The notes beneath the pieces were generated by a model that ran no database searches, was not told the DNA's origin, and was given only the letters and a program-made list of their open reading frames with translations. From NCBI RefSeq assembly GCF_000010625.1, contig NC_010296.1, forward strand, positions 3,870,001 through 3,902,000: a stretch of 32,000 bases of DNA. The letters run 5' to 3'. Of the stretch, positions 1 through 32,000 are shown one piece after another. The first letter of the stretch is position 1, and every line of letters begins with the position of its first letter. Both the position numbers and the translations under genes were made by a program. Origin of the DNA: Microcystis aeruginosa NIES-843 (GTDB taxonomy: Bacteria; Cyanobacteriota; Cyanobacteriia; Cyanobacteriales; Microcystaceae).

Positions 1-279
1 CTTTTTAACTCTCGTTTAACCTCTGGCAGCATTAATTCTCGGGACTTAAAAGCGGCCCAAGGTCAACAGGAAACCGATTACCGGGGATTAAGTCTCAAGG
101 AGGGGATGGAATGGCTTGATCAAAATGCCGATGACTTTGCTTGGGGAAAGGCCGCCGACCCCGATTATTATGCTTTCCCCCATTGTCCGACAATTCATCG
201 AAAATTTGGGTCTGAAACCCCGTCGTTCTACGACGGCTTTACTGTTAAATATGAGCATCGTTTACGAAATATATGCTAA
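1..279 (+). CDS. 3' end of an unidentified gene running in from the left edge (native C-terminus probably displaced by the adjacent tnpB element)
   Basis: Frame 1 is open from nt 1 to TAA 277-279 (...DYRGLSLKEGMEWLDQNADDFAWGKAADPDYYAFPHCPTIHRKFGSE...). No family recognised by eye. The last ~25 codons read through the hairpin-bearing left end of the tnpB element, so the end is not trustworthy. Confidence 0.3.
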   Translation, partial: LFNSRLTSGSINSRDLKAAQGQQETDYRGLSLKEGMEWLDQNADDFAWGKAADPDYYAFPHCPTIHRKFGSETPSFYDGFTVKYEHRLRNIC

Positions 280-289
280 AATGTGAGAC

Positions 290-1478
290 ATGGAAAAAGC
301 CTACTCGTTTCGATTTTACCCAACACCCGAACAAGAGTCGCTATTGCGGCGCACATTGGGCTGTGTAAGATTAGTTTACAACAAAGCTCTCCACGAACGA
401 ACACAAGCTTGGTACGAAAAGCAAGAAAGAGTAGGCTACGCTCAAACTTCTTCAATGCTAACCGAGTGGAAAAAGCAAGAAGAATTAAACTTTCTCAATG
501 AAGTAAGCTGTGTACCTTTACAACAAGGGTTAAGACACCTACAAACAGCTTTTACTAATTTCTTTGCTGGTCGGACTAAGTATCCTAACTTTAAGAAAAA
601 ACATCAGGGAGGAAGTGCCGAATTTACCAAGTCTGCTTTTAAATTTAAAGACAAACAAATCTATTTAGCCAAATGCACAGAACCTTTACCTATTCGATGG
701 TCAAGACAAATCCCAGAAAGCTGTGAACCAAGCACAGTAACAGTCAGATTACATCCTTCTGGACGTTGGCATATTTCAATAAGATTTGATGACCCAACGA
801 TTAAGCCTTTACCAGTAACAGATAAAGCCATCGGAATTGACTTAGGAATTAGTAGCCTCGTGATTACCAGCGATGGCGATAAAGTGTCTAATCCCAAGCA
901 TTTTAAAAAGCATTATCGGAGACTGCGAAAGGCCCAAAAAAGCCTTTCTAGAAAACAGAAAGGGTCAAAAAATCGGGAAAAAGCAAGAATCAAAGTAGCC
1001 AAGATTCACGCTCAAATCACCGATAGCAGAAAAGACCATTTACATAAGCTAACCACTCAATTAGTTCGGGAAAACCAAACGATTGTGGTTGAGAACTTAG
1101 CCGTCAAGAATATGGTCAAAAACCCGAAATTATCTCAGGCAATATCTGATGTAAGCTGGGGAGAAATCACTCGACAATTAGCCTATAAATGCCGTTGGTA
1201 TGGGAGAAATTACATCGAAATAGATAGATGGTTTCCTAGCTCTAAAAGGTGTAGTAATTGCGGGTATATTGCCCTTGAAAATGCCGTTAAATGTTCGAGA
1301 ATGGGACTGTCCAGACTGTGGGACGCACCATGACCGAGATATTAACGCCAGTAAAAATATTTTGGCCGCAGGGCTTGCGGTGTCAGTCTGTAGAGCGACC
1401 ATAAGACCAGAACAGAGTAAATCTGTTAAGGCAGGTGCGAAAAATCCTTCGGGAAAGAAGCAGAAACCTAAATCGTGA
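290..1478 (+). pseudogene. tnpB: tnpB (RNA-guided endonuclease TnpB / IS605 OrfB), frameshifted
   Basis: ORF 290-1333 carries RuvC-I (GIDLGISS), RuvC-II (IVVENL) and the first CxxC (CSNCGY). The remainder ([22 protein letters not shown] = second CxxC plus RuvC-III) is in the +1 frame (ORF 1269-1478). The frame break lies near 1266-1285. Confidence 0.85.
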
Positions 1479-1521
1479 GGTTTGGGAATCACCGTCCGTT
1501 CACGGCGGTGAGGATGTCAAG
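1350..1521 (+). ncRNA. predicted omega-RNA (reRNA) scaffold of tnpB copy 1; 5' end not determinable
   Basis: Inference from established TnpB biology: guide RNAs derive from the tnpB 3' end through the right end. The hairpin at 1490-1510 and the terminal GTCAAG are seen here. The guide would be the flank starting 1522 (ccgtccaacgtcaagaaac). Confidence 0.35.
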
Positions 1522-1551
1522 CCGTCCAACGTCAAGAAACCCCCCTAACTA

Positions 1552-1765
1552 GGGCTGGCTGAATAAATCTAAAAAGCTTGTTGGATAAGGTTTTTAGGCT
1601 TTTTTGACCTCAAAAAGTGCCTAGCATTGGAGTGATCGGGGGTAAAATTCCTGGACTTTTTCCCTGAAAATTAGGTAATTGACCACCTGAAAATGAGTAA
1701 AACCCCACACCCCACACCCCACACCCCACACCCTGCCACCACCGAAAAACTTTTTCAGCAGACCC
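1552..1765 (+). mobile_element. MITE family 1, copy 1 (214 bp, TA-flanked)
   Basis: Termini GGGCTGGCTGAATAAATC ... TTTTTCAGCAGACCC form an imperfect TIR. TA is present at 1550-1551 and 1766-1767. It contains an internal (CCCCACA)4 at 1703-1733. Four more copies occur in the window. Confidence 0.85.
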
Positions 1766-1793
1766 TAACTATCATTAAACATTGTCGTCAGCC

Positions 1794-2759
1794 ATGATCG
1801 AAATGACTGCTATTCCGCCGATTTCCCTGAAAAACTACCGTATCGCCGCCATCATTCCCTGTCACAATGAAGAACTAACGATCGCTAAAGTTGTCTCCCA
1901 ATTTCAAACTTTTTTGCCAGAAGCGGCAATATATGTTTATAACAACCGCTCTAGCGATGATACCGTGACGGAGGCACTCAAAGCCGGGGCGATCGTTCGT
2001 CAGGAAATCCAACCGGGAAAAGGCAATGTTGTCCGGCGGATGTTTGCCGATATCGAGGCCGATATCTATATTCTCATCGATGGTGATGATACCTACGAAA
2101 TTGCGGCAGTACGACGCTTAATTGAACGAATGCTGCGGGAACAATTGGATATGGTCGTCGGTGCGCGTCGGGAAGCGGCAAAATCCTCCCAGGCTTATCG
2201 TCCTGGTCATCGCGCTGGTAATCTATTTTTAACAGGATTGGTGAAATTTCTGTTTGGAGCGCGTTTAATCGATATGCTCTCCGGTTATCGCGTCTTTTCT
2301 CGTCGTTTCGTCAAATCTTTTCCCGCTTTGTCCAATGGTTTCGAGATTGAAACCGAGTTAACTATCCACGCTTTAGAATTAAAAATTCCCTTCGCTGAAG
2401 AACCAACCCTCTACGGGGAACGTCCCGAAGGTTCCCAAAGTAAGTTAAAAACCTTTCAAGATGGCTGGCGAGTATTGGGAACCGCTATCTTACTTTTTAA
2501 AGAAATTCGTCCTTTTCTCTTTTTTAGCCTTGTCTCGCTAATTTTGGCGGTTATTTCCCTCCTCTTAGCGATCCCCGTCCTGTTTGAATACCTCGAAACT
2601 GGCTTAGTACCACGTTTTCCCACCGCTATTTTATCGGCCTCGATCATGCTTTTAGCCTTTTTAAGTTTGACCTGTGGCATGATCCTCGATTCCGTCTCCC
2701 GGGGACGAAAAGAGATGAAACGAATGGCTTATCTAGCTAACAGTTGGCTGAAAGGTTAG
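1794..2759 (+). CDS. family 2 glycosyltransferase with C-terminal transmembrane helices
   Basis: IAAIIPCHNEE...YVYNNRSSDDT...LIDGDDTY is a GT2 (GT-A, DxD) signature. Two hydrophobic helices lie near the C-terminus. The track ORF starts at 1782 (non-ATG); the first ATG is 1794. The MITE ends 17-29 nt upstream. Confidence 0.85.
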   Translation: MIEMTAIPPISLKNYRIAAIIPCHNEELTIAKVVSQFQTFLPEAAIYVYNNRSSDDTVTEALKAGAIVRQEIQPGKGNVVRRMFADIEADIYILIDGDDTYEIAAVRRLIERMLREQLDMVVGARREAAKSSQAYRPGHRAGNLFLTGLVKFLFGARLIDMLSGYRVFSRRFVKSFPALSNGFEIETELTIHALELKIPFAEEPTLYGERPEGSQSKLKTFQDGWRVLGTAILLFKEIRPFLFFSLVSLILAVISLLLAIPVLFEYLETGLVPRFPTAILSASIMLLAFLSLTCGMILDSVSRGRKEMKRMAYLANSWLKG

Positions 2760-2804
2760 GGGGAAAAAGTTCACTAAACATACAGGTCTAGGTCACATCT
2801 GGGG

Positions 2805-3170
2805 TTAAACCGTCTCTAACCGTTGCAGCACGGAGGAGGGTTTTTTGTCAATAAATTCCGCCGGCGAAATTTGATATTTAATCAGATTGGCTAATTCCTG
2901 TAGTTGGCTGATGGCTTCCGCACCTTCGAGTTTCATTAACTCTCGATCATCGCGCATTTCTGTCCAGGTGATGCCGTAATCGGACACGAGAAACCGAATT
3001 AGATGGGTTTCACCCAATCCCACCATAAAAGATGCGCTGTTCATTTGACCGCCACAGGTATAGCAAGATGCTAGATAACCTTGATTTTCTAGTGCGATCG
3101 CTAAGGCCTGTAAATCCATGACCAAGTCTTTGACCAGTTGGCGATGCTGTTCTGCAAGTCGTTTAAACAC
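2805..3170 (-). CDS. hypothetical protein
   Basis: ORF 2805-3197. An in-frame GTG at 3170 is preceded by AGGAGG at the right spacing, so the shorter start is preferred. No family recognised. Confidence 0.6.
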   Translation of the reverse strand: MFKRLAEQHRQLVKDLVMDLQALAIALENQGYLASCYTCGGQMNSASFMVGLGETHLIRFLVSDYGITWTEMRDDRELMKLEGAEAISQLQELANLIKYQISPAEFIDKKPSSVLQRLETV

Positions 3171-3648
3171 AATGTTCCTCCTGACAACACTGCTCAATTA
3201 TAAAACCTTAATACTTTTTTAAGATTCTTTTTTGAGAAAATAAGGTATATGAACCAGGTTTTTTTACGGATGTTAAGTAACAAAATGTAAAGAACCCGAT
3301 ACCTAGAGTAGCGTGAATTCCTGATATCGCCAAGTATATGTAAGTACAAATATACCAGTTTATCCGTCTTTCCACCCCCTCGATCCCAACTATTCCCATC
3401 ATGCCTATTTTTAAAGTTTAAGATCCGGTTTCGACAAAAAAGTTCGCAAATCTATGTTGACAATTACATCAACCTATGATTCTATTCCAGATACGGAGGG
3501 AGATGGGAGAGGGGCGCTTGTTTCATTGATCGGTAAACAGTAACCGGTCATCAGTGAAAACACAGCACTGTTAATGCCATGTAATAGTTAGTAAAAGTAT
3601 AGTCAAATATAGACAGACTGAATTCCATTTCAGAAATTCCTTTCACTT

Positions 3649-4866
3649 TTACTTCGAGAGATTGATTCTCCTTGGGTGAACTACGCACCTCTCTATCCCA
3701 TAGCGGTTAAACGCATTTGGGAATGCTTTTCGTAAAATATTGTAGGAACCCATGACATCAGATTGAACCAGAATCCCCTTATCTGTACGATATAAACCTC
3801 GCAAAATTCTTTTTCCTGAAAACACTGGCTTTTCAGTTATCTGTCCATAAACGGGGAGAGGATCGTCATGCAAAAAATTAGAAGCTGAGGTATAGGATTC
3901 TTCTTGAAGAATCACAGAGATTCCTTCTAATTGACATTTATAACTAATCATCTCAATTAATCGAGCATGAGGGATGGTCACAAATTTTTGATTGTTGACT
4001 TTTCCTAAGTTTACTTCTTGTTTCCAACCGTCATTTTTCCCAATTACTAAAGTTGTTATCTTTTGGTCAACTAAGAGATTGACTAAATAACGACTAACCT
4101 GATGAAGATAATCATCTACTTTCTGATTACGGCAACGGGTTAAACGGCGAATCCTCTGGGAACTTTGACGATTTAACAGAGATTGTAACTTAGCTCGACG
4201 TTGGTTATAAAATTGATTCAGGCTTTTTAACGGTCTGCCATTAATCAACAAAGGGATAAAGTCCGGTTGATTTGAAGTTACAGCCATCAAATTATCTATG
4301 CCTAAATCTATCGCAGCTATCTTTTCATTAGGAGCTAAGAACTGTTCAGTTTTCTCATAAATTACCTCGATTACATAACAATCACATTTAGGAACTATTC
4401 TGACTTCTGCTATGCGCTCTGCTACTCTCGTCGGCAAGGCAATTGAAGTACCTGATAGTTTGACTAACCCTTGCCGAAGACCTACTTTGCTTATAGCTTG
4501 AATCGTGTAAACTAAGAGATTTCGTCCTTTTTTTGGCTCCTTATAGCCAGGGATTTTGGGTTTGACCAGAAATTTATCGGGGTGACTTTTAAACTCCGAT
4601 GAAGCGGCAAAAAATGATGTCCAGTTTTTGTCTAATCCTCTTAAAACTTGTTGGGAAACTTTAGCGGGTAAAGCTTGATACTGTTCTGTCTTTGACCTCA
4701 GAGAGGCCATCTGATTATAGGTCAAATAGCCATGACCATAAATGAAGTTTTGTCGGATTAAATAATTGGCTGAGTTGTAGAGATTTTTAGACTGCCAAGA
4801 TAAATTATCTATCTCAGCCCAAAATCGATGTCCTTTCTTGATAATGTGTCTTTCGGCTACTAACAT
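3649..4866 (-). CDS. tnpB: TnpB (IS607-associated subtype without CxxC zinc finger)
   Basis: RuvC-I is AAIDLGIDN, RuvC-II is LQEESYTS and RuvC-III is QSDVMGSYNILRK. There are no CxxC pairs between RuvC-II and RuvC-III. Confidence 0.9.
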   Translation of the reverse strand: MLVAERHIIKKGHRFWAEIDNLSWQSKNLYNSANYLIRQNFIYGHGYLTYNQMASLRSKTEQYQALPAKVSQQVLRGLDKNWTSFFAASSEFKSHPDKFLVKPKIPGYKEPKKGRNLLVYTIQAISKVGLRQGLVKLSGTSIALPTRVAERIAEVRIVPKCDCYVIEVIYEKTEQFLAPNEKIAAIDLGIDNLMAVTSNQPDFIPLLINGRPLKSLNQFYNQRRAKLQSLLNRQSSQRIRRLTRCRNQKVDDYLHQVSRYLVNLLVDQKITTLVIGKNDGWKQEVNLGKVNNQKFVTIPHARLIEMISYKCQLEGISVILQEESYTSASNFLHDDPLPVYGQITEKPVFSGKRILRGLYRTDKGILVQSDVMGSYNILRKAFPNAFNRYGIERCVVHPRRINLSK

Positions 4867-4868
4867 TA

Positions 4869-5438
4869 TTATCCGTTGTCTTTTAACTCAGCTATAATCT
4901 TTTCTGTCTTTCTTTTCGACCTTCTTAATCCGTAAATTCGAGAACAAAAAGAGGTGATAATCGCTATTAAATCTGACATCAACTCATCCTGATTATCCTC
5001 ACTTTGATTGACAAACTCCAGTTTTTTATCTAGTTCTTTTAACAAGATTTCTAGATAATTAGTACCAAATCTGGCTAGACGGTCTTTGTGTTCAACAATT
5101 AAAACATTATAATTGGGGTCAACTAGAATTTTGGCTAATTGTTGGCGATTATCGTTTAATCCACTGCCTACTTCTTTGACAACTTTGTAGATTTTGTAGC
5201 CTCTGGCAACAGCATAATCTTTTAATCGGTCAGCTTGTCTATCTAGATTGTCTTTATTTTCGGCACTGGAAACTCTTGCATAAATGCAGGCTATCAAGTC
5301 GGGTTTTGAATGGTTGTCATCCGTTATGATAATTGTACCAGAAGGCAATTGATAACCTGTTAAATTCCCTTGTTTCCACCACCTCCAAGCCGTTCGATAA
5401 CTTATTCCTGTTTTTTTTGCATAGTCTGATAGTTTCAT
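4869..5438 (-). CDS. tnpA: IS607-family serine recombinase TnpA (MerR-like HTH + resolvase catalytic domain)
   Basis: N-terminal HTH (LSDYAKKTGISYRTAWRWWKQG) followed by YARVSSAENKDNLDRQ (catalytic Ser motif). Confidence 0.9.
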   Translation of the reverse strand: MKLSDYAKKTGISYRTAWRWWKQGNLTGYQLPSGTIIITDDNHSKPDLIACIYARVSSAENKDNLDRQADRLKDYAVARGYKIYKVVKEVGSGLNDNRQQLAKILVDPNYNVLIVEHKDRLARFGTNYLEILLKELDKKLEFVNQSEDNQDELMSDLIAIITSFCSRIYGLRRSKRKTEKIIAELKDNG

Positions 5439-5494
5439 ATCTATATATTACCATGCTTGACTATATCTGACTATATTTGTATTGAAACTTTACA

Positions 5495-5800
5495 ATACTA
5501 AATCCGGTTATTAAAGAATGATTATTTAGGGTTTGCTGAATAAATTTAAAAACCTTGTTGTATAAGACTTTTAGACTTTTTTCCCCTCAAAAAGTGCCAG
5601 CCCTTGAAGTGATCGGGGTGAAAATTCAGGTACTTTTTCCCTGAAAATTAGGTAGTTGACCACCTGAAAATCGGTAAAACCCTACACCCCACACCCCACA
5701 CCCTGCCCCCACGAGAAACTTTTTCAGCAAACCCTATCTAGACACGATTAATTACACATATGTAACTACCTATTGCCTTTTGCCTGTTACCTATCCTAAC
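5495..5800 (+). mobile_element. MITE family 2 (type A) copy split by a nested family-1 MITE; right part degenerate
   Basis: 5495-5528 ATACTAAATCCGGTTATTAAAGAATGATTATTTA matches the left ends at 18013 and 18302. After the nested element, 5770-5795 keeps TGCCTTTTGCCTGT. The right terminus is not recognisable. Confidence 0.5.
5529..5734 (+). mobile_element. MITE family 1, copy 2 (nested inside a family-2 MITE)
   Basis: GGGTTTGCTGAATAAATT ... TTTTTCAGCAAACCC, with TA at 5527-5528 and 5735-5736. The C-run heptamer block is at 5680-5710. Confidence 0.85.
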
Positions 5801-5825
5801 CAAGAAGTTAATTTTACACGACTAC

Positions 5826-7271
5826 TTAATAGTGACGTGGAGTATAAACCCATTGCTTGGTTTTACCCTGCTCAATCAGGCGAGTTTTACTCGATCCAAT
5901 CAAAATTATGGTTCGCATATCCGCATCTTTAATAGTCATATCCTCTAGGAATTTCACCGTCACTGTTTCCCCTTTTCGCCCTAAATTACGCGCTAGTACC
6001 ACAGGAGTTTGCGGCGAGCGCCATTGTAATAAAATCTCTTTTGCCTTCTCCAATTGCCAAGTGCGCTCTTGAGACACAGGATTATAAAATGCGATCGCTA
6101 AATCGGCTCGGGCCGCTAACTCAATGCGCTGAGAAATCACCTGCCAAGATTTGAGAATATCCGATAGGGAAATCGCACAAAAATCATGTCCTAAAAGTGC
6201 GCCAACCCTGGCGGCCGCCGCTTGCATCGCCGAAATCCCCGGACAGACCTGAATGGCGATCGCATCCCATGCTGGTTTTGCTTTTTTTTCTAATACCTCA
6301 AACACGGCCGCGGCCATGGCATAAATTCCGGGATCTCCGGAAGAAACTAAGACAACCGATCGCCCCTTAGCCGCTAAATCTAGGGCCATTTCCGCGCGAT
6401 CAAGTTCCACCCGATTATCCGATTCATGGCGGACAATTTCTGGTTTTCGCAGGGATTCTACCAAATCCAAATAGGTTTTATAACCCACCCAATCCGTGGC
6501 TTTTTCCAATACTTCTCGAACTTCCGGCGACATCCAATTTAGCGCACCCGGTCCAGTTCCGACTATGGCTAATTTACCTTGACTTTCCTGGGCAAAATCC
6601 CCTGGGGACAAACTGGATTTTTCCTTAATTTGCTGGCTTTCCTCATACAGATAAACTAAACAGGCAGTGCTAGGTTTTGCCAAGTTTAAGTTATTTTTAT
6701 CGATAATCTCAATGCTCAGTTTTGCTGCTGATGAAATCGGTAAATTACTATTTTTTAACCAGTCTGCTTCACCAATTAATTTTACTTTTTCACCCGCCAA
6801 TAAATCGGCAAGAAACTTCTTAGCATCATCGGGATTAACTAACTGATAACCCGGGGGTGGCGATAATAAAGTCGTTTTAAATCTAATATCACCAGTGGTG
6901 GTAATTGCGGGGGAAATTTGCCAAACCGAGGCAATTTGACGAGCGAGATCATTAACCCCTTGTAAACCCCCCAACAAAGGCACTACGGCGCTGCCATCTT
7001 CTGCGATTGCTAATACAGGTGGTTCTTGCCATTTATTAGTTAATAAAGGTGCTAAAGTGCGAATTAAAATACCCGCCGCACAAATGCCAATAATTGGCGT
7101 TCCCGTCTGGAAAAATTCTCGCACCGTTTCGCCAAAATTAGTATAGGTAAAATCAGCCGAATGGGTACGATCTATTAACCCATAAATTATTGCTTCCGGT
7201 AGGGCCATTTGCACTTGACGAGCAACGGGGAGGCTGGTTTCTCCTAAAATGAGAATAGCTGGAGGTTTCAT
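5826..7271 (-). CDS. cobJ: bifunctional CbiG (cobalt-precorrin-5A hydrolase) / precorrin-3B C17-methyltransferase (CobJ/CbiH)
   Basis: The N-terminal half is CbiG-like (GICAAGILIR, AVVPLLGG). The C-terminal half is a tetrapyrrole methylase (KLAIVGTGPGALNWMSPEV...VGYKTYLDL...VSSGDPGIYAMA). Confidence 0.9.
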   Translation of the reverse strand: MKPPAILILGETSLPVARQVQMALPEAIIYGLIDRTHSADFTYTNFGETVREFFQTGTPIIGICAAGILIRTLAPLLTNKWQEPPVLAIAEDGSAVVPLLGGLQGVNDLARQIASVWQISPAITTTGDIRFKTTLLSPPPGYQLVNPDDAKKFLADLLAGEKVKLIGEADWLKNSNLPISSAAKLSIEIIDKNNLNLAKPSTACLVYLYEESQQIKEKSSLSPGDFAQESQGKLAIVGTGPGALNWMSPEVREVLEKATDWVGYKTYLDLVESLRKPEIVRHESDNRVELDRAEMALDLAAKGRSVVLVSSGDPGIYAMAAAVFEVLEKKAKPAWDAIAIQVCPGISAMQAAAARVGALLGHDFCAISLSDILKSWQVISQRIELAARADLAIAFYNPVSQERTWQLEKAKEILLQWRSPQTPVVLARNLGRKGETVTVKFLEDMTIKDADMRTIILIGSSKTRLIEQGKTKQWVYTPRHY

Positions 7272-7996
7272 TTGGCTTCCCCTGACTGCGCTGCAGTTAA
7301 CTTTTGGATAAATTCTTGATGCTCTACCGAGTTAATTCCAGCCTTTAAGATGTCCAACACCCGTGACATATTGCCGTTGAGCATGGCTGAAATATCTAAC
7401 CACAAACCCGGAAATACTAGAGAGCAAATCACCCCTTCTTGGTTGGGTAACAAAGAAATATAATCGCCATTTTCTAAACTAAACCAATCAATCTTTTGAT
7501 CAAATACCTGCCAAATAAGGTATTCTTGAATGCCACTGCGACGATAAGCACGTTTTTTATCCCCTAAATCTATGGCGGCACTACTAGCGGCAATTTCTAC
7601 CACTAATTCCGGCGCTCCTTCTAGGTATCCCTCTACAGTTAGGGTTGATTTTCCCCCGCTTTCTTGACTGATTAATAACACCCCATCCGGCTGTAGTTCG
7701 TTGTCGATATCCAAGCGAACTGTTGGCTCAATACCCATTTGTACTTGGGGTGTAGCAGCTTGATAAACTCCCAACCAAGTGATTAAACGTCCGTGGGGTT
7801 CAGCATGAAATTTAAACCTTAATGGGGATGCCATATATACAACTCCTTCGATCAGTTCGGCTTTTTTTAATCCTGGCATAGCTTGATAACGGCGCTCGAA
7901 TTCAGGACGAATTAAGCGATCCCCATTTTCTAACGGGGGTAAATGTTGAGTGGTTACAATCTGAGAAGTTAAGGATTTAACCGGAGAAGAAGTCAT
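7268..7996 (-). CDS. Uma2-family (DUF820) putative endonuclease
   Basis: APELVVEIAASS...DLGDKKRAYRRSGIQEYLIWQV is the Uma2 core. The preferred start is ATG 7996 (MTSSPVK); the track ORF extends to 8134. The stop overlaps the cobJ start (ATGA at 7268-7271). Confidence 0.8.
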   Translation of the reverse strand: MTSSPVKSLTSQIVTTQHLPPLENGDRLIRPEFERRYQAMPGLKKAELIEGVVYMASPLRFKFHAEPHGRLITWLGVYQAATPQVQMGIEPTVRLDIDNELQPDGVLLISQESGGKSTLTVEGYLEGAPELVVEIAASSAAIDLGDKKRAYRRSGIQEYLIWQVFDQKIDWFSLENGDYISLLPNQEGVICSLVFPGLWLDISAMLNGNMSRVLDILKAGINSVEHQEFIQKLTAAQSGEAK

Positions 7997-8160
7997 GGTG
8001 GCAGTCTTTGGGAACAAAACAGCATTGATTTTATTATAGATTGTTTCATTGGACTTCTTGAGGGATTTAATTTTTAACTGAAATTTCGCCAGAAGTCCTG
8101 AGCTTTTAGCGATGGGATGAATGGCAACCAACATATAGACAATTCCCCAAAACTATAGCA

Positions 8161-8265
8161 TTTATCTTAGTGGTGAGGTACAAAGTTTTCCTTTTGGGAA
8201 GTCGGTAGTCGATACCAAATTAGGTTACACTTCATCTAGTTATGAGAAATGCTGTCATAACTGAT
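8161..8265 (+). repeat. ~100-bp intergenic repeat, copy 1 (second copy at 19506-19600)
   Basis: TTTATCTTAGTGGTGAGGTACAAAGTTTTCCTTTTGGGAAGTCGGTAGTCGATACCAAAT...ACTTCAT...TTATGAGAAA aligns to 19506-19600 at roughly 80 percent identity by eye, in the same orientation. Confidence 0.7.
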
Positions 8266-8367
8266 ACAGCGAGCCTAAATGAAAGGTAAACGTCCTCTTC
8301 TAGAGCCTACCCATTCACGAGTCAATTAGGCACACTATAACTAATAACTGATAATCGATAACTGATA

Positions 8368-9075
8368 ATGTTGGTTCCCCTTACCCGTCAATCGATCGAG
8401 CAAATTGTCCCGATTATCGCCACAGGTCCCCAGTACGCTCACTATTGGGGTAAATGGTCTGATTTTCTGCGCCGTTTATTCATTTCTATCATCGCTCTCA
8501 CCGCAGCTTGGTTAATCGGTAATTTATTCGGCCCGGGTGGTTTAACAATTAAACTGATTTTCGACATTATCGCCGGTTTATATTGGCTCTGGGGTCCGGT
8601 TTACTGGGCCAGTGTTCGCAATAATACCTATCGTCGTCTTCCCTACGGGGGGTTTTGGCGCGGTCGCGTTTTCGATGCTTTTGTCACCGAGGAATTAATC
8701 GGGGAAGAAGAAAGGGTCAATAAACGCGGGGAATTAGAGATTATCGAAAATCGCCAACGCTGTATTAATCTAGAAATCGGTGATCAAACTGGCTTTTCGG
8801 CGATCGTTCGCGCTCCCCTCAAACGCATCCATAAATCGATCCGTCCCGGGATGGTGGCCGAAGCTTTGTTAATGTCTCGAGACCCCGATTTAGGGGATAT
8901 CAATCAGCTTTCTGATGTCCATCTTCCCCAACTCGACCAGTGGATAGGGGAATATCCTGTGCTGCGACGGGATATTTTTCAGCAAGTTAGCGGCGAATTG
9001 GGAGGGGGAAAAGAACCCCGGCCAAAACCTTCTCGTTATTCTAATAATGTCATCCGAAGACGCAAAACCCGTTAA
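8368..9075 (+). CDS. hypothetical membrane protein (two N-terminal hydrophobic helices, basic C-terminal tail)
   Basis: Long ORF with typical core-gene composition. No family recognised. The start codon is embedded in an ATAACTG heptamer array. Confidence 0.7.
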   Translation: MLVPLTRQSIEQIVPIIATGPQYAHYWGKWSDFLRRLFISIIALTAAWLIGNLFGPGGLTIKLIFDIIAGLYWLWGPVYWASVRNNTYRRLPYGGFWRGRVFDAFVTEELIGEEERVNKRGELEIIENRQRCINLEIGDQTGFSAIVRAPLKRIHKSIRPGMVAEALLMSRDPDLGDINQLSDVHLPQLDQWIGEYPVLRRDIFQQVSGELGGGKEPRPKPSRYSNNVIRRRKTR

Positions 9076-9241
9076 TTTGTCGGCGATCTTTGAAAAGATA
9101 CCAGTTTCTCAGTCATCAATGAATCATAATTTACAGATTTTGGGTAATTTAATCCTTGTTTTTGCCGTTTTTGAACCATCAAAAATTAATTATGCAAGAG
9201 GTTTAATATAATGTTAATTGAGCTTAGAAGGAGATAAATCG

Positions 9242-9673
9242 ATGACGGCATCCTATGAGCAAGACTTTGGACTTTGGGCCGAACAAATGGCCGATTTATT
9301 AGCTTCCGGTCGGTTTTCCGAGTTAGATATTGAGAATTTAGTCGAAGAGGTGCGGGATTTGTCGAAACGGGAGCGCGATCGCTTACTCGCTAGTCTAAGA
9401 TTAATTTTGCATCATTTATTAAAGTGGGACTATCAACCTCAACGGCGATCCAGGGGTTGGTTGGGAACTATTCAGGGAGAAAAAGCTAATATTAGGCTTT
9501 ATTTGGACGATAGCCCCAGTTTAAAGCGATATTTAACCGATGAAAGCCTATTTAAACTCTATGCTGTTGCTTGTTGCGATGCCTTTAGAGAGACGGGATT
9601 AGAGTTTCCCCCAGTTTGTCCCTACGGTATTGAGGATATTTTAAATCGTTCTCTTCATTTGTCGGAACGATAG
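9242..9673 (+). CDS. DUF29 domain protein
   Basis: YEQDFGLWAEQMADLLASGRFSELDIENLVEEV...HLLKWDYQPQRRSRGW is the characteristic DUF29 N-terminal pattern. ATG 9242 is preceded by GGAG. Confidence 0.85.
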   Translation: MTASYEQDFGLWAEQMADLLASGRFSELDIENLVEEVRDLSKRERDRLLASLRLILHHLLKWDYQPQRRSRGWLGTIQGEKANIRLYLDDSPSLKRYLTDESLFKLYAVACCDAFRETGLEFPPVCPYGIEDILNRSLHLSER

Positions 9674-9746
9674 ACGAATCTCCTCACCTAACGGAAGATT
9701 TTTGATTTTTGCAAGAGATCTATTTTGGTTCGTTGGACGCACCCTT

Positions 9747-11948
9747 CTACTCTGTCTGAACAAAAGTAGAGGTTATGAACACAATAACTGTAAGACTTAT
9801 TAAGATTAATGTTCCGACAACCAGATCCGATTGTGGCTTAAAATGGTTAAGGCTGAAAAGTCGGTCAATTCCGATTAGTACCCAAGATAAAACTAAGAAA
9901 CCGAAAATAAACTCTGCTAATCTTTCACTTAGTGGCTGGACAATATAATTCCATTCCTCTTCAAGTGTCCTACCTGTAGATAAAGCACCGTAAAACATGA
10001 ATACAAGGTAAGAAATTATTAATGTAGTAAAAGTCACCAAAGAAATCCAGGGATAAGTTCCAGATATCCGAATCAACGCTAGGTTAGCAAGGATATTTAC
10101 ACTTAATGCCCAAATGATTAACAGAATCCACTCCAAGTAGTATCGTCTTAAATTTGACTCCACAGATAAGACTATCTCGGCTAAAACACCATATATTAAT
10201 TTGCTTAGTGGAGCAAGACTATAAAAGATAGACACGATGAACATGATTGGAATCACCGCAACAATAAAGGTAAGCCAAAAAGTAACATAATGCAGCGAAC
10301 AGAACAGGAATACTACAAAAAAACGTAGGCTCACAACTACCATACGGATAGTGAGCAGAATTGTCCTAAGTGAAACATCAGCTAATGCGTTGGATAACAA
10401 GAGAATAGGATTACGAGATCCGTTTGCTACTGAATATTCTCTCCATGTAAACATCAGGATATTTTCGACTATTGGTTCAAGCACAACTCCTAGGGAAAAA
10501 ACGTAATAAAATGGCGATAAGACTGTGTTTTCAATTGTATCCTTGGCAAACGCACCAATTCCCTCAATTACAGATACGAGGGTGGTTTCCTTTAAGCATC
10601 GGTCAATTAAGTGACATATCATTACAACAATATAAAAGACTAAACTTCCTATTAAACAATAAACAATTAATGGGATAGGAATCCACTGTTTAGCAACAAA
10701 GGCAATTAAGACCTGAAGTGAGATAATAAATAAGAATCTAATTGTGTCCCTAGATGCTTTTAAGGTAATTTCCCGAATCTGGACTGGAATTTTAAAAGTG
10801 GGACAATGATTTATGAAATCGATAAGTTTACGGAGTAACAAAATATGCTCTTGATTTTTCTTGTTGGCCTTTATTAGCATATTTTCTACTAAGAGGCGAA
10901 ATTGACTATCGTTGTAATTAAAAAAGTAATTTGAAAAACTTTCAAGCTTGGGATTTGTTCGTCTCAACGACTTTCTTAAAGTATCTACAAATTCAGAATA
11001 ATGAGGTGTTTTATCCGCGTAAGTGCGAGCTAAACTTTTTAAGTCCTCAACAAAATGAGTAAACCCCAATTCATAATTATTGTCCTGCTCAAATATTTTT
11101 AACACAAGAAAATCTACTTCTGTTGTTGACATATCGGTTATTTCTCTGCGTATTTCTTCTTTTGCTTTCCATATCTCTTCATCTATTGCCCGTAGCTCTT
11201 GCTGTAATCGTCGCTCGGTCTCATAGTATTCATAAGAACGACCTGAAGAATAACTTGCTATTCTCAGCTTTGACAATTCTTGCTCTTTCTCTTTTTTATA
11301 ATTTGATTTGGGTAAAGCATCTAATTTACTTTGTTCAATAACTAATCGATAATAACGATCTTCCACTGACTTTTGCATCCTGTCTATTTTATCTGGAAGT
11401 AATTGCCATTCTTTATATTCTTCACGAATTTGTTTAATCCGCTCCTCGGTAAAGTATTTTCGGATATATTCTTCTTTGTTATATCGTTGTTGATAATCAT
11501 AATTGATAAATCCCCAAGCAGCGCACCATAAAATCAGTAAAAACAAGGGAGTTAACTCATTTGATCCATGTTGGATGACTTTCTCAAATAAATAGTCACC
11601 AGCAATAGCAACTACACTGGCAATGATAATTCTAGTAGGGGTTAAATCTTTAAATTTTGGATTCAATAAAAGTAGAAAAAGAATTACAATACATGATCTG
11701 ATCACAAACTGATTCGCTTGCAGGAAAGCAAGAAAAGTAAATATTAGGGAAGGTAGGGAAGTTGAAGACTGGCTAAAATAAGAGCTAGTAAACCTAACTC
11801 CTGTTAATAAATATAAAACGAATAAGCATAGAAACAGCGCGCAGATAGTAAAGGGAAAACGATGTCCATAGAAATGGAATTCGATATCACGAGCGATGTC
11901 GCTTTTATCTTTAGATGTCGTATCCATGTTTCTTTTTTTGTTGCCCAT
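9747..11948 (-). CDS. orphan 733-aa polytopic membrane protein with central charged coiled-coil region
   Basis: Uninterrupted 2.2-kb ORF. ATG 11948 is preceded by AGGAGG. By eye there are ~5 N-terminal hydrophobic helices, a ~240-aa K/E/R-rich region and ~9-10 C-terminal helices. The DNA is AT-rich and no HIP1 was found. Confidence 0.8.
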   Translation of the reverse strand: MGNKKRNMDTTSKDKSDIARDIEFHFYGHRFPFTICALFLCLFVLYLLTGVRFTSSYFSQSSTSLPSLIFTFLAFLQANQFVIRSCIVILFLLLLNPKFKDLTPTRIIIASVVAIAGDYLFEKVIQHGSNELTPLFLLILWCAAWGFINYDYQQRYNKEEYIRKYFTEERIKQIREEYKEWQLLPDKIDRMQKSVEDRYYRLVIEQSKLDALPKSNYKKEKEQELSKLRIASYSSGRSYEYYETERRLQQELRAIDEEIWKAKEEIRREITDMSTTEVDFLVLKIFEQDNNYELGFTHFVEDLKSLARTYADKTPHYSEFVDTLRKSLRRTNPKLESFSNYFFNYNDSQFRLLVENMLIKANKKNQEHILLLRKLIDFINHCPTFKIPVQIREITLKASRDTIRFLFIISLQVLIAFVAKQWIPIPLIVYCLIGSLVFYIVVMICHLIDRCLKETTLVSVIEGIGAFAKDTIENTVLSPFYYVFSLGVVLEPIVENILMFTWREYSVANGSRNPILLLSNALADVSLRTILLTIRMVVVSLRFFVVFLFCSLHYVTFWLTFIVAVIPIMFIVSIFYSLAPLSKLIYGVLAEIVLSVESNLRRYYLEWILLIIWALSVNILANLALIRISGTYPWISLVTFTTLIISYLVFMFYGALSTGRTLEEEWNYIVQPLSERLAEFIFGFLVLSWVLIGIDRLFSLNHFKPQSDLVVGTLILISLTVIVFITSTFVQTE

Positions 11949-12044
11949 CTCTCCTCCTGAAAACTGGACTGAACACAATAGTCTCGTGAATCAAATGTAG
12001 CACTGCTTTAGAAAACTGTTAGGCTTATCATCTACAACCCTAAG

Positions 12045-12153
12045 TCAATGGGTGCTGGGTAAATTATACTTGATCGCATTCGGATCTCGATGACCGATCA
12101 ACGCCCGTAAAGCCTCATCATCCTCACGGTGCTTTAGAACATAGTGCGAACAC
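12045..12153 (-). pseudogene. possible RelE/ParE-type toxin C-terminal remnant
   Basis: The minus-strand frame reads ...HYVLKHREDDEALRALIGHRDPNAIKYNLPSTH*. The IGHR..(x)Y tail resembles RelE/ParE C-termini. The upstream part is replaced by a MITE-3 terminal fragment at 12163-12174. The call is weak. Confidence 0.25.
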
Positions 12154-12311
12154 CTGATCTGGTAGGGTGTGTGTAGGTTAGCAAATAAGTGAGATCTGAT
12201 TGCCAACTATTGATATCTCAACAGCTGCTAACTTACAAGGCTTTTCGAGGGGTTAGGAGTCGGTCTTCAGTATTCAGGACTCAGTATTCAGATGCGGGTT
12301 TTCAGATTTTT

Positions 12312-12426
12312 TAGGGTGCGTTAGGTGGCCACCAATTCTGTTAAAAAAACAAAATCAATAATCCGCACCCGACGCAGCAAATTTATTGTTAAATTGGTGC
12401 ATTATGCTTTCGCACTTCACACCCTA
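12312..12426 (+). mobile_element. MITE family 3, left copy (~115 bp)
   Basis: TAGGGTGCG...CCAATTCTGTTAAAAAAACAAAATCAATAATCCGC...GCAGCAAATTTATTGTTAAATTGGTG...CACACCCTA. It aligns along its full length with 13104-13218. Confidence 0.8.
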
Positions 12427-12531
12427 AGAGTGGTACGAAGTTGAAGGGTGATCGTTCTTGTCGGTGGGGTGGAGTGCGATCTCTGTCATCGAATAAGATA
12501 TAATTGGGAAGGTAAAAATAGTTAAAGCATT

Positions 12532-12756
12532 ATGAGTTACCAAAACATTATTACCATTGAACCTGGAAAACGAAGCGGAAAACCCTGCATTCGAGGAATG
12601 CGTATAACTGTGTACGATATTCTAGAATATTTAGCAGCAGGAATGACAGAAGCAGAAATTCTTGAGGATTTTTCAGAATTAACTTCCGAGGATATCAAAG
12701 CTTGTTTGGCTTTTGCTGCTGATCGAGAGAAAAAATTATTTATCACCTCTTTATGA
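12532..12756 (+). CDS. DUF433 domain protein (antitoxin-like partner)
   Basis: GKRSGKPCIRGMRITVYDILEYLAAGMTEAEILEDFSELTSEDIKACLAFAA is the DUF433 signature. It overlaps the next gene by 4 nt (ATGA). Confidence 0.85.
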   Translation: MSYQNIITIEPGKRSGKPCIRGMRITVYDILEYLAAGMTEAEILEDFSELTSEDIKACLAFAADREKKLFITSL

Positions 12757-13085
12757 AACTGTTATTAGATGAAAATTTGTCAGATCGGATTATTGATAAA
12801 ATAATTGATTTATATTCTGATTCCCAGCACGTCAAGACTTTAGGGCTGATCAATACTGATGATGCACTTATCTGGGAATTTGCCAAATTCAACGATTTTG
12901 TAATTGTCTCTAAAGATGCCGATTTTCATCAGCGCAGTCTATTATATGGTCATCCACCAAAATTTATCTATCTTCGTATTGGTAATAGTCCCACTGCAAA
13001 GATTATCGAAATTTTAAGAGGTTATTTTTTAATTATTGTTGAATTTTTTGATAGTGAAACAGAAAGTCTGTTGATATTAGGTTGA
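12753..13085 (+). CDS. DUF5615 family PIN-like protein (toxin-like partner)
   Basis: The MKLLLDENLS start and VIVSKDADF motif are typical of DUF5615. It is translationally coupled to the DUF433 gene. Confidence 0.8.
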   Translation: MKLLLDENLSDRIIDKIIDLYSDSQHVKTLGLINTDDALIWEFAKFNDFVIVSKDADFHQRSLLYGHPPKFIYLRIGNSPTAKIIEILRGYFLIIVEFFDSETESLLILG

Positions 13086-13103
13086 GTGCGATCGCTGATC
13101 TGG

Positions 13104-13218
13104 TAGGGTGTGTGTTTGCGGCTACCAATTCTGTTAAAAAACCAAAATCAATAATCCGCTCCCCACGCAGCAAATTTATTATTAAATTGGTGTGTTACGC
13201 TATCGCTAACACACCCTA
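13104..13218 (+). mobile_element. MITE family 3, right copy
   Basis: TAGGGTGTGTGT...CACACCCTA termini (TIR GTAGGGTGTGT). It starts 18 nt after the DUF5615 stop. Confidence 0.8.
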
Positions 13219-13221
13219 CTG

Positions 13222-13320
13222 GATTGTTTCAGTTAATTTGGTGTATTAGAAAAATGCTATAAATTCTATAATTTAAGACTTTAAGCCGAAATCTATTGCC
13301 CTATTTTAGCTGAAACAGTC
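13222..13320. mobile_element. 99-bp TIR element inserted in hicA
   Basis: Termini are GATTGTTTCAG (13222-13232) and CTGAAACAGTC (13310-13320), an 11-nt inverted repeat with one mismatch. The interior is AT-rich. The hicA reading frame breaks where it begins. Confidence 0.55.
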
Positions 13321-13399
13321 CACTGCGTTTAATTTTCCAACCTATGCTTTTTAATGCTTTTAAAACTTGTTTGGCTTTCGTTGCTGACCATTGACTCAT
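13301..13399 (-). pseudogene. hicA: hicA toxin gene, truncated after ~27 native codons
   Basis: MSQWSATKAKQVLKALKSIGWKIKRSG matches the HicA/YcfA N-terminus (KA..L..L...GW...R..GSH...). The frame then reads into the TIR element and stops (LFQLK*). The ATG overlaps the hicB stop (ATGA). Confidence 0.7.
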
Positions 13400-13602
13400 A
13401 GAGCAACAAATGATAAATTTAGGTGATTTTCTGGAAGTTCTCCCTGTTCAAGTTGATCGGCTAAGACACGCAAGGCAAGTGCTTGAACTTTAGCAATAGC
13501 TTCCTGTTGACTATTGCCATAGACTAAAACTCCCGGAAGTTCGACGATTTCAGCAATATATTGTCCATCTTCTTCTTGTTCTATGTCAATCTTATAATTC
13601 AT
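13396..13602 (-). CDS. hicB: HicB-family antitoxin (short UPF0150-type)
   Basis: MNYKIDIEQEEDGQYIAEIVELPGVLVYGNSQQEAIAKVQ is the HicB N-domain pattern. ATG 13602 is preferred over the track start at 13695. Confidence 0.8.
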   Translation of the reverse strand: MNYKIDIEQEEDGQYIAEIVELPGVLVYGNSQQEAIAKVQALALRVLADQLEQGELPENHLNLSFVAL

Positions 13603-13705
13603 TTGAGAATTACCTATGGGATGACCTGCTGTCTTGATTATATTAGATTTTATAGCCGCTCTTGTCGGTTGGATTGACCCAAGTAAACCCAACACACATT
13701 AGATA

Positions 13706-13917
13706 GGGTTTGCCGAAAAAGCTTTTCGTGGGGGCAGGGTGTGGGGTGTGGGGTGTGGGGTGTGGGGTTTTACCAGTTTTGAGGTGGTCAACTACCTAAT
13801 TTTCAGGGAAAAAGTACCTGAATTTTCCCCCGATCCCCGCAATGGCTGGCACTTTTTGAGGGGAAAAAAGTCCAAAAGTCTTATCCAACAAGGTTTTTAG
13901 ATTTATTCAGCAGACCC
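13706..13917 (-). mobile_element. MITE family 1, copy 3
   Basis: GGGTTTGCCGAAAAAGC ... ATTTATTCAGCAGACCC, with TA at 13704-13705 and 13918-13919. The (GGGGTGT) block is at 13730-13767. Confidence 0.85.
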
Positions 13918-13923
13918 TAGATA

Positions 13924-14093
13924 GGGTTTGCCGAAAAAGCTTTTCGTGGGGTTAGGAGTCGGTCCGGATGAAAAAATTTTCACCCCCACAGATGAAAGAG
14001 GTTTCTTTTCCCACTTCCCCACTTCCCCACTTCCCCACTTCCCCACTTCCCCACTTCCCCAATCCCCTATACCTTTTAAAGAGGATTTAGTAT
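13924..14093 (-). mobile_element. chimeric MITE (family-1 terminus at one end, family-2 terminus at the other) carrying an octamer array
   Basis: It starts GGGTTTGCCGAAAAAGCTTTTCGTGGGG, identical to the copy-3 terminus, after TA 13922-13923. It ends ...CCCCTATACCTTTTAAAGAGGATTTAGTAT, the reverse complement of the type-B family-2 left end (compare 25033-25060). Confidence 0.6.
14014..14061. repeat. tandem octamer (CTTCCCCA)x6
   Basis: Six perfect consecutive units counted directly in the sequence. Confidence 0.95.
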
Positions 14094-14566
14094 TAGCCTG
14101 TATCAGCATTTCTGATTCTATAGTTAAGTTTGGCTAATAACAGCTTATTTTTAGTTCTTTGTCAAGCCCCTATTATAATTTTTAATCTCTGACCTTTAAC
14201 CCGATTTGACATTTATCTTAAAAATCTGGTTTTTTGTAGCGAAGAAAACAGTTTTATTAACCATTATCTGCATCGATAGAGAGAAATCGAGGAGGGCTGA
14301 TAATCCTTGAAAGCCTTGTCAATACTAGCATTATTCCCTCTCAAAATTTCACTAATTCCCTAAGTTTTCCTAACCTTGATCCCCTCTAGGACACAAAAAA
14401 TTAAAAACCCTTTATCTTAACTTGGTTTTTAGCGCCAGTCAACCCTTTATTTAAATTTTTGATTCTCTTGCCCGATAACGATATAAATTCTCGTAATGAC
14501 CAACCGATTTTCCGTGATACGGTTGAACAGAAAGCAACCAAGTTAGCTCTGCAAGCACAAAGGAAT

Positions 14567-14607
14567 GTTAGCAAGTTCCTTCAGCTTTGCATTGGGAACT
14601 TGCTAAC
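14567..14607 (+). promoter_or_regulatory. perfect 13-bp stem-loop in the rlpA leader
   Basis: GTTAGCAAGTTCC (14567-14579) pairs with GGAACTTGCTAAC (14595-14607) around a 15-nt loop. The 3' arm ends 17 nt before the rlpA ATG. No T-run follows. Confidence 0.5.
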
Positions 14608-14624
14608 GCACAATAAGAAAGTCT

Positions 14625-15374
14625 ATGAATAAACAACTGATCAACAAACTACAAGCTGTAACTGCCCTTACCGTAGTGGGGACTACAGCCTCGATAATTT
14701 GTTCCCAGACAGCAGGACACAGCAACAGCCTGACGGATATTAGCTTAGGTCGTCAAACTGTTATCGAGTCCACTTCTCAAACCATTCTGTCCGCTTTTTC
14801 TAATAGTCGAACAACTGATTCAGATATTAAAGTATCACGTTCGGTTCAAGATAATGCTAACGAAATTCTAAAAACTTTGGAGTCCCTAGTGGACAAAGAA
14901 AATACCGTCCCTGCAAGCGTTACACCCCAGACCCAAGAGGCCATTCCTTCGACGGGACAACCCCAATCACAACCCAATCAAGTCAAGCCGGCCCCGGCTA
15001 ATGCCCCAGCCAGCAATCCTGCCTCAGTGACACCAGCAGAGAAGCCGAAAACAAGCCCAGCGGTAAAAACCAGCAGTCGCCCCCGTAAAAAGGGAATGGC
15101 CTCTTGGTATGGTCCTGGTTTCCACGGTCGTCGCACCGCTAGTGGTGAGACTTTTAACTCTAGTAGTTTAACCGCCGCCCATCGCTATCTACCTTTCGGC
15201 ACCAAGGTTAGGGTAACTAATCTGCGTAACGGGCGCTCGGTGGTGGTGCGAATTAACGATCGCGGTCCGTTTAGCGGTGGTCGCGTCATCGATCTCTCCA
15301 GAGGTGCGGCAGCGATTATCGGTGTTTTCCAATCGGGAGTTGCCCCGGTTGTCTTGGAAGTTTTAGGCAGATAA
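14625..15374 (+). CDS. rlpA: septal ring lytic transglycosylase RlpA family protein
   Basis: The C-terminal DPBB domain is [22 protein letters not shown]...[22 protein letters not shown]. There is an N-terminal signal-like segment and a P/Q/A-rich linker. Confidence 0.9.
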
Positions 15375-15435
15375 TCAGTGATCACTATGGCAGTGATCAC
15401 TGCTATAGTGATCCTATTGGGATTTGACTGGGTTT

Positions 15436-16137
15436 ATGTTAGAAATTAGCGATTTATCGGTTAATTATGGCGGAATAAAGGCATTACAGCAGGTTAGCTT
15501 AAGGGTAGAAAAAGGGGAAATTGTCACCCTGATTGGAGCGAACGGAGCAGGAAAAACGACGACTCTAAAGACGATATCTCGGATTTTAACGGCAAAGACG
15601 GGGCGAATAATTTATCAAGGTCAAGATATTACCCATTTACCACCCCATGAAATCGTTAAACGGGGAATTGCCCATAGTCCGGAAGGGAGAAGAATCTTAG
15701 CGCGTCAAACAGTCTTGACAAATTTGCAGTTAGGTGCTTATACGAGAAGCGATCGCCTAGGAGTAAAAAGCGATATCGAAGAGCAGTTGCAACTATTTCC
15801 CCGACTATCGGAGCGCCGAGAGCAGTTAGCGGGAACCCTAAGCGGTGGGGAACAGCAGATGCTGGCGATTGCCAGAGCTTTAATGAGTCGTCCCAAGTTA
15901 TTGTTACTAGACGAACCCAGTTTAGGACTAGCGCCGCAGATAGTGCGAGAAATCTTCAGTATTATCCGTCAATTAAACGAATCGGGAGTAACTATCCTGT
16001 TAGTGGAACAAAACGCCAATTTAGCCCTAGAAACTGCCAATCGCGGCTATGTTTTGGCAGCGGGACGCTTGACTATCGCGGGAGAAGCCGGGGATTTACT
16101 CAGGGATGAGCGGGTCAAACAAGCTTATTTGGGTTAA
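15436..16137 (+). CDS. livF: ABC transporter ATP-binding protein, LivF/NatE type (branched-chain/neutral amino acid)
   Basis: Walker A is GANGAGKTT, the signature is LSGGEQQM and Walker B is LLLLDEPS. GIAHSPEGRRI is typical of LivF. No cognate permease or binding-protein genes are adjacent. Confidence 0.85.
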   Translation: MLEISDLSVNYGGIKALQQVSLRVEKGEIVTLIGANGAGKTTTLKTISRILTAKTGRIIYQGQDITHLPPHEIVKRGIAHSPEGRRILARQTVLTNLQLGAYTRSDRLGVKSDIEEQLQLFPRLSERREQLAGTLSGGEQQMLAIARALMSRPKLLLLDEPSLGLAPQIVREIFSIIRQLNESGVTILLVEQNANLALETANRGYVLAAGRLTIAGEAGDLLRDERVKQAYLG

Positions 16138-16261
16138 TCGATGATGATGCGCCAATTATAGATAAAAGCCTATGGTAAAGGTAGGACAAAAAATATTCAC
16201 AAAATTTTACAAAGTCGCATAAAATGAACACATAACGAAATAGGTATTTTTTCTTACTGCC

Positions 16262-17923
16262 ATGCTAACGGCTAACTTCCCCTGGCTCAGTGCCATCATT
16301 TTGCTCCCCTTGCTTGCCTCCTTCCTGATCCCTGTAATCCCCGACAAAGAAGGAAAAACCGTTCGTTGGTTCGCTCTTGGAGTCGGACTAGCAGACTTTA
16401 TATTAATGTGCTACGTCTTTTTACAAAAATATGATTTAAGCAACCCCAACCTACAATTAGTGGAAAAAATCGATTGGGTTCCCCAAATTGGTTTAAGTTG
16501 GGCGGTGTCGGTGGATGGTATATCGGCACCGTTAGTTTTATTAGCAGGATTGGTGACAACCCTTTCTATCTTGGCCGCGTGGCAAGTGGACCGCAAACCC
16601 CGTTTATTCTACTTCCTGATGCTGTTGCTCTACGCCGCTCAGATTGGTGTTTTCGTCGCCCAAGACTTATTATTATTCTTTTTAATGTGGGAAATCGAGT
16701 TAATTCCCGTTTATCTACTCGTTTCCATCTGGGGTGGTCAAAAACGTCGTTATGCCGCCACTAAATTCTTACTCTACACCGCCGCCGCTTCTATCTTCAT
16801 CCTCGTTGCCGGTCTAGCCATGGCCCTTTACGGTGGTGGTGCAATGACCTTTGATATGGCGGAATTAGGATTTAAAGATTATCCCCTCGCTTTAGAATTA
16901 GTCCTTTACGCTGGTTTATTAATCGCTTTCGGGGTCAAACTCGCCATCTTCCCCCTCCATACTTGGCTCCCCGATGCTCACGGTGAAGCTTCTGCACCTG
17001 TATCGATGATTCTCGCTGGTGTTCTCCTCAAAATGGGTGGTTATGGTTTAATCCGTCTTAATATGGGGCTTCTACCCGATGCACACATCTACTTTGCCCC
17101 GATTCTAGCGATTCTCGGTGTCGTTAATATTATCTACGGTGCTTTCGCTTCCTTCGGTCAACAAAACATGAAACGCCGTCTCGCTTATTCCTCGGTTTCA
17201 CACATGGGATTCGTCCTTTTAGGGATTGCTTCCTTTACCGATGTGGGTATTAGCGGTGCTATGTTACAAATGCTCTCCCACGGTTTAATTGCCGCCGTCC
17301 TATTCTTCCTTGCCGGTGTCACCTACGACCGCACCCATACCTTAGCTTTAAACGAGATGGGTGGGATTGCCCAAGCGATGCCGAAAGTCTTCGCTCTCTT
17401 TACTGCCGGCGCCATGGCTTCCCTAGCGTTACCCGGAATGAGCGGTTTTGCCAGTGAAATTACTGTATTCATCGGTGTCACTAGCAGTGACGTTTATAGC
17501 CAAACCTTCCGGGTTGTGACTGTCTTCCTCGCTTCCGTTGGTTTAATCCTTACCCCGATTTATCTACTCTCCATGCTTCGTCAAGTTTTCTACGGAGATG
17601 GTTCTTCCTGCGATATTACTAACATTCTCCCCAACAAAAGTAACGAACAGGCAGTTTGTTTTGGTACTAGCTGTGTCCTCCCTCATGAATCAGAATATAG
17701 TGACGCTAAACCCAGAGAAATCTTTATCGCTGTCTCTTTCCTCGCTTTGATTGTCGCTATCGGTTTCTATCCCCAACTGGCTACCCGTATCTACGATGTG
17801 AAAACGGTGGCAGTTAACTCGGAAGTGCGTCAAGCGTACACAGAAATCGCCGCCACTCGTCAAAATATCTACGCTGAAACTCAACCGGACGTAAGCGCCA
17901 AGGTTGCCAGTATCTTCCAATAA
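16262..17923 (+). CDS. ndhD: NAD(P)H-quinone oxidoreductase subunit 4 (NDH-1 NdhD)
   Basis: [13 protein letters not shown]...[12 protein letters not shown]...[18 protein letters not shown]...[16 protein letters not shown]...[11 protein letters not shown] is a NuoM/NdhD signature. Confidence 0.93.
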
Positions 17924-17952
17924 ATTGGCAAGTCTAAAGTGAATAGGTTATC

Positions 17953-17984
17953 GGGAGTAGAAATTCTGCTCCTGATTTTTTTTT
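17953..17984 (+). terminator. rho-independent terminator of ndhD
   Basis: Stem GGGAGTAG / CTGCTCC (7 pairs including one G-U), loop AAATT, followed by TGATTTTTTTTT. Confidence 0.7.
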
Positions 17985-17991
17985 GCGAGGA

Positions 17992-18216
17992 GATAATACC
18001 AAATCCTGTTTAATACTAAATCCGGTTATTAAAAACTGATTATTTATTCCCCCTTTTGCCTTTTGCATGAGTGCCTTTTGCCTGTCCTGATATGTAGCCT
18101 ATACTCAACGGATTTAGTATAAAAGGTATAGGAGAGTGGGGAGCGCCGGAGCTGCGGAGCGGGGAGAAACAATCCATAACTTGGGAGTTAATCACACTAT
18201 TAAAAAGGGATTTATA
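17992..18216 (+). mobile_element. MITE family 2, type B copy, interrupted by a nested type A copy
   Basis: 17992-18012 plus 18121-18216 align with 25033-25145 (AAAAGGTATAGGAGAGT...GGGGA.AAACAATC.ATAACTTGG.AGTTAATCACACTATTAAAAA.GGATTT). Confidence 0.7.
18013..18120 (+). mobile_element. MITE family 2, type A copy 1 (108 bp)
   Basis: ATACTAAATCCGG ... CGGATTTAGTAT terminal inverted repeat. It is near-identical to 18302-18409. Confidence 0.85.
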
Positions 18217-18301
18217 GTCATTTCAATTAAGATTGAGAATATCAATGCCAGAGTTCATAAGGGTTTTATCGGTCTAGATTGTATCAGACCTATCTGAAAT
18301 G

Positions 18302-18409
18302 ATACTAAATCTGGTTATTAAAGACTGATTATTTATCACCCCTTTTGCTTTTTGCATTAGTGCCTTTTGCCTGTCCTGATATGTAGCCTATACTCAACGG
18401 ATTTAGTAT
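18302..18409 (+). mobile_element. MITE family 2, type A copy 2
   Basis: ATACTAAATCTGG ... CGGATTTAGTAT; it aligns along its full length with 18013-18120. Confidence 0.85.
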
Positions 18410-18636
18410 AACTTCTGCTGATCACCATAAGTGAGAGAAAGTCACAAATATGAGATACACCCGATTGATAGTGAACACTCATTATATATTAATAAACATA
18501 AATAAATATGAAGTAATTTAAGTTTCAAGAAGAATGAACCCGATCTTTTTTACGATGGGGGTAAAAGTGATTTTCAATTTCTCAGGTTGAAAGATGAATC
18601 CAGATTAAGCTATCTCAACGATAAGAGGACAAGCCA

Positions 18637-18831
18637 ATGTTTGAAGATTTTACCTATATTACCGATGAGGCTTTTTTAGAGAATTATTGGTGGGAAGAAA
18701 AAGTTATCTGTCCCCACTGCCAGGGCAAAGGAAGAATCTATCTAGAGACGGAGAATGAATCCGTCCCCTGTAAATTCTGTGAGGGTAAAGGCATTATTAA
18801 ACGAAAACAAGAGGAAGCTAACTATTCCTAA
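18637..18831 (+). CDS. 64-aa protein with two DnaJ-type CxxCxGxG zinc-finger motifs
   Basis: The motifs are CPHCQGKG and CKFCEGKG, 16 residues apart. AAGAGGA lies 8-10 nt upstream of the ATG. Confidence 0.6.
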   Translation: MFEDFTYITDEAFLENYWWEEKVICPHCQGKGRIYLETENESVPCKFCEGKGIIKRKQEEANYS

Positions 18832-18857
18832 AAATCTGTATAATTAGATACCATACA

Positions 18858-19274
18858 TTAAAAATATTCTTGAGTTAAAACCTCTGGCTGACATTGTTTA
18901 ATTTCGCTGTTAATTCCCAGGGCAGATTCCGATTGGAGGTCTTCGATATAACCGGATTGATGGGATAAAGCTTCCGAAAAACTCTCAAAAGGACCGAAAT
19001 AATAGAGACATTTCGGCTGAGTGGTGGTGATCTCTATCCACCAAGGTTGAGGTGGTAAACTAGGCTTAATCGGGGCAGTTTCTGGGTCAAGAGGCCTTAT
19101 ACTGAGAATCTTGGCCCCTTGGCGCAGGAGGCGCTGTGTTTCTTGACTCATGCGGCTTTTAGGTACTCGCAGGACTGTCCGGGAGAAGCGTTGAGGCAAA
19201 GAGCCAGAAGAACCGGAAAAAACAACTTCATAGAGAAATATTTGATTCTCTCCCTGATTATTAGCCTCTAGCAT
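18858..19274 (-). CDS. CpcD-like phycobilisome-linker domain fused to a DUF1816-like domain
   Basis: The N-terminal half IFLYEVV...RTVLRVPKSRMSQETQRLLRQGAKILSIRP parallels CpcD (VFVYEV...VPYARMNDEMRRISRLGGTIVNIRP). The C-terminal half WWIEITTTQPKCLYYFGPFESFSEALSHQSGYIEDLQSE fits the DUF1816 pattern as I remember it. Confidence 0.75.
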   Translation of the reverse strand: MLEANNQGENQIFLYEVVFSGSSGSLPQRFSRTVLRVPKSRMSQETQRLLRQGAKILSIRPLDPETAPIKPSLPPQPWWIEITTTQPKCLYYFGPFESFSEALSHQSGYIEDLQSESALGINSEIKQCQPEVLTQEYF

Positions 19275-19505
19275 ACAGAAAAGATTCTCTTTTAAGGGTA
19301 AGGGTTAAAAAACAGACGCTACTTTGAGCAGATGACTCAAGCAAAATCATCTCCTAACAGAGTAGCGCATCTTGATACGATAGTATAGAGCGGCAAAAAG
19401 TTAGGTTTTGACCTACTCTCCCCTCACAGCATAGCTTGACGAGAGATTCTTCAACAAGAAGAACCCGATAGAGTTCTTTATGATGCTGTAGCCGAATCTA
19501 GGTCT

Positions 19506-19600
19506 TTTATCTTAATGGTGAGGTACAAAGTTTTTGTTTTTTGGAGTCGGTGGTCGATGCCAAATCCTCTTATACTTCATATTTATGAGAAACCATGTCA
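19506..19600 (+). repeat. ~100-bp intergenic repeat, copy 2 (see 8161-8265)
   Basis: TTTATCTTAATGGTGAGGTACAAAGTTTTTGTTTTTTGGAGTCGGTGGTCGATGCCAAAT...ACTTCATATTTATGAGAAA. Its 3' end abuts the TA of MITE-1 copy 4. Confidence 0.7.
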
Positions 19601-19603
19601 ATA

Positions 19604-19812
19604 GGGTTTGCGGCAAAAAGTTTTTCCTAGGGGTAGGGTGTGGGGGTGGGGTATAGGGTGTAGGGTTTTCCCCATTTTTAGGTGGTCAATTACCTAATTT
19701 TCAGGGAAAAAGTCCCTAAATTTTCCCACCGAACAATCCAATGGCTGGCACTTTTTGATTTCAAAAAGACCAAAAGATATTAGCCAACAAGGTTTTTATA
19801 TTTCTGCATCAA
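19604..19812 (-). mobile_element. MITE family 1, copy 4 (most diverged; right terminus degenerate)
   Basis: TA 19602-19603, then GGGTTTGCGGCAAAAAG. A degenerate G-run block lies at 19630-19665. The expected terminus is replaced by ...TTTATATTTCTGCATC. Confidence 0.7.
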
Positions 19813-19854
19813 TCTCTCAATAATATTGACAACAAATAGAGTTTTTTAACAAAT

Positions 19855-20961
19855 ATGCAGCCACCAAAATTAAGCTTAGGAACCAGATTATTTTTATCCC
19901 ATCTCCTCGTTATGGTGGTGGGATTGAGTAGCTTTATTATCATTGCTAAATTATCTTCTCCGCGAATGTTTGTTTTGCGTTTGGAACAGTTAGAAAGGCA
20001 GGGATTTTTTACCGTGCGATCAGCGAGAACTTTCTTGGTTAGGGGTTTTGAGACAGCTTGGGATAGTAGTGCCATTTGGTCATTCATTGCGGGAGGAAGT
20101 ACGGCTGGTTATCTGAGTTTTTTGGTTTCTCAACGCATTATGAAACCGGTCAAACAAATGAAACAAATCACTAAAAATTTTGCTGAAGGGGATTTATCGG
20201 CGCGAGTTCCAGAAAGCGAAATCCCAGAATTAAATCAATTAGCCATCAGTTTTAATCAGATGGCGATTAGTTTAGCCGATGTGGAAAAACGGCGCCAGGA
20301 ATTAATCGGTGATCTTACCCACGAATTACGCACCCCTTTAACTGTGGTACGGGGATATTTAGAAGAATTAGCCGATGGTGCGATCAAACCTAATCCAGAA
20401 CTTTATCAGAAATTAGTGAAAGAAACCCGCAGGTTAGAACGTTTAACCCACGATCTACAGGAGCTATCGCGAGCGGAATCTGGTTATCTCTCGATTAAAC
20501 TGCAACCTGTTAATTTATTACCTTTGTTAAATTCTCTCATCGAAAAATTTGCCGATCAATTATTAGAAGATGGGCCGACTTTACAGTTAGATTGTCCCCC
20601 CAATTTACCATCTGTCATGGCCGATCCCGATCGCCTCGAACAAATCTTAGTTAATCTGCTCGGTAATGCCATTCGTTACACCGATAATGGTGCAATTACC
20701 CTGCAAGTGACAAGGGACAAAAATCGCCTACAAATTGCCGTTATCGATACAGGAATTGGCATCGCAGCAGAGGATTTACCCTTTATTTTCGAGCGCTTTT
20801 GGCGGGCCGATCGTTCTCGTTCCCGTTATTCTGGGGGTAGTGGTATTGGTTTAGCGATTACCCGTCGTTTAGTGGAATTACACCAAAGTCAAATCGAGGT
20901 GGAAAGTGAATTAGGTAAAGGCAGCACTTTCCGTTTTTCCCTAGCAATATCGGCCAATTGA
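19855..20961 (+). CDS. two-component sensor histidine kinase (2 TM, HAMP, HisKA, HATPase_c)
   Basis: The H-box is THELRTPLT, the N-box LLGNAIRYT, G1 DTGIGI and G2 GGSGIGLAI. No response-regulator gene is adjacent. Confidence 0.9.
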   Translation: MQPPKLSLGTRLFLSHLLVMVVGLSSFIIIAKLSSPRMFVLRLEQLERQGFFTVRSARTFLVRGFETAWDSSAIWSFIAGGSTAGYLSFLVSQRIMKPVKQMKQITKNFAEGDLSARVPESEIPELNQLAISFNQMAISLADVEKRRQELIGDLTHELRTPLTVVRGYLEELADGAIKPNPELYQKLVKETRRLERLTHDLQELSRAESGYLSIKLQPVNLLPLLNSLIEKFADQLLEDGPTLQLDCPPNLPSVMADPDRLEQILVNLLGNAIRYTDNGAITLQVTRDKNRLQIAVIDTGIGIAAEDLPFIFERFWRADRSRSRYSGGSGIGLAITRRLVELHQSQIEVESELGKGSTFRFSLAISAN

Positions 20962-21012
20962 GAGATGGGGATTTTTCAGTGAACAGTAAACAGTAATCAG
21001 TGAACTGAAAAC

Positions 21013-21198
21013 GGTTCTTCGTTACTTAGTATGGTTCGATAGGGGGGCATAAATCGACTAAATCCTTATCTGGCAAGGGATTTAATTGATTAGTTCGCTC
21101 TAGATCGAAAACAATTAACAAAAATCGCCAAATGTCTTTCTCTATAAGAGTTTCATTTTTTGTAACCCTGTACGTTGCATAAGACAAACCGAAGAACC
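21013..21198. mobile_element. 186-bp MITE (family 5) with apparent 8-bp target duplication
   Basis: The TIR is GGTTCTTCG (21013-21021) and CGAAGAACC (21190-21198). It is flanked by the direct repeat CTGAAAAC at 21005-21012 and 21199-21206. Confidence 0.7.
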
Positions 21199-21213
21199 CT
21201 GAAAACTAACATC

Positions 21214-21258
21214 TGATCAGTGATCACTGATAACTGATCACTGATAACTGATCACTGA
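21214..21258. repeat. heptamer tandem array (TGATCAG/TGATCAC/TGATAAC) abutting the mutL stop
   Basis: tgatcag tgatcac tgataac tgatcac tgataac tgatcac tgat, read directly. A 14-mer TGATCACTGATAAC is repeated 2.8 times. Confidence 0.9.
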
Positions 21259-22914
21259 TTAAATGCCGTGACTTTTGCCGATAACCCAATGACGACGGAA
21301 GAAGCGAGCGAGCGAGGTTTCTTCTAAGGATAAGTAAATCGGTCTTCCGTGGGGACAGGTGCGGGGATTACGGGTATTTTGCCAATCATCGAGTAAATTC
21401 TGCATTTCTTTTAAACTTAAAGCTGTACCGTTGCGGATAGCACTCCGGCAAGCGGTAGCAACCTGAGCGGTTTGTAAATCCCCCCCTAAACTTAATTCTA
21501 GTAAAGCATCAGCCCGATCCTCGCGTTCTTTGAGTAGAACAGGAATACTACGAATTGCCCAAGAGCGATCGCCAAAACTAGCAATTTCTAATCCTAAACG
21601 TTGTAATTGTTCGATTTGTCGAGTAGTTAACTGATTTAAGATGATCGGAGTATCTAACGGCACGATTTCCCAGTTATCCTCTAAACGTTCGTACAAAACC
21701 CGCTCATGGGCAATATGTTGTTCGACTAACCATAATCCGTGAGGATGTTCGGCAACTATGTAAGTTTGGTGAATTTGGGCTACTGCCTTTAATTCCAGCC
21801 GATTTTTCGGGGATTTCTCCCCTATTGTATAGGTGCTTTTTTCTTCGGCAGCCTTGAGAATTTGACTGACGCGCTGATTTTGCGCTTTTTCGGGTATATG
21901 TTCGGGATTTAGTCCTAACGCCTTGTCTATGGCTGAAATTATCTGTTCTTGCCAAAAAATGAGGTTATGCAGGTATATTTCCGCTTTGGCTGGGTGACGA
22001 TTCCAATCGATCGAACGAGGGTTAAGATGTAGATGGAGAAAACAAACGGGATAGCGATCTTTAGGGACTGTGCGAGCGAAAGCTTCAAATATTGCCTGTT
22101 CTAACTCCGATGAGCGCACCATTCGCCCATTAACAGCAATTCTAACCCAATCTGGTTGATGGCGAGAAATGCGATCGGGCAAACCAATGACCAATTCAAT
22201 TTGAGCAGATTCTGCGTCAGGAGTCGTTAAGTCAAGTTTTAGGGATGCTAAATCGTTAAAATGCAGAGATTTAACTAATTGGGGTAATATTTGACTGGCA
22301 TCCTTACCCGGACTAATGCGTAACCAATCTTGATGATCTTGAAAAACCTGCCAAGTAATTTGGGGATGACAGAGAGCAAAATTATGAATTAAAGTCTGTA
22401 TATCCTTTAATTGTTTGTTAATTGACGGTAAAGCTTGACGACGCACGGGAAAGTTACCAAAGAGATTCTCTACCGTGACGATAGTGCCGATAGCTATAGG
22501 AATCGTTTCTAAATTACCCGGCTCGCCTTGGTGATTGTAAAGACAATAACAACCTAAATCATCGTCATGGCGACTGGCAACCCGCAGATGCGCCACCTGT
22601 GCGATACTGTGCAAAGCTTCACCACGGAATCCGAGACTGGTAATCTGCCAAAGATCGTCCCGTTGGCGGATTTTGCTGGTACTGTGGGCATAGCTACACA
22701 GTTGCAAATCTTCTCTAGACATTCCCCTGCCGTTATCCGATACTTGTATTCGCCAGTTTTGGGGAGATATATCGATGGTAATCCTATCTGCCCCCGCATC
22801 AATGGCATTTTCGACTAATTCTCGCACCACAGCGCCTAAAGAGTCGATTACCTCTCCTGCGGCAATTAAATCGATTACGTCTTGGGGTAAAACTTGTATG
22901 GGCAAGGTCATCAA
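21259..22914 (-). CDS. mutL: DNA mismatch repair endonuclease MutL
   Basis: The N-terminal GHKL ATPase reads IAAGEVIDSLGAVVRELVENAIDAGA. The C-terminal endonuclease motif is EQHIAHERVLYE, and CPHGRP is present. Confidence 0.93.
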   Translation of the reverse strand: MMTLPIQVLPQDVIDLIAAGEVIDSLGAVVRELVENAIDAGADRITIDISPQNWRIQVSDNGRGMSREDLQLCSYAHSTSKIRQRDDLWQITSLGFRGEALHSIAQVAHLRVASRHDDDLGCYCLYNHQGEPGNLETIPIAIGTIVTVENLFGNFPVRRQALPSINKQLKDIQTLIHNFALCHPQITWQVFQDHQDWLRISPGKDASQILPQLVKSLHFNDLASLKLDLTTPDAESAQIELVIGLPDRISRHQPDWVRIAVNGRMVRSSELEQAIFEAFARTVPKDRYPVCFLHLHLNPRSIDWNRHPAKAEIYLHNLIFWQEQIISAIDKALGLNPEHIPEKAQNQRVSQILKAAEEKSTYTIGEKSPKNRLELKAVAQIHQTYIVAEHPHGLWLVEQHIAHERVLYERLEDNWEIVPLDTPIILNQLTTRQIEQLQRLGLEIASFGDRSWAIRSIPVLLKEREDRADALLELSLGGDLQTAQVATACRSAIRNGTALSLKEMQNLLDDWQNTRNPRTCPHGRPIYLSLEETSLARFFRRHWVIGKSHGI

Positions 22915-22923
22915 TTAATGGTT

Positions 22924-23064
22924 TTAGCCAAGGGCAAACTCGGTATATTGTCGCACATGGGGCCCATGGTAAGCTAAAACGATGTCTTGTTTGGGGACTC
23001 CCCTAGCTACCAATTTATCAGCGATCGCTGCTGCCGTGCCGTCCTGCTGCACTCAGATTTTATC
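22924..23064 (-). pseudogene. xisI: xisI-family gene, 3' fragment (with in-frame TGA at the conserved Trp codon)
   Basis: The minus frame reads DKI*VQQDGTAAAIADKLVARGVPKQDIVLAYHGPHVRQYTEFALG*. This matches the XisI C-terminal pattern (..GKIWIQ.DGTE..IA.EL...GVPK.DIVL.F......T.FAV). The TGA is at 23053-23055. Confidence 0.75.
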
Positions 23065-23204
23065 TCAAATGTCGGGGTGAAGACCCTCGCACTTAGCGAC
23101 GGGATGAAACCCCGACCAATATAAAACAGCGAAGCACGACTAAAATCTTGACAATCTATGCTGTATAGGTTAAGACAAAATAAGTTGTTTGAGGTCGATA
23201 AGCA

Positions 23205-24413
23205 ATGATTGTCTTAGAAATGAAAGCCGTGGTCAAACCAAGTCAGTGTTCTGCCATAGATGAAGCTATTCGTACAGTACAATTCATCAGAAACAAAGCA
23301 TTAAGGCTTTGGATGGATGCCAAGAGGGAAGACAAAATCGATAAATATTCTCTCAATAAATATTGTGCAGTTCTCGCCAAACAGTTCAAGTTTGTCGATA
23401 CTCTAAATTCTACTGCTAGACAAGCATCGGCCGAACGAGCTTGGTCAGCTATTGCTCGTTTCTATGATAATTGTAAGAAAAAAATAAAAGGTAAAAAAGG
23501 CTATCCCAAGTTTCAGAAAAATAATCGTTCTGTGGAATATAAAAACTGTGGGTGGAAACTATCAGAGGATAGAAAGAAAATAACTTTCACAGATAAGAAA
23601 AACATTGGGACGGTTAAACTAAAAGGAACTAGAGACCTAAACTTTTATCCTATAGACCAAATTAAACGAGTTAGAATTGTTAAACGAGCGGATGGTTACT
23701 ATGTCCAATTCTGTCTAAGCGTTGATATTCGGGAATATGCTAAACCCCTAGAACCGACTAAAAGATGTGTAGGATTGGATGTAGGTTTAAAAGTTTTCTA
23801 CGCTAATAGTGATGGGGAAACGGTAGAAATACCGCAATACTATCGCCAGGCAGAAAAAAGATTAAATCGTTTGAATCGGAAAAAATCTAAAAAGTTTAGA
23901 AAAGGTCAACCTCAGTCAAACAACTACCAAAGGGCCAGAAAGAGGTATGCTAGAAAACATTTAAGAGTAAGTAGGCAACGTAAAGGCTTTGTCGAAAAAG
24001 AGGCATTGCGCGTCATTAAATCTAACGATTTCATAGCTTACGAAAACTTAAATATTCAAGGCATGGTAAAAAACTCTAAACTAGCCAAATCTATTAATGA
24101 TGTGGCTTGGTCAACTTTTCGGCAATGGTTAGAATATTTTGGCTTTAAATATGGTAAGGCTACGGTAGCAGTACCACCTCACAACACGAGTCAAAATTGC
24201 TCTAATTGTGGTCAAAAAGTACCTAAATCTCTATCTACAAGAACCCATATTTGTCCCCATTGTGGCTATGTAGAAGATAGAGATATTAACGCCGCTATCA
24301 ATATTCTGAAAAGAGGACTAAGTACGGTAGGGCATACCGAAACTAATATGCTTGGGGAGAGATTCCCTCTGGTTTGGTTGGATACGTCCTGTCAGATTAA
24401 GGAAACTCGATGA
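23205..24413 (+). CDS. tnpB: TnpB (RNA-guided endonuclease, IS1341-like), apparently intact
   Basis: RuvC-I is VGLDVGLK and RuvC-II is IAYENLN. The zinc finger is CSNCG...CPHCG and RuvC-III is EDRDINAAINI. Confidence 0.92.
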   Translation: MIVLEMKAVVKPSQCSAIDEAIRTVQFIRNKALRLWMDAKREDKIDKYSLNKYCAVLAKQFKFVDTLNSTARQASAERAWSAIARFYDNCKKKIKGKKGYPKFQKNNRSVEYKNCGWKLSEDRKKITFTDKKNIGTVKLKGTRDLNFYPIDQIKRVRIVKRADGYYVQFCLSVDIREYAKPLEPTKRCVGLDVGLKVFYANSDGETVEIPQYYRQAEKRLNRLNRKKSKKFRKGQPQSNNYQRARKRYARKHLRVSRQRKGFVEKEALRVIKSNDFIAYENLNIQGMVKNSKLAKSINDVAWSTFRQWLEYFGFKYGKATVAVPPHNTSQNCSNCGQKVPKSLSTRTHICPHCGYVEDRDINAAINILKRGLSTVGHTETNMLGERFPLVWLDTSCQIKETR

Positions 24414-24452
24414 ACCAAGAATCCCTCGCATAAGCGCGACGGGAGTGTCAAT
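24290..24452 (+). ncRNA. predicted omega-RNA scaffold of tnpB copy 3; 5' end not determinable
   Basis: Inference from TnpB biology plus the RE hairpin seen at 24423-24443. The guide would be the flank from 24453 (ATTAATAATATCAACCTG...). Confidence 0.4.
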
Positions 24453-24650
24453 ATTAATAATATCAACCTGAATTATACAGCCATAAATGTGCGTGATGCT
24501 GTCCCTGCAACCCAGATGAACCAAGAGATAAAGAGCCGGTTCGGTATCAAAAACTGTTTCAGTTTTGACGGGATCACTAGGCGCTCTCAGTAGGGAATCT
24601 GATTTTTGTGAATTACTGTTTGAAAGAGTCCCCGACCGAGAAAATATTGA
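24453..24650 (-). pseudogene. xisI: xisI-family gene, 5' fragment
   Basis: 24453-24566 reads KTETVFDTEPALYLLVHLGCRDSITHIYGCIIQVDIIN, which matches the XisI core (..E.VFD...D.Y.L...GW.....YGC..H.DI.N). The region upstream stays open but has no ATG and is not confidently alignable. Confidence 0.7.
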
Positions 24651-24704
24651 TAGAGTATTGATTAGGAGACTAGGAAAAATTCAACTTTAAGAGGATTGTC
24701 ACTG

Positions 24705-25021
24705 ATGACAGCAGTTACCGAGAATGATCTGAAAAGGTTAGAAGATTTAATCGTTAGCGGACAGAAAGCGATCGAATCCCGACTAACAGCGATCGAGTCC
24801 CGACTGACAAACCTAGAAAATGGACAGAAAGCGATCGAGAACAGTCTAGGAGAAATTAAAGGAATATTAAGGCCTTAGATGCCAAAGTTACGGGACTAGA
24901 AAAGCGGGTTGACGATCTCAACGCACGAGTCAACATTACGACCATTGGATTCCTTAGCATTGTCGGCATTTTGGTGACAGGAATGCTGACTATTGCCAGC
25001 AAAACAGTCTTTTTCCCCTAG
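24705..25021 (+). pseudogene. small coiled-coil, C-terminally membrane-anchored protein gene with a 1-nt frameshift
   Basis: ATG 24705 is preceded by AAGAGGA. The ORF stops at 24876-24878. The next frame continues ALDAKVTGLEKRVDDLNARVNITTIGFLSIVGILVTGMLTIASKTVFFP* to TAG 25019-25021. The break is near 24865-24875. Confidence 0.6.
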
Positions 25022-25032
25022 TCCCTAGAATG

Positions 25033-25145
25033 ATACTAAATCCTGTGTAAAAGGTATAGGAGAGTAGGTGAGTGCCAAAGCACTGGAGCGGGGAAAAACA
25101 ATCGATAACTTGGCAGTTAATCACACTATTAAAAACGGATTTGGT
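25033..25145 (+). mobile_element. MITE family 2, type B copy 2
   Basis: ATACTAAATCCTGTGTAAAAGGTATAGGAGAGT...ATTAAAAACGGATTTGGT. It aligns with the type B copy at 17992-18216. Confidence 0.75.
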
Positions 25146-25404
25146 CTAAGACGGCCTAAATAAGTCGATATATGGTTCTGCTCGCTGTCTATGCCGGGGA
25201 GAAATCCCTCTGGCATTTCTCCAGTGCGGAATGTAGGCTAAAAATTGGCCCGGTCAGGAAATCTTGATGTTAAATTCCCGAAAAATTGCGCTAGGATCGG
25301 CTTCATAGCACAGGAAAGGCGATCGAGTGGGATAACCGATCCTGTGGCTTGAGAAGGTGACTGTATAATTGTTAGAGTGTCAATAGATCAATTCCAGAGG
25401 AATC

Positions 25405-25629
25405 ATGAGCAATATCCAAGATAAAATTCAAGAAGAGCTAGAAAACGCCAGAGCCGTCTGTAGTACGGAAGGTGCCACCTCTGGCGAATGCGCCGCCGCT
25501 TGGGATGCGGTGGAAGAATTACAAGCAGAAGCCGCTCACCAACGTCAGGACCACCCCCAAAAAACCTACTTCGAAAATTATTGTGATTCTAATCCCGATG
25601 CCGCCGAGTGTCGCATTTATGAAGATTAA
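25405..25629 (+). CDS. cp12: CP12 (Calvin-cycle GAPDH/PRK regulator)
   Basis: The core motif is AAWDAVEEL. The C-terminal Cys pair reads CDSNPDAAECRIYED and the N-terminal Cys pair reads CSTEGATSGEC. Confidence 0.92.
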   Translation: MSNIQDKIQEELENARAVCSTEGATSGECAAAWDAVEELQAEAAHQRQDHPQKTYFENYCDSNPDAAECRIYED

Positions 25630-25680
25630 TGCAGTCAGGCAGCGGTTTTTTCTCTCCTCACAGTAGAATCCTAGCTTTAG

Positions 25681-25720
25681 GGCGATCTCGGCTATAAAGA
25701 GATCGCCCCTCGTTTTTTTG
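25681..25720 (+). terminator. rho-independent terminator after cp12
   Basis: GGCGATCTC (25681-25689) pairs with GAGATCGCC (25699-25707) around a 9-nt loop, followed by CCTCGTTTTTTTG. Confidence 0.7.
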
Positions 25721-25804
25721 TTTGTTGGTCAAGCTGTGGCCGATTTTGGCTCCTGCGTCCGAAGACAGTAAAATATTGACAGTGTAATTATGTCTGAATA
25801 GTTT

Positions 25805-26395
25805 ATGAATCAACTTTGGTTTCGTCCTCTCGTTTGGATAGATTATCGTTTAGCCGTCCTATTTACGGTGATTATTCCGGCAATTTTGTTAATTTGGTCT
25901 TTATTTGCAAAAATCGAATCATTACAAAAATTGTTGATTATCTATTGGCGAGTGGCTAGTCTTTTATTAATTACTGTATATTTAATGATCGCTTCCTGGC
26001 CGATTGGTTTTGTCACCAGTTTTTTAGCTAAGATTTTAATCCCGATTTCCCTCTGGTTTTGGGTGGATATTAACGATGAAATTAAAGATTTACCCTCCAG
26101 TCCAATTAAATTTGTCACCACTGCTTGGCGTTGGGCAGTAACGATTTATTGTCCTTTGGGCGCAATTTCTACCTTACCTTTTCTCTCCTGTGCTATGTCA
26201 GGGGAATTGCTAAATTCTCCCTATTGTCAAGTTTGGCAGGAAGCACCTTGGCAGTTTCGCGAGATTTTTCATTCAGAAGCTACCGCTAATGTTTTGGGCT
26301 TTTTTGGTTTAGTTGGTCTCTCTTTTTATACTCTCTATTTTGCCCATTTTCTTCTTATTCGCCTTGGCAAACAGGGACGTTCAGCTTTACAATAG
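25805..26395 (+). CDS. conserved-looking integral membrane protein (about 5-6 helices), family not assignable by eye
   Basis: Clean ORF with hydrophobic segments throughout and core-like composition. Confidence 0.7.
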   Translation: MNQLWFRPLVWIDYRLAVLFTVIIPAILLIWSLFAKIESLQKLLIIYWRVASLLLITVYLMIASWPIGFVTSFLAKILIPISLWFWVDINDEIKDLPSSPIKFVTTAWRWAVTIYCPLGAISTLPFLSCAMSGELLNSPYCQVWQEAPWQFREIFHSEATANVLGFFGLVGLSFYTLYFAHFLLIRLGKQGRSALQ

Positions 26396-26430
26396 GAGGT
26401 CTTTAGCTATCGATAATTAGCCATTTTTCT

Positions 26431-26715
26431 ATGAATATTGGTAAACAACTCGAACAATACACCCTCAAAAATCCCCAAGAGGTTTTATTAGTGACTATTG
26501 CTGTGGATGGGGAGGAGGAAGAAATCTCTATTTTTAAAGGTTTTTCTAGTTCCCTTACCCGCAGCACCCCCTACGATCCCGATATTCCGATCATTCCTGA
26601 AACTGCTAGAGTTATTAAGATAGATCGTCTTGCTAGTCCTTATCATCCCCTTAATCCTCGCTATATCCAAGAAAATCTTACCTTAGAGGAAATGCAATCT
26701 TTACTGATTAATTGA
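26431..26715 (+). CDS. hypothetical 94-aa soluble protein
   Basis: The ORF follows the previous gene by 35 nt on the same strand. No family recognised. Confidence 0.55.
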   Translation: MNIGKQLEQYTLKNPQEVLLVTIAVDGEEEEISIFKGFSSSLTRSTPYDPDIPIIPETARVIKIDRLASPYHPLNPRYIQENLTLEEMQSLLIN

Positions 26716-26790
26716 ACTGGTAATTTTGCTTGGATAATATCAGCAGCCATCTCGATGGATTTAACAGCTTTTATTTACGATCCATAAACT

Positions 26791-26806
26791 TTGTCTATCT
26801 AGACAA
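26791..26806. promoter_or_regulatory. palindrome TTGTCTA-TC-TAGACAA upstream of egtD (candidate operator)
   Basis: Perfect 7-bp arms with a 2-bp spacer, about 140 nt upstream of the egtD ATG, in an otherwise ORF-free 230-nt spacer. Confidence 0.35.
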
Positions 26807-26944
26807 GAGGTAAATTTTGCGGCGTTTTAGTGGTAAAATTACCAAAGAACAATAATCGCTGCCAGTATTCAAGCTGTCAAAGTGGATTTCATCCTCGGCA
26901 TCGATCGAGAACAATCAAAAAACTGGAGAATAATCGGAGAATCT

Positions 26945-27955
26945 ATGCAACTTAACCCATCTAAACAAGAACTATTACAAATTGAGTATTTAGTTACCTC
27001 TGCCACCGGTCAAAATATGGTTAAAGACGAGGGAAAAGATGTGATTAAAGGATTAACTAAAACCCCCAAAAGTTTACCATCTAAATATTTTTATGATCGG
27101 CAAGGTTCCCAACTTTTTGAAGCAATCTGTCAATTACCAGAATACTATCCCACTAGGACAGAAGCCGCTATTCTCCAAGAATATGCTCAAGAAATTGTCG
27201 CCTATACAGGCCCCTGCGAATTGATAGAATTAGGTAGTGGTAGTTCCACGAAAACTCGTCTGTTATTGGACGCTTATTATCGGCAACAAAAATCCTCTAA
27301 ATATGTACCTATCGATGTTAGTGAAACTATTCTCAAAGCTAGTGCCATAGAATTACAAAAAGAATATCCTAATTTACCCATTCAGGGGTTAATTGGAACC
27401 TATGAACAGGCCTTAGCTTATTATCAAAAAACTTCCTATAATACCAGAATGATTTTTTTCTTGGGAAGTTCGATCGGTAATTTTTCTGCATCTGAATGTG
27501 ATAAATTCTTGGAAGAAATTGCCACTGTCCTAAAAGCTGGAGATTATTTTTTATTAGGGATTGATCTCCAAAAAACAGCGGCAATTTTAGAAGCAGCTTA
27601 TAATGATGCCCAAGGGGTGACAGCCGCTTTTAATTTAAATATGCTTTCCCATTTAAATTGGCGTTTTCAAGCTGATTTTAACCTTGATTTATTTAGTCAT
27701 CAAGCTATCTATAATCAAGACAAATCCCAAATTGAAATGTATTTAATTTGTCAAAAAACTCACCATGTTCATCTGAAAAAACTCGATTTAACAGTTAATT
27801 TTCAAGCGTCGGAAAGTATTTTGACAGAAATCTCGCGTAAATTTAACCTAGAAACTATGCAAAAAGACCTAGAATCAAAGGGATTAAAACCCCTTAGGGT
27901 TTTCACCGATCCTGAAAATTTATTCGGGTTAATTCTCTGTCAGTTATCCCTGTAA
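26945..27955 (+). CDS. egtD: L-histidine N-alpha-methyltransferase EgtD
   Basis: PKSLPSKYFYDRQGSQLFEAICQLPEYYPTRTEAAIL and ELGSGSSTKTRLLL are hallmark EgtD motifs. ATG 26945 with an upstream GGAG is preferred over the track start at 26882 (GTG). Confidence 0.9.
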   Translation: MQLNPSKQELLQIEYLVTSATGQNMVKDEGKDVIKGLTKTPKSLPSKYFYDRQGSQLFEAICQLPEYYPTRTEAAILQEYAQEIVAYTGPCELIELGSGSSTKTRLLLDAYYRQQKSSKYVPIDVSETILKASAIELQKEYPNLPIQGLIGTYEQALAYYQKTSYNTRMIFFLGSSIGNFSASECDKFLEEIATVLKAGDYFLLGIDLQKTAAILEAAYNDAQGVTAAFNLNMLSHLNWRFQADFNLDLFSHQAIYNQDKSQIEMYLICQKTHHVHLKKLDLTVNFQASESILTEISRKFNLETMQKDLESKGLKPLRVFTDPENLFGLILCQLSL

Positions 27956-27995
27956 ATAACGAAAACATTATCATCAGTAATAGAGGCATAAAAAC

Positions 27996-29351
27996 ATGGA
28001 AACTATTCAAGCACAGGCTCCTATATCTCTAAATAACTGTAGTCGAGAAAATCTACTGGACTATTTTGAAAATGCTTGGCAATTAGAAGATATGCTGTTA
28101 AAAAGCATCATCAAAGAAGAAGCTTTTTATTGTAACCCTGACGATTTAAGAAATCCCCTCATTTTTTATTTAGGTCATGCTGCCGCTTTTTATCTTAATA
28201 AATTGCAGCTGGTTAACCTATTAAAAAAAAGCCCTAATCCTGACTACGAATTATTGTTTGGATTGGGAGTAGATCCGGCAACTCCCGCAGAATTAAACTC
28301 TGCTATCGCCCATATTCAGTGGCCCGGGGTGGCTAAGGTTTGGGAATATCGGCAACAAGTCTATGAAATTGTGGTCGAAATAATTAAAAATACCCCCCTT
28401 AATCTTCCTATTCATCCTCAGCATTCTCTCTGGTCATTAATGATGGGGATTGAGCATCAGCGTGTTCACTTTGAAACATCTTCAATGTTACTCAGACAAC
28501 TGCCCTTAGAGCATCTGCAACGTCCTCAAGGGTGGCATTATGCCCCTTCTTTTGGTCAAGCTTATCCTAACCAAATGGTGGCGGTTTCTGGGGGAATAGT
28601 GGAAATTGGTAAACCCCAAGATTCTCCTATTTATGGTTGGGATAATGAGTATGGTTATCGTCAAGTTCAAGTTAACAATTTTCTGGTGAGTAAATATATG
28701 ATTACCAACGGAGAATTTAAAGAATTTGTCGATAATGGTGGCTACGAAAATCCCAGCTATTGGGATGAAGAAGCTTGGCAATGGAAAAATCATTACCGAG
28801 TCAAATATCCTAAATTTTGGCTGGTAGATGAGCGAGGAAATTATCAATATCGAGCCATGTTTGATGCTCTCGATTTACCTCTTGATTGGCCGGTAGAAGT
28901 TAACTATTATGAAGCGATCGCCTACTGTCGTTTTCAAGGTCAAGGAATACGTTTAATGACGGAAGCTGAGTGGAATTTAGTCACCTATGGCAGTCAAAAA
29001 AATCGATGTTATACCCTAGAAAACGATAACTTTGAGGACTATAACCTCAATTTAAAATTCTGTTCTCCCACTCCCGTGGGAATGTTAAAAAATGCTGGCA
29101 ATAACTCAGAAATTTATGACTTACGCGGTAACGTCTGGGAATGGCTAGAAGATGATTTTAATCCCTTAACTGACTTTCAACCCCATTACCTCTATGCTGA
29201 CAATTCCACTCCTTTCTTTAATAGTCAACATAAAATGATGTTAGGAGGAGCTTGGGTAACTAACGGCACAGAAATCCTACCCTACTATCGCAATTGGTTT
29301 CGCCGGAATTTTTATCAACACGCTGGTTTTAGAATCGCACAAAGTCTTTAG
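27996..29351 (+). CDS. egtB: sulfoxide synthase, OvoA-like N-terminal architecture (DinB-like + FGE-sulfatase domains), acting as EgtB
   Basis: PLIFYLGHAAAFYLNKL is an OvoA-style DinB motif. The FGE-like C-terminal half contains RGNVWEWLEDDF, GGAW and GFRIAQS. It ends at 451 aa, so it has no OvoA C-terminal methyltransferase. It is directly downstream of egtD. Confidence 0.85.
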   Translation: METIQAQAPISLNNCSRENLLDYFENAWQLEDMLLKSIIKEEAFYCNPDDLRNPLIFYLGHAAAFYLNKLQLVNLLKKSPNPDYELLFGLGVDPATPAELNSAIAHIQWPGVAKVWEYRQQVYEIVVEIIKNTPLNLPIHPQHSLWSLMMGIEHQRVHFETSSMLLRQLPLEHLQRPQGWHYAPSFGQAYPNQMVAVSGGIVEIGKPQDSPIYGWDNEYGYRQVQVNNFLVSKYMITNGEFKEFVDNGGYENPSYWDEEAWQWKNHYRVKYPKFWLVDERGNYQYRAMFDALDLPLDWPVEVNYYEAIAYCRFQGQGIRLMTEAEWNLVTYGSQKNRCYTLENDNFEDYNLNLKFCSPTPVGMLKNAGNNSEIYDLRGNVWEWLEDDFNPLTDFQPHYLYADNSTPFFNSQHKMMLGGAWVTNGTEILPYYRNWFRRNFYQHAGFRIAQSL

Positions 29352-29506
29352 GTGGGGTGTGGGGTGTGGGGTGTGGGGTTTTACCCATTTTCAGGGAAAA
29401 AGTGCCTAATTTTCCCCCCCGATTACTGCAAAGGCCAGCACTTTTTGATGTCAAAAAAGCCTAAAGATATTATCCAACAAGGTTTTTAGATTTATTCGGC
29501 AAACTT
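29352..29506 (-). mobile_element. MITE family 1, copy 5 (truncated, internal deletion)
   Basis: It begins with GTGGGGTGTGGGGTGTGGGGTGTGGGG directly after the egtB TAG and lacks the ~35-bp terminus. It ends ...TTTATTCGGCAAACTT followed by TA 29507-29508. Confidence 0.75.
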
Positions 29507-29599
29507 TAGGTAATTGCCAATTTAAAAAAAAATTTCTGAAACAGTCGCCCCTCGATCGCTACAATAGAACCTAGTAGAGCGCGGATAAAATCGATCACC

Positions 29600-30034
29600 A
29601 TGAATCAACCTGCAATTTTTCATCTCGCTATTCCGATTACCGATGTGTCCACCGCTAAAAGCTTTTACTGTGATGGTTTAGGTTGTTTAGCGGGAAGGGA
29701 AACCGAGAAAGCGATTATCTTAAATTTCTCCGGTCATCAGGTAGTCGCTCACGTCACCGAAATGCCTCTTACTCCCCAAAATAGCATTTATCCTCGCCAT
29801 TTTGGTCTAATTCTGCCGGATGCCAGCGATTGGGACAATCTTCTCGAAAAAGCGCGAGTCAATCAACTAAAATTTTATCTAGAACCAAAAACTCGCTTTA
29901 CTGGGGAGATAACCGAACATAAAACCTTTTTCCTGGAGGATCCTTTCTATAATCTCCTGGAATTTAAACATTATCGCCACTACGAAGCTATTTTTGCCAG
30001 TCGGGAATTAACAGCGATCGGCGATCGAGCTTAA
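29600..30034 (+). CDS. VOC (glyoxalase/bleomycin-resistance/dioxygenase) family protein
   Basis: The N-terminus IFHLAIPITDVSTAKSFYCDGLG and the later HFGLIL, FFLEDPFYNLLEF fit the paired beta-alpha-beta-beta-beta VOC pattern. Confidence 0.75.
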   Translation: MNQPAIFHLAIPITDVSTAKSFYCDGLGCLAGRETEKAIILNFSGHQVVAHVTEMPLTPQNSIYPRHFGLILPDASDWDNLLEKARVNQLKFYLEPKTRFTGEITEHKTFFLEDPFYNLLEFKHYRHYEAIFASRELTAIGDRA

Positions 30035-30169
30035 AATAAACAACAGGTGACTTTTTTGTAACTGGTTAGTTCTATCTTTAACCGAGACAAAAATAGGGGA
30101 ACTTCGATAAGCTTTTCTCATCAAAACTACAAAAACCTTAGCTGGCAATGATCAATTCTTAGGAAATCT

Positions 30170-31948
30170 ATGAAAAAACTTTTATTGTTAACCCTATTCA
30201 TTATCGGTCTAGGATTTGCTCTCTTTAACTTTACTGGATTAGCAAATCGGGGCGAATATCAATCAATTTTAATCGACTTTAAAGACGATATACCCGTCAG
30301 CGTACTCGATGAGCAGTTAAATGCTATCAACAAAAAAGCGGGAAAACTCACCAGTTTAAATAGTATCTTTTCCATCGATGAACATCTTTACACCGTGGAA
30401 GGAGATAGCAAACTCCTGAAAACTCTCCGCAATTCCGACCTAAAAAAATACACCGAATCGATCGAAGCCGATTATATTTATCATGCTTTTATCGCCCCCA
30501 ATGACCCCGACTATAGCAAACAGTGGAACCTGAGGGGAATTAACATCGAACGCGCTTGGGAAGAAAATCACGGTGAAGGGATCACCGTCGCCGTTATTGA
30601 TACAGGTGTATCAAAAGTTCCCGATCTGCGAGAAACCGAGTTTGTCGAAGGCTACGACTTCGTCAACGATCGCAGCAATGCCGAGGACGATAACGGTCAC
30701 GGAACCCATGTAGCGGGAACAATTGCCCAATCGACCAATAATAACTACGGGGTGGCCGGCATCGCCTACAAAGCCAAAATTATGCCCCTCAAGGTGCTTT
30801 CCGGGACGGGTGGGGGAAGTGTGGGAGATATTGCCGAAGCGATCCGTTTTGCCGTCGATAATAAAGCCGATGTCATCAATATGAGTTTAGGGGGTGGAGG
30901 TGAAACCCAAGTAATGAAAGAGGCGATCGAATATGCCTATAGTAAAGGTGTGGTAATCGTCGCCGCTGCCGGTAATGCCGATGATAATTCCGCCGCCTAT
31001 CCCGCCCGTTTTCCGCACGTTATCGGCGTTTCTGCGGTAGATGCCTCCGGAAATAAAGCCCCCTATTCTAATTTCGGGGCCGGAATCGATATTGCTGCCC
31101 CAGGCGGCTCCGATACGGGTAAAATTGTCCAAGAAACCATCGATCCGGCTAAGGGGGGGGAACCGGCGTTCCTCGGTTTTCAGGGAACCAGCATGGCTGC
31201 CCCTCACGTTGCCGGGGTGGTAGCTTTAATCAAGGCTGCGGGAATTAAAGAACCCAATGCAGTTTTAGAGGTTTTGCAACAGTCGGCCCGTAAGATCAAG
31301 GATGATCCCTTTAATCATTTTGGGGCCGGACAATTAGACGCAGGCAATGCCCTACAATTGGCCCTGAAAGGACAGATTACTTTCCGGGATTTTTGGCGTT
31401 GGTTGCGCGATAACGGTTATCTCAATCCCCGTTTCTGGATTGATGGCGGCGCGGTGGCGGTTTTGCCCAAAATGGCTATGGTTTTGGGTTCTTATCTTCT
31501 TGCTTGGTGGCTGAGAAGTTATTTTCCCTTCTCTTGGAACGGATTTTTGAATGCTGGTCTAATTTTTGGCAGTTCTGGCTTATTTTTCCTCAGAGGTCTT
31601 TATATCTTCGATTTACCCCAATGGCCTTTCCGAGTGATGGGCAGTTCTCTTTCCGACCTAGGAGGTGTTATTCAGGGAAGTTCTGCCCTTAATCCGCTTT
31701 TTGCTAGTGTTATCCTGCCCTTTGTCCTGATTGCGCTGCTTTTGGGTCATCCCCAAGCAAAATGGTTAGCGGTGGGGGTATCTTTAGCCATGGCGGTGAC
31801 TTTAGGTATCAGTGCTGTTATCCATCCTACTCTGATCTGGTTAGGTTCTGGTACGATCGCTCGGACATTTTTGGGCGTAAATGCGCTTTTATGTCTCGGT
31901 TTAGGTTATTTAGCCCTAAAAAGTGCTACTTCATCCCGATACGCTTAA
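30170..31948 (+). CDS. S8 (subtilisin-like) serine peptidase with N-terminal signal anchor and C-terminal polytopic membrane domain
   Basis: The catalytic triad motifs are VIDTGV (Asp), HGTHVAG (His) and GTSMAAPHVAG (Ser). The last ~190 aa contain about 6 hydrophobic segments. Confidence 0.9.
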   Translation: MKKLLLLTLFIIGLGFALFNFTGLANRGEYQSILIDFKDDIPVSVLDEQLNAINKKAGKLTSLNSIFSIDEHLYTVEGDSKLLKTLRNSDLKKYTESIEADYIYHAFIAPNDPDYSKQWNLRGINIERAWEENHGEGITVAVIDTGVSKVPDLRETEFVEGYDFVNDRSNAEDDNGHGTHVAGTIAQSTNNNYGVAGIAYKAKIMPLKVLSGTGGGSVGDIAEAIRFAVDNKADVINMSLGGGGETQVMKEAIEYAYSKGVVIVAAAGNADDNSAAYPARFPHVIGVSAVDASGNKAPYSNFGAGIDIAAPGGSDTGKIVQETIDPAKGGEPAFLGFQGTSMAAPHVAGVVALIKAAGIKEPNAVLEVLQQSARKIKDDPFNHFGAGQLDAGNALQLALKGQITFRDFWRWLRDNGYLNPRFWIDGGAVAVLPKMAMVLGSYLLAWWLRSYFPFSWNGFLNAGLIFGSSGLFFLRGLYIFDLPQWPFRVMGSSLSDLGGVIQGSSALNPLFASVILPFVLIALLLGHPQAKWLAVGVSLAMAVTLGISAVIHPTLIWLGSGTIARTFLGVNALLCLGLGYLALKSATSSRYA

Positions 31949-32000
31949 ACAGGGGTTACAATGGGACAATAAGGGTGATTTACCGATAAAAACCTCTTTG

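What the first reader, a model, noticed from the sequence alone, without database searches (positions are those of the whole stretch)
9747..11978. AT-rich, HIP1-free orphan gene for a 733-aa membrane/coiled-coil protein inside an addiction-module and MITE island
This is the longest ORF in the window (ATG 11948, preceded by AGGAGG), and I cannot place it in any family.

Architecture, read by eye from the translation:
- About 5 hydrophobic helices in residues ~40-165.
- A ~240-residue K/E/R-rich segment with heptad-like runs (EEYIRKYFTEERIKQIREEYKEWQ, RRLQQELRAIDEEIWKAKEEIRREI).
- About 9-10 further hydrophobic helices running to the C-terminus.

The DNA is visibly more AT-rich than its neighbours. 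One hand-counted line, 10861-10920, has 19 G+C of 60. I found no GCGATCGC (HIP1) in its 2.2 kb, although HIP1 occurs in most flanking core genes. Both observations suggest recent acquisition.

The gene is convergent with a DUF29 gene. On its other side lie a possible RelE remnant, an intact DUF433/DUF5615 pair, a hicB with a broken hicA, and stacked MITEs. That is the kind of neighbourhood where defence or addiction cargo accumulates. It does not match any named defence effector I know, so it is a candidate for something new rather than an assignable function.
Basis: partly seen in the sequence, partly recalled or inferred. Interest (0 to 1): 0.7.

Follow-up and report, generated by a model that had tools for sequence, protein, structure and literature searches.

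The report
Orphan membrane protein in variable hotspot
This is a real, strain-variable gene of Microcystis aeruginosa for a large membrane protein with no detectable relatives outside a few bloom-forming cyanobacteria; other strains carry a NACHT immune-type gene at the same site, so it is a reasonable but unproven candidate for a new membrane-acting defence gene.

Summary
The ORF (9747-11948, minus strand, 733 aa) is real and is under purifying selection between subfamilies. It is an integral membrane protein: 4-5 N-terminal TM helices, a charged helical middle of about 250 aa, and a strongly conserved C-terminal domain of about 10 TM helices.

Pfam, NCBIfam, PADLOC, PHROGs, PDB sequence search and an exhaustive HMMER scan of 1.84 billion proteins find no relatives outside its own small family. 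That family occurs in Microcystis, Dolichospermum, Sphaerospermopsis and two unidentified hosts. Structure models were too poor to use.

The window is M. aeruginosa NIES-843. The gene, with a DUF6887 remnant, forms a 2.6-kb replaceable cassette (about 9679-12305) between a DUF29 gene and a MITE/DUF433-DUF5615 pair. Other strains carry an NNH2-NACHT gene or other small cargo at the same junctions.

Homologs sit in other toxin-antitoxin-rich islands. In Dolichospermum (two contigs) they lie next to xisC inside the hupL excision element. One copy at 36% GC is embedded in DNA of about 60% GC.

"Accessory and horizontally mobile" is therefore well supported, mainly by this comparative evidence. Within this window the HIP1 argument is not significant and the GC argument is modest. 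Function is unproven. My best guess (about 0.35) is a stand-alone membrane-acting phage-defence or exclusion protein.

The parts
9747..11948 (-). CDS of the 733-aa orphan polytopic membrane protein (stop codon 9747-9749). The protein is identical to BAG04033.1 / UniProt B0JS75 of M. aeruginosa NIES-843.
   Evidence: ORF list; exact-sequence look-up; dN/dS 0.2-0.36 in the TM domains against divergent homologs.
11953..11958 (-). AGGAGG Shine-Dalgarno-like motif, 4 nt upstream of ATG 11948.
   Evidence: Read directly from the sequence.
11499..11858 (-). N-terminal membrane domain, residues about 31-150, with 4-5 hydrophobic helices. It follows a K/R-rich N-terminal tail.
   Evidence: Kyte-Doolittle profiles on the single sequence and on the alignment.
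10749..11498 (-). Central charged helical domain, residues about 151-400, probably cytoplasmic. It evolves fast, is rich in indels, and is largely missing in Dolichospermum homologs (545-565 aa) and in P0009 (596 aa).
   Evidence: 48 K+R and 45 D+E in residues 148-404; helical at pLDDT 70-86; dN/dS 0.5-0.77; alignments.
9750..10748 (-). C-terminal membrane domain, residues about 401-733, with about 9-11 hydrophobic helices. It is the most conserved part and carries invariant motifs (IREITLKASRDT just upstream, RNP, ExxLSxESNxRR, SGTY, LIGIDR).
   Evidence: Alignments A1, A2 and A4; hydropathy.
12045..12206 (-). Truncated remnant of a DUF6887 small gene upstream on the same strand. Positions 12052-12144 are 90% identical in DNA to the intact DUF6887 gene that precedes the 60%-identity homolog in L002.
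   Evidence: Pfam DUF6887, E = 9e-8; blastn and alignment; an intact 73-75-aa DUF6887 gene precedes the second-subfamily gene on the 8 contigs whose upstream sequence is held (L002; L014-L017, L019 and two contigs without DNA).
12063..12090 (-). Promoter-like site (TCGAGA-16-TATAAT, 10 of 12 matches) about 115 nt upstream of the ATG, inside the DUF6887 remnant.
   Evidence: Consensus scan only; the number of sites in the region does not exceed shuffled controls.
9679..12305 (.). The replaceable cassette: gene plus DUF6887 remnant. In other Microcystis genomes exactly this segment is replaced by other cargo.
   Evidence: Homology with L005, L035-L043 stops at 9678 or 9693 and resumes at 12302 or 12306; gene content of the alternative states.
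9242..9673 (+). DUF29 gene, the conserved left flank of the hotspot, convergent with the membrane-protein gene.
   Evidence: Pfam DUF29, E = 1e-40; synteny.
12306..12413 (.). MITE-like repeat at the right border of the cassette. A second copy lies at 13094-13218.
   Evidence: Repeat family D2; blastn junctions.
12532..13085 (+). DUF433/DUF5615 two-gene (toxin-antitoxin-like) module, the conserved right flank of the hotspot.
   Evidence: Pfam; synteny.

Best explanation
Shown:
- The gene is the cargo of a 2.6-kb replaceable cassette in a chromosomal hotspot of Microcystis aeruginosa, between a DUF29 gene and a MITE/DUF433-DUF5615 module.
- It encodes a polytopic inner-membrane protein of a tiny orphan family that moves horizontally among freshwater bloom-forming cyanobacteria.
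- In Dolichospermum (L012, L034, L045) the family rides inside the xisC/hupL excision element. A Sphaerospermopsis contig (L011) has an integrase-family gene fragment immediately upstream.

Inferred (function and mechanism):
- It most likely acts alone as a membrane-acting conflict protein, that is, anti-phage abortive infection or superinfection exclusion.
- The conserved C-terminal domain of about 10 TM helices, with the N-terminal 4-TM bundle, would be the effector. It would either open or perturb the cytoplasmic membrane, or block DNA entry.
- The fast-evolving cytoplasmic helical domain would modulate or sense.
For: Accessory and replaceable:
- At identical junctions (window 9678/9693 and 12302/12306), seven Microcystis contigs carry a 971-1092-aa NNH2-NACHT STAND gene. 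Others carry small ORFs or a HemolysinCabind gene. One lineage carries a frameshifted copy of this gene.

Mobile:
- A second subfamily (about 60% identity) sits at a different locus among BrnT/A-like, PhdYeFM/YoeB, ParE-like and DUF433/DUF5615 modules. On the 8 contigs whose upstream sequence is held, an intact DUF6887 gene comes first.
- Dolichospermum homologs lie directly downstream of xisC inside the hupL element. Junction repeats CACAGCAGTTATATGG and CATAGCAGTTATATGG are present. These elements are packed with toxin-antitoxin and restriction-modification genes.
- In L004 the gene keeps 36% GC inside flanks of 53-70% GC, next to an AAA_16-TPR STAND gene.

Real, selected protein:
- dN/dS is 0.2-0.36 in the TM domains and 0.5-0.77 in the middle domain.
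- Ten contigs carry the identical intact allele.

Membrane protein without an enzymatic domain or conserved partner.

Variable, mosaic alleles: pN/pS is about 0.6-1.5 among Microcystis alleles, as is common for conflict genes.
Against: - There is no functional evidence of any kind.
- There is no hit to any PADLOC model, and the family is absent from phage, plasmid and IMG/VR collections.
- Toxin-antitoxin-rich hotspots also carry non-defence cargo; HemolysinCabind and small ORFs occupy the same site.
- Proteins with 14-15 TM helices are more typical of transporters or envelope enzymes than of known Abi effectors.
- The supposed sensor domain is almost absent in Dolichospermum homologs, so it cannot be essential.
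- A within-population pN/pS near 1 and decayed copies also fit relaxed constraint.
- The AlphaFold models were unusable (pLDDT 53-55), so no fold supports a pore or channel.
Confidence: 0.35

Rival explanations
1. It is an accessory membrane transporter, channel or envelope-biogenesis protein (for example an exporter or a polysaccharide-handling protein). It would confer an ecological trait unrelated to phage defence and merely hitch-hike in mobile islands.
For: - It has 14-15 predicted TM helices with conserved charged or polar motifs at the helix ends.
- The layout 'TM bundle, large cytoplasmic helical domain, TM bundle' recalls FUSC/ArAE-type exporters (from my own knowledge).
- The family is restricted to co-occurring bloom formers.
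- Glycosyltransferase genes lie a few kb away in the same region.
Against: - There is no Pfam or NCBIfam hit to any transporter or glycosyltransferase family, even at E up to 5, across nine family members.
- No internal duplication was found by hhalign.
- No conserved partner genes or substrate-pathway genes accompany it.
- Every context seen is toxin-antitoxin, restriction-modification, STAND or integrase genes.
Confidence: 0.27
2. It is the toxic or addictive component of a two-gene module with the small upstream DUF6887 protein, that is, a membrane toxin with a small antitoxin or regulator that stabilises the island or element.
For: - In the second subfamily an intact 73-75-aa DUF6887 gene lies about 150-220 bp upstream on the same strand, on all 8 contigs whose upstream sequence is held.
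- The window keeps a remnant of the same gene and the same intergenic DNA.
- Elsewhere DUF6888 and DUF6887 occur as overlapping, toxin-antitoxin-like gene pairs.
Against: - In NIES-843 and all cluster-1 contigs DUF6887 is truncated, yet the large gene stays intact.
- Nostocales homologs have no DUF6887 gene; they follow an integrase gene (xisC in L012 and L034) directly.
- At 733 aa the protein is far larger than known membrane toxins.
- DUF6887 is normally paired with DUF6888, so the linkage may be mere shared ancestry of the cassette.
Confidence: 0.1
3. In NIES-843 the gene is a functionless passenger on its way to decay.
For: - pN/pS is 0.6-1.5 among Microcystis alleles.
- L013 holds a multiply frameshifted copy.
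- In NIES-3804 the product is annotated as only 652 aa, beginning at the position of V82.
- The upstream DUF6887 gene is degraded.
Against: - A 733-codon ORF is intact in DNA of 35% GC.
- An identical allele occurs in at least 10 independent contigs.
- There is clear purifying selection between subfamilies and across orders.
Confidence: 0.1
4. It is an OmpH/Skp-family outer-membrane or periplasmic chaperone, as the RefSeq product name says.
For: Only the name given by the source: 'MULTISPECIES: OmpH family outer membrane protein'. The K/E-rich helical middle region could give a spurious low-complexity match.
Against: - There is no OmpH hit in Pfam (E up to 5) or in NCBIfam.
- The protein is 733 aa with about 14 hydrophobic helices and no signal peptide-like start. 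Skp-type proteins are soluble periplasmic proteins of about 170 aa (from my own knowledge).
- The region in question is the least conserved part and is dispensable in homologs.
Confidence: 0.01

Closest known systems
Cargo of chromosomal or prophage defence hotspots, that is, variable slots between conserved flanks as described for P2/P4 hotspots (PMC9122126). The NNH2-NACHT STAND genes that occupy this same slot in other Microcystis strains are one such cargo.
   Same: A discrete cassette between fixed junctions, with alternative occupants across strains. One occupant class (NACHT STAND NTPases) belongs to a recognised immune superfamily. Toxin-antitoxin modules flank the slot.
   Different: The slot is not in a recognisable prophage or satellite. 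Other occupants (HemolysinCabind, small ORFs) are not obviously defensive. Neither this protein nor the local NACHT protein convincingly matches a PADLOC model.
Membrane-acting abortive-infection or exclusion proteins (for example lambda RexB, T4 Imm, P22 SieA) and Zorya ZorA (a TM domain plus a long helical tail). These are named from my own knowledge.
   Same: An integral membrane protein without an enzymatic domain, carried on mobile or variable DNA. Like ZorA, it combines TM helices with a long charged helical region.
   Different: There is no sequence similarity (PADLOC: 0 hits). It is far larger, with about 14 TM helices in two blocks. It has no partner genes such as RexA or ZorBCD. The helical region lies between two TM blocks rather than forming a C-terminal tail.
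FUSC/ArAE-type (YccS/AaeB-like) inner-membrane proteins, named from my own knowledge.
   Same: The overall layout: an N-terminal TM bundle, a large cytoplasmic helical domain, then a C-terminal TM bundle, in a protein of about 700 aa.
   Different: There is no Pfam FUSC, FUSC_2 or ALMT hit. There is no internal duplication between the N- and C-terminal TM blocks. The TM counts are unequal (4-5 against about 10).
Cargo genes of the heterocyst hupL excision element (xisC element) of Nostocales (PMC4874684, PMC3610870).
   Same: Dolichospermum homologs (L012, L034) lie immediately downstream of xisC, between the 16-bp hupL junction repeats. L045 holds a partial copy in the same element.
   Different: The window's copy is in a unicellular, non-heterocystous Microcystis with no integrase nearby. 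No homolog turned up outside Microcystis, Dolichospermum, Sphaerospermopsis and two unidentified hosts in the exhaustive search, so none was found in, for example, Anabaena PCC 7120.

Membership tests
OmpH/Skp family (the RefSeq product name for this exact protein) | Match to the OmpH/Skp profile (Pfam PF03938 or an NCBIfam equivalent). | tested here: not met
   No OmpH hit in Pfam at E up to 5 for nine family members, and none in NCBIfam at E up to 1.
OmpH/Skp family (the RefSeq product name for this exact protein) | A small (about 170 aa) secreted soluble protein. | tested here: not met
   The protein is 733 aa with about 14 hydrophobic helices and a K/R-rich N-terminus followed by a TM helix.
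Any named anti-phage defence system (PADLOC-DB v2) | A profile match to a component of a known or candidate system. | tested here: not met
   0 families at E up to 1.
Any curated protein family or solved structure | A significant sequence-profile or fold match. | tested here: not met
   - Pfam, NCBIfam and PHROGs gave only noise.
- PDB hmmsearch gave a best E of 0.068, to coiled-coil proteins.
- Foldseek against PDB gave a best E of 0.18 and TM-score about 0.1, on a low-confidence model.
- Exhaustive phmmer against 1.84 billion representatives found family members only.
- Profile searches gave the same result.
Variable cargo of a genomic (defence-type) hotspot | The same flanking genes and junctions across strains, with different inserted genes. 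| tested here: met
   Junctions lie at window 9678/9693 and 12302/12306. There are four occupancy states, including NNH2-NACHT.
Variable cargo of a genomic (defence-type) hotspot | The cargo demonstrably protects against phage. | not testable with these tools
   This needs phage-challenge experiments.
hupL-element (xisC) cargo | Located between the hupL junction repeats, next to xisC. | tested here: not met
   Met for the homologs in L012 and L034, and for the partial copy in L045. Not met for the window's gene, which has no integrase or hupL nearby.
Toxin-antitoxin-like pair with DUF6887 | A conserved, intact adjacent small partner gene. | tested here: inconclusive
   The partner is intact in the second subfamily, on all 8 contigs whose upstream sequence is held. 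It is truncated in the window and in all cluster-1 contigs. It is absent in Nostocales.

The most novel reading that the evidence does not exclude
The gene founds a previously unrecognised family of single-gene, membrane-embedded anti-phage or exclusion proteins. In this reading two TM blocks are joined by a rapidly diversifying cytoplasmic helical domain. The family is traded between Microcystis and Nostocales bloom formers, is interchangeable with NACHT immune genes at a chromosomal hotspot, and is carried in Dolichospermum by the developmentally excised hupL element.
Probability: 0.3. Interest if true: 0.7.

Novelty: new variant of a known kind. Interest (0 to 1): 0.45.

Why it matters
Microcystis blooms are shaped by cyanophage pressure, and Microcystis genomes are unusually rich in defence and toxin-antitoxin genes. 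Few cyanobacterial-specific systems have been defined.

This gene is a cleanly delimited candidate. It is a single gene with no known domain, it is allelic with a NACHT gene at a hotspot, and it is shared by horizontal transfer among the main freshwater bloom genera.

If it proves protective, it would add a new membrane-effector family. It would also provide a marker for strain-level phage susceptibility, and it would show that heterocyst excision elements serve as carriers of defence cargo.

If it proves to be a transporter or envelope protein, it would still be a new membrane-protein fold family that marks inter-genus gene flow in blooms.

Tried and rejected
Searches that found no family or fold:
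- Pfam, NCBIfam, PADLOC and PHROGs scans of the protein and of nine family members returned nothing but noise.
- The exhaustive phmmer scan and two profile searches (full length; C-terminal domain only at E up to 10) returned family members only.
- PDB profile search returned only weak coiled-coil matches such as ATP synthase subunit b.

Structure prediction:
- AlphaFold2 on the full protein gave pLDDT 55. On the C-terminal domain alone it gave pLDDT 53. With only about 12 similar sequences the alignment is too shallow.
- Foldseek on the full model gave no match with E below 0.1 and TM-scores near 0.1, so I disregard it.

Other negative results:
- A search for internal repeats between TM blocks with hhalign found none.
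- Phage, plasmid and IMG/VR searches found no match.
- Literature searches for accession numbers, guessed locus tags and DUF6887/DUF6888 returned no papers.

Arguments I do not rely on:
- The HIP1-absence argument for this window alone, because 9 sites in 32 kb make it uninformative.
- GC3 as a unique outlier, because three other ORFs in the window are as low or lower.

Not pursued or unresolved:
- Whether the 'hypothetical protein conserved in five hupL elements' of PMC4874684 is this family. The supplement gives locus tags only.
- The host of the second subfamily (L002, L014). It shares no Microcystis repeats with my Microcystis loci.
Full report
**1. The observation**

The window contains an uninterrupted minus-strand ORF at 9747..11978. 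It is 743 aa from TTG, or 733 aa from ATG 11948, which is preceded by AGGAGG at 11953-11958. It is the longest ORF in the window.

Hydropathy analysis of the single sequence and of the family alignment gives three regions:
- 4-5 hydrophobic helices in residues 31-150.
- A highly charged segment at 148-404, with 48 K+R and 45 D+E. AlphaFold models it as helices at pLDDT 70-86.
- About 9-11 hydrophobic helices from residue 401 to the C-terminus.

The K/R-rich N-terminus and the very basic middle segment suggest that both are cytoplasmic; this rests on the positive-inside rule and is inference.

**2. The compositional arguments**

- Gene GC is 0.346 against 0.418 for the rest of the window. That is the lowest of 20 ORFs of at least 150 aa.
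- Its GC3 (0.311) is matched or undercut by three other ORFs (0.277-0.308), with two more close above it at 0.325 and 0.330. Part of the AT-richness simply reflects an I/L/F/K/N-rich membrane protein (GC2 0.317).
- HIP1 (GCGATCGC) occurs only 9 times in the 32 kb. Gaps between sites run 2.7-5.9 kb, and the gene lies in a 3.7-kb gap. A HIP1-free 2.2 kb is therefore unremarkable here.
- Across homolog loci the pattern repeats: 0 sites in the gene against 12 in 5.2 kb, 19 in 11.5 kb and 10 in 7.5 kb of flanking DNA (L002, L014, L034). Pooled, the depletion looks real.

**3. Is it a real gene and what family?**

Against divergent homologs, Nei-Gojobori dN/dS is 0.2-0.36 in both TM domains and 0.5-0.77 in the middle domain. 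The gene is therefore protein-coding and under selection, with a fast-evolving centre.

Nothing known matches it:
- Pfam, NCBIfam, PADLOC and PHROGs give no credible hit for it or for eight relatives.
- A PDB profile search gives only weak coiled-coil noise.
- An exhaustive phmmer scan of 1.84 billion cluster representatives finds just 10 proteins, all at least 47% identical family members or fragments.
- Profile searches add only more fragments.
- No internal duplication is detectable.
- AlphaFold2 models are poor (pLDDT 55 for the full protein, 53 for the C-terminal domain). The Foldseek result is correspondingly meaningless.

The exact protein is BAG04033.1 / UniProt B0JS75 of Microcystis aeruginosa NIES-843. 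RefSeq calls it 'OmpH family outer membrane protein'. No test here supports that name.

Named family members come from Microcystis, Sphaerospermopsis kisseleviana and Dolichospermum spp.. The C-terminal TM domain is by far the most conserved part, with invariant motifs such as ExxLSxESNxRR, SGTY and LIGIDR. The middle domain has many indels and is nearly absent in the 545-565-aa Dolichospermum forms and in the 596-aa P0009.

**4. Genomic context in Microcystis: a replaceable cassette in a hotspot**

Close relatives of the window (L001, L020-L023, L030, L033) share the arrangement CbiG/methylase - Uma2 - 235-aa gene - DUF29 | membrane gene - DUF6887 remnant | DUF433-DUF5615.

In other Microcystis genomes, homology with the window stops at 9678 (or 9693) and resumes at 12302/12306. 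The intervening segment holds one of the following:
- A 971-1092-aa NNH2-NACHT STAND gene (L005, L035, L036, L038, L039, L040, L042).
- Two small ORFs (L037).
- A 140-aa ORF plus a HemolysinCabind protein (L041, L043).

L013 carries the same cassette at 92% nucleotide identity, but with the gene shattered by frameshifts.

The 2.6-kb segment at about 9679-12305 is thus a discrete, strain-variable cassette. Its right border is a MITE-like repeat: 12327-12413 matches 13120-13206.

**5. Context elsewhere**

- **Second subfamily.** It is about 60% identical, its hosts are unidentified HIP1-rich cyanobacteria, and its contigs show about 40% GC outside the gene. It lies at a different locus among BrnT/A-like, PhdYeFM/YoeB, ParE-like and DUF433/DUF5615 modules. 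On the 8 contigs whose upstream sequence is held, an intact 73-75-aa DUF6887 gene lies about 150-220 bp upstream.
- **Shared upstream DNA.** It is 90% identical in DNA to the L002 copy, and the intergenic DNA is also alignable. The ancestral mobile unit therefore included DUF6887 plus the large gene.
- **Dolichospermum.** The homolog lies directly downstream of xisC inside the hupL excision element.
  - L012 shows the 3' hupL fragment, the repeat CATAGCAGTTATATGG, xisC, then the homolog.
  - L034 shows the end of xisC, the homolog, VapBC-like pairs, and the repeat CACAGCAGTTATATGG at the end of the 5' hupL fragment.
  - PMC3610870 gives these sequences as the hupL-element repeats.
  - In D. 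flos-aquae CP051206 a partial copy sits in the same element, together with EcoRI restriction-modification, PemK, PIN, ParE-like, DUF433/DUF5615 and Uma2 genes.
- **Sphaerospermopsis.** On contig L011 the homolog follows an integrase-family gene fragment; no hupL sequence is held for that contig.
- **L004.** The gene keeps 36% GC while its flanks are 53-70% GC, and it is followed by an AAA_16-TPR STAND-type gene. Two independent metagenomes show this arrangement.
- **Mobile-element collections.** No copy occurs in phage, plasmid or IMG/VR collections.

Together these results demonstrate repeated horizontal movement, which the GC and HIP1 arguments only hinted at.

**6. How it most likely works**

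Shown: it is a stand-alone polytopic membrane protein without a recognisable enzymatic domain or conserved partner. It is carried as variable cargo in islands dominated by toxin-antitoxin, restriction-modification and STAND genes. It is interchangeable with a NACHT gene at one hotspot. Its membrane core is conserved and its cytoplasmic middle evolves fast. Among Microcystis alleles the sequence is mosaic, with pN/pS about 0.6-1.5 and variable blocks at residues 325-348 and 525-558.

Inferred: it is a membrane-acting conflict protein for abortive infection or superinfection exclusion. The TM domains would be the effector and the helical domain a modulator or sensor. I put this at about 0.35.

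Evidence against this reading:
- There is no functional data and no PADLOC similarity.
- A count of 14-15 TM helices is more typical of transporters.
- The middle domain is dispensable in some homologs.
- The signs of relaxed constraint and decay fit a non-functional gene equally well.

Rivals:
- An accessory transporter or envelope protein unrelated to defence (about 0.27).
- A toxin-antitoxin-like module with DUF6887 (about 0.1). This is weakened because DUF6887 is truncated here and absent in Nostocales.
- A decaying passenger (about 0.1).
- The RefSeq OmpH label (about 0.01).

**7. Comparison with known systems and novelty**

By sequence the family is new: it has no Pfam, NCBIfam or PADLOC family and no solved relative. 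By genomic behaviour it fits a known kind, namely variable cargo of defence/toxin-antitoxin hotspots and integrative elements. I therefore rate it 'new variant of a known kind'.

The more novel reading, a new single-gene membrane defence family shared among bloom-forming genera, remains open at about 0.3.

Interest is moderate at 0.45. It is a well-delimited, testable candidate with an unusual cross-order distribution and a link to hupL elements, but it has no mechanistic or phenotypic evidence yet.

Noticed in passing
L012:7145-11638; L034:26-8910; L045:10001-16218: In Dolichospermum the homologs are cargo of the developmentally excised hupL element. They lie directly downstream of xisC, between the 16-bp junction repeats CATAGCAGTTATATGG and CACAGCAGTTATATGG. 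These elements are loaded with toxin-antitoxin, restriction-modification, Uma2 and PIN genes, so they look like defence/addiction islands.
   Followed up: yes
L004:600-2450 against its flanks: A homolog at 36% GC is embedded in flanks of 53-70% GC and is followed by an AAA_16-TPR STAND-type gene. Two independent metagenomes show this arrangement. It suggests very recent transfer into an unidentified high-GC host; a chimeric assembly is not fully excluded.
   Followed up: partly
window 9679-12305 against L005:5880-9348, L035-L043: The same chromosomal slot holds NNH2-NACHT STAND genes of four different lengths (971, 978, 1070 and 1092 aa) in other Microcystis strains, or HemolysinCabind and small ORFs. 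The NACHT proteins do not convincingly match PADLOC models.
   Followed up: partly
L013:600-2900: Another Microcystis lineage carries a copy of the gene with multiple frameshifts (92% nucleotide identity) at the same hotspot. The NIES-3804 product is annotated as only 652 aa, beginning at the position of V82.
   Followed up: partly
window 9747-11948 (database annotation): RefSeq names this exact protein 'MULTISPECIES: OmpH family outer membrane protein'. No OmpH/Skp profile matches it, so the name looks like a low-complexity artefact from the K/E-rich helical region.
   Followed up: yes
L002:3771-4258 and L002:4435-4813; window 12045-12206: DUF6888 and DUF6887 small genes occur as overlapping pairs, arranged like toxin-antitoxin operons. 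A DUF6887 copy accompanies the membrane gene at two different loci. I found no literature on either DUF.
   Followed up: partly
window 13999-14075: A tandem array of about nine copies of the octamer TTCCCCAC.
   Followed up: no
window 12327-12413 and 13120-13206; also 12237-12265, 13718-13746 and 13936-13964; 13690-13738 and 13908-13956: Several short dispersed MITE-like repeat families are stacked between the cassette and the DPBB_1 gene. One of them forms the right junction of the hotspot.
   Followed up: partly
window 7268-8134 (-): The Uma2-family protein next to the hotspot matches PADLOC candidate-system models PDC-S03 (E = 5e-15) and PDC-S17.
   Followed up: no
window 13396-13695 (-): The supposed hicB reaches only sub-threshold HicB_lk_antitox/UPF0150 scores (E 0.006-0.03). 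It is conserved next to a 32-aa ORF in several strains.
   Followed up: partly
protein residues 325-348 and 525-558 (window about 10905-10976 and 10275-10376): Microcystis alleles are mosaics of two haplotype blocks. The block at 539-558 swaps hydrophobic residues for charged ones (V/V/F against E/E/R) in a segment that hydropathy alone would call transmembrane.
   Followed up: partly
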